64,000 nucleotides of DNA from assembly GCA_963808235.1 (NCBI GenBank), contig CAWEEQ010000004.1, positions 864,001 through 928,000 of the forward strand, written 5' to 3'. Below are positions 1 to 64,000 of the stretch, one piece after another. The position numbers and the translations under genes were made by a program. This stretch comes from an uncultured delta proteobacterium. Its GTDB lineage: Bacteria; Desulfobacterota; Binatia; Binatales; Binataceae. Under the pieces are notes generated by a model. That model worked only from the letters and a program-made list of their open reading frames with translations, was not told the DNA's origin and ran no database searches. Within the stretch, counting starts at the first letter, position 1. Each line of letters starts with the position of its first letter.

Positions 1-92
1 GCGCATGGAAGCTGTGCGTCAACTCGCTGCACGTGGACTTTTTGACCGCGCAGGCGATCGTTTCGAACCTGGCCGGCCAAAAGTCGGACTAG
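1..92 (+). CDS. 3' end of an upstream CDS (partial, unknown product)
   Basis: Open frame from nt 3 (AWKLCVNSLHVDFLTAQAIVSNLAGQKSD) ending TAG at 90-92, with GC3-rich codons. Confidence 0.4.
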   Translation, partial: AWKLCVNSLHVDFLTAQAIVSNLAGQKSD

Positions 93-150
93 GCTCGCCT
101 ACATGGCCGTGCATCGGCTCGAGCGGCATAGTTCGTCTTCAAGAGTTTTC

Positions 151-230
151 TTTGTCAGCGATCAGTTGACGTTGGCTGAAGCAGGATGGATTGACTCCCG
201 CCGCGCCACAGTTGAGTATAGCCGCCACGC
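151..230 (+). promoter_or_regulatory. Conserved upstream element of stalked protein 1 (imperfect GTCA-N9-TGAC palindrome plus TTGACT -35-like box)
   Basis: 27 nt TTTGTCAGCGATCAGTTGACGTTGGCT (151-177) is identical to 3655-3681 upstream of the paralog; both are followed by GATGGATTGACTC...AGTATA. Confidence 0.55.
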
Positions 231-267
231 GATAGCATCTTAGTGCTCTCGGGGACGTCGCCAGATA

Positions 268-3200
268 ATGAACGGATCGCGTGGTAAAGGGAGAATTGCC
301 GCGGTCACGATCTTCTGCGTGATCGTGTCCGGCGTGGTCGGCGTTGCAGTTCTCACCACTTCGCTTGCTTCCTCGGGTTTTGACGTCCTGCAGCAACTGG
401 TTCTTCCGCCTCCGCCACGCCCCTTCGCGATGCCTTCTGGTGCGGAGTCTCAATCGCAGTCGCCGACGCCTCCTTCCGATTCTCAGCCGGCCTTGGGCGC
501 GCCGACCATAACCTCCGGCGTCTGGACGGCGCTTAATAATCAGCCGACCTTCAGCCCGGGCAGCGCATTCCTGCTCACCGACGGGACAGTACTGGTCGAG
601 GACAATACCTTGACCAACGCCGCCTGGTGGACCCTCTCGCCGGACATTACGGGCAGCTATATCAATGGGACGTGGAACCAGGTGGCGTCGCCGCCGGCTT
701 GCGCCAACGGTTATCCCGGAGCGTCGGCGGACACGGTTTACGCACCGCTGTACTACGGCTCGGCGGTGCTGCCAGACGGCCGGTTCGTTATCATCGGCGG
801 CGAATACGACTTCAACTACACCTACTTCAATGGCAGTGGCGAGGTATGGACCGATCAGGGAGCTATTTACGATCCGGTCGCAAACAGCTGGAAGTGTATC
901 GCGCCTCCGACCGGGTGGATCAACATCGGCGATGCGCAGTCGGTGGTTCTGTCGGACGGGACCTTCATGATCGCGCATCCGTTCAATGACGGATCAGCCG
1001 GCGGAAACCAGGTCGCCACCTTGAACGCGAGCACGAATCCCCCGACGTTCAATGCTCCCTTTACCCCGACTGGCAAGACCGCCGACGGACAGAATGATGA
1101 AGAAGGATGGGAGTTGCTGCCGAATGGCACCGTACTGACGCTTGAGGTTTTCAACTCGAGTGACAGCACCGTTACTCCAGCCTTGGCCTACAATTCCTCC
1201 ACGAAGGCATGGAGCAGCGCGGGGACGGCACCGGATCCGCTCGCGCTTCTCAAGAAGGGGCCCGTAACCTACGACGAAATCGGGCCGGCGTTGTTGCGTC
1301 CCGACGGCACCGTGTTCGCCTCCGGAGGTACCGGCTTCAACAACGTCTACGACAGCGCTGCCAATACCTGGTCGAGCGGACCTAGCTTTCCAACTATCGT
1401 CGACAACTACAACAACGGGGGCGGCTGCGTCCTTAACAATGTGACCGAGCAATTGGCGTCGGCCGATGCTCCGGCGGCACTCCTTCCCGACGGCAACGTG
1501 CTGATCGCGCCTGGTCCGGTCGATAGCAGTTCGGCTTGCGAATGGGTTCCGCCGACCATATTTTTCGAGTTCGATGGGACCAACCTGACCCAGGTCGCGC
1601 AACCTGATTTTGCGAACGATGTCCCATCGTACGCCGGGCGCTTGCTGCTGCTGCCCACGGGCCAGGTCCTCTATACCAACGGGTTCGGATTTATCGAGCT
1701 GTACACGCCCGCGGGGACTCCCAACGCGTCGTGGGCCCCGACTATTGCGACCTCGCCGTCCACGGTGGATCCGGGCGGAACGAACTATGCTATCAGCGGC
1801 ACGCAGTTCAACGGCCTGTCGCAAGCGGTCGCCTATGGGGACGATTACCAGGCCGCCACCAACTATCCGTTGGTGCGAATCACCAACAATGCCACCGGTG
1901 ACGTCTTCTACGCGCGCACTCACAATCACAGCACCATGGCTATCGCGACGGGCAGCACAACAGTCTCGACTGAGTTCGACGTTCCGGCGGGAATCGAACC
2001 GGGTCCGAGCACGCTGGTCGTCGTAGCAAACGGTATCGCATCCGCATCGGTGGCGGTCACCGTGACCGGTGTCGTCGCGTCTCCAACTCCGACCGCGACC
2101 GCGACCGCGACCGCAACGGCGACGGCGACAGCGACAGCAACTGCAACCAAGACAGCGACGCCGACTGCAACCGCAACCAGGACGCCGACCCCAACGGCGA
2201 CCAGGACCGCGACGGCTACGGCAACCCGGACTGTAACGGCGACAGCAACGGCAACCGCAACCAGGTCTGCAACGCCAACGGCGACTGCAACTTCGTCGAC
2301 AACTGCGACCAAGACTGCAACGCCGACATCCACCGCGACGTCGACTGGTTCCGCGACTCCGACGGCGACTGCTACCGCAACACCAACGGCAACCGCCACC
2401 GCGACCAACACTGCGACGCCAACGGCGACCGCGACTGCAACCAAGACGGCCACGGCCACCGCAACGGCGACCAACACCGCAACAGCAACGGCGACCGCGA
2501 CCAGCAGCCAAACGCCTACATCCACCGCGACATCGACTGGGTCGGGAACTCCGACTGCGACCGCAACCAGGACCGCAACGGCGACTGCGACTGCGACAAA
2601 TACTGCGACGCCGACATCCACCGCGACGTCGACTGGATCGGGAACTCCGACTGCGACCGCAACCAGGACTGCCACAGCAACAGCGACCGCGACCAGCAGC
2701 CAAACGCCTACATCCACCGCGACATCGACTGGGTCGGGAACTCCGACTGCGACCGCAACCAGGACCGCAACGGCGACTGCGACTGCGACAAATACTGCGA
2801 CGCCGACATCCACCGCGACGTCGACTGGATCGTCGACTCCGACTGCGACCGCAACCAAGACCGCCACGGCAACGGCGACTGCCACCAGCAGCCAAACGCC
2901 TACATCCACCGCGACGTCGACTGGATCGGGGACTCCGACAGCGACCTCAACCAGGACCGCAACGGCAACAGCGACCGCGACCAGCAGCCAAACGCCTACA
3001 TCCACCGCGACGTCGACTGGATCGGGAACTCCGACCGCGACCGCGACGAGGACCGCCACGACAACGGCGACCGCTACCGCCACGGCGACCCCGACGGCGA
3101 CCGCAACTTCAACTTCAACGGGTTCGGTGGTGCCGACTCCGACGGCTACCCCCACTGCGACCGCGACTGCGACTCCAACCGTAACGGCAACCCCGACTGC

Positions 3201-3549
3201 TACGGTCACTGCGACTCCGGTTCCCGAGATTTTGAAGGTCAAGCCTGCGAAAGACGGTTTCGGCGGCGTGAGCGTGGGTCAGCATGTCGTCAAAACGATT
3301 ACCCTCAAGAATCCGGCCGTGAACGGACCGCCGATCACGTTCGGGATTCCGCTTGCAACGACGTCCGACCCGGCAGATTTCCAGACCGGCGCCACGACCT
3401 GCCATGCGCAGCTGCTCCCGCAGAAAAAATGCAAGCTCAAGGTGAAATTCGCTCCGACTACGTCCGGCCAAAAGTCCTCGACGCTCACAATCTTTGACAA
3501 CGCGGCCAATGCGAACCAGCAAGTCCCGCTGAAAGGAACCGGGCAGTAG
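268..3549 (+). CDS. Secreted/surface protein: Kelch-like beta-propeller + Ig-like domain, Thr/Ala-rich stalk, C-terminal ASH/choice-of-anchor-D-like Ig domain
   Basis: N-terminal hydrophobic segment; repeated LLxDGxVL/F blade motifs; about 380 aa of TATATPT repeats; C-terminal 'C...L.P..KC.LKVKFAPT..G.KS..LTIFDNA.N..Q.VPL.GTG' Ig-like domain. Confidence 0.85.
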   Translation: MNGSRGKGRIAAVTIFCVIVSGVVGVAVLTTSLASSGFDVLQQLVLPPPPRPFAMPSGAESQSQSPTPPSDSQPALGAPTITSGVWTALNNQPTFSPGSAFLLTDGTVLVEDNTLTNAAWWTLSPDITGSYINGTWNQVASPPACANGYPGASADTVYAPLYYGSAVLPDGRFVIIGGEYDFNYTYFNGSGEVWTDQGAIYDPVANSWKCIAPPTGWINIGDAQSVVLSDGTFMIAHPFNDGSAGGNQVATLNASTNPPTFNAPFTPTGKTADGQNDEEGWELLPNGTVLTLEVFNSSDSTVTPALAYNSSTKAWSSAGTAPDPLALLKKGPVTYDEIGPALLRPDGTVFASGGTGFNNVYDSAANTWSSGPSFPTIVDNYNNGGGCVLNNVTEQLASADAPAALLPDGNVLIAPGPVDSSSACEWVPPTIFFEFDGTNLTQVAQPDFANDVPSYAGRLLLLPTGQVLYTNGFGFIELYTPAGTPNASWAPTIATSPSTVDPGGTNYAISGTQFNGLSQAVAYGDDYQAATNYPLVRITNNATGDVFYARTHNHSTMAIATGSTTVSTEFDVPAGIEPGPSTLVVVANGIASASVAVTVTGVVASPTPTATATATATATATATATATKTATPTATATRTPTPTATRTATATATRTVTATATATATRSATPTATATSSTTATKTATPTSTATSTGSATPTATATATPTATATATNTATPTATATATKTATATATATNTATATATATSSQTPTSTATSTGSGTPTATATRTATATATATNTATPTSTATSTGSGTPTATATRTATATATATSSQTPTSTATSTGSGTPTATATRTATATATATNTATPTSTATSTGSSTPTATATKTATATATATSSQTPTSTATSTGSGTPTATSTRTATATATATSSQTPTSTATSTGSGTPTATATRTATTTATATATATPTATATSTSTGSVVPTPTATPTATATATPTVTATPTATVTATPVPEILKVKPAKDGFGGVSVGQHVVKTITLKNPAVNGPPITFGIPLATTSDPADFQTGATTCHAQLLPQKKCKLKVKFAPTTSGQKSSTLTIFDNAANANQQVPLKGTGQ
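2085..3220 (+). repeat. Coding low-complexity Thr/Ala/Pro repeat with 96/192-bp higher-order units
   Basis: CCAGCAGCCAAACGCCTACA recurs at 2501, 2693, 2885 and 2981 (spacings 192, 192 and 96 bp). Confidence 0.9.
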
Positions 3550-3654
3550 AGATCCCGCGCCAAAAGTAAAAAGTAAAATGTCCGACCAGTTTGCCCATGC
3601 GACGGCCCCCGCGTCGGCGCGAAGGGGCACCAATTCGCCTTCGTTGAGCTTTCT

Positions 3655-3735
3655 TTTGTCAGCGATCAGTTGACGTTGGCTTAGGCGAGATGGATTGACT
3701 CGCTTGCCGCCACCGTAAAGTATATCCGCCACGCA
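3655..3735 (+). promoter_or_regulatory. Second copy of the conserved upstream element
   Basis: Matches 151-230 (27 nt identical, then TTGACT and AGTATA boxes). Confidence 0.55.
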
Positions 3736-3775
3736 GTAGTATTTTGCTGCCATCTGGGAGGATGCCGTCGCACAC

Positions 3776-6700
3776 ATGAACCGACCGCGTGGCAGGGGGG
3801 AGTTGCCGCGCTCGCGATCTTCTTAGCGATCGTATCGGGCGTGCTGGGCCTTGCGGTCCTCACCACTTCGCTTGCCTCGGACTTTGGCGGTGTGGAAGAA
3901 GTTTCGCCCCCACGTCCTTTCCCAGTTCCTTCTGCCGTGGAAGGTGACTCGCCGGCGCCGGCACCGGCGCCTCCATCCGATTATGTGCCGGCCCCAGGCG
4001 CGCCGACCATAACCTCCGGCGTCTGGACGGCGCTTAATAATCAGCCGCCGTTCCATCCCGGCAGCGCATTCCTGCTCACCGACGGGACCGTATTAGTCGA
4101 GGATGGTACCTTGACCAACGCTGCCTGGTGGACGCTCACGCCGGACATTACCGGCAGCTATATCAATGGAGCGTGGAACCAGGTGGCGTCGCCGCCGGCT
4201 TGCGCCAACGGTTATCCAGGAGCGTCGGCGGACACGGTCTATGCGCCGTTGTACTACGGCTCCGCCGTGCTGGCTGACGGCCGGTTCGTCATCATCGGCG
4301 GCGAATACAACTTCGATTACACCTACTTCAATGGCAGTGGCGAGGTATGGACCGATCAGGGAGCTATTTACGATCCGGTCGCAAACAGCTGGAAGTGTAT
4401 CGCGCCTCCGACCGGATGGGTCAATATCGGCGATGCGCAGTCGGTGGTTCTGTCGGACGGGACCTTCATGATCGCGCATCCGTTCAATGACGGATCAGCC
4501 GGCGGAAACCAGGTCGCCACCTTGAACGCGAGCACGAATCCCCCGACGTTCAATGCTCCCTTTACCCCGACTGGCAAGACCGCCGACGGACAGAATGATG
4601 AAGAAGGATGGGAGTTGCTGCCGAATGGCACCGTACTGACGCTCGAGGTTTTCAACTCGAGTGACAGCACCGTTACTCCAGCCTTGGCCTACAATTCCTC
4701 CACGAAGGCATGGAGCAGCGCGGGGACGGCACCGGATCCGCTCGTGCTGCTGAAGAAGGGGCCGTAACCTACGATGAAATCGGGCCGGCGCTGTTGCGTC
4801 CCGACGGCACCGTGTTCGCCTCCGGAGGTACCGGCTTCAACGACATCTACAACAGCGCCACCAATACCTGGTCGAGTGGCCCGAGCTTTCCGACTATCTC
4901 CGATACTTACAACAGCGGGAGCGGCTGCGTCCTTAACAATGCGACCGAGCAATTGGCGTCGGCCGATGCTCCGGCGGCACTCCTTCCCGACGGCAACGTG
5001 CTAATCGCGCCTGGTCCGGTCGATAGCAATTCGGCTTGCGAATGGGTTCCGCCGACCGAATTTTTCGAGTTCGATGGGACCAGCCTGACCCAGGTCGCGG
5101 AACCCACCTTCGCGCCCGATGTCCCGTCGTACGCCGGGCGCTTGCTGCTGCTGCCCACGGGCCAGGTCCTCTACACCAACGGGTTTAACTATATCGAGCT
5201 GTACACGCCCGCGGGGACTCCCAATGCGTCGTGGGCCCCGACTATTGCGACCTCGCCGTCCACGGTGGATCCGGGCGGAACGAACTATTCACTGACCGGC
5301 ACGCAGTTTAATGGTCTGTCGCAAGCGGTCGCGTACGGAGACGATTACCAGGCGGCCACCAACTATCCGCTGGTGCGAATCACCAACAATGCCACCGGGG
5401 ACGTCTTCTACGCCCGCACTCACAATCACAGCACCATGGCGGTCGCGACCGGTAGTGCGACGGTCTCGACTGAGTTCGACGTTCCGGCGGGAATCGAGCC
5501 GGGTCCTAGCACGCTGGTCGTCGTAGCAAACGGTATCGAATCCGCATCGGTGGCGGTCACCGTGACTGGTGTCGTCGCGACTCCAACTGCGACCGCGACG
5601 GCAACTGCAACTGCAACCAGGACGGCGACTGCAACGGCAACGGCAACCAAGACTGCGACGGCAACGGCAACGGCGACGGCAACGGCAACCAAGACTGCGA
5701 CGGCAACTGCTACTGCAACGAGGACTGCCACGGCAACGGCAACCGCGACCAATACTGCGACGCCGACAGCGACCGCGACTGCAACCAGGACCGCAACGGC
5801 AACTGCGACCAACACCGCAACAGCAACCGCGACCGCGACCAATACTGCGACGTCGACAGCGACCAACACCACGACGCCGACGGCCACCGCAACCACAACT
5901 GCAACGCCAACAACTACCGCGACACCAACGGCAACTGCGACCGCCACTAATACCGCGACGCCGACGGCCACCTCGACCGCAACCAGGACGGCCACGGCAA
6001 CCGCCACCTCGACCAACACCCCAACAGCAACGGCGACCGCGACCAATACCGCGACGCCGACCGCGACTCCGACGGCCACCGCGACTACAACTGCCACCAG
6101 GACCGCGACCGCCACGGCAACCGCGACCAATACTGTGACGCCCACAGCCACCGCGACTGCGACTAGGTCGGCGACTCCGACCGCAACCTCAACTGCGACC
6201 GCGACGCCAACCGCAACTACAACGTCGACGCCAACGGCCACCGCAACGCCGACGGCTACCGCGACCACAACTGCAACGTCGACAGCGACCGCAACCAGGA
6301 CGGCCACGGCAACCGCCACCAGGACCGCGACGCCAACCGCTACGGCAACGGCTACTGCGACGCCAACCGCAACTGCAACCGCGACCAACACCGCAACAGG
6401 AACGCCAACCAATACTGCGACGCCGACGGCGACTGCGACCGCAACCAGAACCTCGACGCCTACGGCAACCGCTACCGCGACGGGGTCGACGACTCCGACC
6501 GCGACTGCAACTGCGACCTCGACGCCAACGGCAACCGCGACCAATACTGCCACGTCGACGGCGACCGCGACGCCGACGGCTACAGCAACATCGACTGCGA
6601 CCGCGACCAGGACCGCGACCGCCACGGCGACCGCGACAAATACTGCGACGCCGACCGCGACCGCAACTGCGACCACCACGCCGACCGCAACTACAACGTC

Positions 6701-8629
6701 GACGCCAACGGCCACCGCAACCAACACCGCAACAGCAACGGCGACCGCTACCGATACTCCAACGTCAACGGCGACCGCGACTGCAACCGTCACCAGGACT
6801 GCAACGTCGACGGCTACGGCAACGGCCACTACAACGCCAACCGCAACTGCAACTTCGACGCCAACGGCAACCGCGACCAGGACCGCGACCTCAACTGCGA
6901 CCGCGACTCCAACGTCGACGGCTACCGCGACTGCAACCGCCGCGACGCCGACGGCGACTGCAACCGCCACCAGAACTGCGACGCCGACCGCTACGGCAAC
7001 GGCCACCGCAACCGCAACTGCAACGTCGACAGCCACCGCGACACCAACGGCAACTGCGACCGCCACCAATACCGCGACGCCGACAGCCACCTCGACCGCA
7101 ACCAGGACGGCCACGGCTACCGCAACTGCGACCAACACCGCAACAGCAACGGCGACCGCGACCGCAACTGCGACGCCGACGGCGACCGCAACCAGAACCT
7201 CGACGCCCACGGCAACCGCCACGGCGACGGGGTCGGCGACTCCGACCGCAACTGCAACGCCGACGGCAACTGCAACCGCGACCAACACCGCAACAGGAAC
7301 GCCGACCAATACTGCGACGCCGACGGCGACCGCAACCAGAACCTCGACGCCCACGGTAACCGCCACGGCGACGGGGTCGGCGACTCCGACCGCAACCGCG
7401 ACTGCAACCGCCACGAGGACTGCCACGGCCACGGCGACCGCGACCAATACTGCGACGGCGACGGCGACTGCGACAGGGTCGGCGACTCCGACCGCGACCG
7501 CTACTCCAACGTCGACGGCGACCGCGACTGCAACCGCCACTAGGACCGCGACGCAGACGGCTACGGCCACTGCGACGCCAACCGCAACTGCAACCTCGAC
7601 GCCAACGGCAACCGCGACCGGGACCGCGACGGCTACGGCGAGCGCAACCACACTGCGACTCCGACCGCGACCTCAACTGCGACCGCGACCAGGACCGCGA
7701 CGGCTACCATGACTGCAACCGCCACCAGGAACGCGACGCAGACGGCTACGGCCACTGCGACGCCAACCGCAACGGCAACCTCGACGCCAACGGCGACCGC
7801 GACCAATACTGCGACGTCGACGGCGACCGCGACTGCAACCGCCACTAGGACCGCGACGCAGACGGCTACGGCAACGGCCACTGCGACGCCAACCGCAACT
7901 GCAACCTCGACGCCAACGGCAACCGCGACCAATACTGCGACGCCCACAGCCACCGCGACTGCGACCGCAACCTCGACCGCGACCGCGACCACGACGGCCA
8001 CAGCCACCGCGACTGCGACTGGGTCGGCGACTCCGACCGCGACCTCAACTGCGACCGCGACGCCGACGGCTACAGCAACCTCGACCGCGACCGCGACCAG
8101 GACCGCGACGGCCACAGCCACCGCGACTGCGACTGGGTCGGCGACTCCGACCGGGACCTCAACTGCGACTGCGACTCCGACCGGCACTGCAACGCCAACC
8201 GCAACCGCAACCGGGACGGCAACCGTCACGGCGACCCCGACCGCTACTGCGACGCCAACGACTACGGCGACTCCTACCGGTACTCCGACTCAGACGCCGG
8301 TTCCCGAGTCTTTGAAGGTCAAGCCGACGAGCGAAGGTTTCGGCGTCGTGAGCGTGGGTCAGGGTGTGGTCAAGACTTTTACGCTTAAGAATCCGGCCTT
8401 GAAGGGACCGCCAATCACGTTCGGGATTCCGCTTGCAACGACGTCCGACCCACTGGATTTCCGCATCGGGACCACGACCTGCCATGCGCAGTTGTTCCCG
8501 CAGACAAAGTGCACGCTCAAGGTGAAATTTGCTCCCACCACCCCCGGACCAAAGTCCTCGACGCTCACCATCTTTGACAACGCGGCGAATGCGAACCAGC
8601 AAATCCCGCTGAAAGGAACCGGGCAGTGA
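3776..8629 (+). CDS. Paralog of 268..3549 with a longer (about 900 aa) Thr/Ala stalk; frameshifted three times (likely sequencing errors, or a pseudogene)
   Basis: ATG 3776 (MNRPRGRG, cf. MNGSRGKG). Single-base deletions at the G6 run 3795-3800, at about 4762 (GGGCCGTAA vs GGGCCCGTA in the paralog) and at about 7650 would join ORFs 3841..4767, 4710..7712 and 7709..8629. Confidence 0.8.
5580..8300 (+). repeat. Coding low-complexity Thr/Ala/Pro repeat (about 2.7 kb)
   Basis: Continuous ACN-GCN codon repeats. Confidence 0.9.
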
Positions 8630-8721
8630 AAAGTGAAAAAGTGAAAAAGTGAAAGGTGAAAAACTGAGATAGTCCGGCTATATTTGAGTTTCTCACTCTC
8701 TCACTGTCTCACTCTGGTCAC
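8625..8721. repeat. STRR-like 7-8-mer tandem repeats with an inverted partner array
   Basis: AGTGAAA(A)-like x5 (8625-8664), then TCTCACT-like x4 (8690-8721). Confidence 0.7.
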
Positions 8722-8802
8722 GGTCGAAGAGACGCGTTCGATGAGATTGGCGGGCTATAGTTGCAAAAGCTCGCCGGCGAAAATCCCCACCAGGTAACCG
8801 TT

Positions 8803-9678
8803 ATGAAGATAGGACTTCATCTGCCGCAAATCGGGGCCGAGACCGAGCAGATCGCGCGGATCGCACGGCGCGCGGAGGATACCGGCTACGAGTCAATCTG
8901 GGTGAGCGATCACCTGATGGTGCCGGAGTCGGGCGGGCGCCTGCCGCCGCTGGAGATCATGGAGCCGCTGACGACGCTCGGCTACGTCGCGGCTCTAACC
9001 CGCCGGATCAAGCTTGCGACCAGCGTGATCGTCGTCCCGTATCGCAACGCAATACATCTGGCCAAGGAACTCGCGACGCTGGACCGGCTGTCGTCGGGAC
9101 GGATCGTCGCGGGCGTGGCCAGCGGATGGCTCGAGGCGGAGTTTCGCGCGCTCGGGGTTTCGTTCGAGAATCGGGGCGCATACACCGACGAAGCGATTGC
9201 GCTGATGCGTGAGATGTGGTCGAGCGCGGTGCCGGATTTTCACGGAAAGTTCTTTAACGTCAGCGCGATGCGCTTCGGGCCGCGTCCTTTGGCCGGCACG
9301 ATTCCAATCTGGGTTGGCGGTATCAGCCGGCGCGCGATACGCCGGGCAGTCGAGCTCGGCGATGGATGGCATGGCACGCGGATGAATCCGGACCAGGTCG
9401 CGGAGCGAATCGGATGGATACGCGAGCTTGCCGCGCGGCGCGGCCGAAGTCTCGACGGTTTTAAGATTAGCCATCGTGTGTACATCGGCTTTGCGCCGAA
9501 GTGGACCGAGACCGGCGGATATGTCGAAGGAATCCTGGCGCCGCCCGCAGAGCTCGCCGACTACCTGAATCGATATGCAGCGATCGGTGTCGACGAAATC
9601 CTGATAAGCCCGCTCGGCGGCGGACTCGGCAAATTTCTCGATCGCTTCGACGCCGAAGTCCGACCGCGTCTCGGATGA
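8803..9678 (+). CDS. LLM-class (probably F420-dependent) oxidoreductase
   Basis: MKIGLHLPQ start, 'WVSDHL', 'LAKELATLDRLSSGR', 'PIWVGG', 'RRAVELGDGW' motifs. Confidence 0.85.
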   Translation: MKIGLHLPQIGAETEQIARIARRAEDTGYESIWVSDHLMVPESGGRLPPLEIMEPLTTLGYVAALTRRIKLATSVIVVPYRNAIHLAKELATLDRLSSGRIVAGVASGWLEAEFRALGVSFENRGAYTDEAIALMREMWSSAVPDFHGKFFNVSAMRFGPRPLAGTIPIWVGGISRRAIRRAVELGDGWHGTRMNPDQVAERIGWIRELAARRGRSLDGFKISHRVYIGFAPKWTETGGYVEGILAPPAELADYLNRYAAIGVDEILISPLGGGLGKFLDRFDAEVRPRLG

Positions 9679-9835
9679 CGGATCGTATAGTCAGATCGAT
9701 AGTCACATTCCGTTAACTTACTACTAATCATTACGACATCAAGTTAATTTTCCATTACTCTGTTCCCTAATAGCGACTACCCGCGCTAAACCCTACGCCG
9801 CGAGTTACTCAAATCGCTCGCTTGCGGGAGGGGAC

Positions 9836-10548
9836 ATGAATAGAAAATGGCGAAGTTCGTGTCGGTTGGCCGTGGCGCTGAGCTTGACGCTGCTGTTTGC
9901 CGGCTGCGCGCAGATCCAACAGCGGATGGCTGAGCCACGCGAACTCGGATGGTGCACAGTAGGAGGTATCGCATTAGGCGCTGCGATCGGCTCGGGCGTT
10001 GGCTTCGCCGTCGGAGACGCGAGCGAGGGCAAAGACGGCTCGCGCTCCAGGGAAATTGCGGGCGCGCTCGGAGGTGCGGGAATCGGCGCGATCGTCGGCG
10101 GGGTCGCGGGGCACTACATCTGCGATCCACTCGTGCCTCCTCCGCCACCGCCTCCGCCGCCACCCCGCCTCCTCCTCCACCACCGCCGCCACCGCCGCCG
10201 CCTGCCAGGGAGAAGCTGGTGCTGCGCGGAGTGCATTTCGATTTCAACAAATCGAATATCCGGCCCGGCGACGCCGCGGTTTTGGATGAAGCCGCGTCAA
10301 CTCTGAAGGCCAATCCAAACGTCACTATCGATGTGAACGGGTATTGCGATGCGATCGGCGGCGAGGAGTATAACTTGAGGCTCTCCGATCGGCGCTCAAA
10401 TTCGGTCGTGGATTATCTGGAGCATCAGGGAATTCCGGCGAGCCAGCTGGTCCCGCACGGATACGGCAAGACCAATTTCGTCGCGACCAACGACACGGCC
10501 GAAGGCCGCTCGCAGAACCGTCGCGTCGAGCTGGTGCCGGAGCAATAA
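9836..10548 (+). CDS. OmpA-family lipoprotein with glycine zipper and poly-Pro linker (one frameshift at about 10165)
   Basis: Lipobox LFAGC and Gly-zipper in ORF 9836; OmpA C-terminal domain (VHFDFNKS, YNLRLSDRR, NRRVEL) in ORF 9949; frame changes within the C-rich Pro tract. Confidence 0.85.
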
Positions 10549-10565
10549 CGAACGCATACATGCGC

Positions 10566-10595
10566 CGGGGCGCTCGCAATCCCGCGAGCGCCCCG
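10566..10595 (+). terminator. Strong hairpin after the OmpA-family gene
   Basis: CGGGGCGCTCGC-AATCCC-GCGAGCGCCCCG, 12-bp stem, no U-tract. Confidence 0.5.
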
Positions 10596-10786
10596 ATCGG
10601 GAATCAGCAAAAGCATCTGTAGGATTCCGCCGGTTTGCGCTAACTTCACTTCGATTCGCGCCATGCGCTTTGGGCGCGTCCTGGATTCAAAATGATCCGA
10701 AGGTCGAGCGGCGCGGGGGTAGCGGTCCTGCCGTTTCTTGTTTGCGGTTACGTGGCTATGCTCTAGCGGCTCGCGAGGGAAAGTCG

Positions 10787-11713
10787 ATGACACGAGCATT
10801 GGTTTTGGGTGGCGGTGGTCCGGTCGGTATCGCCTGGGAATCGGGGCTGATCGCTGGTCTCGCGGAAAAAGGCGTTGACCTGTCGCAGGCGGATTATGTC
10901 GTCGGAACTTCAGCGGGTTCAGTCGTCGGTGCGCAACTCACGCTCGGCAGTACGCCCGCGAGTTTGGTTGCGCCGATGCTTGAATCGAGCACGACGGCTT
11001 CTACTCCGACGCCGTCTGCAGCGTCGAATCAGCAAGCGCCCGATCTCACGATGCTGGTAACCAAGATGCAGGAACTGGTTTCGGGTCAGCGGCCACCTGA
11101 GCAGGTGCGCGTCGAGATTGGCGCGTGGGCGCTCAAGGCTCATACGCAGATGAGCGAGGAGGCGTGGGTCGCCGGCTTCGCGCGCATGCTTCCAAAAAAA
11201 ACCTGGCCCGAGCGCCGCTATGCATGCACTGCCGTCGACACCGCAGACGGTTCGCTCGAAGTCTGGAACAACGATTCGGGCGTCGAGCTCGAGCGGGCGG
11301 TTGCGTCGAGCTGCGCGGTGCCGGGAATATTCCCGCCGGTCACGATTCGGGGGCATCGCTACATGGACGGTGGTATGCGCTCGCCCACCAACGCGGACCT
11401 GGCGAAGGGTTACGGGACAGTTGTCGTAGTGGCAGTCACCGCGGGGCCTCGAAACAATGAGATGGCGCGCCGGTTCGGCGAAATCCTCGACAAAGAGATC
11501 AAGGTGTTGCGCGACAATGGCGCCAAAGTGGATCTGATCATTCCCGATGAGAACAGCCTCGAGTCGTTCGGCATGAACCTGATGGATTCGAGCCGCCGGA
11601 AAGACGCCGCAAATGCTGGCATCCGACAGGGACGCGCCGGATGCCGCGAAGCTACTGTCGGCGTGGAATCAGAGTTAGAGCGCCGCAAAGTCCAGCAAAG
11701 CCGTCACTCCTGA
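10787..11713 (+). CDS. Patatin-like phospholipase
   Basis: ALVLGGGG, GTSAG and DGG motifs. The true end may be TAG 11678 (...ADAAKLLSAWNQS) if a +1 indel at about 11638 is an error. Confidence 0.88.
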   Translation: MTRALVLGGGGPVGIAWESGLIAGLAEKGVDLSQADYVVGTSAGSVVGAQLTLGSTPASLVAPMLESSTTASTPTPSAASNQQAPDLTMLVTKMQELVSGQRPPEQVRVEIGAWALKAHTQMSEEAWVAGFARMLPKKTWPERRYACTAVDTADGSLEVWNNDSGVELERAVASSCAVPGIFPPVTIRGHRYMDGGMRSPTNADLAKGYGTVVVVAVTAGPRNNEMARRFGEILDKEIKVLRDNGAKVDLIIPDENSLESFGMNLMDSSRRKDAANAGIRQGRAGCREATVGVESELERRKVQQSRHS

Positions 11714-11790
11714 CCAACATACGGCGCCGTTTGGCTGCCTACCATACTTCGTGTAGAGTTTTGGGAGCACAACGTAGGGGGAGAAGATCA

Positions 11791-12288
11791 ATGCGAGTGT
11801 GGATCATGTCGGCCGCCTTGTCGGCGGTTTGTCTGCTCAGTAGCTGTGCCACTCCATATCAGCCGCAAGGCTTTACGGGGGGATACTCCGAGGAGCGGAG
11901 CAACAACATCGCGCAGGTTTCTTTTCGCGGCAACCGGTTTAATTCACCGGATACTCTTCACGCCTACCTGCTCAGAAGGTGCGCCGAAGTATCTCAGCAA
12001 AACGGGTACGACTACTTTGCGCTGGTAAACAGCGAAGCGCCGAACGACGGCGCGAAAGTCGATAAGTATACCGCCAGCACGACGATCAAAATGTTCAAAG
12101 GCGGTGACAAGGCTGACGCGGGCGTCCGTGCCTACGACGCAGCGGCCGTAATCAGAGCCGTTCCGCTTGATCCAGGTGAGACGCCCGAGGCGTCGCCACC
12201 TCCGCCTGAGGTGGTAAGCGTCGCCGGACGGATGCCCGTCCTGAATCCGAACCTCCCGACCAACGAACGTCCGCGGTATGAATTCTAA
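11791..12288 (+). CDS. Lipoprotein, CC0125/CC1285-like
   Basis: Lipobox LLSSC-ATPYQP, 'GGYSE', 'VSFRGN', 'LRRCAE...GYDYF'. Confidence 0.75.
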   Translation: MRVWIMSAALSAVCLLSSCATPYQPQGFTGGYSEERSNNIAQVSFRGNRFNSPDTLHAYLLRRCAEVSQQNGYDYFALVNSEAPNDGAKVDKYTASTTIKMFKGGDKADAGVRAYDAAAVIRAVPLDPGETPEASPPPPEVVSVAGRMPVLNPNLPTNERPRYEF

Positions 12289-12329
12289 GGCGAGCGCACT
12301 GGACGCAAGATTTCACGAGCGGTGATGTG

Positions 12330-12410
12330 TGCGAGAGGGGGGACTTGAACCCCCACGCCTTGCGGCACTGGATCCTAAGTCCAGCGCGTCTGCCATTCCG
12401 CCACTCTCGC
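12330..12410 (-). tRNA. tRNA-Leu (anticodon TAG), CCA not encoded
   Basis: GCGAGAG/CTCTCGC acceptor stem, GGCGGAATGGCAGACGC D-arm, CTGGA-CTTAGGA-TCCAG anticodon arm, variable arm, GTTCAAGTC T-loop. Confidence 0.97.
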
Positions 12411-12497
12411 GCGGAGTAATAAAGGTGATGCTTTTGACCGGCGCGAGCAACCGGCTGGGCGCGGGCGATCTCCTCTGGAGTTCCGTCGGAGCGGCCG

Positions 12498-13013
12498 CTA
12501 CTGGATCACGAGCGGGGTCGGCGCCGGCGAGGCTTTGGGCGGCGGCATCCGCATATGCTCGAAGACGGTCTTGTTGGCGGTGGCTAGTTGGCCCACTGCG
12601 GCCAGGATCCGTTGCGACATTTCGTCCGCGGCGTCCCTGCCAACTCTGAACACCGACGAATCTTCGTACACTTCTCCCGGTAAGCGGTCCGAATAGATCG
12701 TAAACGCGACCGACACCGCCGACATCGTGCCGGCAAGTTTTTTGTCGATGCCGGGCAGGCCGTCCCATAAATCCACGCACCAGAAGTGGACGGCGATTCC
12801 AAAGGCGTCGGGCTTTTCCACCAGCCGGTATGCGCTCGAGGCTTGAACTTTGGTCTTGAAGTCGGCGCAGAAATTCTGGCCGACCGAATCGGAGCAATGA
12901 CAATCGGCGAAGATGCTGACGCGGACGTCGTCGCCAGCGCTCATTCCGCTCGCAGGAAACGCGACGATGGTCAGCATCAGCAGCGCGATTGAAATTGCGG
13001 ATTTGGAATTCAA
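12498..13013 (-). CDS. Hypothetical secreted protein with Cys motifs
   Basis: TTG start just after the VOC gene stop, hydrophobic signal-like N-terminus, 'DCHCSDSVGQNFC'. Confidence 0.65.
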   Translation of the reverse strand: MNSKSAISIALLMLTIVAFPASGMSAGDDVRVSIFADCHCSDSVGQNFCADFKTKVQASSAYRLVEKPDAFGIAVHFWCVDLWDGLPGIDKKLAGTMSAVSVAFTIYSDRLPGEVYEDSSVFRVGRDAADEMSQRILAAVGQLATANKTVFEHMRMPPPKASPAPTPLVIQ

Positions 13014-13020
13014 AATCCAG

Positions 13021-13404
13021 TCACTCTTTGCAGGTCGAAATGTACCAAGTGTTTCCATAGGAATCTTTGATGCCCGCGCTTCGCTCCTGGTAAGGCTTAT
13101 CCGACGGCTCGGAAATCGAACTGGCGCCGGCCGCGAGAGCGCGCGCGTACGCCGCGTCGACATCTTCCACATATACATAAATCGAGGCGCGGGTTCCTCC
13201 CGGATGGGGCGGGTCGCCAACCTCCAGTACCACCATCGAGTCACCGATTTTTGCCTCGATATGAAACCCCTTGCCGACGGGGAGACGCTCCAACTCCACT
13301 GCCCCGAAAGCCTGGCGCAGCATGATCGGCAAATCGAGGCCGCCATAAAGATAGGGCCGGACGCTACCGACGCCGTGCCGGATGTGCTTTTGCCGCGTGG
13401 TCAT
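13021..13404 (-). CDS. VOC/glyoxalase family protein (PhnB-like)
   Basis: 'SVRPYL', 'AFGAVE', 'IGDSMV', 'YVEDVDAAYARALAAGA', 'KDSYGNTWYIST'. Confidence 0.88.
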   Translation of the reverse strand: MTTRQKHIRHGVGSVRPYLYGGLDLPIMLRQAFGAVELERLPVGKGFHIEAKIGDSMVVLEVGDPPHPGGTRASIYVYVEDVDAAYARALAAGASSISEPSDKPYQERSAGIKDSYGNTWYISTCKE

Positions 13405-13573
13405 TGTATTATTCTTTCGTATTGTTTTTGGTCGGGGAAGGTTCTTCACAATATACCAGTCGATTCGGAACGCTGGCGCCGCGCCGCCCCTTTTTTGCAC
13501 GGCGACATTGTGGCCGCCAAGTGATAGAATCCACCGATTATCATCCAGCAGAAGGAGTTTGAACATTACTCGC

Positions 13574-14650
13574 ATGACATCGATCTTTAATGGCTCGCCC
13601 GGTAGCTCGACTCGCATTTTGCCGGCTATTTTTGCCGCCGCAATTGTTTGTATCGCGCTTGCCGCGCCTCTCGTATCGGCAGACGATCCGAAAACGGTAG
13701 TTGCTACGGTCGGCGATCACAAGATCACCGAGCAGGACCTCGATCAGAAGGTTAAGCCGCAAATCGATCAGATGCGTGCGATGCTGGAAAAACGCGTCGA
13801 CGATCTGATTAAGGACAAGACCTTCGAGATCAGGCGCAAGACGCTCGAATCGATGACCGACGATTACCTGATCTCGTCAGCGGCGCAGCAGCAGAAGCTG
13901 AACCCCGACGATTACGTCAAGAAAGAATCCGCCGGAAAATCCGGGGTGACCGATGCCGACGCGAAGAAATTTTACGATCAAAACAAATCCCCGCAGACGC
14001 CGCCGTACGACCTGGTCAAGCCGCAACTGATGTCGATGCTGAACCGGCAGGCGCTGCTCGAGCGGCTGCGCAAAAACGAGCCGGTAAAGATCATGCTCGA
14101 GCCAAAGCGGGTGGCCGTCAACAGCAGCGGGAATCCTTCGCTCGGGGCCAAGGACGCGCCGATCACGATCGTCGAGTTCGCCGACTTTCAGTGCCCATAC
14201 TGCAAAGCTACCGAAAGCACGGTCAAACAACTTCGCGCCAAATATGGGGACAAGATTCGCCTCGTGCACATGGACTTTCCGCTTTCGTTTCATGCCCACG
14301 CGCTTGAAGCCGCGAACGGCGCGCGATGCGCGAACGATCAGGGCAAGTTCTGGCAGTTCCGCGACTCCGTATACGCCAACCAGGGCAAGTTGACGCCCGC
14401 GGACCTGAAGGCGACTGCGAAAACGCTCGGGATGGACACCACCAAGTTCAACGCGTGCTTCGACAAGTCCAATCATGTCGATGAAATAAAGAAGGACCAG
14501 GCCGAGGGCGAGAGACTGGGCGTCGACGGGACCCCGGCATTTTTTATCGACGGACGCCCGCTGGTGGGGGCGCAACCGATCAATCAGTTCGAGCAGATCA
14601 TCGATGATGAACTGGCGACAGGCGGCGTGAAACAGGCCTCTGCGAAATAG
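13574..14650 (+). CDS. DsbA-like thioredoxin-fold protein with a SurA-N-like N-terminus
   Basis: Signal peptide, 'VATVGDHKITEQDL', 'EFADFQCPYC', 'GTPAFFIDG', 'GAQP'. Confidence 0.9.
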   Translation: MTSIFNGSPGSSTRILPAIFAAAIVCIALAAPLVSADDPKTVVATVGDHKITEQDLDQKVKPQIDQMRAMLEKRVDDLIKDKTFEIRRKTLESMTDDYLISSAAQQQKLNPDDYVKKESAGKSGVTDADAKKFYDQNKSPQTPPYDLVKPQLMSMLNRQALLERLRKNEPVKIMLEPKRVAVNSSGNPSLGAKDAPITIVEFADFQCPYCKATESTVKQLRAKYGDKIRLVHMDFPLSFHAHALEAANGARCANDQGKFWQFRDSVYANQGKLTPADLKATAKTLGMDTTKFNACFDKSNHVDEIKKDQAEGERLGVDGTPAFFIDGRPLVGAQPINQFEQIIDDELATGGVKQASAK

Positions 14651-14721
14651 GCACCACGCGGGAGGACATTGCTCATCCGCCGGCGACAGCGGAGCCGGCC
14701 TCCTGACTTGGGTGCAGGGGC

Positions 14722-14737
14722 TGGCCCTTGCCTTGCC
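14722..14737 (+). promoter_or_regulatory. Putative sigma54 -24/-12 promoter of the SCP2/diiron operon
   Basis: TGGCCCTTGCCTTGCC = TGGC-N7-TTGC (GG-N10-GC), about 75 nt before ATG 14813; overlaps the 3' arm of a hairpin at 14694-14725. Confidence 0.45.
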
Positions 14738-14812
14738 TTCGTTATCGGTTTGTTCTTAACATTCGATCAGCAGTGATCAATTTATTGGGGAGACCGGCGG
14801 GTCTGCGGAATT

Positions 14813-15253
14813 ATGGCGATTAGCTTTCCTTCGACCGAGTATTTCGAGGCGCTGAAGGCGCAGATGGCAGCGAATGAAGAGAAATTTCGCCGCCTCGGGT
14901 TTATCGACACGACGTTTGGGGTCAGCGTCGGGGTCAATGGCAAGGCGCGCAACTTCGTGCTCGAGTTCGAGGTTTTCGACCTCAAGAATATCAGCGAAGT
15001 GCCGGCGATCGATCTGAAGAAAGTGGACTTCCAGATCGAAGGCGATTCGCGGGTGTGGCGCGAGATGATCGAAAATATCAAGCGCAACGGCGAGGCCGAC
15101 TCCTCGCACGACATCAACACGCTCGCGCATTTTGGCGAGCGTCTCAAAATTGTTTACGACGATCCGGACGGGCACGACAAACTGTACCGCTTCATGGAAT
15201 CGATCCAGGAATTTTTCGATCTCTCGAGCAAGCTCGACGTGAGTTTCAATTAG
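14813..15253 (+). CDS. SCP2 (sterol carrier)-like small protein
   Basis: 'FPSTEYFEAL..M.ANEE.F' and 'DFQIEGD..VWREMIE' patterns typical of SCP2-like proteins; 146 aa. Confidence 0.65.
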   Translation: MAISFPSTEYFEALKAQMAANEEKFRRLGFIDTTFGVSVGVNGKARNFVLEFEVFDLKNISEVPAIDLKKVDFQIEGDSRVWREMIENIKRNGEADSSHDINTLAHFGERLKIVYDDPDGHDKLYRFMESIQEFFDLSSKLDVSFN

Positions 15254-15272
15254 GCGCGGAGGCGCGGCGACG

Positions 15273-16415
15273 ATGGCATATCTTTCCACCACCAACTTCA
15301 CCGAGGACAAGGACTTCATCGACAAGTGGCTCTACACGATCAGGACCGGCGAGATGGACCTGTCGTGGATGAAGGCGGTGACCGAGAAAATCAGCCCTGA
15401 GGAAGCGAATCCGCGGCGCGGACTGACCTATCGCGACCTCAATATGGGTACGTACGGCTTCACCGATATTCCCGAGAAAGTCCGCTCGAACCGATCGTAT
15501 GCGCCGCGCGGCGCCGCGATTCCTGACGGGGTGCCGGACGCGCAGCCGTGGGTCTCGCGCAAGAGCGAGCTGTGGGCCTTCAACACCGAGAGCTATTACG
15601 AAGAAGCGGTGAGCCGGCAGTGGAACGCGACCACGGATATCCCGTGGGAACGCCTGGAAGGCGTCGAGATGTCGGAGGTGACTGGCAAGGCGCTCTCGCA
15701 GCTGATGACGTTCCTGACCGAAGTCGAGATGATCGCGACCGACACGCCCGCGATGTGGCTGCCGCGGCTGAATCCGGATTTTATCGAGGTGCGGGCGTTT
15801 ATCGCGTCGCAGGCGATGGACGAGGCTCGTCACGCGGAGGTTTTCCGCAAGCGCGCACTGACCACCGGATGGGGCCTGATGCAGGCGAGTCCACTCAACG
15901 AGATGGCGCTGAAGCATCTGCGCGACGCCGATTCGTTCAGCGAGATGTCAGTGGCGCTGCACCTGGTCGCGGAAGGCAACGTGCTGACGCTGTTCCGCTT
16001 CAGCGAATACCTGTCGCCGACTGACGTCGACAAGAAGATTTTCCGGCTGGTGATGCAGGATGAAGCGCGGCACGTCGGCTACGGCATGCAGCACTTCAAG
16101 TACGTGCTCGAGCACTTTCCGGAAAAGCGCGAAGTCCTGCACGCGCATCTTGATGAAGCGGAAAACATCTCGTTCGCAGGCGCGGCCGCGACGGAACTTA
16201 CCGAAGCGTTTATCATCCTGGCCGGCGGCGGACTCAAGAAAGAGAATATCGAACAGGGAATCAAGATAACGACTCAATTCAACCTGAAGCAGATGCAAGA
16301 GCATTTCGAGCGGCTGGAAAAATGCGGGATGCCCGAGCGCAAGGATCGCTCCAAGCTGTACAAGATGTACGAGATGGGGCGGGCCGCGGCCGAAGCGGCC
16401 GGGATCAAGCTCTGA
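15273..16415 (+). CDS. Ferritin-like diiron-carboxylate protein with intact ligands
   Basis: E (TEVE)...DEARH...AEG...DEARH ligand pattern; 'QWNATTDIPW' motif. Confidence 0.88.
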   Translation: MAYLSTTNFTEDKDFIDKWLYTIRTGEMDLSWMKAVTEKISPEEANPRRGLTYRDLNMGTYGFTDIPEKVRSNRSYAPRGAAIPDGVPDAQPWVSRKSELWAFNTESYYEEAVSRQWNATTDIPWERLEGVEMSEVTGKALSQLMTFLTEVEMIATDTPAMWLPRLNPDFIEVRAFIASQAMDEARHAEVFRKRALTTGWGLMQASPLNEMALKHLRDADSFSEMSVALHLVAEGNVLTLFRFSEYLSPTDVDKKIFRLVMQDEARHVGYGMQHFKYVLEHFPEKREVLHAHLDEAENISFAGAAATELTEAFIILAGGGLKKENIEQGIKITTQFNLKQMQEHFERLEKCGMPERKDRSKLYKMYEMGRAAAEAAGIKL

Positions 16416-16434
16416 GCTGAGGCAATAAATTTAA

Positions 16435-17553
16435 GTGGCATTTTACGCGGACAAGGATTACACGGAGGACGCCACCGTCCTCGAGGCCGCAAACCAGGTG
16501 ATGCAGGGCAACCTGTCGCTGCATTGGTACGAGGCGAAGACCGAGCGCATCAAGGGGCATCCGTCCAACATGAAGCGCGGCCTGACCTATCAGGACCTCG
16601 ACATCGGAAGTTACGGCTATACCAATATTCCTGAGAACGTGCGCAACAGCCAGTCGATGGTTTCCCGCGGCAGCGAAAAATACGGCAAGCTGCCGGACAT
16701 GGGCTACGTCGTGAATCGCAAGTCCGACGTGTGGTCCGATAACGTCAGCGAACTTTACGAGGAATCGAAGGCGCGGCGCTGGGTGCCGGCGACGGATATC
16801 CCGTGGAAAGAACTGCACGCGCATCCGCTCGGTCATGAGCTCGAAGTCGCATGCTCGCAGCTCTACACGTTTCTGCAGGAATGCCAGATCGTCTCGATGG
16901 ATTTTCCGTCGCGATGGGTTCCACTAATCAACCAGGATTTTCTCGAACAGAAAAGCTGGATGTGCGCGCAGATGCTCGACGCCTCGCGCCTGCTCGAAGC
17001 GTTTCGCAAGCGCGCGCTGTACGGCGGCACCGGCCTAGGGCGTGCGAGCGTGACCGCAGAGCAGGGCCTCAAGGAATGGCTGTGGGCGGACAAGTATCCG
17101 CTGGGCTCGGTGTCGATCAACCTGTCGCTGGCGGGTTTCTTGCTGGTCGTCTATCGGCAGATTGCGGCGTTCGCGCCGACGCCAGTCGATCGCGCGATCA
17201 TGGGCTACGCGATGCAGGACGCGGGGCGCCAGGTCGCGTACGGATTCGGCCAGCTTCGCTATCATCTGAAGCATCGCCCGCTCGAAGTGAATACGATCGA
17301 AGAATATCTCGACGACACCGAGCATGCGCTGCTTGGACTGATCGGAAGTCCCGAGCTGCTCGAGCCCATGATCATAATATGCGGCGGCGGGCTGGAAAAA
17401 GCGCAGGTCGACAAGGGCCGCATCGCAACCGCGAAGTTCATCCGCCTCGTGGTGCGCGAGTACATGGAGAGGATCGCTGCGGCAGGCCTCCCCGGGCATA
17501 AGGGACGCAGCCGCATCCCCGCGATGATCGATCGAATCGCAGCACCCGCGTAG
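16435..17553 (+). CDS. Ferritin-like paralog lacking the iron ligands (putative non-catalytic subunit)
   Basis: Aligns end to end with the upstream protein (RGLTYQDL, WVPATDIPW, FRKRAL), but the ExxH motifs become DASRL and DAGRQ. Confidence 0.85.
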   Translation: MAFYADKDYTEDATVLEAANQVMQGNLSLHWYEAKTERIKGHPSNMKRGLTYQDLDIGSYGYTNIPENVRNSQSMVSRGSEKYGKLPDMGYVVNRKSDVWSDNVSELYEESKARRWVPATDIPWKELHAHPLGHELEVACSQLYTFLQECQIVSMDFPSRWVPLINQDFLEQKSWMCAQMLDASRLLEAFRKRALYGGTGLGRASVTAEQGLKEWLWADKYPLGSVSINLSLAGFLLVVYRQIAAFAPTPVDRAIMGYAMQDAGRQVAYGFGQLRYHLKHRPLEVNTIEEYLDDTEHALLGLIGSPELLEPMIIICGGGLEKAQVDKGRIATAKFIRLVVREYMERIAAAGLPGHKGRSRIPAMIDRIAAPA

Positions 17554-17608
17554 GGTCGTGTCGAAGACGCCTATTTTCTGCGATCTGCCGCACTGCTAGT
17601 CTGTTCGG

Positions 17609-19630
17609 ATGCCAAAATTGAGTTCCTCGCTGATTGCCGGCGCGCCGGTGTCGCCGGATTGTTCCCCTGAGGCGCCGGCCGCGCCTTCCGACGAGCCCGA
17701 CCAACCTCGCAGGCGCGGCTTCTTCGCGCGCCTCTCGAATCGGATAGTTCCGCAAACCGCGCTGGTGCGCTTTCTCGGCTACGTGCGGCCGCATCTGTGG
17801 CTGGTGGCGGGCGGCTCGGTGATGGGAATCCTGAAATTCACGCTGCCGCTCGCGTTCCCGCTCGCATTTAAATATGTCTTCGATGTCTTGCTGGTTCCGC
17901 AGCCGCATCCTGAGCATCTGAACCAGATGATCGACCGATGGTGCAGCTCGCTTGCCGCGACGATGCATCTTGGCGTCGGTTCCGCGCCCAAGCTCGAGGC
18001 TCTGACCGCCGCGCTGTTTGCGCTTTTCCTCGTGCAGGCGATCGCGACTTACTACCGCAACTATTGGGCGAGCATGGCGGGGCATCGCCTGATCTTCGAT
18101 CTTCGCTACGCGCTCTATCTGCACATGCAGCGCTTGTCGCATTCGTTTTTCGATCGCACTGCGTCGGGCGCGGTGGTCTCGCGATTCATTTCCGACATCT
18201 CGATGGCGCAGAACTTCGTCGGCTCGGCGATGATCAACATCTGGATGGACGGCGTGTCGCTGGGCTTCGTCATCTGGCTGCTGTTCTATCTGAATACGCG
18301 CCTGGCGTGGATTTCGCTGATCGTAATTCCATTCTACGTCGCCGTGATCAGGATTCTGTCGCCACGAATCAAGGAGACCAGCCACGACCTGCAGGAAGTG
18401 GTCGAAGAATTTTCCGGCGAGCTGCAGGAGCGCGTCGCGGGAGTGGCGACAGTGAAATCGTTCGCGCGCGAGGCCGACGAGGCGCGCCGGTTCCATCAGC
18501 GCACCACCGAGCTTTACGACCTGACGATCGAGAGCGTGAAACTGTCGTCAACGCATCAGATGTTCACCGAGTTCATCTCGCGCGGCGCGCCGCTGCTGGT
18601 CATCTGGGCAGGCGCGCTGATGATCATGAACGGCAAGATGACGATTGGAACCGTGGTCGCGTTCTTCGCGTTTCTCGGCGCGTTATACCTGCCGCTGCAG
18701 CGATTCTCCGAATTGTCGATCATCGTCGCGACCGCTCTGGCAGCCATCGAGCGTATCTTTCAGTTCTTTGACGAAACGCCCGAAGTGCACGACGCCCCGG
18801 GCGCGATGGCGCTCGCCGTTACGAACGGCCGGGTCCAGATCGAGCACCTGGGATTCGGCTACAAGCCGCTCGACGGTGGCCCGGCGCGAAGAATTCTCCA
18901 CGACGTGTGCCTCGACGTGCCAGCCGGTACAACCGTGGCACTGGTGGGGCGCTCGGGCGCGGGCAAGACCACGCTCGCGGGATTGATTCCGCGCTTTTAC
19001 GAACTTGGCGCGGGCCGGATCCTGATCGATGGCGCCGACATCTCCGCGGTGACGCTCAAGTCGCTCAGAAACGCGATCGGTATCGTTCCCCAGGACGCAA
19101 TCCTGTTCAGTGCGTCGATTCGCGAGAATGTGCAATACGGCCGCCCGGGCGCTCCTGATGCGGACCTGTGGCGCGCGCTCGAGCAGGCCAATATCCGCGA
19201 TTTCGTCGAGTCGCTGCCCGACCAGCTCGACACGATGATAGGCGAGGGCGGGGTGCGTCCTTCGACCGGTCAGCGTCAGCGCCTGGCGCTCGCGCGGGTG
19301 TTTCTGAAAAATCCGCCGATTCTGATCCTCGACGAAGCGACCTCGGGACTCGATTCGGAGGTCGAGAACCTGATCCACGACGCGGTGCGGCGTCTGATGA
19401 ACGGCCGGACGTCGTTCCTGATTGCGCATCGGCTCGCCAGCGCAGTGGATGCTGACGTGATCGTCGTGCTCGATCGCGGCGAAGTCGTCGAGGTTGGCGG
19501 ACATTCCGAGCTGGTGAAGCGAGCCGGAGTTTATGCGCAACTGTTCAACGAGCAGACGCGCAAGCTGCGACTGACGCCGGGCCATATCGCGCGAGTACCT
19601 GGCTCGCTGAGCCCTGCGGTGAAAGCCTGA
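17609..19630 (+). CDS. ABC exporter, fused permease/ATPase (Sav1866/MsbA-like)
   Basis: TMD followed by GRSGAGKT, PSTGQRQR, ILILDEATSGLD and IAHRL. Confidence 0.92.
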   Translation: MPKLSSSLIAGAPVSPDCSPEAPAAPSDEPDQPRRRGFFARLSNRIVPQTALVRFLGYVRPHLWLVAGGSVMGILKFTLPLAFPLAFKYVFDVLLVPQPHPEHLNQMIDRWCSSLAATMHLGVGSAPKLEALTAALFALFLVQAIATYYRNYWASMAGHRLIFDLRYALYLHMQRLSHSFFDRTASGAVVSRFISDISMAQNFVGSAMINIWMDGVSLGFVIWLLFYLNTRLAWISLIVIPFYVAVIRILSPRIKETSHDLQEVVEEFSGELQERVAGVATVKSFAREADEARRFHQRTTELYDLTIESVKLSSTHQMFTEFISRGAPLLVIWAGALMIMNGKMTIGTVVAFFAFLGALYLPLQRFSELSIIVATALAAIERIFQFFDETPEVHDAPGAMALAVTNGRVQIEHLGFGYKPLDGGPARRILHDVCLDVPAGTTVALVGRSGAGKTTLAGLIPRFYELGAGRILIDGADISAVTLKSLRNAIGIVPQDAILFSASIRENVQYGRPGAPDADLWRALEQANIRDFVESLPDQLDTMIGEGGVRPSTGQRQRLALARVFLKNPPILILDEATSGLDSEVENLIHDAVRRLMNGRTSFLIAHRLASAVDADVIVVLDRGEVVEVGGHSELVKRAGVYAQLFNEQTRKLRLTPGHIARVPGSLSPAVKA

Positions 19631-19634
19631 CTGG

Positions 19635-19973
19635 TCAGAATCTCGAAATCAGGAACATGAACACGACCAGCAGAACCGCGGCGGCCATCGCGGCCTGAAC
19701 GAAGATCACCTTCCAGTTGAGCGCCGGCGCCAAGGTCGGATCGCTGGTCTGGTACTTTACGGTGATCGCTGCGCTGGAGCGCTGAGCCGCGGGAGCCATC
19801 TGCTCTATCGGAGGCATACCCGGGTTGCGGATCCAGAGTTGGCGAGGTTGGGGTTTGTAGATACCCTTCCCGGCCTGATTGGTGACTGAGAGCACGTGGA
19901 TGCGCTCTCCGGCTCCGCGCACCCATTCTTCGTATTCATCGGCGCTGACGAATTGTCTGGTGAATATACTCAT
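19635..19973 (-). CDS. Small hypothetical protein with a C-terminal TM helix
   Basis: ORF 19635..19979 with a hydrophobic C-terminus; fills the gap between neighbouring genes. Confidence 0.6.
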   Translation of the reverse strand: MSIFTRQFVSADEYEEWVRGAGERIHVLSVTNQAGKGIYKPQPRQLWIRNPGMPPIEQMAPAAQRSSAAITVKYQTSDPTLAPALNWKVIFVQAAMAAAVLLVVFMFLISRF

Positions 19974-20120
19974 GTTCACCCAAGCCCCCGAAACGTTTTG
20001 TCGTCCGACTAACCCGACATCCTAAGTGACAGAAATTAATTATTCCCGCCGCGAATGGCAAGTCATTTCTGAGCTTTATGCACATGGTATCAACTGAGGT
20101 CCGCTTCCGGTGAATTGTGG

Positions 20121-21434
20121 CTATTGGTACGGGTAAAAGATGTAGAAAAGTATGGATAGCCCGCACAGGATCCAGAGTCCCGCGTGGACCTCGCGGTGAC
20201 GCCCCGCGGCCAGCTTGAGCATCGGATAAAGGATCAGCCCGGCGGTGATTCCGACCCCGATGTTGTAAGTGAAACTCATCAGAGCGATCACGGTGAAGGC
20301 CGGAATGAGTTCAGTGTAGTCATCGAAGTCTATCTTGATGACCGGCGTTATCATCATTGCGCCCACGATGATCAGCGCCGGCGCGTAAGCTGCGGCCGGT
20401 ATCGCGGCGACCGTCGGCGCGAAAAAAAGCGATACGCCGAACAGCCCCGCGACCACGACGGCGGTGAGTCCGGTGCGCCCGCCAACGTGCACCCCCGATG
20501 CGGATTCGATATACGCGCCGGCAGTGGTGGTGCCCGCGAGTCCGGCGAACATCGTCGCGATCGCATCGGCGAGCATCGGCCGCTCGATCTGCGGCAGGCT
20601 GCCGTTGGCGTCGAGAAATCCCGCGCGCGCCGAAAGTCCGATCAGCGAGCCCATCGTGTCGGTCAGCGCCATCACGAAGATCGACAGCAGCACGCCGAAA
20701 AAGCCGACACTCAACGCTCCATGCAAGTCCAGCTTGAGCATGATGGGCGCGGGATTCGGCGGGATGCTGACCCATGCCGCCGGCGGTTTGGCGACGCCGG
20801 TTGCGAATGCGATCGCCGCCGAGATCAGGATGCCTATAAGAATCGCGCCCGGCACGCGGCGCAACATCAAGACAGCGATCAGCACGAAACTCAGCGCCGC
20901 GATTTCGGCCGACGGCGTGGCGAGATTGCCCAGCCGCACCGGCGCGCCCGGCACGCCCACGGTGACGATTCCGGATTCGTTCAGTCCGATGAAGGCGAGG
21001 AAGAGACCGATACCAACGCCGAAGCTGTAGCTGAGTCCCGGCGGCAATGCGTCTACCATCCATTGCCGGATCCGCGCCACCGTCAGCAGCGTGAACATCA
21101 CGCCAGCCAGGAAGACCGCCGCCATCGCGGTCTCCCACTTGTATCCCAGGACCTTCACAACGGTGTATGCGACGAATGCGTTCTCGCCCATGTACGGCGC
21201 GATCGCGAACGGGCGATTCGCGTAGAGACCCATGATCAACGTGCCGAGCATCGCGGTCATCACCGTCGCGACCATCGAAGGGCCTTCGGGGATGCCGGCG
21301 GTTTTCAGGATAGCCGGGTTGATCGCGATGATGTACGACATGGTGACGAAGGTCGTCACGCCCGCAAGCACCTCACGCCTGACCGTGGTCTCCGCCTGTT
21401 CGAGTCCGAAGAAAGTTGCTATTCGCCGGTTCAA
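20121..21434 (-). CDS. NCS2/AzgA-family purine permease
   Basis: 'REVLAGVTTFVTMSYII.INP.IL', 'APYMGENAF', 'YIESASG...GGRTGLT'. Confidence 0.93.
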   Translation of the reverse strand: MNRRIATFFGLEQAETTVRREVLAGVTTFVTMSYIIAINPAILKTAGIPEGPSMVATVMTAMLGTLIMGLYANRPFAIAPYMGENAFVAYTVVKVLGYKWETAMAAVFLAGVMFTLLTVARIRQWMVDALPPGLSYSFGVGIGLFLAFIGLNESGIVTVGVPGAPVRLGNLATPSAEIAALSFVLIAVLMLRRVPGAILIGILISAAIAFATGVAKPPAAWVSIPPNPAPIMLKLDLHGALSVGFFGVLLSIFVMALTDTMGSLIGLSARAGFLDANGSLPQIERPMLADAIATMFAGLAGTTTAGAYIESASGVHVGGRTGLTAVVVAGLFGVSLFFAPTVAAIPAAAYAPALIIVGAMMITPVIKIDFDDYTELIPAFTVIALMSFTYNIGVGITAGLILYPMLKLAAGRHREVHAGLWILCGLSILFYIFYPYQ

Positions 21435-21577
21435 TTTCCTCGATTACCCTGTCGCCGTTTGGTTCCGCCAACGGAATGCGTGCAGATGAGGTTTGGTATA
21501 TAAACGAAATAATCGCGAGCGTTAACTACGTGCGCATCAACATCCAACCGAGATTTCTCGCCGCGGGCAGAGAGTAA

Positions 21578-22387
21578 ATGAACGAAGACAAAAATGCGAA
21601 AGCTGCCGACCTGAAGCCGGCGTCTAAAGCGCCACCGGTAGAGCCCGCGGCAGCAAAGTCCACGGCGGCGAAGTCGACGGTCACGCTCGCTATCGACATA
21701 GGTGGAACCGGAATCAAGGCGGCGGCGCTCGACGAAAAAGGCAAGATGGTGTCCGAGCGGCAGAAGATCAAGACGCCGCGCAACGCGACGCCGAAGAAAG
21801 TCGTCGCGATAATCGGCAAACTCGCGAAGATGGTCGGCGTGGGCGATCGGGCGTCGGCGGGATTCCCGGGAGTCGTCAAGAAGGGCCTGGTTTACACGGC
21901 GCCGAACCTCGGCAAGGGATGGAACAACTATCCGCTCGAGGCCGCACTGAGAAAGAAGCTTCGGATGCCGGTGCGGATCGCGAACGACGCCGACGTGCAA
22001 GGTCTCGGATGCGTTTCCGGCCACGGCGACGAATTAGTCATCACGCTCGGCACCGGGTTTGGATCGGTGCTGTTTGTCGATGGCCATCGAATCCACCTGG
22101 AACTCGGGCATCATCCTTTTCACAACGGCAAGACCTATGAGGACGAACTCGGGATCAAGGCGCTCGAAAAAAAGGGCAAGCGGAAGTGGAACAAGCTTCT
22201 ACGCGAAGCGATTGACGAGCTCAAGAGAACGTTCAACTACGACCGGCTCTACATCGGGGGCGGTAATGCGGCTGATATCGACTTCAAGCTGCCAGCCGAG
22301 GTCAAAGTAGTGAGCAATACGGAAGGCCTGCTCGGCGGTATCAAGCTGTGGCAAGATCAGACGCACGACCAGACTCGAAAATTGTGA
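21578..22387 (+). CDS. ROK-family kinase (polyphosphate glucokinase-like)
   Basis: 'IDIGGTGIK', 'GFPGVV', 'NDADVQG', 'TLGTGFGS', 'LELGH', 'YIGGGN'. Confidence 0.88.
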   Translation: MNEDKNAKAADLKPASKAPPVEPAAAKSTAAKSTVTLAIDIGGTGIKAAALDEKGKMVSERQKIKTPRNATPKKVVAIIGKLAKMVGVGDRASAGFPGVVKKGLVYTAPNLGKGWNNYPLEAALRKKLRMPVRIANDADVQGLGCVSGHGDELVITLGTGFGSVLFVDGHRIHLELGHHPFHNGKTYEDELGIKALEKKGKRKWNKLLREAIDELKRTFNYDRLYIGGGNAADIDFKLPAEVKVVSNTEGLLGGIKLWQDQTHDQTRKL

Positions 22388-22396
22388 AGTGAGCAG

Positions 22397-22483
22397 GGAG
22401 GGGTGGCCGAGTGGTTGAAGGCACCGGTCTTGAAAACCGGCAGGGATGAAAGTCCCTCGTGGGTTCGAATCCCACCCCCTCCG
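22397..22483 (+). tRNA. tRNA-Ser (anticodon TGA), CCA not encoded
   Basis: GGAGGGG/CCCCTCC acceptor stem, CCGGT-CTTGAAA-ACCGG anticodon arm, long variable arm, GGTTCGAATCC. Confidence 0.97.
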
Positions 22484-22515
22484 TTCCTACGTTAAACTGG
22501 ATGCATGACAGCACC

Positions 22516-22539
22516 AGCCCCACCAAATCGGGGGCTTTT
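22516..22539 (+). terminator. Intrinsic terminator after tRNA-Ser
   Basis: AGCCCC-loop-GGGGCT followed by TTT. Confidence 0.55.
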
Positions 22540-22588
22540 ATGACTGGACTGGAAGGATGGTTCAACCTGAACCGCAGAGACGGTCGCT

Positions 22589-23203
22589 TTACTTGTCGGA
22601 ACTTCGGGACGGCTGTCCGGTCCAGACCACGTGTCCCGTAGTCGCGATGTCGATGTCGACTTGCTTCGCCGCAGTTAAAAATAGGACGCTCGGGTCTTTG
22701 AGACCCCAAGCGACATATGGGACTGAAAAGTGTGCTGTGGCAGTCAGGTTGTCTCCGACGAGCTGACCTTGTGCCGTGAGAGCGACATCATGTCTCCCCC
22801 CGTGGAGCGTCAGCACCCCTTGCATCGTCGCTAGAAACTGACCTCCCCTCCTCAGTTCTAGCGTAAAGTGCTGAGGGTCGAAAGTTATCTCTGGATACCG
22901 TTGAGCCTCGAGAACACTCTCTCGCATCTCGTTGTCACGCGCGCCGATGCCCGTGTCGCCGCTCTTGGCGTCGACGACGATGGAACCGCCGGCTTTTCCA
23001 GTAGCGGGGTCCGCGATGATGGTTCCTCGTTCAAGTTTGAAAGTTCCATGTGTCGTATGGAGCGAACCTGGCAAGCGGAACTCGACGAGCGTTTTCGATG
23101 GATCAAGTTCCAAAGCTCCTGATCGTAAATCCAGCGCCGCCCCGTTTTGTGCGCAGGCGGCCAGGGCGCTTACGAACGCCACGACGCGAATACTAAATGA
23201 CAT
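22589..23203 (-). CDS. YceI-family lipid/polyisoprenoid-binding protein
   Basis: Signal peptide, 'LDPSKT.VEF', 'H...GTF', 'TG...RD..MR..VLE...YP.ITF', 'G.LTLHG'. Confidence 0.88.
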   Translation of the reverse strand: MSFSIRVVAFVSALAACAQNGAALDLRSGALELDPSKTLVEFRLPGSLHTTHGTFKLERGTIIADPATGKAGGSIVVDAKSGDTGIGARDNEMRESVLEAQRYPEITFDPQHFTLELRRGGQFLATMQGVLTLHGGRHDVALTAQGQLVGDNLTATAHFSVPYVAWGLKDPSVLFLTAAKQVDIDIATTGHVVWTGQPSRSSDK

Positions 23204-23272
23204 TTGTTACACGGCGCGCCGAGCGTTCATGATTGACCCTGGAGATTCGTTTCCATCGTCGCTGCAGACCTC

Positions 23273-23722
23273 TCAATGCGCAGCCATCGCGGCCTGCGAG
23301 GCCCATTTTAAGAGCGCCTGCTTTTGAACGTCGGCGAGGCGCGCGGAATGATCGAGCGCCGTGTAGTCTCCCGGCGGCATCGAACCAGCGTTGACGGACT
23401 GTTCGATACTCTTCAGCGCGTCTGTTCTTTTCTGCGCATCGTAAGTCTGCCAGTCGGAGAAATTCAGCACCTCGCGCGCGGAGTTGGCAGCGAGATAAGT
23501 CGGCGAAACAGCCGCGTACCAGGGTGCGCTTCCGCCGGTCGAATGGCACTGGTAACACGATTCCTCGAGGATCGCGTTCACTTGCGGGTCGGTGCTAACC
23601 GCGTTTGTAGAACTCGAAGCTGTCGTGGCGGGTGTGGCCGTCTGCTGCGAGCTTGAACAGCCAACGATCAAGACACCCAGACCTGGAAGCAATGCTATTA
23701 GAAGGGCAAACTTGAACATCAT
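23273..23722 (-). CDS. Haem-binding (c-type monoheme) lipoprotein
   Basis: Lipobox IVGC, CYQCH, 'PWY', 'LNFSDW', distal 'MPP'. Confidence 0.85.
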   Translation of the reverse strand: MMFKFALLIALLPGLGVLIVGCSSSQQTATPATTASSSTNAVSTDPQVNAILEESCYQCHSTGGSAPWYAAVSPTYLAANSAREVLNFSDWQTYDAQKRTDALKSIEQSVNAGSMPPGDYTALDHSARLADVQKQALLKWASQAAMAAH

Positions 23723-23730
23723 CGTACCTT

Positions 23731-24897
23731 CTAGTCGTTGAGTCTCACGAAACGGATAAGTCCTGCGCCGAGAAAGATCACCCCAAGACCGATTGTTGCC
23801 GCGAACGGCCGCAACGTCGCGGACGGCGACTGGTTGCGAATCATCAAATCATTGAACGCCTGCATGGTCCACGTCGTGGGCATCCATCGGGCGAGCTCGC
23901 GCATCCATCCCGGTTCAAAATCCAGCGGCCACCAGCACCCGCCGATTGCCGCCATCGCCATGCTGATGGTCACGCCCAATGACATCACCGAGTCGTGCGC
24001 CGTCGCGATCGACGCGACCACCAGTGCTAGCGCTGCAGCCGCGAAAGAGATCCCGACCGCCGGTATCATCAAGGCGAGAGGATTATGGCCTAGCGTGATT
24101 CCGAACAGCGCCCATCCGACCGCAAACAGCAATACCATTTGCACGACCCCGACGATGATCCGCGCGAATAATTTGCCGAGCAGCAGACCTGTGAGCGGCG
24201 CACCACTGACCTGGAGGCGCTTCAAGGTCCCCCAATCGCGCTCATCGAACAGCGTCAGCGCGATTCCCAGCATCATGCCAATCAGGAGAAACGTGACGCC
24301 GAATCCGGGTACGTACTGATCGAAGGCGTTCGGCGTCACCGCTTCGCCCTCGATCGCAGGTTTCTCGACAAATCCGAGGTCACCCGGGAGCGTGAGCGAC
24401 TGCGACTCGCCGAAGGACTCGATTTGCGATTGGGCCGCCGTTGTCGCTTGTTCGGTGACTCTTCGGCACAATTCGTCAATACGAATTTCGAGAGCGTTGA
24501 CCTCGACTCGCCTGACCGGGTCGACGAATAGTACCAGCCGAGGCTGGCCGCCCGCGGCGACCGCCGCACTGGTTCCCGCCGGAATTAACATCGCTATAGG
24601 AGTCCGATCGCGTCGGCTTACAACGCGTCGCGCTTCATCGGGGTTGTCGAGCATTTCCACAGTGAGATTTCGTTCGTGCCGCAGCGCTTGAATTATGGAG
24701 TCGGACACTTGTCCGTGATCGAGGTTGACCAGGGGTAGCCGAAAAGAATTCGCCGAGCCACCGTACAGACTGCCGAGCGAGTATCCCGCGACGGTGATAA
24801 TTACGACCGGCGCGAACAACAGCATGAACAGCACGATCGGATCCTTGACCAGGAGCCGGGCCTCGTTTTGAGTGGTTAGCCAGATTGCTCGAAGCAT
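23731..24897 (-). CDS. ABC-2 type exporter permease
   Basis: N-terminal TM, large loop, 'ERDWGTLKRL', 'GCWWPL...P.W'. Confidence 0.9.
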   Translation of the reverse strand: MLRAIWLTTQNEARLLVKDPIVLFMLLFAPVVIITVAGYSLGSLYGGSANSFRLPLVNLDHGQVSDSIIQALRHERNLTVEMLDNPDEARRVVSRRDRTPIAMLIPAGTSAAVAAGGQPRLVLFVDPVRRVEVNALEIRIDELCRRVTEQATTAAQSQIESFGESQSLTLPGDLGFVEKPAIEGEAVTPNAFDQYVPGFGVTFLLIGMMLGIALTLFDERDWGTLKRLQVSGAPLTGLLLGKLFARIIVGVVQMVLLFAVGWALFGITLGHNPLALMIPAVGISFAAAALALVVASIATAHDSVMSLGVTISMAMAAIGGCWWPLDFEPGWMRELARWMPTTWTMQAFNDLMIRNQSPSATLRPFAATIGLGVIFLGAGLIRFVRLND

Positions 24898-24907
24898 AGC
24901 GATACGC

Positions 24908-25864
24908 TCAGAGGACCTGGTCGCGCAGCGTGTGGCCAGTCAGCGCGATGAATGCGTCCGACAGATTCGGGCTGTGCAGGTTGAAATCGACGACATTCAC
25001 ATCCAGGGTCCGAAGCCCGTGGAGCAGCTCGGCGAGTTGCGCGAAACTGTTCATCTCCAGGACTGCTTTGCCCTCGCCCAGGGTGGTTCCTATTTCACGT
25101 ACCCCTGCGAGGCTGGCGAAGCGCCCATCCGGCAACTGCCCGCGATAGGTCAGCTCGATGCGAGGACGGCTGCCTCCGAGCGAAATCACTTTTTCGAGGT
25201 CGCCTTCGGCGATCAGTCTGCCGCGATCGATCAGCAGTACGCGATCGCATATGCGTTCCGCCTCTTCCATGTAATGGGTGCTGTAAATTACTGCCGCGCC
25301 CGCATCCGCGTAGCGCCGAATCCGCGTCAGCAATCGTTCTCGCGATTGAAGATCGACGCCGACCGTGGGTTCGTCCAACAGCAGCACCGGTGGGCGATGA
25401 ACAATTCCACAGGCAAGGTTGAGCAGCCGCTTCATCCCGCCGGAGTAGGTATGCATAGGATCGTGAGCGCGGTAGCCGAGACCCACCTCGTCGAGCGTGC
25501 TCATGCAATGCTCCATAGCGTCGTCGCGCGAGAGCCCTTGCATGCGGGCGAAGTGCCATACGTTTTGCGCCGCGCTGAGCGTCGGATACAGCGCGAGCGA
25601 TTGCGGCACCAGCCCAAGCATGCGTCGGAGTCCGCGCGGGTCGCTGTTTGGCGCCTTACCATCGATGAGAATACGACCGCGATCGGGTCGAAGCAGAGTC
25701 GCGAGGATCGAGAGCGTCGTGGTCTTGCCCGCACCGTTGGGACCGAGCAAGGCGGCAATTTCACCTGGCTTTACTGCGAGGCTTACATTGTCAAGCGCAA
25801 GCCGCGCGCCGTAACTTTTCGAAATCTCGATCGCCTCGAGAAGTGGTGCCTTTGCCGGACTCAT
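24908..25864 (-). CDS. ABC exporter ATP-binding protein
   Basis: GPNGAGKTT, YSGGMKR, LLDEPTVGVD, THYMEEAE. Confidence 0.93.
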   Translation of the reverse strand: MSPAKAPLLEAIEISKSYGARLALDNVSLAVKPGEIAALLGPNGAGKTTTLSILATLLRPDRGRILIDGKAPNSDPRGLRRMLGLVPQSLALYPTLSAAQNVWHFARMQGLSRDDAMEHCMSTLDEVGLGYRAHDPMHTYSGGMKRLLNLACGIVHRPPVLLLDEPTVGVDLQSRERLLTRIRRYADAGAAVIYSTHYMEEAERICDRVLLIDRGRLIAEGDLEKVISLGGSRPRIELTYRGQLPDGRFASLAGVREIGTTLGEGKAVLEMNSFAQLAELLHGLRTLDVNVVDFNLHSPNLSDAFIALTGHTLRDQVL

Positions 25865-25909
25865 TGAAACGAGTTTTGACTACGAGAGTCGTTTTGGCGT
25901 CACTCGATT

Positions 25910-27040
25910 TCAGTTGGCGAACGCCTGTGGAGCAACCGCGGCGGGCTGGGCGACACGCGTGAGCCTGGCCGTTACGCGCATCGCGCCGGGCCAGACGCTG
26001 AGGCAGAACGGCAGCACTGCGCGCGCGAGTGCGTTGTTCAAGCCGTGGTCGGCGAGCTCGGCAAAACGCATCTGGAGCCGCATTGCGGAGCGCAGTTTTG
26101 GCTGAAAGACCTGCGCCGGCTCCGCTGCAAGATACGCAGCGGCGGCACGGCGGGCAGTATGTAGCGCGATGGATATGCCGTCACCGGTGAACGAGGGGAT
26201 GACGGTTGCCTGATCGCCAATGCAGTAGAGCCCATCCTCCGTTGTGCGACGGATGTAACCGTAAGGGATATGGGTGACGACGATCGGTCTGTCGAGCAGC
26301 GGCTCCGCACCGTCAAGCCGCATTGCGAGGTGGGGACAATCGTGCTGCATCTTCGCAAGGAGGCCCTCCCAGCGAAGACCCGCACGTGCAAAATACCACC
26401 GTTTCACCACCAAGCAGAAATTCGCAATGCGGTCTTCCACCGGTTGGATACCACCGTAGCCTCCGGAATAGAGCATCAACTCGGAGGCGTCCCCCAGCTC
26501 AGCGGTCTGGGCGGCAGACAACCGATAATACATCTTAAAGGCGACCCATTGGTGAGGGTCCTTCGGGCGACTGTGGCCGCGTAGATCGTGCTTGCCCGTG
26601 GCGAGAAAGGCGGTTGGAGCTTCGTATGTAGTGCCGTCGTCGAGCGTAGCCTGCCAGAGGCTGGCGGTCGCGCGGCTGAGCGACTGCACACTCCGACCGC
26701 GCTCGACGCGGACTCCGGCGGTGACAGCCTCGGCAATGAGCGCTGTATCGAGCGCCTTGCGCGTGAGCGAGGCTGCGCGAAAAGGCAGCGGAGCCTCCGC
26801 GGCGCGTCTGGCTGCGGCAAGGCGAACGTAATCGATGGGCACCGCGCCAAGAGAGGCCACGTCGATGCCAAGAGCATGCAGGTCTTCTAGCGCCTCACCG
26901 CTTAGGAATTCTCCGCAGACTTTATGGCGCGGCGTGGGCTCGCGTTCGATCAACGTGACGCTTCGTCCCTTTCGGGCGAGCGCGATGGCAGCGGCACAGC
27001 CTGCCACTCCACCACCGAGGACGAGAACTTCATCTTGCAA
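25910..27040 (-). CDS. FAD-dependent oxidoreductase (geranylgeranyl-reductase-like)
   Basis: GGGVAG dinucleotide fold, 'RHKVCGEFLS', 'IGDQ..VIPSFTGDGIS.A'. Confidence 0.88.
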   Translation of the reverse strand: MQDEVLVLGGGVAGCAAAIALARKGRSVTLIEREPTPRHKVCGEFLSGEALEDLHALGIDVASLGAVPIDYVRLAAARRAAEAPLPFRAASLTRKALDTALIAEAVTAGVRVERGRSVQSLSRATASLWQATLDDGTTYEAPTAFLATGKHDLRGHSRPKDPHQWVAFKMYYRLSAAQTAELGDASELMLYSGGYGGIQPVEDRIANFCLVVKRWYFARAGLRWEGLLAKMQHDCPHLAMRLDGAEPLLDRPIVVTHIPYGYIRRTTEDGLYCIGDQATVIPSFTGDGISIALHTARRAAAAYLAAEPAQVFQPKLRSAMRLQMRFAELADHGLNNALARAVLPFCLSVWPGAMRVTARLTRVAQPAAVAPQAFAN

Positions 27041-27095
27041 GGCATTGCTCCTGATTCACGGATGTTCCATCAATGTGTAGCTGGATTCCATATTT

Positions 27096-27833
27096 CTATC
27101 CGTGGTGGTGAAGATCGTTGGACAGCTGGGTGGTCACGGGCCTGTAGTCAGCTCGGATCTGAAGGGAGCCAGCTTCGGGAGATGGACAATGCGCTGCCAT
27201 ACTGCGGCGCGTGGTGAGTTCGTTCCAGTTGAGCCCGAGGTCGACCAGAACGATGGAGGCCAGGGTGAAGGCGATGACGCCAACCGCCGACAGTACGTCG
27301 CCAAGATGGCTCCAGTAGGCGGGCACAAGGTTGAGTACACGGGTGGAGACAAAGGTAAACGTGACCGCATAGGAGCGGGCCATCCACTGGCGGTGCACGG
27401 CGATCTGTCTGTTACGCGCGGCGATCACGGCAGCGGAAGTGCAGACGATCCATGCAGCTCCTTGCATGGCGGTCCCGGGCAGCCCGGGACGTCCGGTGGC
27501 AAGGGCTATCCCGGTAAAGGCGCCGAAGATTACGCAGATGAAGTACATGCGGCCTACGACGCGATGGAACTTCAGGTGACGCTGCCGAAAGCGCGACGAG
27601 AACTGCAGAGGGCCGGCCAGCAGAGCGAAGGTTCCGCACAGCGTGTGCGGGATGAGGAGCCCGCGGTCGGCTATGACCTGCAGGCGGTAGGCATGGTACA
27701 TGGGGTAATCGATGAAGAGAAGGACCTCTGACGTGATGAAGACAAAGAGCGTCGTGACACCAAGAGAGATCCAGAGAACGGCTTTGAATCTGGAACCGCT
27801 GGCACTGGCTGTAGGCAGGGTGAAAGATGCCAT
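27096..27833 (-). CDS. DUF2306-like membrane protein
   Basis: 'H...G..AL..GPLQF..R.R......HR..GR.Y' and 'HRQWMARSYA' motifs; about 6 TM helices. Confidence 0.82.
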   Translation of the reverse strand: MASFTLPTASASGSRFKAVLWISLGVTTLFVFITSEVLLFIDYPMYHAYRLQVIADRGLLIPHTLCGTFALLAGPLQFSSRFRQRHLKFHRVVGRMYFICVIFGAFTGIALATGRPGLPGTAMQGAAWIVCTSAAVIAARNRQIAVHRQWMARSYAVTFTFVSTRVLNLVPAYWSHLGDVLSAVGVIAFTLASIVLVDLGLNWNELTTRRSMAAHCPSPEAGSLQIRADYRPVTTQLSNDLHHHG

Positions 27834-27850
27834 TATTCGCCTCTCAGATG

Positions 27851-27908
27851 GTTAGACGTCCGCCACGAGGGCGGCCTGGGCGATATGCTTCACATCGCTT
27901 AGTCTAAC
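27851..27908 (-). other. Predicted three-way-junction structured intergenic element
   Basis: Closing stem GTTAGAC/GTCTAAC encloses hairpins GCGATGTG-AAG-CATATCGC and CCGCC-CTCGT-GGCGG. Confidence 0.5.
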
Positions 27909-27931
27909 GAGACGCTTCAGAATCACCGACC

Positions 27932-28783
27932 TCACTTCCACCGCCCCACGCACAACCGTCCCGGCCGCCAACGTTCTACCGACGCCACCTCCCGCGGAAC
28001 ATCAGCCGCAGCCAACAGGCGTACCCAATCCTCCTTCCGGAAGGCTCGCCGGAACGACACCGGCCCATCATGCCTCACAATCGGGTGCCAAGGCACCAAC
28101 CCAAACATCCGACGACTCCACTGCGCCCGTTCCAAATCGTTGATAAACCAACCCAGCCGCACGGTCGCTTCCATCCGCCGCAGCAGCGCGACGATCTCTT
28201 CGTCCTCTAGATGATGTGCCAGCAGCGAACTAATGACGATATCCATCGGCTTCTCCGGTCGATACACCCTGGCATCGCCGGTCACCCAAGTAATTCCGAG
28301 CTCCTTCGGCGTGGACTCCGCTGCCGCGCGCGCCGCATAAGGATTCAAGTCGATTCCCGTTAACTGCACCGCGATGCCCCGTCGCCGTGCCCAGCCTGCA
28401 ATCTGCCGCAGTAGATCTCCACCGCCACTGCCCAGGTCGACGATGTGCATCGGCTCACGCAAGCCGCGCGGTAGCCGCTCCAGCCACGTCAGCGTCGGCC
28501 GATAGCCGAGCAGCCAGCGATTCACTTTTTCCAGACTGCGCAGGCAGTCACGGAAATCCTCATAACTACAGTCACCATCCATAAGCTCCGGGAGCTCACG
28601 CGGAGAAACCCGCCGAGTGAGGTCACCCGATTCATGCCCTGGAGGGCTAACCGTGTCGTTCGATTTCCATCTAGTTCTGGGAACGATTCTCCCTGGTGCC
28701 CGAGCGACTATTTCGTTGGACACGCACCCCGATAGAGGTTGGCTTTCCAAAGATTGATCGAACCGCGATTCCGGGCGACTCAT
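27932..28783 (-). CDS. SAM-dependent methyltransferase (type commonly found with type III PKS clusters)
   Basis: 'ELMD....', 'L..VNRWL.G', 'IVDLGSGGGD', 'SL.AHHL', 'INDL.R', 'HDGPVS..RAF'; ATGA overlap with the upstream gene. Confidence 0.85.
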   Translation of the reverse strand: MSRPESRFDQSLESQPLSGCVSNEIVARAPGRIVPRTRWKSNDTVSPPGHESGDLTRRVSPRELPELMDGDCSYEDFRDCLRSLEKVNRWLLGYRPTLTWLERLPRGLREPMHIVDLGSGGGDLLRQIAGWARRRGIAVQLTGIDLNPYAARAAAESTPKELGITWVTGDARVYRPEKPMDIVISSLLAHHLEDEEIVALLRRMEATVRLGWFINDLERAQWSRRMFGLVPWHPIVRHDGPVSFRRAFRKEDWVRLLAAADVPREVASVERWRPGRLCVGRWK

Positions 28784-29601
28784 ACGCTAATTTCAGCGCG
28801 CTCGTTCGACTCGGTCCCAAGAGCGTGTTTTTTCATTGCGCTCTTCATCTCTTCACGGCTGATTTCCAGCGTGGTCAACAGGGGCCAGACCACCCGTGCG
28901 AGAAATGCCCGAGGGCTTATTCCCGCCCCCGAACTCGCAAGCCTATTCCGATAATTCGGGATCAGACCTTCGCCGGGCATCTTGAAATTTGAAAGGACGT
29001 GGGCCAGATCCGCCAAAGTTTCCTCGCGATTGTGGTCCAGCTCCAATTGGAGCATGTCTCGATAGAAGCCGGCGTGCGCTGCCTCATCGCGGCCGACGTA
29101 GAGGAAGATCGCCTCCAGTACCTCATCGCCTGCAATACGAGCCTTGTTTCTCTGCAAGTTGTAAGCGGTAAAGGTAGCGCCCTCCTGGAGCGCGCCGTAG
29201 CAGGCCATTTGGCGAACGGTCGGAAAGGGCAGTTCCCACTGCTGTGAAAACGTTTCGTCCTCCAAAGCCTCGAACTGCGCTGGCGAACGAAGACCGGAGC
29301 GGGTCAGATATTCGCGAAAGACTAGACCATGCCGGGATTCTTCAAAGGCCCAACATGTCTGGAACCACGCGGTCCCGAACATCGCGCGCGACAAATCGAG
29401 TCCTCTGGAACTATAGTCCGGCACATAGAGTTCTTCAGTGCAAAAGATCTCCACGCACTCCCCGACCTGAGCAGTGGCTTTGCTGGTATCGAGCTTGTCC
29501 CACGGCACGTCATTGAAGACGCTCCACCGCCGTTTGTTCTCGGCAGTTTCGAGGAAATCGAGATAGACTCGATAAACGCGCTCGCGCATCGTCGAGGGCA
29601 T
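28780..29601 (-). CDS. Acyl-ACP desaturase-like ferritin-family diiron protein
   Basis: 'EE..PDY', 'WAFEESRHG..FREYL', 'LQEGATF', 'DEAAHAGFY', 'F.MPG'. Start placed downstream of the sigma54 site (alternatives 29640 and 29589). Confidence 0.85.
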   Translation of the reverse strand: MPSTMRERVYRVYLDFLETAENKRRWSVFNDVPWDKLDTSKATAQVGECVEIFCTEELYVPDYSSRGLDLSRAMFGTAWFQTCWAFEESRHGLVFREYLTRSGLRSPAQFEALEDETFSQQWELPFPTVRQMACYGALQEGATFTAYNLQRNKARIAGDEVLEAIFLYVGRDEAAHAGFYRDMLQLELDHNREETLADLAHVLSNFKMPGEGLIPNYRNRLASSGAGISPRAFLARVVWPLLTTLEISREEMKSAMKKHALGTESNERAEISV

Positions 29602-29710
29602 GGTCGCGCTCGTCTTTCGCTCGAGCCTGGTCGGTAACACTAAATTGCTCGTATCGTGGAGTCCGTGTTTTTGGTTTGAAGCAATAAAACGGTGACAGGT
29701 GCGCATTCTT

Positions 29711-29726
29711 AGCAAATGGCCTGCCA
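29711..29726 (-). promoter_or_regulatory. sigma54 -24/-12 promoter of the desaturase-like operon
   Basis: TGGCAGGCCATTTGCT (GG-N10-GC). Confidence 0.75.
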
Positions 29727-29797
29727 TTGCTTTAGGCTAGTCTCGGTGGGCAATCGCGTGGCTTCTCGTCTCCGTACCTCGACAACGATTGCCGTCA

Positions 29798-29846
29798 GTT
29801 CGAAAATTTGAACGCGCAAAACAGACCTGCGTACAAACTCTTGAAC
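29798..29846. promoter_or_regulatory. Putative tandem enhancer (UAS) sites for the sigma54 activator
   Basis: GTTCGAAAATTTGAAC (29798-29813) and GTACAAACTCTTGAAC (29831-29846), 33 bp apart, between divergent sigma54 promoters. Confidence 0.6.
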
Positions 29847-29905
29847 GAAATGATCTGGAACTCGTCAAATTGGCGCGATAATTAACGAATTTTAATCTTG
29901 GATGG

Positions 29906-29921
29906 CGGCATCGCGTTTGCT
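29906..29921 (+). promoter_or_regulatory. sigma54 -24/-12 promoter of the kinase/activator operon
   Basis: CGGCATCGCGTTTGCT (GG-N10-GC), 35 nt before ATG 29956. Confidence 0.65.
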
Positions 29922-29955
29922 CATAAGCCCATCTCCAGCGAACGCCAAGTAAATA

Positions 29956-31308
29956 ATGACCGAACCTAAGCCGAGCAAAGATCTCTGGGCACTTAGTTCC
30001 CTCGCCGCCACGATGGGCGATGCCGCAGCCGATTTCGCCGCCGACGACCAGTTATCTTTTCGGCGGCAGGAATTTGTCTTCGCCGCGCTCAATCTCCTGC
30101 TGATTGGTTCTCTTTTTGCGCTGCAGGCGATCTCGAGGTTGGGCCGGGGCAAGCCTTCCGCATCGGTCATCATAGTCCTTGCGGCCGGCTTTATAATTGA
30201 GGCGGCACACGTCATCTGGCTTCGAGCGAAGAGCGCGCCGCTTTCTCGCCCGCTACAGCGAATCCTCACCTACTGGTCTCTCATCTTCAACTCGACGCTG
30301 GCGCTGGTGCTCACTTCTCTGACGATCGGGGGAGACACCGCTTACTACGCCCTCATGCTTCTTCCGATACTCGAAGCCTCTTTCAGGCTCGGTCTCGGCG
30401 CCATGATCGGGGTGACCGCGCTATCGGTCTTCATCTGCTTTCTGGGCGCTTACGGCTTGAAATTCGGCGAGTATATCGAAGCGGGCGCGATGTCGGTCAT
30501 TTACTGCGTGATGGGAGTGCTGGTGTGGCTACTGGTCAATAATCTTCGTGCGAGAGAGACCAGCTTTGCACGCTGCATTCAGGAACTCGAGCGCACCCGC
30601 CTGCAATTGCTCTCCGAAGAGAAACTTGCTGCGATCGGCCGATTGTCCAGGGCGATTGCGCACGAGATCCGAAATCCCGTCGCGATGATTTCCAGCTCCC
30701 TGGCTACCGCCAACCGCCCGGATCAGGACGAAACAGAACGAGAGGAAATGTTCTCGATCGCGGCGAAAGAAGCCCAGCGTCTCGAACGGCTCACCACCGA
30801 CTTCCTGGTCTACGCGCGCCCGCGCCCGGTGCAGGTTGCGCGAGCAAACCTCGCCGACACCTTGAACTACGTCGCTACTGTGGCCCGCGCCCACGCTGCC
30901 AATGAAGGCGTAGCGATCGATGTCGCTGTCGACGCCAACCTTGAAGGCGAGTTCGATGCGACCCAGATGCATCAGGCGCTCTTGAACCTGGTGCTGAACG
31001 CGATCGATGCATGCCATCGCGGCGATTTGGTTAAACTCAACGCGCATCTGGACGGGAACGGGACGATCCAAATCGACGTGGTCGATCCGGCTGGTCCGAT
31101 CCCCGATGAAATAGTGGCGCGCATTTTCGAGCCACTGTTTACTACCAAGCAGGGCGGCAGCGGACTTGGACTTGCGATCGCGCGCAATATCGTGCGCGCA
31201 CACGGCAGCGATATCATTCTGAGAGACAACGAACCGCAGCGAGTGTGCTTTTCCATCGAGATATCGGCGCACTCACCGAACCAATCCTCTCACAGCAAAG
31301 GGGCCTGA
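29956..31308 (+). CDS. Membrane sensor histidine kinase (NtrB-like core, multi-TM input)
   Basis: About 6 TM segments, 'AHEIRNP', 'NLVLNA', 'FEPLFTTKQGGSGLGL'. Confidence 0.93.
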   Translation: MTEPKPSKDLWALSSLAATMGDAAADFAADDQLSFRRQEFVFAALNLLLIGSLFALQAISRLGRGKPSASVIIVLAAGFIIEAAHVIWLRAKSAPLSRPLQRILTYWSLIFNSTLALVLTSLTIGGDTAYYALMLLPILEASFRLGLGAMIGVTALSVFICFLGAYGLKFGEYIEAGAMSVIYCVMGVLVWLLVNNLRARETSFARCIQELERTRLQLLSEEKLAAIGRLSRAIAHEIRNPVAMISSSLATANRPDQDETEREEMFSIAAKEAQRLERLTTDFLVYARPRPVQVARANLADTLNYVATVARAHAANEGVAIDVAVDANLEGEFDATQMHQALLNLVLNAIDACHRGDLVKLNAHLDGNGTIQIDVVDPAGPIPDEIVARIFEPLFTTKQGGSGLGLAIARNIVRAHGSDIILRDNEPQRVCFSIEISAHSPNQSSHSKGA

Positions 31309-31310
31309 CC

Positions 31311-32717
31311 ATGTGCAAGATACTCGTTGTGGATGACGAACCGCATTTGCGGCGAATATTGAGCTCCAACCTCAAGCAGGAGCATCACGAGGTAATCGAA
31401 GCTGCCGGTGTCAACGAAGCGCGCGGCGCACTTGCCGAATATACCTTCGACGCCATCATAACGGACCAGAAAATGAGCGACGGAGAAGGATTGGACGTTC
31501 TGGCTGCGGCTCGCGAGGCCGACCCGACCCTGTCGGTCGTTTTTCTGACCGCGTTCGCGACAATTGAACTCGCGGTGGAAAGCATGCGCCGCGGCGCATT
31601 TGATTTCATCACCAAGCCCTTCGTTCCTGAAGTATTGCTGGCATCGGCCACGCGCGCGATGGAGCACACGCGACTGGTGCGTGAGAACAGCAGGCTTCGC
31701 GACACCGTGGTCCGCCTTGAAGGCTCGTCGGAGATCGCAGGGCGCAGTGCGCCGATCCGTCAACTTCGGGAAAAAATTGCGCGCGTTGCACCAACCAACG
31801 CCACCGTCCTGGTCACTGGAGAAACCGGAACCGGCAAGGAGCTGGTCGCTCGCGCAATTCATCGCAACAGCCTGCGTGCAGAAAAGACGCTCATCGCAAT
31901 CAATTGTGCGGCGTTTACCGAAACCCTTCTGGAAAGCGAGCTGTTCGGACACGAGCGGGGCGCATTCACCGGCGCAGATCGCGCGCGCGAGGGAGTTTTC
32001 GAGGCCGCAAACGAAGGCACACTTTTCCTGGATGAGGCCGCCGAGATGTCGCTGGCGGCGCAAGCCAAACTGCTGCGGGTGCTGACCGACGGGCTCGTCA
32101 CGCGGCTCGGATCAACCAAGCCCCGGCATACCGATGTCCGGCTGCTGGTCGCGACCAACAGAGATTTGCAGCGGCGCGTGCAGGAAGGCCGCTTTCGCGA
32201 GGACCTCTACTACCGGCTGGCTGTGGTTCCGCTGACAGTTCCTCCTCTGCGCGAACATCGCGATGATATACCCGAGCTCTGCGCTCTCTTCCTGGCGCAA
32301 GCGGTGCGCGATCTGAAGACGCCGCCGCGCCGAATCAGCACCGAGGCGATTCGCACGCTCATGGGCTACGATTTTCCCGGGAACATCCGCGAACTTCGTA
32401 ATCTTATCGAGCGCGCTTGCATTCTCTCGGCACAAGAGGAAATCACGTCCGAGAACTTCCCGGTATCGACGCCGCCCAACGCAAACGGCGTCCCGCCCCG
32501 CATCTCCGCCGAGCTCACGCCCGACCAGTTCGCCGAGCTGATGCCCCAGACGCACAATCTTCGAGAGTTCCTGGCCTCGCTGGAAAAAGCGGTGATTCAG
32601 CGCGCGCTGAAAATAACCGATGGCGCCCAGGCGGAAGTAGCGCGGAGGCTGGGAATGTCGCGAAGCGATCTTTCATACAAACTCGGCAAACATCGGATCA
32701 GAGATACGGCTGGTTGA
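31311..32717 (+). CDS. sigma54-dependent response regulator (NtrC/AtoC family enhancer-binding protein)
   Basis: REC domain (VVDDE, TDQKM), GETGTGKE, GAFTGA, LFLDE, FPGNIREL, C-terminal HTH. Confidence 0.95.
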   Translation: MCKILVVDDEPHLRRILSSNLKQEHHEVIEAAGVNEARGALAEYTFDAIITDQKMSDGEGLDVLAAAREADPTLSVVFLTAFATIELAVESMRRGAFDFITKPFVPEVLLASATRAMEHTRLVRENSRLRDTVVRLEGSSEIAGRSAPIRQLREKIARVAPTNATVLVTGETGTGKELVARAIHRNSLRAEKTLIAINCAAFTETLLESELFGHERGAFTGADRAREGVFEAANEGTLFLDEAAEMSLAAQAKLLRVLTDGLVTRLGSTKPRHTDVRLLVATNRDLQRRVQEGRFREDLYYRLAVVPLTVPPLREHRDDIPELCALFLAQAVRDLKTPPRRISTEAIRTLMGYDFPGNIRELRNLIERACILSAQEEITSENFPVSTPPNANGVPPRISAELTPDQFAELMPQTHNLREFLASLEKAVIQRALKITDGAQAEVARRLGMSRSDLSYKLGKHRIRDTAG

Positions 32718-32949
32718 AGGACGGGAACCGCGAGAGATTCCGCGATACATCCTCTCTGTTATATCCTCGCCCGATGATCGCTCAGTAACGCACCACAGAC
32801 GGTGAGTCGGTGCCGATAACTGTTGGCCGCGGAGGGCGCAGGGGCGAAGAACAGGCGTATTGCGAAACTGTGTAGATTTTTCGTTTCTCTTTTGCTCAGG
32901 GACCCGAAGCGCGCCTAGTTTCTTATTGCATCAAATCCTAAACCAATGT

Positions 32950-32965
32950 TGGCTGTTATCTTGCT
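32950..32965 (+). promoter_or_regulatory. sigma54 -24/-12 promoter of glgE-treS
   Basis: TGGCTGTTATCTTGCT (GG-N10-GC), 80 nt before the glgE ATG. Confidence 0.65.
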
Positions 32966-33044
32966 CAACGTCGTAATTGACGCACAGGCTCAGCACCGTG
33001 AGCCGAACGAGAAACTCGATTTTCCGAGGTAATTCCGGGCGGCG

Positions 33045-35033
33045 ATGTCCTCCTCTCAAGCACAAATCGATTCTCAGCTGGTTTTGCCGGAACAGCGCCC
33101 GAGCCATTTCATCATCGAAGATGTAACGCCTTCGGTTGACGGTGGCCGTTATCCGGCAAAGCGAATCGTGGGTGAGCCATGCATCGTCGAAGCGGATATT
33201 TTTCGTGACGGGCATCAAGTGTTGCGCGCGGCAGTCAAATGGCGCCGCAAACGCGACGAGGCTTTTGAGGAAGCGCCGATGCTCGCCGTCGACAACGATC
33301 GGTGGCGGGGCGTGTTCATCCCGACCGACAACGCGCGCTATGTATTCACGATCGAAGCGTGGACCGATCTGTTTGCTACCTGGCTTGCGGACTTTACCAA
33401 GAAAGTGACGGCGGCGCGGCCAGTCGCGTCAGATGTTCTCGAGGGGATTGCGCTGGTCAAAAAAATGGTTGCGGACGCGCAGGGTACCGATCGCGTCTTG
33501 CTCGAGGATGCGCTCGCGCGATTGCGCGTCGCGAAGGACGGGACCACAGCGCTCGCGGCGATCAGCGACGCGGAGATTTCTGCCGCCGCAGGCCGGGTCG
33601 GTCGGCGATTTGGTGTGACGCGTTTCGAGCCGCTGCTGGAGCTGATCGTCGATCGCGAGAAAGCTCGTTTCGGCACCTGGTACGAGATGTTTGTGCGATC
33701 GCAGGGAACGAAACCGGGGAAGCCTGGCACCTTCAAGGACGCCGAGCAGCGCCTGCCCGAGATCCGCGATATGGGATTTGACGTCGTGTACCTGCCGCCG
33801 ATCCATCCGATCGGGCACACCAATCGCAAGGGTCCCGACAATGCGCTCGACGGCGGAGCCAACTCTCCGGGCAGCCCATGGGCGATTGGGAGCGAGGCCG
33901 GAGGCCATACCGCGGTCGATCCGTCGCTTGGGACGCTGAAAGATTTCGATCGTTTCTGCGCGACCGCAAATCGTCTTGGAATCGAGGTGGCGCTGGATTT
34001 CGCAATTCAATGCTCGCCGGATCATCCGTGGGTCCGCGAGCATCCCCAGTGGTTCCATCATCGGCCTGACGGCAGCATCAAATACGCAGAGAATCCCCCC
34101 AAAGAGTACGAGGACATCTATCCGATCGATTTCGACACCGCAGATCAGCGCGGATTGTTCGAGGAACTGCTGCGGGTGGTAAAATTCTGGCGTGAGCACG
34201 GGGTAAAGATCTTTCGCGTTGACAATCCGCATACCAAGCCGGTTCAATTCTGGAACTGGCTAATCAATGAGGTACAGACGACCAGCCCCGAAACGATTTT
34301 CCTTGCGGAAGCCTTCACGCGCCCCAAGGTGATGAAGGCACTGGCTAAGGCGGGATTTACACAGTCGTATACTTACTTCACCTGGCGGAACACAAAGGTG
34401 GAGCTGACTGAGTATCTGACCGAGCTCACGCAAACGCCGATGCGAGAATACTTTCGCCCCAATTTTTTCACCAATACCCCGGACATCCTGGCCCCCATAC
34501 TGCAAACCGGCGGTCGCGCGGCCTTCAAGATGAGGTTGGTGCTCGCGGCGACGCTATCGCCATCCTTCGGAATCTACAGCGGGTTTGAACTCTGCGAGAA
34601 TCAGGCGGTGCCAGGCACCGAAGAATACCTGAATTCGGAGAAGTACCAGATCAAGGTACGCGACTGGAACCGACCCGGAAACATCAAGGAGTCTATCGGA
34701 CGGGTCAACTCGATCCGCCGTGGCAATCCCGCGCTTCAACAGTTTTTAAATTTGCAGTTTCTGAACACTGACAACGACCAGATCCTTTTCTTCTCCAAAG
34801 CCACGCGGGACAACAAGAATGTGATCCTGGTTGCGGTCAATCTGGACCCGTTCAACACGCAGGCTTGCACCGTGCTGGTGCCGCCGGAGGTGGCAGGTGT
34901 CGTGGCCGGCCGGAGCTATCGAGTCACCGATCTTTTGACTGGAGCGAGATATGTGTGGTCGGATCGCAATTACGTGCGGCTTGATCCGGCGTTTGAATCT
35001 GCTCATATTCTGCGCGTCGACGAGCCCCTGTGA
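33045..35033 (+). CDS. glgE: Alpha-1,4-glucan:maltose-1-phosphate maltosyltransferase
   Basis: 'YLPPIHPIG..NRKG', 'QCSPDHPW', 'YAENPPK.YEDIYP', 'FRVDNPHTKP', 'FLAEAFTRP', 'NTPDIL'. Confidence 0.96.
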   Translation: MSSSQAQIDSQLVLPEQRPSHFIIEDVTPSVDGGRYPAKRIVGEPCIVEADIFRDGHQVLRAAVKWRRKRDEAFEEAPMLAVDNDRWRGVFIPTDNARYVFTIEAWTDLFATWLADFTKKVTAARPVASDVLEGIALVKKMVADAQGTDRVLLEDALARLRVAKDGTTALAAISDAEISAAAGRVGRRFGVTRFEPLLELIVDREKARFGTWYEMFVRSQGTKPGKPGTFKDAEQRLPEIRDMGFDVVYLPPIHPIGHTNRKGPDNALDGGANSPGSPWAIGSEAGGHTAVDPSLGTLKDFDRFCATANRLGIEVALDFAIQCSPDHPWVREHPQWFHHRPDGSIKYAENPPKEYEDIYPIDFDTADQRGLFEELLRVVKFWREHGVKIFRVDNPHTKPVQFWNWLINEVQTTSPETIFLAEAFTRPKVMKALAKAGFTQSYTYFTWRNTKVELTEYLTELTQTPMREYFRPNFFTNTPDILAPILQTGGRAAFKMRLVLAATLSPSFGIYSGFELCENQAVPGTEEYLNSEKYQIKVRDWNRPGNIKESIGRVNSIRRGNPALQQFLNLQFLNTDNDQILFFSKATRDNKNVILVAVNLDPFNTQACTVLVPPEVAGVVAGRSYRVTDLLTGARYVWSDRNYVRLDPAFESAHILRVDEPL

Positions 35034-35042
35034 GTTACAGAC

Positions 35043-38000
35043 GTGCCGACCATGCTCCATCTTGAAAACAGTTCGACCTCCGATCCTCTATGGTACAAGG
35101 ACGCTATCTTCTACGAACTGCGAGTTCGCTCTTTCTACGACAGTAACGGCGACGGCGTGGGTGATTTTCCCGGCCTGACTGCGAAACTCGACTACCTGCA
35201 TTCGCTGGGAGTGACCACATTGTGGCTACTCCCTTTTTACCCTTCGCCGATGCGTGACGATGGGTACGATATTGCTGACTATACCAATATACACCAAGCC
35301 TGCGGGACCTTACGCGACTTCAAAGTATTCGTTCGGGAGGCGCATAAGCGTGATCTGAAAATAGTCACTGAGTTAGTACTCAATCATACCTCAGATCGTC
35401 ATGAATGGTTTCAACGCGCGCGGCGTTCGCCCGCCGGCAGTATATATCGTGATTACTATGTCTGGAGCGATACGCCCGAACGCTACAAGGATGCGCGGAT
35501 CATCTTCCAGGATTTCGAGCCATCCAATTGGTCATGGGATCCGTTAGCGAAGGCTTACTACTTCCATCGCTTTTACAGTCATCAGCCCGATCTCAACTAC
35601 GATAATCCGGCAGTTCTCCGGGAAATGCGACGAGTGATCGCGTTCTGGCTGGGTCTTGGCGTTGATGGTCTCAGGCTCGACGCGGTTCCCTACCTTTTCA
35701 AACGCGAAGGGACGAATTGCGAGAACCTGCCCGAAACGCACGCATTCCTGCGCGAATTGCGCGCATATATCGACGCCAGGTTTCCCAACCGAATGTTGCT
35801 TGCCGAAGCGAATCAATGGCCCGAAGAAGCGGTCGCGTATCTGGCAGAAGGCAAAGAATGCAACATGGCGTTCCACTTCCCCCTGATGCCGCGGATGTTC
35901 ATGTCGGTGAGGATGGAAGATCGATTTCCGCTAACCGATATCTGGGCGCAGACTCCTGAAATCGATCCGACCTGCCAGTGGGCATTATTTCTGCGCAATC
36001 ATGACGAACTGACTCTTGAGATGGTGACGGACGAAGAGCGCGACTATATGTACCGCGCCTACGCGCAAGACGCGCGAATGAGAGTCAATCTGGGTATTCG
36101 CCGGCGCCTCGCGCCGCTGCTCGGCAACCATCGACGTACTATCGAACTGAATAATGCATTGCTGTTTTCGTTGCCGGGGACGCCGGTCATCTATTATGGC
36201 GACGAAATCGGAATGGGAGACAACGTCTATCTCGGCGATCGAGATGGAGTTCGAACTCCGATGCAGTGGAGCGCGGATCGGAACGCCGGATTTTCTTCGG
36301 CCAACCCGCAGCGTCTGATTCTGCCGGTGATAATAGATCCCGAATACCACTATCAAAGCACCAACGTTGAAGCCCACGAGAGCAATCGCCACTCCCTGCT
36401 CTGGTGGATGCGCCGGATGGTCGCGCTGCGCAAGCAAGTCAAAGCATTCGGCCGCGGCTCGATGGAGTTTCTGAACCCCGAAAATTCGCACGTTCTGTCC
36501 TTCATCCGCGCGCATGAAGGCCAGCAGATACTGGTAGTCGCTAACCTTTCGCGGTTCGTGCAATATGTCGAACTCGATTTGGCGAGGTTCAAAGGCTCGA
36601 CGCCGATCGAACTCTTTGGCCGCACGCCTTTTCCACCTATCGGCGATCTACCCTACCTGCTGACTCTCGGACCGCACGGGTTTTTCTGGTTCGCTATCGA
36701 ACAGCATCGAGCGGCTGCTGCCGAACAATCCGAGTATGTAATTCCGCGTATCGAGATGAACGCGGGCTTCGACGGCATCCTGCGCGGTGACGCTCGGCAA
36801 CGGCTTGAGCAGCTCTTGCCGGGCTATCTGCCGCATTGCAGGTGGTTTCGCGCGAAGGGCCGAGCGATAACCAAGGTTCAGATCGCCGACACGGTGCCGA
36901 TGTCCGAAGGTCCGGGCGTTGCGCAACTTGCGCTGCTGAACGTCGAATATTTGAACGCCGAGCCGGATACCTACTTGTTGCCACTGGCTATTGCGACCGG
37001 CGATCGAGGACGTGATGTGCGCTCGCGTTGGCCACAACAAGTAATCGCCGAAGTGAGAAGTTCAGGCCGCAATGGCGCCGGCGAGGGCATCCTTTACGAC
37101 GCGGTCGTCGATCCTGATTTTCTGAACGCTCTATTCGAGATAATCACGAAGCGGCGCCGTCATCGAGGGGCCGTAGGCGAGCTTCTGCCCGGGGCGACGC
37201 AGGCATTTTATGGGTTGCGCGGCGATCCGGAATCGCCGCTCGAACCCCGGGTATTAAAAGCGGAACAGAGCAACAGCTCGGTAGTATACGGCGACCGTTT
37301 CATACTCAAACTCTTTCGGCGGATCGAAGCCGGCTTGAATCCCAACGTCGAGATTGGGCATTTCCTGACCACGCACGAGAGATTTTCTCACGTTCCACCG
37401 TTGGCAGGCTCGATCGATTACAGCTCCGGCAGCGGCGAGCGAAGAAATCTCGCGGTGTTGCGAGCCTTCGTTCCAAATGAAGGCGACGCGTGGCAGTTCA
37501 CACTCGGAGAATTGGCTCGGTTTCTCGAAAATGCGGCTACGAGATCGGACCAGGCACCCTCGACGGATAAGACACTCGTCGATCTGCTCGCGCTGCCGGA
37601 GCCAGACCCGTTGGCCGCTGAGTTGATCGGTCACTACCTCGACGCCGCGCGATTGATGGGCAAGCGTCTCGGCGAACTTCATCTGGCGTTGGCTTCCACA
37701 GCCGACGATCCGGAGTTTGCCGTTGAACCGTACTCAACGCTCTACCAGCGTTCGACCTATCAATCGATGCGGAATCTGCTGGTACGAGTGATCCGCATGT
37801 GCAACAGCCGCGCCTTGACTGTTCCCCAGGATCTGCGCGATCGGGCGCAGCTCATCGCTTCGCATCAGCGCGAGATCGCTGCCCGGTTCGAGGCTTTTCT
37901 TAACTGTCGCCTGAGCATCGTGCGGATGCGCATTCATGGCGACTTGCACCTCGGGCAGATTCTCTACACCGGCAAGGATTTCGCCATCATCGATTTCGAG

Positions 38001-38450
38001 GGCGAACCTGCGCGTCCGCTGAGCGAGCGCCGTCTGAAGCGCGCGGCGTTGAGAGACGTTGCAGGAATGCTGCGATCGTTTCACTACGCGGCGCTAAGCT
38101 CGACGATCGAGCAGCTGAGAATCGGGGCGCTCGGCAAGTTTGATTTCGCCAGGATGGAGCCGTGGGCGGACTTCTGGCGGACGTGGTCTTCGTGGGCTTT
38201 TCTGAAGGGTTACCTGGAATCTGCCGGCCGCCCGCCGTTCGTTCCCGCAAACACCGACGAGCTCAGAATCCTGCTCGACGCCTTCATCATGGATAAGGCG
38301 ATTTACGAACTTGGTTACGAGCTCGACAACCGTCCCGAGTGGCTATTGATTCCATTACTCAGTATTGGTCAGTTGCTCGGTCTGGAAATTAGTAATACGC
38401 AAAACCTCATCGTACCCAAGCCTGGAGCCCATGAAAGCCTGCGAACATGA
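35043..38450 (+). CDS. treS: Trehalose synthase fused to maltokinase (TreS-Mak/Pep2)
   Basis: 'PLWYKDAIFYEL', 'RLDAVPYL', 'FLRNHDELTLEMVTDEER'; C-terminal 'AEQSNSS', 'RIHGDLHLGQ', 'DFEGEP', 'RDVAGMLRS'. Confidence 0.96.
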   Translation: MPTMLHLENSSTSDPLWYKDAIFYELRVRSFYDSNGDGVGDFPGLTAKLDYLHSLGVTTLWLLPFYPSPMRDDGYDIADYTNIHQACGTLRDFKVFVREAHKRDLKIVTELVLNHTSDRHEWFQRARRSPAGSIYRDYYVWSDTPERYKDARIIFQDFEPSNWSWDPLAKAYYFHRFYSHQPDLNYDNPAVLREMRRVIAFWLGLGVDGLRLDAVPYLFKREGTNCENLPETHAFLRELRAYIDARFPNRMLLAEANQWPEEAVAYLAEGKECNMAFHFPLMPRMFMSVRMEDRFPLTDIWAQTPEIDPTCQWALFLRNHDELTLEMVTDEERDYMYRAYAQDARMRVNLGIRRRLAPLLGNHRRTIELNNALLFSLPGTPVIYYGDEIGMGDNVYLGDRDGVRTPMQWSADRNAGFSSANPQRLILPVIIDPEYHYQSTNVEAHESNRHSLLWWMRRMVALRKQVKAFGRGSMEFLNPENSHVLSFIRAHEGQQILVVANLSRFVQYVELDLARFKGSTPIELFGRTPFPPIGDLPYLLTLGPHGFFWFAIEQHRAAAAEQSEYVIPRIEMNAGFDGILRGDARQRLEQLLPGYLPHCRWFRAKGRAITKVQIADTVPMSEGPGVAQLALLNVEYLNAEPDTYLLPLAIATGDRGRDVRSRWPQQVIAEVRSSGRNGAGEGILYDAVVDPDFLNALFEIITKRRRHRGAVGELLPGATQAFYGLRGDPESPLEPRVLKAEQSNSSVVYGDRFILKLFRRIEAGLNPNVEIGHFLTTHERFSHVPPLAGSIDYSSGSGERRNLAVLRAFVPNEGDAWQFTLGELARFLENAATRSDQAPSTDKTLVDLLALPEPDPLAAELIGHYLDAARLMGKRLGELHLALASTADDPEFAVEPYSTLYQRSTYQSMRNLLVRVIRMCNSRALTVPQDLRDRAQLIASHQREIAARFEAFLNCRLSIVRMRIHGDLHLGQILYTGKDFAIIDFEGEPARPLSERRLKRAALRDVAGMLRSFHYAALSSTIEQLRIGALGKFDFARMEPWADFWRTWSSWAFLKGYLESAGRPPFVPANTDELRILLDAFIMDKAIYELGYELDNRPEWLLIPLLSIGQLLGLEISNTQNLIVPKPGAHESLRT

Positions 38451-38570
38451 CGGGCTTGCCACGACGTAACCGGACCCTGGTCGACTGCGTCTATATAACA
38501 GGGATCCAGCGACCGACGAGGGTTTGTCTTGCCGGCACAGCACAAAATTCGCGACGCGCGGACCTATCAG

Positions 38571-39044
38571 ATGAGTCATCGGAGGGTTTTGTGCGCACTT
38601 GTGCTCGCGATTCTGGTAACTCCAGCCATCGCGTCATTGTTGATCGCGCCTGTCTTCGCTGATGTTTCGCCTGAGTTCACCAACAACGCCACGATAAGCA
38701 GCAGGACTTACGACGCCCCCGTCGAACTGGCCGCAGCGAATCTTCCCTCTATAGGCGGTCCAGATGACTACATGAATCAAAGCGGTGACGGCGGGTCGGG
38801 GGCAGGCGCTCCGCCGCAAACGTATTCGCCGCAAGCAATGGCACCGCCGGGCTATGCTCCCCAAGGCGCCCCTTCCCAGGAGTGGAATAATCGCTACGCG
38901 GACCCCAGCGCGGAACGCTCCGTATTGATCGGCGCCGCAGTGGTCGGTGCGGTAGCCATTGGGCTGTGGGCGTTGCAGCAGCACGAGCAAGCTCAACGCC
39001 GCGCCCGCAGACGATTTTATTCGCGTCAGCGCGCCTTCGATTAG
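38571..39044 (+). CDS. Hypothetical exported protein with C-terminal TM and Arg-rich tail
   Basis: Signal-like N-terminus, Pro/Gln/Gly linker, hydrophobic helix, RRARRR. Confidence 0.65.
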   Translation: MSHRRVLCALVLAILVTPAIASLLIAPVFADVSPEFTNNATISSRTYDAPVELAAANLPSIGGPDDYMNQSGDGGSGAGAPPQTYSPQAMAPPGYAPQGAPSQEWNNRYADPSAERSVLIGAAVVGAVAIGLWALQQHEQAQRRARRRFYSRQRAFD

Positions 39045-39061
39045 TTGAATCTCGTCAAATC

Positions 39062-40144
39062 TCAAATTCGAACGCAGTCTTCGCGAACGCCGATTCGCCG
39101 ACCGGTCGACGGATCAAAAAAATGCAATCGCGCCGGGTCGAGGTAGAGCGTCAACTGCGCGCCGCCTTCGACGCGCCGCGGTAGCTCGGCACGGAGCGAA
39201 GCATTACCGAGCTTTGCGGACACGATGTAGGTCGCTCCGGAGAACTCCACGCTCTGCACTATAACATCGAGCGCAACGCGGCCTTCGCCACCCTCCAAGC
39301 CCAGATCGTTGGGGCGAATTCCAACTTTGATTTGCGCAGGACCGCCTTCGGCTGGTTTGATTTTGAAATCGATCCCGTCAATGGTCAAGGTTCCTCCGCT
39401 TGTCGCGCTCTGTGCGAGGAAGAAATTCATCGGCGGGTTTCCGACGAAAGCTGCGACAAATTCGCTCTGTGGGAGATCGAAAATTTCCTGAGGCGTTCCC
39501 ACCTGCTCGACCCTGCCTGCGCGCATCACGACCAGCCGATCCGCCAGCGCCAGCGCTTCGACCTGGTCGTGCGTCACGTACACGAACGTGCGTCCGGTTC
39601 GGCGCTGGAATGTTTTCAGCTCGAGGCGCAGCGACGCGCGCAATTGTGCGTCGAGGCTCGCGAGCGCCTCGTCCATCAGGATGATCTCTGGCTCCCGCAC
39701 CAGTGCTCGGGCGAGCGCGACGCGTTGGCGTTCGCCGCCTGATAGCTCGCGCGGAAAGCGCTTGAGGTCGACCGTGAGTCCGGCCTTGGCCGCGCTCTCT
39801 TTTACCCGACGCTGCGTTTCCTCACGCGCGACGTGGCGGAGTTTCAGCGGAAACGCAATGTTTTGAAACACCGTCATATGCGGATAGAGCGCGAAATTCT
39901 GAAACACCATCGCGATCGAATCCCGATGCGTGTTCTTGCCGGCATCGCTCATTTCCCCTATCTGAATTTCGCCGCTGTCAGGCTGTTCGAGTCCGGCGAT
40001 CAGCCGGAGCAAGGTGGTCTTACCGCATCCTGACGGGCCCAGCAGCACCACAAATTCCCCGCTTGACACATCGAGCGAAACGTCGAAAATGCCTCCGCCA
40101 GAAGGGAATTTGCGAGTCAGGTTGCGAACGGCGAGGTCGGCCAT
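39062..40144 (-). CDS. Sugar ABC transporter ATP-binding protein (MalK/SugC-like)
   Basis: GPSGCGKTT, 'VFQNFALYPHM', LSGGERQR, 'VTHDQVEA', TOBE-like tail. Confidence 0.93.
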   Translation of the reverse strand: MADLAVRNLTRKFPSGGGIFDVSLDVSSGEFVVLLGPSGCGKTTLLRLIAGLEQPDSGEIQIGEMSDAGKNTHRDSIAMVFQNFALYPHMTVFQNIAFPLKLRHVAREETQRRVKESAAKAGLTVDLKRFPRELSGGERQRVALARALVREPEIILMDEALASLDAQLRASLRLELKTFQRRTGRTFVYVTHDQVEALALADRLVVMRAGRVEQVGTPQEIFDLPQSEFVAAFVGNPPMNFFLAQSATSGGTLTIDGIDFKIKPAEGGPAQIKVGIRPNDLGLEGGEGRVALDVIVQSVEFSGATYIVSAKLGNASLRAELPRRVEGGAQLTLYLDPARLHFFDPSTGRRIGVREDCVRI

Positions 40145-40152
40145 CAACGCGC

Positions 40153-40992
40153 CTATCGCGAACTGCCCGCCATCAGCGCTCCGCGCAAAGACGGTCCCAG
40201 CGCGACGACGACGCAAACCGCCGGGATCATCATAAGCAGCGCGAGTGCGCTGGCAGGGCCGACGTTTCCGAAAACCGTGTAGTAGTAGAGCAGGGGAGGC
40301 AGCGTGCGATTGGTCTGCTGCACCAGCAAAGCAAATCCAAATTCATCCCAGCTCAGAATGAAGCAAAGTATCAATGCGGTCGCGATCGAAGCGCGGGCCA
40401 GGGGCAGATCGATTGTCAAAAAAATCCGCAACGGTGACGCACCGTCAATCCACGCGGCTTCTTCGATCTCCAGCGGAATCGCTGCGAATGACGCGTACAT
40501 TGTCAGCGCCGCGGTAGGTATCGCGATTGCCGCGTGAACAATAGCCAGTCCGATTCCGCTCCGAGAATCGTAAATCCCGAGAGTCGCCAGGATAATCCCG
40601 AGTGGAATCGCCACGGTGATCATGGGCAGAAGGCGAATACCAGATACCGTTGAAAACCCGACGCGCTGAGCGAGCGAGCTGCGTGACATCGCATGCGCGA
40701 GCATCGCGCCGAGTGAAGTTGCAATCGCGGCGGAGACAGCCGCGACGCCAAGGCTTCTCAGTATCGCGCTGCGAAGTTCGTTCACCTCGAACACGCTGAT
40801 GAAGTGAGAAAGCGTAAGATGACGCGGCATCCAATTCGGTGGCCATGCAAAGGTCTCGAGTTCGGGAGTCACGGATTGTTTGGCGAGAATGTAAAGCGGC
40901 AACACCGCCAGTCCTATTACAAATGCGTTCAGCGCAAAGCGCGCGGCTGTCAATCCGGCGTCCACGGTGTCAGCGTGAGATCGAGTGTTCAC
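40153..40992 (-). CDS. Sugar ABC transporter permease (MalG/SugB-like)
   Basis: EAA loop 'IEEAAWIDGAS', 'SWDEF'; GTG start overlaps the upstream stop. Confidence 0.9.
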   Translation of the reverse strand: MNTRSHADTVDAGLTAARFALNAFVIGLAVLPLYILAKQSVTPELETFAWPPNWMPRHLTLSHFISVFEVNELRSAILRSLGVAAVSAAIATSLGAMLAHAMSRSSLAQRVGFSTVSGIRLLPMITVAIPLGIILATLGIYDSRSGIGLAIVHAAIAIPTAALTMYASFAAIPLEIEEAAWIDGASPLRIFLTIDLPLARASIATALILCFILSWDEFGFALLVQQTNRTLPPLLYYYTVFGNVGPASALALLMMIPAVCVVVALGPSLRGALMAGSSR

Positions 40993-41840
40993 GCCAGCGC
41001 TCCATCGTCGCGCGAGAATCGGCGCGCGAACATCAGGCCGCCGAGGCCGATGATCGTGACCATCAGTGCAAGGATCATCGACGCGGCCATCGCTTCGTGC
41101 GGTTTTTGCGCATCGTCCCACAAGCTGTACGAGTAGGTAGATAGCACCGGAACTCCCTCTGGCCCAGTGAGGACGAGCACCGTTGAAAAAATTCTGAGCG
41201 CATCGATACCGCGTAGGATCAATGCCCCCACGATTGCCGGCGTCAGCATCGGGAGCGTCACGAACCTGAAAGTGGCGAGCGTTCCGGCACCGTCGAGACG
41301 CGCCGCCTCGTAGAGTTCGTCAGGGATCGTTTGCAGGCCGGCCATCAACATCAGCATCACGACTGGAGTCACGTGCCATGCGTCAACGATGATGACCGTG
41401 AGAATTGCAAGTGAGCTGCGCGGGCTCAGCCAGGGAAGCGCGTGCATCCCCGTCATCGCGATGGCGCCGTTCAGGTATCCACGCGGCATGAAGATATAGC
41501 GGGCGAGGGTAAGGATCACGATTTCGGGGATCGCGAACGGCAGAATTGCGGCGGTTTCGATCAGTGCTGAGCGCTGGCGGCGCGCCGTAAGCGTCAACGC
41601 CAGCGCCAGCCCAAGTACAAATTCAACGATCACACTTCCGAATGGTATGAGCAGGTTGTTTGCGAGCGAGCGCCAGAACATCGAATCGCCGAACAGAATC
41701 CGGTAGTTGCGAAGCGAAGGCCCGTTATGTTCGAAGGACAGAACCAGGCCATTCAACGCCGGTAGCAGGAGCATCGCGGTCATGAAGATACACGGGACGA
41801 CGACGAAGATCGTGCGAAGCCTCTTTGCGGCCGCATTCAC
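40989..41840 (-). CDS. Sugar ABC transporter permease (MalF/SugA-like)
   Basis: 'AGLQTIPDELYEAARLDGA', 'IDALRIF', 'LTGP'. Confidence 0.9.
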   Translation of the reverse strand: MNAAAKRLRTIFVVVPCIFMTAMLLLPALNGLVLSFEHNGPSLRNYRILFGDSMFWRSLANNLLIPFGSVIVEFVLGLALALTLTARRQRSALIETAAILPFAIPEIVILTLARYIFMPRGYLNGAIAMTGMHALPWLSPRSSLAILTVIIVDAWHVTPVVMLMLMAGLQTIPDELYEAARLDGAGTLATFRFVTLPMLTPAIVGALILRGIDALRIFSTVLVLTGPEGVPVLSTYSYSLWDDAQKPHEAMAASMILALMVTIIGLGGLMFARRFSRDDGALA

Positions 41841-43033
41841 AGTTCGGACCCTGAAGCCGGTTCGGCGCAATCGCATCGATCGGCGGCATTGATGATGTTT
41901 GCAGCGATCGCCGACGCCGGCGTCGTGTCATCGAAAAGCACGGCGCGAATCGTACGCCGCCACTGATCGCTTAGCTCGGCATAGCAATCGACCGTCGGAC
42001 GCGCCCGCACGAACGGACGCATCGCTACATAGCCGGCGTATAGCTGCGCGTCTTCGCTTCCGGGCGGCGGCGGCACGCTGCCGTACCACCCGAGCTCGCG
42101 GCTCAATTTCGCTTGTACGTCAGCGGTCAGCAGGTACTGAACGAATTCCGCAGCGAGCTTCGGATGTGGTGCGGAATTTGGAATCGCCAGATAACCACCG
42201 CCGAGTGGAGTTGCTCTGCCACCGGGCCCGGCTGGAATGAGCGAACTAAGATTCACGTTGGGCGCCAGCCCCTTCGCGTGGAGATAACCGATCGCAAACG
42301 GCCAATTGAAGTGAATCCAGACCGATCCGCGAGCCTGCGCCTCGAGTACCGACATCTCGCGGAAGACCGCCGACTCGTCGTTCAAGTCGGGCGCAAGTTG
42401 CCGGAGGAAGTCCAGCGCTTGCAGCGAGCCCGGCGAGTCCGGCGCACATTCGTTACCGCCGGCGGTCCAGACGAAGGGCATCACGTCGCAGATCGCGCCC
42501 TCGTAGCGAGCGCCTTTCAGCGCAAGCCTGCCGGGATGCTCGCGCGCGAAACGCGCCAGGTCATTCCAGGTCGCGGGTGGGTTTGGGACCTCGACGCGAT
42601 TATAAATCATCGCCTGCCACATCAGGCGGTGCGGAATAAAGTAGAGATTCCGATCGACGGTCGCCGCATTCCAGGCTTCGTTTGAAAATAACGCTCGCGC
42701 GGAGGGTGACACTACCGCGTCGAGAGGTTGTGCGTATCCGTGCGCCTCGCCAAGCATCGCAAGATCCAGTTCAACCAGATCGAGCGATCCGTGACTCGCT
42801 GCCTGCACCCGCATCGCTTGCAGTATGTCGGTGTAGGTCTGCGCGAGGATGTTGACATTTACGTGATGCTGCGATTCGAAATCGGCAACGAACGCTTCAT
42901 AGCGCGCGGCCTCATCTGGAAAGACGGCCAGCGCGATATTGAGTTGGTCTGATGCCGCAGGCGTATGGCAACCGGCAAATAGGATCGCCAGCAGCAGGGC
43001 GAGAGATTGTGTCGATATCCGCCGTAGATGCAT
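41837..43033 (-). CDS. Sugar (trehalose/maltose-type) ABC substrate-binding lipoprotein
   Basis: Lipobox FAGC, 'P.TW.DL', 'NWPFA', 'TPLGGGYLAIP'. Confidence 0.85.
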   Translation of the reverse strand: MHLRRISTQSLALLLAILFAGCHTPAASDQLNIALAVFPDEAARYEAFVADFESQHHVNVNILAQTYTDILQAMRVQAASHGSLDLVELDLAMLGEAHGYAQPLDAVVSPSARALFSNEAWNAATVDRNLYFIPHRLMWQAMIYNRVEVPNPPATWNDLARFAREHPGRLALKGARYEGAICDVMPFVWTAGGNECAPDSPGSLQALDFLRQLAPDLNDESAVFREMSVLEAQARGSVWIHFNWPFAIGYLHAKGLAPNVNLSSLIPAGPGGRATPLGGGYLAIPNSAPHPKLAAEFVQYLLTADVQAKLSRELGWYGSVPPPPGSEDAQLYAGYVAMRPFVRARPTVDCYAELSDQWRRTIRAVLFDDTTPASAIAANIINAADRCDCAEPASGSEL

Positions 43034-43055
43034 TGGCTCGCGCCAGTCCGATCGT

Positions 43056-44852
43056 TTACCGGCCAGAGCGATGAGCAGCAGGACCCTCAGCCTGCATCAG
43101 GTTGTGGGCCGTGTTGACGAGCGAGACGTGAGTAAAGGCTTGCGGAAAGTTTCCGAGCTGCCGCTTAAGAACGGGATCGTATTCCTCAGACAGCAGGCCA
43201 ACGTCATTGCGCAGCTCGAGCAGGCGCCCGAACAGATCGCGCGCCTCCTGATGACGGCCGGCGAGCGCAAAGTTATCGGCAAGCCAGAACGTGCACGGCA
43301 AGAACGCCCCTTCACCCGGCGGAAGGCCATCGACGCCCGTCTCGGTCGGGTATCTAAGCACCAGGCCACGATAGATCAGTTCGCGCTCGATTGCGCTGAC
43401 GGTTGAGATAACACGCGGATCCTTGGCGGGCAGAAAGCCGACCAGCGGAATCATCAGCAATGATGCGTCGAGAGACTTCGAACCGTAGTACTGGACGAAG
43501 GCGTTGCGCTCCGCATCGAAGCCACGGGTGCAAACGTCACGATGAATCTCGTCGCGGAGCGCAAGCCAACGGTCGAGAGGCCCGTCGCCAAAACCTTTAC
43601 GAATTTCCTTTATCGATCGATCGACCGCCACCCATGCCATCACTTTGGAGTGCGTGAAATGCCGGCGCGGCCCGCGCACCTCCCAGATTCCCTCGTCGGC
43701 TTCCTTCCAGCCCGATTCCAGGAAATCCATCAGCGCGGTCTGAAGCCGCCAGGCGTCCTCGTTGTGTTCAAGCTTGTACTTGCGCGCGACGTGCAGCGTA
43801 TCGATTACCTCGCCGTAAACGTCGAGCTGAAATTGTTCATGTGCCGCGTTACCAACGCGCACTGGAGCGCTCTTCTCGTAGCCAGTCAGCCACGGAAGCT
43901 CCAACTCAGTGAGCATTCGTTCGCCGGCGACTCCGTACATGATTTGAGTATCTTGCGGATGACCGGCTATCGCTCTGAGTAGCCATTCGCGCCACGCGCG
44001 CGCTTCATCTGTATAGCCAGAAATCAATAGTGCATACAGGGTAAAGGTCGAATCTCGAAGCCAGCAAAATCGATAGTCCCAATTGCGTGGACCGCCAAGA
44101 CTCTCGGGAAGGGAGGTGGTCGGCGCCGCAATGATGCCTCCGGTGGGTCTATAGCTTAGGGCCTTCAGGGTAATTAGAGATCGCACCACGGCGTCGCGCC
44201 ATTCGCCTTCGCAACTGCAACGGCCCGCCCAATCGCGCCACCGTTGTTCGGCCTCGGTGAGCATGCGGAGCGGATCTGCGTCGCCGGGTTCGTCTTCGTG
44301 CGAAGGATACCCGGTCAGCCTGAAGGTCACGGCTTGACCTTCACTGACTGTGAATTCGCCGACGGTAGTATAATCCTGGCTGACCAATGGAACCGCCGTT
44401 CGAAGCGCGAGCGCACTCGGCCCCGAGACCGCGCTGATTCCGTACTCTCGTTTTCGAACCCACGGCAGCGTCCGTCCGTAGTCGAAACGGAAAATTACTT
44501 CCGTTCGCATCGGTACCTGCCCGCGGACGCCGTTCACGATTCGAATCACATCGACCCGTTCGGGTCGCTCGGCCACTGGCATGAAGTCCACGACCGTCGC
44601 GACGCCGCTTTCAGTCTCGAACTCGGTTTCCAGTAGCAGCGTATGATCGCGATACCTTCGTCGGACTTGCTTAACGTCGCCCTGCGGCGCCAGGAGCCAG
44701 CGTCCGTTTTCGTTATTCCCGAGAAGCGATGCGAAGCACGCAGCCGAATCAAACCGGGGCATGCATAACCAGTCGATTGAGCCCGTCCGATCGACGAGCG
44801 CCGCCGTGCGAAGGTTTCCAATCAGAGCGTAGTCTTCGATCGGGCTGCTCAT
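43056..44852 (-). CDS. Glycoside hydrolase family 15 (trehalase/glucoamylase)
   Basis: 'IEDYALIG', 'GSIDWLC.PRFDS', 'AAPTTSLPE..GG.RNWDYR.CW.RD', 'LLSEEYD', 'GNFPQAFTH'; ATGA overlap with treZ. Confidence 0.93.
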   Translation of the reverse strand: MSSPIEDYALIGNLRTAALVDRTGSIDWLCMPRFDSAACFASLLGNNENGRWLLAPQGDVKQVRRRYRDHTLLLETEFETESGVATVVDFMPVAERPERVDVIRIVNGVRGQVPMRTEVIFRFDYGRTLPWVRKREYGISAVSGPSALALRTAVPLVSQDYTTVGEFTVSEGQAVTFRLTGYPSHEDEPGDADPLRMLTEAEQRWRDWAGRCSCEGEWRDAVVRSLITLKALSYRPTGGIIAAPTTSLPESLGGPRNWDYRFCWLRDSTFTLYALLISGYTDEARAWREWLLRAIAGHPQDTQIMYGVAGERMLTELELPWLTGYEKSAPVRVGNAAHEQFQLDVYGEVIDTLHVARKYKLEHNEDAWRLQTALMDFLESGWKEADEGIWEVRGPRRHFTHSKVMAWVAVDRSIKEIRKGFGDGPLDRWLALRDEIHRDVCTRGFDAERNAFVQYYGSKSLDASLLMIPLVGFLPAKDPRVISTVSAIERELIYRGLVLRYPTETGVDGLPPGEGAFLPCTFWLADNFALAGRHQEARDLFGRLLELRNDVGLLSEEYDPVLKRQLGNFPQAFTHVSLVNTAHNLMQAEGPAAHRSGR

Positions 44853-46615
44853 TGGAATGCCCCGCTTGATAGATCGCGATCCTTCGGCATCAGGATCGCG
44901 ACGCAGACAGGCGGCAGATCGATCGCGTCGTCGTCGATGCGGATCTCGGGATGGGAGGCGAGCGCAATGGCCAGTCGATTCGCGCGTCCGAGCGGTACGC
45001 GCTGTGCGATTGGCGCGAAGTTGCAAATCACTACGGAATCTCCGCGGTTGACGCGGATCCAGCGAGCGTCTTCGTTGAAACTTACCGCGTCGAGATCGAG
45101 CCGGCCGTTCTCGAAATCTCGCCCACATCGACGAAGCCGGATGAGTCGCCGATACCATTCGAAGATCTCGCGATGCGCTCCGCGCTCGCGTTCATCCCAA
45201 TCGAGCCTCGATCGCTCGAACGTCTGCGGAGCTTGAGGATCGGGAACTTTCGAAGTATCGGCGACGAAATGCGCGAATTCCGCGCGTCTGCCCTTTCGGA
45301 CGGAGTCCGCAAGCTGCGGATCCTGATGATCGGTGAAGTACTGGAACGGACTGGTCGCGTTCCACTCCTCGCCCTGAAACAACATCGGAACAAACGGCGC
45401 GGTCATCAGGAGTGCCGCCGCGATCTTGAGTTGATCGATCGTCACCAGATGCCCGAGCCGCTCACCCATCGCGCGATTGCCAACCTGATCGTGATTCTGG
45501 ATGAACGCGACAAATCGATGCGCTGAGAGTCCGGTCACCGGGGCGCCGTGCTTTCGACGGCGGCTCTTCGAGTAGGTGCCGTCATAGGCAAACGCGCGGG
45601 TGAGGGTTTTCCCGAGCTGCGCAATCGAACCAAAATCCGCCAGGTAGCCGGCGTTCTCGCCGGTCAGGATCGTATGCAGCGCGTGATGAAAGTCGTCGTT
45701 CCATTGCGCGTCGAGGCCGTAGCCACCTGCTTCTCGCGGTGTGACGATTCGCGGCAGGTTGAGATCGCTTTCCGCGATCACCACGAGATTGCGTCCGACC
45801 TGCGCTTCGAGCGCACGAACTTGCGCGCCAAGCTGTTCCAAAAAGTGAATCGCCGACAAATCGAAAATCGCGTGGACCGCATCGAGGCGCAGGCCGTCGA
45901 GGCGATAGTCGCGCAGCCACATCAACGCATTGTCGCAAAAAAATTGCCGGACCTGGTCGCTGTCGCGATCGTCGAGGTTGACGGCGGTGCCCCACGGGGT
46001 TCGATAGCGATCGGTAAAGTACGGACCAAATTTGCCAAGATAATTTCCCTCGGGCCCCAGGTGATTGTAGACGACGTCGAGAATCACGCCGAGCCCATGC
46101 CCATGCGCCGCATCGACGAAGCGTTTCAATCCGTCGGCGCCGCCGTACGAATGATGCGGCGCGTAAAGATAGACGCCGTCGTAACCCCATCCGCGCGAGC
46201 CTGAGAATTCACTCACCGGCATCAACTCGACGTGAGTGATGCCCAAATCCCGCAAGTAGTCCAGGCGCTCGGCGGCCGCATCAAACGTGCCCGCAGGCGT
46301 GAACGTTCCGATGTGTAATTCGTAGATGACCGCGGAAGATAATGGCGCTTGATGCCATCGTGCGTGACGCCATGCGAACGCAGAGTGATCGACGGGGCGC
46401 GACGCTCCGTGCACGCCATGCGGCTGGGATGGTGAGCGGGGATCCGGCAACGGCGGGCCTCCGTCGACGCTGAAGCAGTAGTCGGCGCGCGATAATTCGG
46501 GCCTCAACTCGGCGCGCCACCATCCGCGCTCGATTCGAACCATCTCGACGCGCTCATTTGCCGCTACTATCTCGACTCTCCCTGCCGACGGCGCCCACAC
46601 CATACGGCGATTCAC
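44849..46615 (-). CDS. treZ: Malto-oligosyltrehalose trehalohydrolase
   Basis: 'VWAP', 'IYELHIGTFT', 'WGYDGV', 'LRLDAVHAI', 'QNHDQVGNR', 'FQGEEW'. Confidence 0.95.
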   Translation of the reverse strand: MNRRMVWAPSAGRVEIVAANERVEMVRIERGWWRAELRPELSRADYCFSVDGGPPLPDPRSPSQPHGVHGASRPVDHSAFAWRHARWHQAPLSSAVIYELHIGTFTPAGTFDAAAERLDYLRDLGITHVELMPVSEFSGSRGWGYDGVYLYAPHHSYGGADGLKRFVDAAHGHGLGVILDVVYNHLGPEGNYLGKFGPYFTDRYRTPWGTAVNLDDRDSDQVRQFFCDNALMWLRDYRLDGLRLDAVHAIFDLSAIHFLEQLGAQVRALEAQVGRNLVVIAESDLNLPRIVTPREAGGYGLDAQWNDDFHHALHTILTGENAGYLADFGSIAQLGKTLTRAFAYDGTYSKSRRRKHGAPVTGLSAHRFVAFIQNHDQVGNRAMGERLGHLVTIDQLKIAAALLMTAPFVPMLFQGEEWNATSPFQYFTDHQDPQLADSVRKGRRAEFAHFVADTSKVPDPQAPQTFERSRLDWDERERGAHREIFEWYRRLIRLRRCGRDFENGRLDLDAVSFNEDARWIRVNRGDSVVICNFAPIAQRVPLGRANRLAIALASHPEIRIDDDAIDLPPVCVAILMPKDRDLSSGAFQ

Positions 46616-49266
46616 GGCGACATCCTCTCGCGCGCCAGCAATGCGACCGGAAATCGGCGCAGCAGGTCGGCGAGCCGCGACCGGCCACCGCGCAGTGCCT
46701 CGCCGGTCAGATGGTTCGTCCAGTCGCCAGTCGGCAGCTCGACTTCCGTGTCGCGCCAGTCGCCGCCGAGCTTCGCCACCAGTCGCGGCACGATCGTAAC
46801 TACCGAGTCCGCCCGCATGAATGCGACAACATGATCGCGACGGGTGCCGCGCACCTCGATCGGTTCGATGCCCGCCTGCGGGCCGAACCATTCCGGATGA
46901 CGCTTGCGGATTGCGAGTCCATTGCGGACGAGCCACAGCTTGGGCAGGCCGTCATCAATGCGCTCCATCACCTGTTCAGGGGTAGCATTCTTGAGCTCGG
47001 CGAGCAGGCGACGGGGCAGCTCGAAATCGGGCAGCCGGCGATTGTCGGGATCGACCAGCGCGAGGTTCCACAGCTCCGTGCCCTGGTAGAAATCGGGCAC
47101 GCCCGGTGCGGTGAGCTTTACCAGCGTCTGCGCCAGTGAATTTATCCGCCCCGGGTAAATCAGCGACCCGACAAATTGATTCAGCGCCTCGATGAAGTTC
47201 GAATCGTCGTAGATGCCCTCGATGAACTTCCGCACCGCGTCCTCATACGCCGGCACCGGGTCAGTCCACGAAGTATGGACCTTGGCTTCGCGCGCCGCCT
47301 TTTCGGCATAAGCGAGCAGCCGCGATTTTTCGATCGGCCATGCGCCGACAATCGATTGGTAGAGATGATATTCGAAATTTCGATCCGGCAGCTCGCCGCT
47401 GCGATGACGCTCGTTCTGCGCAGCCCATTGCGTTACCGCCCCGCGCCATCGCTCGGGCTCCTCTGAAAGAAGAAAGAGCCGTGCCCGCACATCTTCGCTG
47501 CGCTTGGCATCGTGCGTCAACGTCGCCAGCATCGTGCGCGGCCATTGACGATGCATTTTGCGGCACCAGGCGAGGAATTGGGCGGGGGTGACGCCAAAGC
47601 AGTCCGGATCGCCGCCGACTTCGTTGAGCGCGAGCATCCGGTTGAAGGAATAAAAAGCGGTGTCCTCGACGCCTTTCGCCATCACGGCAGCTGAAATCTG
47701 TTGAAATCGCAGGGCCAGCTCGGCGCCCATCTTGCCGCCGGTCTTGAGGGCCAGAATATCGCGCAGAAAATCGAACAGTCGCGCGTCAAGATCGGATCGA
47801 TATCCTTTGGCACCCTCAATCGCCGCTGAGATCTGGCAGTCGTCTTCAGGCGCAACTTCGTGCGGCTCGTGAACGTAGGTGCGGTAGACCGGCAGGCACG
47901 CCATCGCCGCCCGGACAACCTCGTGTGCTTCGTGGCGTGTGTAGTCGCGATGAAGGCGATCGGCTTCGCAAAGGTCCAGGAGCATTTGGGTCAGAGTGTT
48001 GATCTCGCTGCCCAGCGTATCGCGCATCGCGAATTGCTTGCGGGCGCGAAACAGCGCGACATAGTCGGCCGACTCGCCGGTGAACTCGCGATAAAAATCG
48101 GTCAAAGGCTGCGCGCCATCGGGATCGACAAACAATCGCCCCACGATGTTCATAAAGTCGTAGCCGGTGGTCCCCTCGATCGGCCACGATTCGCGAAGCC
48201 TCTCAGAGCCAAGAAGAATCTTCTCGGCCACGATCCAGGTATCCGGGCAGGCCGAGCGCAAGCGCTCAAAGTATTCCAGGGGGTCGCGCAATCCGTCTGG
48301 ATGATCGACCCTGAGTCCCGTCAGGCGTCCCCCGGCCACCAACTTCCTCACCAGCTGGTGGGTCGCTTCGAATACCGGTTGGTGCTCCATCCTTAGACCG
48401 ACCAGAGAATTGATATCGAAAAAGCGACGGTAGCCGAGATCCCGCGCCGCCATCCGCCAATACGCGATGCGATAGTTTTGTTGCTCCAGTAATTCGTGAA
48501 GAAGGTCAGGGTCGGCGTTCAGTTGCATCACAACTTCGTCGACGGCTCTCGCTACCGCCGGGTCCTCGCGCAACAGCTTTGCCAGCATTTCAGCCAGCAA
48601 CAGCATGTCGCGATGCCGCCGCGATTTGCTCTTGAGGTCGGTCGCATCCGGTGACGGCAGTGCGTCGAACCCGTCTGCGAGAAAGGCGAGCGCGGCGCTT
48701 CCGCACTTCACCGCCGCCGGCGCGAGAATCTGCCACAGCGACCGCGGCGCGACCGGGAACACTCCACCGCCGTTGCGCACCTCGAACTTGCCTGCGTCGC
48801 GAACCACCCTCAGTTTTCCAGCCTCGAGCAGGATGCCGTACTGATCTTCGAGCACCGGCATCAGAACCACGTTGTGGATGCGGCGTTCCGGCGGTTCCCA
48901 ATCGACGTCGAAGAACGTCGCGTACGCACTCGACGGCCCATTCTCAAGCACGTCCCACCACCACGGATTCTCGCGGTGGATCGCCATGTGGTTGGGCACG
49001 ATGTCGAGCATTTGACCCAACCCGGACCGATCGAGCGCATCGCACATTCGAAGGTATGCGCTCTCGCCGCCCAGCTCGCGGCTCAGCTTCGAGTGATCGA
49101 CTACATCGTAGCCATGCGCACTGCCCGGCGCGGCCTGGAAATATGGCGAGCAATACAGAGAGTCGATACCCAGTTCTTCCAGGTACGGGATGATCTCTGC
49201 CGCATCGTCGAAGCCGAAGTGGCTATTCAACTGGATGCGGTAAGTAGATAGCGGTTCATGCAACAC
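46612..49266 (-). CDS. treY: Malto-oligosyltrehalose synthase
   Basis: 'STYRIQL', 'DIVPNHM', 'YRRFFDIN', 'LRVDHPDGLRDP', 'EKIL', 'THD.KRSED', 'PGVPDFYQG'. Confidence 0.95.
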   Translation of the reverse strand: MLHEPLSTYRIQLNSHFGFDDAAEIIPYLEELGIDSLYCSPYFQAAPGSAHGYDVVDHSKLSRELGGESAYLRMCDALDRSGLGQMLDIVPNHMAIHRENPWWWDVLENGPSSAYATFFDVDWEPPERRIHNVVLMPVLEDQYGILLEAGKLRVVRDAGKFEVRNGGGVFPVAPRSLWQILAPAAVKCGSAALAFLADGFDALPSPDATDLKSKSRRHRDMLLLAEMLAKLLREDPAVARAVDEVVMQLNADPDLLHELLEQQNYRIAYWRMAARDLGYRRFFDINSLVGLRMEHQPVFEATHQLVRKLVAGGRLTGLRVDHPDGLRDPLEYFERLRSACPDTWIVAEKILLGSERLRESWPIEGTTGYDFMNIVGRLFVDPDGAQPLTDFYREFTGESADYVALFRARKQFAMRDTLGSEINTLTQMLLDLCEADRLHRDYTRHEAHEVVRAAMACLPVYRTYVHEPHEVAPEDDCQISAAIEGAKGYRSDLDARLFDFLRDILALKTGGKMGAELALRFQQISAAVMAKGVEDTAFYSFNRMLALNEVGGDPDCFGVTPAQFLAWCRKMHRQWPRTMLATLTHDAKRSEDVRARLFLLSEEPERWRGAVTQWAAQNERHRSGELPDRNFEYHLYQSIVGAWPIEKSRLLAYAEKAAREAKVHTSWTDPVPAYEDAVRKFIEGIYDDSNFIEALNQFVGSLIYPGRINSLAQTLVKLTAPGVPDFYQGTELWNLALVDPDNRRLPDFELPRRLLAELKNATPEQVMERIDDGLPKLWLVRNGLAIRKRHPEWFGPQAGIEPIEVRGTRRDHVVAFMRADSVVTIVPRLVAKLGGDWRDTEVELPTGDWTNHLTGEALRGGRSRLADLLRRFPVALLARERMSP

Positions 49267-51412
49267 GGCGCATCACGACCAGGGATCGGGCCTCGATGTT
49301 GAGCTTGGTTCCGGCGGCTCGCGGCCAATCGTCCTCGGCCGGCGCCGCGCCGTTTCTGGTATCCAGCACTCGGCTCCAACTCTGTCCCCATCTTTCGGGT
49401 GGCATTGCAAATTCCACAGGTTCCCAATGAGCATTGAAGATCAAGTAGAAGGATTCGTCGAGGACTCGGCGGCCGGCCGCGTCAACGCCGGAAATCTCGT
49501 CGCCATTGAGGAACACTCCCAGCGATTTCGCGAAGCCGGCGCCCCAGTCCTCATCGGACATTTGTTCTCCATCGGGCCGAAACCATGCAAGGTCATGTAC
49601 GTCGCTGCCGCGAATCGCTCGCCCCTGGAACCACTTTCGCCGCCTGAACACCGGATGCTGTTTTCGAAACTCGATGATATCGCGGGTGAACGCAAGCTGC
49701 TTCGAGTCTGTATTTTGCCAATCCAGCCAGGAAATCTCGTTATCCTGGCAGTAGGCGTTGTTGTTGCCCTGTTGTGACCGGCCGAATTCGTCGCCGGCGA
49801 GCAGCATCGGAACGCCCAGCGACAGGAAGAGTGTCGCGATGAAATTGCGTTTCTGACGGGCCCGCAACACGTTTACTTTGGGGTTCTCGGTAGGGCCTTC
49901 AGCATCGCAGTTCCACGATCGATTGTTGGGTTCGCCGTCGCGATTATCTTCCCCATTTTTTTCGTTGTGTCGATCGTTGTAACTGACCAGGTCAGTGAGG
50001 GTGAATCCGTCATGGGCGGTTAGAAAATTGATGCTGGCGTAGGGCTTGCGACCACCCGATTCGTACAAGTCCGAGCTGCCGGTCAGCCGCGACGCAAACT
50101 CCGCGAGACTTTGGTCCGAGCCGCGCCAATAGTCTCTTACACAATCGCGATATCGGCCGTTCCATTCAGACCACAGCACCGGAAAATTACCGACCTGGTA
50201 ACCGCCTTCGCCCAAATCCCACGGCTCCGCGATTAATTTCACCTGTGACAGGATCGGATCCTGATGAATGATGTCGAAAAACGCGCCCAGACGATCGACT
50301 TCGTGGAGTTCTCTCGCCAGCGCCGCCGCCAGATCGAATCGGAATCCGTCGACGTGCATCTCTGTTACCCAGTAACGCAAACTGTCCATCAGCAATTGAA
50401 GCGTGCGCGGATGCCTCATGTTCAACGTGTTGCCGCATCCGGTGTAATCCATGTAGTAGCGCGGCTGTCCTTCGACGACGCGATAGTAGGCAGTGTTGTC
50501 GATACCTCTGAAGCAAACTGTCGGGCCGTGCTGGTTGCCCTCCGCGGTGTGGTTGTAAACGACGTCCAGGATAACCTCGAGGCCGGCGGTGTGCAGGGTC
50601 CGAACCATATTCTTGAATTCCGCCACCTGATCGCCGGTCGAACCCGCTGCGGAGAAGCGCGCATCAGGTGCGAAGAATCCGATCGAATTGTATCCCCAGT
50701 AATTGGTGAGGCCGCGAGCAAGGAGATGCCGATCCGCCACCGAGTGATGTATCGGCATCAGCTCGACGGCGGTGATTCCCAGCTTGGTCAAATAGTCAAC
50801 GGCGGCTGGATGCGCGAGCCCCGCGTAGGTGCCGCGCAGATCCTCCGGTATTTCCGGATGCATCATCGTGAAGCCTTTGACGTGCAGTTCGTAAACGATC
50901 GTCTCGTGCCAGGGCACGTGCAGGAGGGCATCGTTATGCCAGTCAAAGTACGGATCGACCACTACGCTCTTGGGCACGAACGGAGCACTGTCGCGATCGT
51001 CACGGCTCAAGTCTTCGTCGGGATGACCGATCGCATAGCCAAACAACGCGTCATCCCAGCGAAGGAATCCGTCGATAGACTTTGCGTACGGGTCCACCAG
51101 CAGCTTGGCCGGATTGAAACGATGCCCATTGTTCGGGTCGTAGGGGCCGTGGACTCGATAACCGTATCGCAGTCCCGGCTTGGCGCCTTGCAAATAAATA
51201 TGCCAGACGCGATCGGTCTGTTCGGTGATGGCTATTCGGTTGGTTTCGAGATTTTCGTCGCGGTCATCGTACAGACAAAGTTCCACCCCGGTCGCATTTT
51301 CGCTGAACAGGGAAAAGTTAACTCCTGCGCCATCCCAGTTCGCACCCTGCGGATAGGGATTGCCGGGCATCGTTCTCATTGTGCCGTTCATAGGACCAAC
51401 TGTTTTGCTCAA
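49256..51412 (-). CDS. glgX: Glycogen debranching enzyme (isoamylase, GlgX/TreX)
   Basis: 'G.PYP.GA.WDG.GVNFSLFSE', 'NYWGYN', 'DGFRFDLA', 'IAEPWD', 'TAHDGFTL', 'GNNNAYCQDN'; start may be 51391 or 51379. Confidence 0.96.
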   Translation of the reverse strand: MSKTVGPMNGTMRTMPGNPYPQGANWDGAGVNFSLFSENATGVELCLYDDRDENLETNRIAITEQTDRVWHIYLQGAKPGLRYGYRVHGPYDPNNGHRFNPAKLLVDPYAKSIDGFLRWDDALFGYAIGHPDEDLSRDDRDSAPFVPKSVVVDPYFDWHNDALLHVPWHETIVYELHVKGFTMMHPEIPEDLRGTYAGLAHPAAVDYLTKLGITAVELMPIHHSVADRHLLARGLTNYWGYNSIGFFAPDARFSAAGSTGDQVAEFKNMVRTLHTAGLEVILDVVYNHTAEGNQHGPTVCFRGIDNTAYYRVVEGQPRYYMDYTGCGNTLNMRHPRTLQLLMDSLRYWVTEMHVDGFRFDLAAALARELHEVDRLGAFFDIIHQDPILSQVKLIAEPWDLGEGGYQVGNFPVLWSEWNGRYRDCVRDYWRGSDQSLAEFASRLTGSSDLYESGGRKPYASINFLTAHDGFTLTDLVSYNDRHNEKNGEDNRDGEPNNRSWNCDAEGPTENPKVNVLRARQKRNFIATLFLSLGVPMLLAGDEFGRSQQGNNNAYCQDNEISWLDWQNTDSKQLAFTRDIIEFRKQHPVFRRRKWFQGRAIRGSDVHDLAWFRPDGEQMSDEDWGAGFAKSLGVFLNGDEISGVDAAGRRVLDESFYLIFNAHWEPVEFAMPPERWGQSWSRVLDTRNGAAPAEDDWPRAAGTKLNIEARSLVVMRRVA

Positions 51413-51460
51413 TGCGCAACTACTTCTCCGTCGCGCGAGAAAAGGGCGTCCAATCCAGCG

Positions 51461-51476
51461 AGCAAGAGCAGGGCCA
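51461..51476 (-). promoter_or_regulatory. sigma54 -24/-12 promoter of the glgX-treY-treZ-GH15-ABC operon
   Basis: TGGCCCTGCTCTTGCT (GG-N10-GC). Confidence 0.65.
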
Positions 51477-51660
51477 GCATCTAGCGCTAGATCCAGTTGT
51501 TTTTCGTAAGCTTTTGCTTACTCTTTTTCGTGGATCGTGAATAAATTACTCACCGAGCCCGATGCGAACAGACATCGGCGATTTAGCTATGCGCGATGGG
51601 TAAAAACTACAGAATTCACTGACCGCGCCCGATTCTGATTAGCGGTCACTGGATTAATCA

Positions 51661-51676
51661 CGGCACATCCATTGCT
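51661..51676 (+). promoter_or_regulatory. sigma54 -24/-12 promoter of the nucleotidyltransferase-GT4-GDE operon
   Basis: CGGCACATCCATTGCT (GG-N10-GC). Confidence 0.7.
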
Positions 51677-51782
51677 TCGATCTGAACCTTCGAAGCAGAA
51701 GCTTTTCGTTCAAAGCAAAGCCTTTTCGAGCAGAGGCTTTCGACTGAACGCATTAAAGCGTCGACGGGAGAGAGACAGCGAA

Positions 51783-52850
51783 ATGCGCCGTGTCGGTACT
51801 ATTCATCGCAACGGGACACCCGCCCAGCACTCCACCGACTCGCAATCCGATGAATCCGACTACGCTGGCGTGATTCTAGCCGGAGGCGATGGAATCCGGC
51901 TCAGCTCCTTCACCCGAAAGATTTTTGGCTACCACGTTCCGAAACAGTTTTGTCCGCTGTTCGAAGGGGAGACCCTGCTCGAACTGACTATGCGAAGAGT
52001 TTCGCTGGTCGTTCCACCCGAGCGAACGATTACGGTGCTGAACCGTGCACATGAGCGGTTTTACTCCCCGATTCTTGGCGCGAGCGCGTCGCCCACGCTC
52101 CTCATCGAGCCGGAGAATCGTGGAACGGGAGCCGCCGTCCTCTGCGCTTTGCTTCGCACGGTCGCTCAGGGACACGCGGGTCCGGTGGCGATCTTCGCGT
52201 CGGATCACTACGTCAGCGACGATTCCTTATTCGTGCGCCACGTCTCCGCCGCTTTCCGCGCCGTTGAGCTCGCACCACGGCTGGCTGTCTTGCTGGGAAT
52301 TAGCCCTGAGGGACCGGAAACTGAATACGGCTGGATCGAGCCCGGCGTCCCGGTCGCGCGCACGCATCCAGCGCTCGGACAAATCAATCAAATTCGTCGT
52401 TTCTGGGAAAAGCCGTCGTCCGACGTCGCGCAGGAGCTATACAGCCGCGGCTGCCTTTGGAACACCTCTATTCTGATCGGAAACGCGATGACTCTGCTGT
52501 CGCTGACAGCGGGCGCGTTGCCCGAGATGTACCACGAATTCACCCGGCATGGGTCTTTTCCTGATAGCGCGTCTGAAGAAGAAAAGCTGGGACCGATCTT
52601 CCGGCATATACCGTCGGTGGATTTCTCCAAAAGCGTGCTGGCCGAATTTCCGGAGCAATTCTCGGTGTTGCCCGTGACCGGAATCACCTGGAGCGATCTG
52701 GGCGATGCCAGGCGCTTGCTCGCGGCCATCTCGCGCAATGGCGCGCACATTTCGGGAGGAAATCATAATGTCTTCAAGGGCCGATCTTTTACGGCCCCGG
52801 GCCCTCAACAACAGATCAGACGATACAAGGCTTCGCTGGATCGGCGGTGA
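51783..52850 (+). CDS. Sugar-phosphate nucleotidyltransferase (mannose-1-phosphate guanylyltransferase-like, no cupin domain)
   Basis: 'VILAGGDG.RL', 'PKQF', 'EP.NRGT', 'SDH', 'EYGWIEP', 'F.EKP', 'WSDLG'. Confidence 0.85.
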   Translation: MRRVGTIHRNGTPAQHSTDSQSDESDYAGVILAGGDGIRLSSFTRKIFGYHVPKQFCPLFEGETLLELTMRRVSLVVPPERTITVLNRAHERFYSPILGASASPTLLIEPENRGTGAAVLCALLRTVAQGHAGPVAIFASDHYVSDDSLFVRHVSAAFRAVELAPRLAVLLGISPEGPETEYGWIEPGVPVARTHPALGQINQIRRFWEKPSSDVAQELYSRGCLWNTSILIGNAMTLLSLTAGALPEMYHEFTRHGSFPDSASEEEKLGPIFRHIPSVDFSKSVLAEFPEQFSVLPVTGITWSDLGDARRLLAAISRNGAHISGGNHNVFKGRSFTAPGPQQQIRRYKASLDRR

Positions 52851-52905
52851 CAGTTAACAGTTGACAGTTGCCGAAGCCTGATCGTTAACGCGGGAGAGAG
52901 TTAAA

Positions 52906-54024
52906 TTGGATACCAACGGAGATTTCGGAGGATCGAGGCATCGGCGCTTGCGTATCGCGCAAATCGCGCCATTGTATGAGAGCGTGCCGCCAAGGTTGTA
53001 CGGTGGCACCGAGCGCGTCGTTTCTTACATCACGGAAGAACTTGTACGACGGGGTCATGATGTCACCCTGTTCGCGGCCGGCGATTCGGATACACGGGCG
53101 AATCTCGTGCCCGGATGCGCGGAGGCTCTGCGTCTTCAGGGCAAGCCGGACCTCGGTTCGTCTTTGCAACTGGCGATGCTGACGGAAGTTTTCGAAACGG
53201 CTCGCGACAACTTCGACATCGTGCATTCCCATATCGATTACTGGTCATTTCCGTTTGCCAGGCTGACCAGAGTGCCTACCGTTACGACGATGCATGGACG
53301 GCTGGACATTCCCGATCTACATCCCGTGTACCATCGATTCCCCGAAGCTGCCGTGGTCTCAATCAGTGACTCGCAGCGCACGCCGCTTATGGGAATGAAT
53401 TGGGTTAGCACCGTAAATCACGGAATGCCGCCCGACCTTCTTCGCTTCAACGGGCGACGCGGCGATTATCTCGCTTTCATCGGACGGATATCGCCCGAAA
53501 AAGGTATCGACCGTGCCATCGAGGTCGCACTCAAGTCGGGAGTGCCGCTCAAGATTGCGGCCAAAGTCGACGCCGTTGACCGGGAGTACTTCGCCGCCGT
53601 GATCAAGCCGCGCATCAAGCCGCCGATGATCGAGTACATCGGAGAGATCGACGACGTGCAGAAAAGCGAGTTTCTCGGCGGTGCGCTCGCGTTGCTCTTC
53701 ACAATCGACTGGCCCGAGCCTTTCGGGCTGGCGATGATCGAAGCGCTCGCGTGCGGCACGCCAGTCATCGCGCGTCCGTGCGGATCGGTACCCGAAGTCA
53801 TCAGGCCGAATGTCACTGGATTTCTCGCCCGTGAAATTGACGAATTGGTGGCCGCGGTCGGCAGGATCGATTCTATTTCGCGGGAGCAATGCCGGCGCGA
53901 GTTCGAAGAGCGCTTCACTTCGGAAGTGATGATCGAAAAATACGAACGCGTCTACCATCGGCTGATCGGCGCGGACGCGGTCGAGACAGAATTCCAAACG
54001 CGGGAAGCGGCTGTCGGCCGATAG
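52906..54024 (+). CDS. Glycosyltransferase family 4
   Basis: 'RIAQIAPL.ESVPP..YGGTERVV', 'GRISPEKG', 'WPEPFGL.MIEALACGTPV'. Confidence 0.92.
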   Translation: MDTNGDFGGSRHRRLRIAQIAPLYESVPPRLYGGTERVVSYITEELVRRGHDVTLFAAGDSDTRANLVPGCAEALRLQGKPDLGSSLQLAMLTEVFETARDNFDIVHSHIDYWSFPFARLTRVPTVTTMHGRLDIPDLHPVYHRFPEAAVVSISDSQRTPLMGMNWVSTVNHGMPPDLLRFNGRRGDYLAFIGRISPEKGIDRAIEVALKSGVPLKIAAKVDAVDREYFAAVIKPRIKPPMIEYIGEIDDVQKSEFLGGALALLFTIDWPEPFGLAMIEALACGTPVIARPCGSVPEVIRPNVTGFLAREIDELVAAVGRIDSISREQCRREFEERFTSEVMIEKYERVYHRLIGADAVETEFQTREAAVGR

Positions 54025-54100
54025 ACAGCCGAAAGACTTTCGATGATACACTGCCGACCGGAGCGCCGGCGCCAATAATCGCGGCGCTCCGACCACCCAG

Positions 54101-56308
54101 ATGGCAGAACGCAGGCCTACCGCGGAGCCGGCGCAGACGGTCGTCAAAGTCGGCAACGACTATTACGTGCTGGCCTCATCGCTGGCGTCGCGCCGCGCGA
54201 GCCATGTGCTTGCGAACGGGCGAAGTTTCGCCGTCTTCGAGATGGATGCCGACATTGTAGACTCCCCGCTCGAGGCACTCGGGTTTTTCAACTCCGATAC
54301 GAGGCACCTTAGCCGCTTCGAGATGCTGATCGACGGAGCCGCGCCGCACTATCTGAACTCCTATCTGAGTGACGATCGCGCGCAGGTCAGGTCGATCCTG
54401 ACAAACGCCGACCTGGGCGAGCGGTACAGTCCGAACTGGCTGCCACGCGACTCGATCCGGGTGGATCGCGGATGGGTCCTCAACGGCGCGGCGCTGTACC
54501 ATCACCTTACGCTGCGAAGCTACTTCCGCGAGCCATTGGATATCGAAATCGATTTTTTCTACAGCGTCGATTTCGCCGACGTCTTTGAAGTACGCGGCCT
54601 TCGCCGCGCGCGTCGCGGACTCATGCTGAAGCCCCGGGTCGAAGGCAGCCGGGTCGAGCTTAGCTACCAGGGGCTCGACAACGCGACACGTTCGACCGAG
54701 GTTCGCTTTGATTGCGCCCCAAAATCAATCGACGCTCAGCGCGCCGTGTTCGCGATGCGCCTCGAGCCGGGCGAGAACCACAAGCTCGAATGCCGGATCA
54801 CCGCGGGTGGAACGTCGCACGCCGCCCGCACGACGCCTTACGCGAGCAACTTCAGGGCGGCGGTCGAAGAGCGGCAATCCGAGCTCTCGCGGTTTCACGA
54901 CGGATGGGCGCGCATCGATGCGAGCGACCGCGAGTTCTCTTCGATGATCCGGCGCGCAAAGGTAGATCTAACATCGATTGTGACGGACGCCAACGGCGGC
55001 GGCGCGTTCATCATGGCGGGCGTTCCCTGGTTCGCCACGCTTTTCGGACGCGACAGCATAATCACTGCGCTGTCGATCTTGCCTTTCCATCCGGAAATCG
55101 CGGCTCGAACTTTGCGCACGCTGGCGGCGTTTCAAGGTACGGCGGTCAACGAGGCGCGCGACGAGCAGCCCGGCAAAATAGTCCATGAGATCCGAAGCGG
55201 CGAGATGGCTGCCACGGGCGAAATTCCGTTCGGCCGATACTACGGCAGCGTGGACGCGACGCCGCTTTTTCTGTGGCTGTACGGGCGTTGCATCGATTCG
55301 ACCGGCGACCTCGAGCTTGCCAAAGAGCTCTGGCCGAACGTCGTGCGGGCTATCGAGTGGATCGAACGATGGGGCGATCGGGACGGCGACGGCTACGTCA
55401 AATATATGCGCGAGACTCCGCGCGGCCTCGACAACCAGGGCTGGAAGGATTCCGCTGACGCAATCTTTCATCACGACGGCGAGCTTGCGCGTCCGCCGAT
55501 CGCACTGGCCGAGGTGCAAGGCTACGTCTACGCGGCCTGCACGAGCGTGGCATCGGTCGCATCGCGTCTCGGACATGCTGAGTTCGCGGAGCGGCTGCTC
55601 ACCCGCGCCGCGGCGCTCAAGCAATCTTTCGAGCGTGACTTCTGGCTCGAGCGCGAGGGAATGATTGCGCTGGCGCTGGACGCGGGAGGTCGTCCGTGCC
55701 GCGTGATGGCGTCCAATGGGGCACATTGTCTCGCGACCGGGCTGATTGACGGCGAGCGCGCCGCAGCGATGTGCAAGCGGCTTCTGGCTGACGATATGTA
55801 TTCCGGATGGGGCATTCGCACGCTGTCGCGCAATGAACAGCGGTACAATCCGATGAGCTACCACAACGGCTCGGTGTGGCCGCATGACAACGCGATGGCG
55901 GCGCTGGGGCTCGCGCGCGCCGGCGATCACGCGGGCGTCGTCACGGTACTCGAAGGCCTGTTCGACGCATGCGGCCAGCTCAATCTTTCGAGTCTGCCCG
56001 AACTGTTCTGCGGCTTCCGGCGCGAGATGACTCTCGGCCCGGTGCCATATCCAGTCGCGTGTTTTCCGCAGGCGTGGTCGGCGGCCAGCGTCTTCATGAT
56101 CCTGCAGGCGATGCTTGGGATGCGCGTGCTTGGATTCGAGCGCCGCGTCGTCTTCGACATTCACCTGGTTCCATCGTGGCTGGATTGGCTCACCGTCGAA
56201 GGGCTGAAGGTGGGCGCAGGCCGCATCTCGTTCGTGCTGCGACGATCCCCCAACGGCGCCGCGATCGAAGTGAAAGAGGAGTCGGGCGGCATTCGCGTCG
56301 AGGTCTGA
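54101..56308 (+). CDS. Amylo-alpha-1,6-glucosidase-like (GDE N-terminal + alpha/alpha barrel)
   Basis: 'DTRHLS', 'DFADVFEVRG', 'AGVPWF.TLFGRD', 'EQPGKI.HE.R', 'NQGWKDS', 'YHNGSVWPHDN', 'LPELFCG', 'PQAW'. Confidence 0.92.
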   Translation: MAERRPTAEPAQTVVKVGNDYYVLASSLASRRASHVLANGRSFAVFEMDADIVDSPLEALGFFNSDTRHLSRFEMLIDGAAPHYLNSYLSDDRAQVRSILTNADLGERYSPNWLPRDSIRVDRGWVLNGAALYHHLTLRSYFREPLDIEIDFFYSVDFADVFEVRGLRRARRGLMLKPRVEGSRVELSYQGLDNATRSTEVRFDCAPKSIDAQRAVFAMRLEPGENHKLECRITAGGTSHAARTTPYASNFRAAVEERQSELSRFHDGWARIDASDREFSSMIRRAKVDLTSIVTDANGGGAFIMAGVPWFATLFGRDSIITALSILPFHPEIAARTLRTLAAFQGTAVNEARDEQPGKIVHEIRSGEMAATGEIPFGRYYGSVDATPLFLWLYGRCIDSTGDLELAKELWPNVVRAIEWIERWGDRDGDGYVKYMRETPRGLDNQGWKDSADAIFHHDGELARPPIALAEVQGYVYAACTSVASVASRLGHAEFAERLLTRAAALKQSFERDFWLEREGMIALALDAGGRPCRVMASNGAHCLATGLIDGERAAAMCKRLLADDMYSGWGIRTLSRNEQRYNPMSYHNGSVWPHDNAMAALGLARAGDHAGVVTVLEGLFDACGQLNLSSLPELFCGFRREMTLGPVPYPVACFPQAWSAASVFMILQAMLGMRVLGFERRVVFDIHLVPSWLDWLTVEGLKVGAGRISFVLRRSPNGAAIEVKEESGGIRVEV

Positions 56309-56564
56309 CGAGCGATCGCGGCCGGCGGCAGGGATTTTTCGAAATTCGGCTGCATTGCCATTACTTGCCATCGTGGCGAATCCGACGCCTAGTTGGCGGG
56401 CCGGAATTGCGGCTGATTTTCCGAAAACCACGCCATTTGGTTGGATTCCTGCACCGAATAGTTCACGCCACACGTTGAATACTCGAGCGAAAATGATTCC
56501 GAGCGCAGCTTGCCAAAATGCCGGGTAGCGTCGTGGTGCGGTTGGACTGGCCCTGACAGATGTT

Positions 56565-56658
56565 TCTTGCAGGCGCACGAAGCCATCATCCTACGCGCGT
56601 GTGGTTTGGGTAAGGCTGAACAGTTCATCCCTGAACTTTGGTGGCGATCCGGAAGATT
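56565..56658. repeat. Left half-element: outer inverted-repeat arm plus 77-bp core (copy 1)
   Basis: 56582-56658 matches 59004-59080 (76/77 nt); 56565-56583 is an inverted repeat of 59081-59099 (18/19 nt). Confidence 0.9.
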
Positions 56659-56765
56659 ATCGTTGCTAATGGCTGGCGGGGACGCAGCGGACCCACTTTG
56701 TCATCGACCACGTGCGCCCCGGTGCGAGCGGTCGCTGAGCGCGCGTGATCGCCTCAGGAAACGGG

Positions 56766-57140
56766 TCACATTCCAGAACTGAGAGCGAAGACGAGATCGA
56801 TTACAGCGCCAATCAGAAATACTGAACCGAAAATGATATATGCCCACCTATACAAAGGAAGCGCATCGGAAGTGTCCTTACGGAAAAACCACTTGTTTGG
56901 TCGGGCCGCCGAGCGTGCAGCGTCCTCGTTGCGAACCACGCAGAGCAATCCGAAGGCAGCTGCAAATAAGTCCCTGACTACTCTGAACCTCACTGGTCCT
57001 AAGTAGTGCCGACCAGGAATGAAGATGAGGACAGCAATTAGTATCGCCCCTGCCGAAATGTAGGGGGATATCCGCCCGACCTCCGCAGACTCGTTATGCG
57101 ATTTGCGAGGGGAAAACTGGGACCACCAGCTGCTTTTCAT
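56766..57140 (-). CDS. Small membrane protein, putative immunity protein for the orphan RHS tip
   Basis: 124 aa with about 3 hydrophobic helices, low GC, downstream of the RHS C-terminus. Confidence 0.65.
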   Translation of the reverse strand: MKSSWWSQFSPRKSHNESAEVGRISPYISAGAILIAVLIFIPGRHYLGPVRFRVVRDLFAAAFGLLCVVRNEDAARSAARPNKWFFRKDTSDALPLYRWAYIIFGSVFLIGAVIDLVFALSSGM

Positions 57141-57384
57141 CTGATACCTGCGTTACTAGCGATTTTCCCATTGTTTTATTGACCGTGCGATTCACTGCAA
57201 AGCCATGGCGAACGTAGCCGATTCCATCTGTAAAAAAGACTATCGCGTCGTCGGGATCGAACTGGAACAATCGACACCTTATACATTGCGCCATTCGAGC
57301 GCTTGGCTCGCAACACCCTCGTTGCGAATCGCGGACGCGGGTCCGACCGAAGCGCAGACCGTTCTATGAAAACCATAAACATCA

Positions 57385-59003
57385 CTAATAGTTGAACGGT
57401 CCAAAAACGTAGTAACCGGTCAATGATAAACCCGCGGGGAGTCCGGTGCCGACTTCCCAGAAGAATCCAGATCCGAAGGCAATACCAACTTGTCCTGCTA
57501 CTCCTTGCGCAACACCCTGCAATCCGACTTGCCAGCCATGCGTTACACTATCGCCCAATGTCAGAGAGCCGCTGGCGCCAGGCGGGTAAACAAACGCGCC
57601 TCCAAGGTACGGATAATAGCCAGAGCTCGTAAGTTGAACGCCGCCCGTGACGCCTAAATAAAGGAGAGCCGGGCCAAACCCAATAGTGACATTAGCATCG
57701 GCGTAACTATCGCCCGCGAGCATCGCGAGCTGCTCGCCCATGCCAGGCGAGACCGCGTCCAGCTCGCCGATCATGACCGCAGTTGCGTCCGGATTGCCCC
57801 CCAATGCTACTCCGGCTACTCCGCCGGGTAAGCCCCACCAACCCGAACCCCAATTTGGTAATCCAATCGATGGTACGCCTCCCACCACAAAAGCACCGGT
57901 GGGATCGGTTCCGTTGAGTGGCGAATTGCCTGCGTAGGCATAAAGGGCTAAGTAGCTTCCGCCCGACAAGCCCAGGGGGTCGCGCGAAAGGAACCGAAGA
58001 TAATAGAAAGTGTCCAAGTAGCGCGAGCGGTTGTAATAGAGCGTGCCGCCGGTGTTGTCCACCACTTCCCGACCCGCAAATTGATAAGGATTGTCGTTGA
58101 TGGGGCCGCTGGGCACTGTGTATCCAAATGCTGAATAACTATAGCGGGTCTGTATGGCGCCGCTGGAATCGGTCAAGGCAACTGTTGAGCCGAGCGCATC
58201 GGTCAGGAAGTACATCGTGACTCCGCCGCTGGTTCGCGCAAAATGATCGTCCACGGCGAGCCCGTTGAGCACATCGGCCCAGCTCCCGGACGTATTCTGC
58301 TCCTGCGCCACATTCGATCCATCGTACAAAAAGTTCGTCACGTGTGAGTTACTGCCAGTATAATTCTCGGTCACTCTTCTCCCAAACGGATCGTATACAA
58401 ACGTTTCGCTTGACGTCTGTCCTGAATTCAGGTTCTGGTTCTCCGCCAGCTGGTTCCTACTGTTGTAGGTGAAAACCAAGCCCGAAGCTCCCGACGTCAT
58501 GTCCCCGGCGCTGTTCGCGCCGGTGCCATTAATAGATCCATCTTTGCCGTAAGTATAGCTACCGGCCTGATTACCAGGCGGTACGTACGCTGATACGGTC
58601 GAGGCAAGACTGCCTGTAATCTCTATCCGCCTGCCATCCGCGTCGTAGTCGTAGCCCAAGTTACCCAGTTGATTGAGGCCCTTGGAATAGACGATCGTGG
58701 TCACCCGGGAGTCTGCGTCGAAGCCATAGGCCTCATTGACTCCATTGGCGTAACTGACTGAGGTGCGGTGGTTATCCGAGTCATATTGCAGCTGCACTGT
58801 GCCGGTGTCCGATCGCGACACGCTGGTGAGATTGGTGTCAAGGTCGTAATTGTAGGTGACTTGCGCCTGCGAGCCGGCGCGCATCGTTTGACGCCGTTTG
58901 TCGGTGTCATAAGTGTAGGTAACCGTTCCCGCGGCGCCTTGCTGTTCGGTGAGAACCTGGTCGAGATTGTTGTAGGTCCGAGCGGTCGTGGTATTGACAT
59001 TCT
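57385..59003 (-). CDS. Orphan (5'-truncated) RHS core plus toxin tip
   Basis: YD repeats, 'TDALGS', 'YQFAGRE..LYY.R.RY..RFLSRDPLG..YAYAGNSP..TDPTG'. RHS homology extends in frame upstream of ATG 58884 to about 59003 (QNVNTTTARTYNNLDQVLTE). Confidence 0.85.
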
Positions 59004-59099
59004 GCCATCATCCTACGCGCCTGTGGTTTGGGTAAGGCTGAACAGTTCATCCCTGAACTTTGGTGGCGATCCGGAAGATTGCTTCGTGCGTCTGCAAGA
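59004..59099. repeat. Right half-element: 77-bp core (copy 2) plus outer inverted-repeat arm
   Basis: See 56565-56658. Confidence 0.9.
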
Positions 59100-59104
59100 G
59101 CTGC

Positions 59105-59860
59105 TTACTTCCCGAGCTTGGAGCACTCCGTCCACGAGCCGTAATGCTCCGGATGCACCCAGTCTCGGCACATCCTCGGCGCGTTCCCATGCAGCACCTT
59201 TTCACAGCTTAGCCCGCTCTTGTATGGAGTCAGGAATCCAGTTTGTTCCGCTTGAGCGGTTGTAGCGGTCGGATCCCGTCGCACGGATACCGCAAGAATG
59301 ATGAAAGCAGGATTGCCATTCTTATCGAGTGACATATCACGAAAATCGAGAGTCAGTTCAAGGTTACGTAGCCGAAAGTGGCGCAGCGCCCCATACTCCG
59401 GGTATCGTCCGCACGCGCCGATCAGGTCACGAAAATTTATGACCCGTCCGCGCGAGAACCAATAGGGTGACTCATCTTCAGAAAGGAGACTGTTCTCTAT
59501 TTCGTGACTGTTACCTTTCGTAAGTCCGCAAGCGAACTGTCCAACATAGTTCGTGTCTTTGGTGCCGCCGAAGATCGAAGGGTTCCCCAGGAATCCGTTA
59601 CTTCCGCCGACGCAAATGAGGCTGTACTGAGTAATACCATGAACGTCGAGCAGCGGCAGGGTAAAGAAAATTCCATTGGCCGAGGTGTCGATTCCGACCT
59701 TCGCGGTAAACTCCGCGATGATCGGCCATTGTTGTTCCGCGCAATGGCCGAGACTTGGCTTGCAGAAGGCAAATATCAGTAAGAAGACGACGATAACTCT
59801 GGACCTCATTTCGGTCCGAACCTCATATGCCGGAAACTCCATAAGTACTCTGTTCGACAT
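59105..59860 (-). CDS. Exported Cys-containing protein, putative immunity protein of the main RHS
   Basis: Starts immediately after the RHS stop (TAAATG; alternative start 59809 with signal peptide MRSRVIVVFLLIFAFC); several Cys; lower GC. Confidence 0.7.
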   Translation of the reverse strand: MSNRVLMEFPAYEVRTEMRSRVIVVFLLIFAFCKPSLGHCAEQQWPIIAEFTAKVGIDTSANGIFFTLPLLDVHGITQYSLICVGGSNGFLGNPSIFGGTKDTNYVGQFACGLTKGNSHEIENSLLSEDESPYWFSRGRVINFRDLIGACGRYPEYGALRHFRLRNLELTLDFRDMSLDKNGNPAFIILAVSVRRDPTATTAQAEQTGFLTPYKSGLSCEKVLHGNAPRMCRDWVHPEHYGSWTECSKLGK

Positions 59861-62800
59861 TTACATGGTGCCCTGTGGACATCCGAGACCGGCTGGAACA
59901 TGGATCGTAACAAGAGCATTTGCACCTTGATCCGCAGCGCCAGGTATTTCAATTATCAGTTGTCCTGGAAACCGCTGCTGGAGAAGTGCGCGCGCGCCGG
60001 CTGGCCCCACCACGTCGGTCACGCTAGAAAACGAGGCATTGCCGATAGTGCCAGAGATTTGTGCCGCGGAAGGGGCGAGGGCGGCGCCATTCGCAACTCC
60101 GAACTGCTGTGGAATTACCGCGGCTGTACCAGCCTGAACCGTCTGGCCGGGGATGCCACCGGGTCTACCCACGAGGCGCATGTTGCCTGCGAGACCGCGC
60201 CCCACACCCGTGCATGTTGGGTCGGAGGTCGCCGGCAAGGGACTTTCGGTCGGGGCTTCGCTGATTCCATTAAGTGTGGTTAGCACCGGGCCTGGCATTT
60301 GCTTTTCCTTGCGCGTGGGCGTCTGCTGGTCGCTCCCGCCAAAGAGATCGAGGCCAAATATCTCTTCGAGAATCGAAGCGATTATTGAAACCGGAATTCC
60401 GACAGGGGGAACAGCGATATCCAAGCCGGATAGTGCTACCAGTTGAGTCGCTAAAAATTGTGCCGCCAAACCTGCGGCGAGCGAAGAAGCATCTCGTACA
60501 GCGGTATTAGCTGCGTATTGACCGACTTGCTCTCCGAAACTTGGCCCGCCATTGCCTCCGCTCGATCCTCCGCCACCCCCGGAGCCTCCTCCGCCACCGC
60601 CGCCACCGCCCGCACCAGTAGTGCTGGTGGGACCAATTTCCGACAAGGGTCGTACTAGCCGGGGGCTGTAATACACGCTCATTGTGTAATAGAGCCCGGT
60701 CGGATCCATCTCCATTGCGCCAAACTCATACGGGTCGGGTATCGATGCGCCGCTGACTGTCGGAGTTCCGTTCGGGTCATAGGTGAACGAGTTCGCGACG
60801 CTCCCAGTCGAAGCGACATGGGCGATCGTCGAGCCGCTCAGATCATGCAACGGTACCCAAATTGAGGTTGTCCCGGAAACTGTATTCGCGAACGCAACGA
60901 CTTCGCCCAATCCCGGAATCACCAGAATGTCATTGGTCGAGACTCCAGCCGTGGAATGCACGACCATCGAGCCGTCGTGAAGATACGCTGTGGAAGTACC
61001 TGCCGACACCGCGATCCGGCGACGGCTGAGCGCGTCGTAGGTCGGAGTCAATCCGGGAGAGATTGTCCCCACGCTCGAAAGCTGGTTGCGCGAGTCCCAC
61101 GAATAGGTTGCCAAGGTTGCCGGATCAGAAGTCAGATTGCTGGCGGCGTCGTGCGTTGCCGATGCGTTGTTGAAAAGCTTGATCTGGTTGGTGTTGGTGT
61201 AGGTCGCGGTAATCAACGGGGGAAGATTGACACGTGCGAACGTGCCGCCCTCGCCCACGACGCGGCCGTCAGTATCGTAGCTATAGGTCAGGTTGCCTAG
61301 CATCGTGCCGGTGACACCCGAACAGGTCGGACCGCTTAGCGCCGTGCTGCTGTCTCCGTAGTACAATGCGCACGGGCGTGACGCGGCATCGTAAGCATAA
61401 GCCGTCATGACTCCATTCGCCGCCACGCCGGTGGTGGTCAAGCTCGCGCGGCGACCGTCGCCGTCGTAAGCCAAAGCTGCGGCTACGCTAGGATTCGAAA
61501 CCGTTTTGAGTTGATCGTCGTTGAAATAGGTGTAGTTGGCCTGAGCCTGGGTTCCGGCCTGCATCGTCGTGCGTCGGCCGTTGGTGTCGTAGTTGTAGGT
61601 GACGGTGCCCTCCGGAGTCGTTTCTGTCAGGATATTGTCCATGCCATCGTAGGTATAAGTGAGCTCCGGGTTATTGACATTATATGCAGAGTCGGTAATC
61701 GAGATGATATTATCGAACGCATCGTGAGTATAATTCAAGGTCCGGGTATCGATGCCACTGACGTTGTTCGTATTGAAAACGATCTTATAGATCCGCCCGA
61801 ATGCGCCATAGGTATAGTTATCGACAACTCCTCTCTTGTCTGTGAACTGGCTTCGCCGCCCCATCACGTCCTGGTTTTCGACTGTGCACTTGCTGTTGGC
61901 ATCACAGCTCGTGATCACGTCCAGCGTCCCGTTCCGTGTGATCGTTGACACGTTGCCGTTAGCGTCCGTGATCTGCTTAACATTGCCGGTCAAATCATAG
62001 AGATAGCTGGTAGAATTGTTGTCCCCGTCAACCTGCGTCGTGACCTCGCTCAACGCATTGTACGCATACGTTGTAGTTTCCCGCAGCGGCGATGTGGCAG
62101 TAATCACCCGTCCTACGTTATCGGTCACATATGTGGTCTCGTTGCCCAATGAATCGGTCACTGAGGCCAAGTCGCCGTTGGAATTGTAACTGTAAGACGT
62201 CGGTGGGTTGCCGAGCGGATCGGTGACGCTCTTAGTCTGTCCGTTCTGAAAAAAGACTATAGTCGTTGTCCTACCTAGCGGGTCCGTAAACGTCTCGTTC
62301 GGAATTGAGTCGCTATAGACATACGTGGTTGCAGGAGTCAACGGTTCCTTAACGCTCGCGATCCGGTCGAAAGTCGGCTCATAGGTGTAGGTCGTCGTGG
62401 CGGACGGATTACTCGTTCCAGGCCCTGGCGTATGCGTGACGGTAAGCAGATCGCCGGTGGTTGGATCGTAGGTGTAGCTCGAAGTCCTGGCGTTCGCTCC
62501 ATTCTGGTCGGTCTGTACGAGTGATTGAATAAATTCACACTCGCCGGTCTCCTGAGTCCCGCAAGTCCCACGAGTGATGGTGGTGGGTTCATTGTTGGTT
62601 AACGCCGGATTCCGGTTGTCTTTGATCAAGTATCCGTTCTGATCGAAATTGAAATTCCGGGTGAAAGTATCCGGCAAGACGACGTGACATTGCTGGATAA
62701 ACGTATTTGTGGGATCGAGCGCGTAAGTGTACTGATAGCCGCCGGCCGGAACGGTGGTACTGATCCCATTGAACCGGTTTTTTGCATCGTAAGTTATGAA

Positions 62801-63745
62801 CGTCGAATACTGCGAGGGGCCTCCGCTCGTTTGGTTGTGAGTGTTCTGAATAATCGTGGTAAGGTCGCCCTGCCCTGCATTTGCGGTCTGCTGATATTGG
62901 TAGGTAGTTGTCGCATTGGTGTCGTAGCTTACTTGCGTCACCGAGGTGAGTGCCGCAGAAGTGCCGTCGTAAGTGTAGTCAACCTCTCTGGTGCCGCCAC
63001 TGTCTTTGATCGAACTCGGGTTTTTCGGGTGGTTACACTGCGTGCCGTAAGTGAAAGTCACGTACCGTCCCGAAGATGAACTGACCTGGGTGATTACGGG
63101 TGTGACGGGGCTGCACGAATTGACTGCCCGGGTGATGGTTATCGCGTTGCCGTACCGATCGGTGATGCTCTGCAGCGCGGCACCAGAAGGGAAAAAATAG
63201 ACGGTTCCGTCCTTGCGCTTCAGATCCCAGCCCGGGGTGCTCGAGTTGTAAGTGATGACCGAGTTGAACCAGGCTCCAGTTGGTTGCGAATTGCAGGTAA
63301 GGCTGGCGGTCGTGTAGGAACTGCAATTCGCACCCGCGGTACACTGGCAAGTTATCTGCCCGCCATCCGGCATGACCACGCTGGCGTTCGCATACGGGTT
63401 AGCCTGGTTGTTAACCTCGGCGCTCGAGTAGAGGTAAATGTCATAGTTCAGACTGGTGCCCAGACCAAAGGCGCGATTGTACCAAGTGCCGTTACCGTTC
63501 TGATCGCGTGACCGATACACGCGCGTAATGTTGATCGGCATCGAGCCGGCGACTGAGAGATCGGTTTTGGTATAGGTGAAGAGGCCGCTGGAAAGTGCCG
63601 TGAAACTCTCGCCGGGAGCCGGACCTTTATTCGGCGGAGTCCCTCCGGTAAGCACGTAAGCTTGCGCGATCTGGCTGGAAGCCAGAAGCGCGAGCACCGC
63701 AATAATGAGGACCGTAGCCGCCTTGAAACAGGATTGAGTCTTCAT
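59861..63745 (-). CDS. RHS/YD-repeat protein with Sec signal peptide and variant C-terminal tip
   Basis: Signal peptide (...IAQA), DUF6531-like 'TDLSV.G.MPI.ITRVYRS...FG.G', many YD/RHS repeats, degenerate core, Gly linker, tip; RBS GAGG. Confidence 0.92.
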   Translation of the reverse strand: MKTQSCFKAATVLIIAVLALLASSQIAQAYVLTGGTPPNKGPAPGESFTALSSGLFTYTKTDLSVAGSMPINITRVYRSRDQNGNGTWYNRAFGLGTSLNYDIYLYSSAEVNNQANPYANASVVMPDGGQITCQCTAGANCSSYTTASLTCNSQPTGAWFNSVITYNSSTPGWDLKRKDGTVYFFPSGAALQSITDRYGNAITITRAVNSCSPVTPVITQVSSSSGRYVTFTYGTQCNHPKNPSSIKDSGGTREVDYTYDGTSAALTSVTQVSYDTNATTTYQYQQTANAGQGDLTTIIQNTHNQTSGGPSQYSTFITYDAKNRFNGISTTVPAGGYQYTYALDPTNTFIQQCHVVLPDTFTRNFNFDQNGYLIKDNRNPALTNNEPTTITRGTCGTQETGECEFIQSLVQTDQNGANARTSSYTYDPTTGDLLTVTHTPGPGTSNPSATTTYTYEPTFDRIASVKEPLTPATTYVYSDSIPNETFTDPLGRTTTIVFFQNGQTKSVTDPLGNPPTSYSYNSNGDLASVTDSLGNETTYVTDNVGRVITATSPLRETTTYAYNALSEVTTQVDGDNNSTSYLYDLTGNVKQITDANGNVSTITRNGTLDVITSCDANSKCTVENQDVMGRRSQFTDKRGVVDNYTYGAFGRIYKIVFNTNNVSGIDTRTLNYTHDAFDNIISITDSAYNVNNPELTYTYDGMDNILTETTPEGTVTYNYDTNGRRTTMQAGTQAQANYTYFNDDQLKTVSNPSVAAALAYDGDGRRASLTTTGVAANGVMTAYAYDAASRPCALYYGDSSTALSGPTCSGVTGTMLGNLTYSYDTDGRVVGEGGTFARVNLPPLITATYTNTNQIKLFNNASATHDAASNLTSDPATLATYSWDSRNQLSSVGTISPGLTPTYDALSRRRIAVSAGTSTAYLHDGSMVVHSTAGVSTNDILVIPGLGEVVAFANTVSGTTSIWVPLHDLSGSTIAHVASTGSVANSFTYDPNGTPTVSGASIPDPYEFGAMEMDPTGLYYTMSVYYSPRLVRPLSEIGPTSTTGAGGGGGGGGGSGGGGGSSGGNGGPSFGEQVGQYAANTAVRDASSLAAGLAAQFLATQLVALSGLDIAVPPVGIPVSIIASILEEIFGLDLFGGSDQQTPTRKEKQMPGPVLTTLNGISEAPTESPLPATSDPTCTGVGRGLAGNMRLVGRPGGIPGQTVQAGTAAVIPQQFGVANGAALAPSAAQISGTIGNASFSSVTDVVGPAGARALLQQRFPGQLIIEIPGAADQGANALVTIHVPAGLGCPQGTM

Positions 63746-63756
63746 ATGGTCCTCAT

Positions 63757-64000
63757 TTAGTTCTGTGTGAATTGGAAGGGGAGTGAGGCTTCGCCGGTTG
63801 GCGTCGTCAAAGTGTTGAGTCCAGGCGCGGCTCCAGTCGGAACGATGGCCACGATCGTGGTCTGCGTCGAGGAGATAATCGTGGCGTTCACTTGTCCATT
63901 GTGGCCATTGTTGAAAGCCACGGTGTTCTGCGCGGGACTCGTGCCAAAGCCGTCTCCAGAAATCAAAAATTGAGTACCGACCGGGCCATTGTTCGGTGAC
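63757..64000 (-). CDS. 3' end of an IPT/TIG-domain protein (partial)
   Basis: 'SPNNGPVGTQFLISGDGFG..PAQNTVAFN....ATI.SST.TTIVAIVP.GA' IPT/TIG pattern; frame runs off the window. Confidence 0.8.
   Translation of the reverse strand, partial: SPNNGPVGTQFLISGDGFGTSPAQNTVAFNNGHNGQVNATIISSTQTTIVAIVPTGAAPGLNTLTTPTGEASLPFQFTQN

Follow-up and report, generated by a model that had tools for sequence, protein, structure and literature searches.

An orphan RHS toxin tip between copies of a genus-wide intergenic motif: probably a one-off scar of general recombination or template switching

Exchange of RHS toxin tips is attributed to homology within the RHS core, the conserved end of which carries a DPxGL-type motif. 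Orphan tips are described by Jackson et al., 2009 (PMC2935791) as silent units made of a partial core, its own tip, and an immunity gene, lying downstream of an intact rhs-immunity pair; circles and homologous crossover have already been proposed there for their origin: one crossover by way of a circular intermediate stacks the unit and leaves it flanked by direct repeats, which in the published cases are RHS core, near-identical to the upstream gene. Orphan tips and the C-terminal displacement model are also the subject of Poole et al., 2011 (PMC3150448) and Koskiniemi et al., 2014 (PMC3967940).

Within a window of 64,000 nt (the whole stretch of DNA that was analysed), we describe an orphan tip and immunity gene that likewise follow an intact rhs gene encoded on the same strand (ORF map). 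Unlike the cases of Jackson et al., 2009, the orphan and upstream cores share no nucleotide match and only 35% amino acid (aa) identity, rather than near-identity, and the direct repeat is a non-RHS, non-coding sequence of 77 nt with inverted arms outside it. Because these cores lack nucleotide similarity, the usual RHS-core route was unavailable here, and the locus is atypical; arrays in four relatives have RHS-core repeats of 0.2–3.7 kb in all cases.

Integron cassettes resemble this locus in that their cargo is promoterless and their attC sites are imperfectly palindromic hairpins of ~60–140 nt; here, in contrast, there is no integron integrase, the repeats lie beside housekeeping genes at conserved positions, and a single cassette is present rather than an array. 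The attC core sites, RYYYAAC/GTTRRRY, also do not fit the GCTGAAC/GTTCAGC found here. REP/BIME sequences and MITEs are, like the repeat family described below, short, partly palindromic, multicopy intergenic sequences confined to one genus; however, the copies here stay at orthologous sites from one species to the next, with neither terminal inverted repeats nor target duplications, and a RAYT/Y1 transposase is absent. In quasi-palindrome template switching, or microhomology-mediated break repair, a nascent end re-anneals on an imperfect inverted repeat and thereby creates a perfect arm beside a duplication. Known cases of such switching are mostly point or short-tract changes, whereas here it would have accompanied a kilobase-scale rearrangement, as read from sequence only.

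The RHS island and its orphan cassette

The left border of the locus is a conserved chromosomal gene, a glycogen-debranching-type glycoside hydrolase (GDE; 54101..56308, plus strand; Pfam GDE_N_bis 9.4e-48, MGH1-like_GH, and GDE_C), whose orthologs in relatives are 78–83% identical. The gene to the left of the element is this plus-strand enzyme and not a minus-strand ORF, with a coding score of 0.19 per codon vs. 0.03 for the overlapping minus-strand ORF. In three of the six relatives compared, GDE is followed within ~70–200 nt by the gene that is found 8.3 kb away here, and RHS, cassette genes, or the motif occur downstream of GDE in none of 16 relatives. GC content is 53–58% in the locus (60% in the main toxin tip) vs. 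63.5% for GDE; the 8.3-kb RHS locus is a low-GC, horizontally acquired island missing from relatives.

The main RHS gene (59861..64000, minus strand; Pfam RHS_repeat 8e-15 and DUF6531) carries its own toxin tip and encodes 1,294 aa from the first ATG, with the frame still open at the window end. A 251-aa protein (59105..59860, minus strand; an ORF with one N-terminal hydrophobic segment at residues 19–41 and no Pfam match) is presumed to be the immunity partner of the main RHS toxin. Its only homolog in the genus (59%, in relative G007) stands alone, with RHS gene, motif, and hairpin all absent nearby, and yields no ancestral site.

The orphan RHS fragment (57385..59003, minus strand; Pfam RHS_repeat 8.5e-10 on 57385-58884, and translation) comprises RHS repeats over ~374 aa, with a DPLGL...DPTG motif at their end, and then a 164-aa Gly-rich toxin tip (57388-57879); its translation runs ...LSRDPLGLSGGSY...NSPLNGTDPTG before the 164-aa tail, such that the core-end motif and the variable tip are both present. 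The RHS reading begins at 59001 (minus strand, descending), preceded two codons upstream by a stop that lies within the repeat, and a full-length RHS of relative G015 aligns from orphan residue 5; this agrees with the earlier claim that RHS homology stops at the repeat border. The first in-frame ATG is at 58884. The orphan is 50.6% identical to the C-terminal part of the 1,196-aa G015 protein and starts at approximately residue 669 of that homolog, with ~665 N-terminal residues of a full RHS absent. Since these include the N-terminal delivery region (DUF6531 was found only in the main gene), the fragment is an orphan and not a deliverable toxin. Pfam offered no family for either the orphan or the main tip; the nearest atlas clusters of the orphan tip, PT-VENN/Ntox25 at 0.87–0.91, serve as a lead only.

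Immunity to the orphan tip is probably provided by a 124-aa membrane protein (56766..57140, minus strand; hydrophobic residues 21–50 and 96–124, two helices). In G015, where the same tip type and 124-aa partner occur together and the motif is absent, a gene 54% identical to it comes after the related full-length RHS; a 56%-identical paralog lies at C4:1130142-1130462, and Pfam matched DUF2970 weakly, below cut-off. An Arg-rich 69-aa ORF (57176..57385, minus strand) is probably not a gene (coding score −0.30 per codon; no family match). The orphan tip and its immunity gene are best read as an ordinary stockpiled unit behind a complete RHS-immunity pair, in the 8.3-kb island.

Repeats, arms, and the native left copy

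Self-comparison found two direct repeats of 77 nt (56582..56658 and 59004..59080; 99% identical, 76/77, with the sole mismatch a G/C at 56599/59021), which lie 2,422 nt apart start to start and enclose 2,345 nt of cassette. Outside them are a left inverted arm, A (56565..56583), and a right inverted arm, A' (59081..59099), the latter within the 24 nt that separate the repeat from the stop of the 251-aa gene; none of these four elements is assigned a strand. The outer 19 nt of the arms match at 18/19 positions, and over 27 nt (56565-56591/59073-59099) complementarity is 24/27 (89%), as the repeat ends are quasi-palindromic and the inverted match runs 6/8 nt further into the 77-nt repeat. The repeat also contains the inner palindromes TGAAC-A-GTTCA and AGTTCA-TCCC-TGAACT. 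The repeats with their one mismatch, the arms extending approximately 24/27 nt into the core, and the overlapping palindromes had all been described in the initial annotation, and each was recovered here. A 19-nt inverted match abutting both 77-nt copies cannot be chance. A single arm-repeat-arm unit, hypothetically rebuilt as 113 nt, folds into one long hairpin (−56.6 kcal/mol; z=−5.7 vs. 200 shuffles).

Low-complexity matches in the flanking gene aside, this repeat is the only one in the 10 kb around the locus (C4:919500-929500). No target-site duplication was read at 56564/59100, Rfam covariance models gave no matches across 55500-60500 at E up to 1, and a consensus promoter/terminator scan returned nothing at the 77-nt repeats. 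Small-protein readings of the repeat (AEQFIPEL..., LNSSSLNF...) were rejected; their start and length vary across copies.

The repeat overlaps a copy (56606..56672, no strand) of a genus-wide intergenic motif, GTAAGGCTGAACAGTTCATCCCTGAAC...GATTAnCGTTGCTAATGG, which is present 22 times in this genome (23-mer search, up to 4 mismatches), in all 36 genus genomes searched, and in none of 24 genomes of other genera in the class. What the copies conserve is an internal 40–65 nt and not their ends, and the genes beside them are unrelated housekeeping genes, ribBA, ftsY, DAHP synthase, and pyrophosphatase among them. At 27 of 29 loci in relatives, counting best hits from relatives only, the motif sits at one orthologous site upstream of a Mu-like_Pro gene; copies held at orthologous positions across species in this way do not appear to move. 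In the 46 other motif copies examined, flanking inverted repeats never exceed 11 nt, and no other pair among the 22 copies in this genome brackets any cargo.

The left repeat lies in native context inside module U (56309..56691, minus strand), a non-coding end piece of the island that contains arm A, the left 77-nt repeat, and its GTTGCTAATGG flank. Positions 56330-56691 align with C4:1106907-1107269 at 73% identity over 364 nt, which identifies an uninterrupted paralog of this 362-nt module that has the same arm in the same place, and the homology crosses both borders of the left copy, by 252 nt on one side and 33 nt on the other. Both left-copy junctions therefore look native. The right copy, on the other hand, has new junctions on both sides and is without the GTTGCTAATGG flank found next to the left copy and next to many, though not all, other family copies in this genome; at both of the positions that distinguish the two, it is the right copy that has the base of the paralog. 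These comparisons suggest that the right 77-nt copy alone is new and that the left one shows the module in its original form.

A stretch of the module (56309-56376) is found again where another RHS array ends (C2:89314-89381). The frame of the module is open in both paralogs, yet substitutions between them are spread evenly over codon positions (25/30/26), so the module is not coding and the protein reading was rejected. Its single strands fold no more stably than shuffles (z +1.95 and −0.43), and a two-sequence consensus fold was not informative. Near the paralogous module, at a distance of ~600 nt, is an IS1595-like gene, which is confined to its own 3.35-kb unit with 25-nt inverted ends and is thus unrelated to the module.

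Alternative origins

The layout put forward in the initial annotation, a cassette between direct repeats with arms outside, stands; its proposals of attL/attR-like integration and of a composite MITE with toxin cargo are not supported. Most of the outcomes that it had named as refuting them were in fact observed. Dedicated site-specific integration would make the 113-nt hairpin an attachment site at which the 2.4-kb cassette was moved by an integron- or integrase-like recombinase encoded elsewhere. Such an event would be consistent with the identical 77 nt at both cassette borders, the perfect-looking arms outside them, the strong folding of the rebuilt site, and the end of RHS homology exactly at the border, but several findings make it unlikely. 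Recombinase profiles gave five PF00589 matches in the genome, the nearest of which on this contig is ~1 Mb off, and no PF00239 or PF01797 matches; there is hence no tyrosine recombinase within 1 Mb, no serine recombinase or Y1 HUH transposase found in this genome (93% complete), and no recombinase of any kind inside the RHS island. Both left-copy junctions equal those of the uninterrupted paralog, which a split element would have to recreate by coincidence, and the motif itself is genus-wide, with arms or cargo in no other family copy.

The empty-site or other cargo-bearing alleles anticipated in relatives were likewise not found: searches of this genome and of 46 other genus genomes, and pattern scans of two public collections, returned neither an intact arm-repeat-arm site nor a split one with other cargo, although a negative in samples of this kind falls short of proof. 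Scans with the 19-nt arm did recover 57 metagenome-contig and 116 genome-contig stretches; these matches are chance, as none of the recovered loci has the motif within 5 mismatches (the collections may omit the records of this genome). At the fragment borders of two further RHS arrays in this genome are short direct repeats of unrelated sequence, namely copies of a NUDIX promoter and start codon in one (51–69 nt, 90–98%) and a 51-nt half-terminator in the other (82%), and border repeats that differ this much make a single sequence-specific recombinase an unlikely source. An empty-site test at the C2 array met a flanking gene with no genus ortholog at E 1e-80. The cassette may nevertheless have come in through recombination at the 77 nt.

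That two small terminal-inverted-repeat elements mobilised the toxin cargo between them, as a composite MITE or transposon, is very improbable. The imperfect 27-nt inverted ends (56565-56591 and 59073-59099) and the membership of the repeat in a multicopy family would suit such an element; however, what family copies have in common is internal, none carries terminal inverted repeats, the two copies here are direct rather than inverted and lack a target-site duplication, the left arm lies inside a longer paralogous module, and the conserved orthologous positions across species suggest that the copies are immobile.

We also considered whether the chromosome might hold a single arm-repeat-arm, with the 2.4-kb segment and its repeat belonging to a circle or another strain and joined to it at the 77 nt during assembly. 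The assembly graph would look the same whether the segment is inserted between repeats or exists as a circle alongside a single site, no public contig bridges either repeat, and one 178-nt contig (run X7) equals 59100-59219 exactly and departs from the window at 59100, where the right arm has its outer edge. Eight public DNA runs are available, with no RNA run listed, and the contigs of four were compared with 55500-60500; they hold the organism at 2–5x in short contigs only, with no joints reported at the repeats. We regard this explanation as quite improbable, given that the genome is in four contigs, suggesting long reads able to span 77 nt, that contigs on the cassette and on its flanks have similarly low depth (~2–5.5x, run X1), that the left junction matches the paralog, and that the 5' truncation of the RHS gene in the cassette makes a sensible chromosomal junction.

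Proposed origin and its meaning

We therefore propose that the locus is probably the scar of a single general-recombination or template-switching event and not a new mobile element. The 77-nt repeats would be two copies of an internal piece of module U, which ends the island, and the right copy with its adjoining arm would be a partial copy that arose secondarily, in the single rearrangement that also truncated the RHS gene of the orphan, through general recombination or the replication machinery rather than a dedicated integrase or transposase. The route is suggested by parsimony, for an event that was seen once and with no intermediate, empty site, or donor. We lean modestly towards a route in which the 77 nt were first copied by local duplication or break repair. 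The end of the newly made strand (GGAAGATT) would then have annealed wrongly to the complement of the repeat start (GGATGATG), a similar sequence, and have copied the arm backwards, generating the inverted arm. In the other route, a circle consisting of the cassette and one 77-nt copy would have entered a pre-existing arm-repeat-arm hairpin by homologous crossover, which is the circle model of Jackson et al. with non-RHS homology. By either route, two 99%-identical repeats should permit RecA-type loss of the cassette. Against our reading, a neat 113-nt hairpin of −56.6 kcal/mol is also expected of an ancestral palindromic element split by insertion, and the fold-back step requires three template junctions.

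On the reading that we favour, the locus amounts to one rearrangement scar in one soil metagenome-assembled genome, and not to a new mobile system. Nevertheless, since the tip is bracketed by a short non-RHS repeat and has no nucleotide similarity to the neighbouring full gene, toxin and immunity stockpiles can also form via small intergenic repeats and can probably also be lost through them. A broader reading, which we find doubtful, is that toxin-immunity cassettes in this lineage are stacked and shed by crossover at short non-RHS leaders, with the 2.4-kb unit excisable to leave the 113-nt hairpin and the duplicated promoter-like motif acting as a transcription start. Two RHS fragments in the same genome offer a parallel, being fused in frame to a duplicated NUDIX promoter, ribosome-binding site, and start codon; if this broader reading is true, a general leader-duplication route stores and expresses orphan tips. 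Should the duplicated leaders prove to be promoters, this would explain how parked immunity genes continue to be expressed.

Repeats, arms and RHS cargo

The repeat finder returned two 77-nt direct repeats with one mismatch (56582-56658 vs. 59004-59080), spaced 2,345 nt apart, together with inverted arms complementary at 24/27 positions (56565-56591 and 59073-59099), of which the outer 19 nt match at 18/19 when read directly. The repeats, inverted arms and RHS cargo described in the initial annotation were thus confirmed by repeat finder and ORF reading. The cargo lies on the minus strand and begins with a 538-aa RHS fragment (the orphan; 59001 to a stop at 57385) with RHS repeats, whose core ends DPLGL...DPTG and is followed by a Gly-rich 164-aa tail; 3' of it come a doubtful 69-aa ORF and, beyond this, the gene of a 124-aa protein in which two segments are hydrophobic (both minus). 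Upstream of the orphan, also on the minus strand, come a 251-aa gene (59105-59860) and then, from 59861 to the window end, the large main RHS gene, which has a DUF6531 domain. To its left the element is bordered by a gene for a glycogen-debranching-type enzyme on the plus strand (GDE; 54101-56308). Immediately upstream of the main RHS ORF lies a 192-aa ORF in which an RHS repeat and an IPT/TIG domain were recognised (63757-63999 and beyond; C4:927757-928335 of the source genome, G000, whose C4:864001-928000 is the window); it may represent an N-terminal piece that was split off, or a frameshift.

Since a complete 1,196-aa RHS gene in the relative G015 aligns with orphan residues 5 to 412 (50.6% identity) and is followed by a homolog of the 124-aa gene (54% identity), the orphan is what remains, at the 3' end, of an RHS gene of this type that was once complete; the conserved motif of the 77-nt repeat is absent near the G015 gene. 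Against the adjoining main RHS gene, the orphan shows 35% aa identity and zero nucleotide similarity. Arrays of all four of the four relatives compared carry RHS-core repeats (0.2-3.7 kb) within RHS, whereas none lies between the main and orphan cores here, and this lack of nucleotide similarity also sets the locus apart from the cases in Jackson et al., 2009 (PMC2935791). Note that the main RHS core (60553-61300) shares 75% nucleotide and 67% amino acid identity with an orphan fragment at G000:C2:86692-87430, which may bear a phospholipase A2-like tip (one short match in Pfam); the two loci might conceivably exchange sequence.

An intergenic motif within the repeat

The right-hand 40-65 nt of the 77-nt repeat (GTAAGGCTGAACAGTTCATCCCTGAAC...GATTAnCGTTGCTAATGG) recurs across G000 in 22 copies (23-mer, ≤4 mismatches), two in the window (56606-56672 and 59028-59080) and 20 at other sites, with unrelated housekeeping genes as neighbours. 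It was present in 36/36 genus genomes (a count that takes in the unpublished G018 and G023; 34/34 without both) and in 0/24 genomes of other genera of the same class, and 27 of the 29 best relatives' motif loci (one of the 27 from G023) share an orthologous site, with a Mu-like_Pro family gene starting 27 nt away. The motif often lies between divergent genes and contains a palindrome of 15 nt, which some copies carry as GCTGAAC-A-GTTCAGC; a gene start falls within 351 nt on the side equivalent to the RHS strand for 11/20 out-of-window copies, and within 353 nt on the opposite side for 8/20. Of 46 other copies examined, none had inverted repeats of more than 11 nt at its flanks, the window pair is the only one within 10 kb in G000, and Rfam gave no match. 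Because the motif is genus-wide, keeps an orthologous site, lacks inverted flanks and forms no other close pair, the repeat is best read as an intergenic motif that is conserved and does not move, with a possible role as operator or promoter; its identity as a MITE was rejected, leaving the composite-MITE reading in the initial annotation unsupported. Two candidate small-protein frames in the repeat were also rejected, being inconsistent across motif copies. Two more small intergenic repeat families, the GGCAGGGGTGACCCCTGC and AATGTGAAACCCGCGGTGGGTTTCAC hairpins, occur at several places in G000, among them C2:83860-83930 and sites downstream of three motif copies.

The RHS island and its left repeat copy

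GDE orthologs occur in 21/46 other genus genomes, and none of 16 fetched relatives' stretches had an RHS gene, cassette gene or motif downstream of GDE. By BLASTN, a convergent gene follows the GDE stop by about 70-200 nt in 3/6 relatives (G000 counterpart at C4:928.7 kb), 2/6 carry 1.9-2.7 kb of other DNA at this site, and 1/6 differs. As GDE and the convergent gene nearly adjoin in those three, C4:920,309 to about 928,626 (window 56309 to beyond 64000) constitutes an 8.3-kb island, and the other DNA in two relatives suggests a possible hotspot for insertions here. The island, flanked on either side by the stop of a convergent gene, continues about 630 nt past the window end, comprises module U (below), the orphan cassette, the 251-aa gene, the main RHS gene and the 192-aa RHS/TIG ORF, and has 53-58% GC (main toxin tip 60%) vs. 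63.5% for GDE. The search beyond the window turned up no nearby recombinase: none was found in the island, G000 has five PF00589 matches, of which the nearest on C4 is about 1 Mb from the locus, and PF00239 and PF01797 had no match genome-wide (G000, 93% complete).

The stretch 56330-56691 aligns with C4:1106907-1107269 at 73% identity over 364 nt. This 362-nt module U consists of the left arm, the 77 nt, a GTTGCTAATGG flank and about 250 nt further; a coding role was rejected because paralog substitutions spread over codon positions as 25/30/26, and folding detected no structure. Its last 68 nt (56309-56376) also occur at C2:89314-89381, where a different RHS array ends. Since homology to the paralog continues past the left 77-nt copy on either side, both junctions of that copy look native, and the new junctions are those of the right copy (RHS fragment/repeat and repeat/inverted arm). 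At the two positions differing between the copies, the right copy has the paralog's base. About 600 nt from the paralog lies a 3.35-kb unit (G000:C4:1102952-1106301) with an IS1595-type transposase gene within perfect 25-nt inverted ends.

Proposed recombination routes

Two further G000 arrays have border repeats. At C4:2.82 Mb, an RHS fragment array without a full-length gene (2820275-2826628) ends in a NUDIX gene, and a 51-69-nt sequence (90-98% identity) occurs three times, ahead of two RHS fragments and the NUDIX gene; it comprises the promoter-like region of the NUDIX gene, its ribosome-binding site and its first codons (ATGCCGC), and the fragments (422 and 221 aa) are joined in frame to NUDIX leader copies. 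The NUDIX gene has no upstream RHS in twelve relatives (eleven over about 9 kb, one over 1.1 kb). At C2:84-89 kb, two orphan fragments lie between the copies of a 51-nt direct repeat (82% identity; 84053-84103 and 89416-89464). The upstream copy abuts an RHS fragment and holds a terminator hairpin's left arm only; the downstream copy is part of a complete terminator hairpin. Because border repeats at the three loci are mutually unrelated in sequence, they fit duplication or homology-driven events, not one sequence-specific enzyme. Site-specific integration, as first proposed, is unsupported: no recombinase lies nearby, and the junctions of the left copy look native.

We conclude, on sequence grounds, that the repeats and arms are probably a scar of general recombination. 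In the route we favour, the left copy would be the original: a duplication or break-repair event would have truncated the orphan's RHS gene and copied 77 nt of module U, the new strand end (GGAAGATT) would have mispaired where the repeat begins, on a complement of similar sequence (GGATGATG), a pairing seen by the repeat finder as a 6-of-8 extension of the inverted match, and reverse copying of the arm would have yielded the inverted arm. Somewhat less probable, a hairpin of arm, repeat and arm may once have stood after the 251-aa gene, into which a circle with the cassette and a module-U-type 77 nt crossed by homologous recombination. A circle model with homologous crossover is given for orphan tips by Jackson et al., 2009 (PMC2935791), and this would be that model with different homology; it demands that the recombinant left junction match the paralog arrangement by coincidence. 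The computed fold of the rebuilt site (-56.6 kcal/mol) is expected under both routes. A 178-nt contig from one public sequencing run (X7) matches 59100-59219 exactly and departs from the window at 59100, the right arm's outer edge, a weak hint that this arm is absent after the 251-aa gene in another population, which would favour copying from an original left repeat. No empty site, circle or donor was seen in 46 other genus genomes, in pattern scans of two public collections or in the public runs, whose shallow coverage (2-5x, short contigs) is insufficient to verify how the two repeats were assembled. The locus is somewhat unusual and is best filed as a variant of orphan RHS tip storage.
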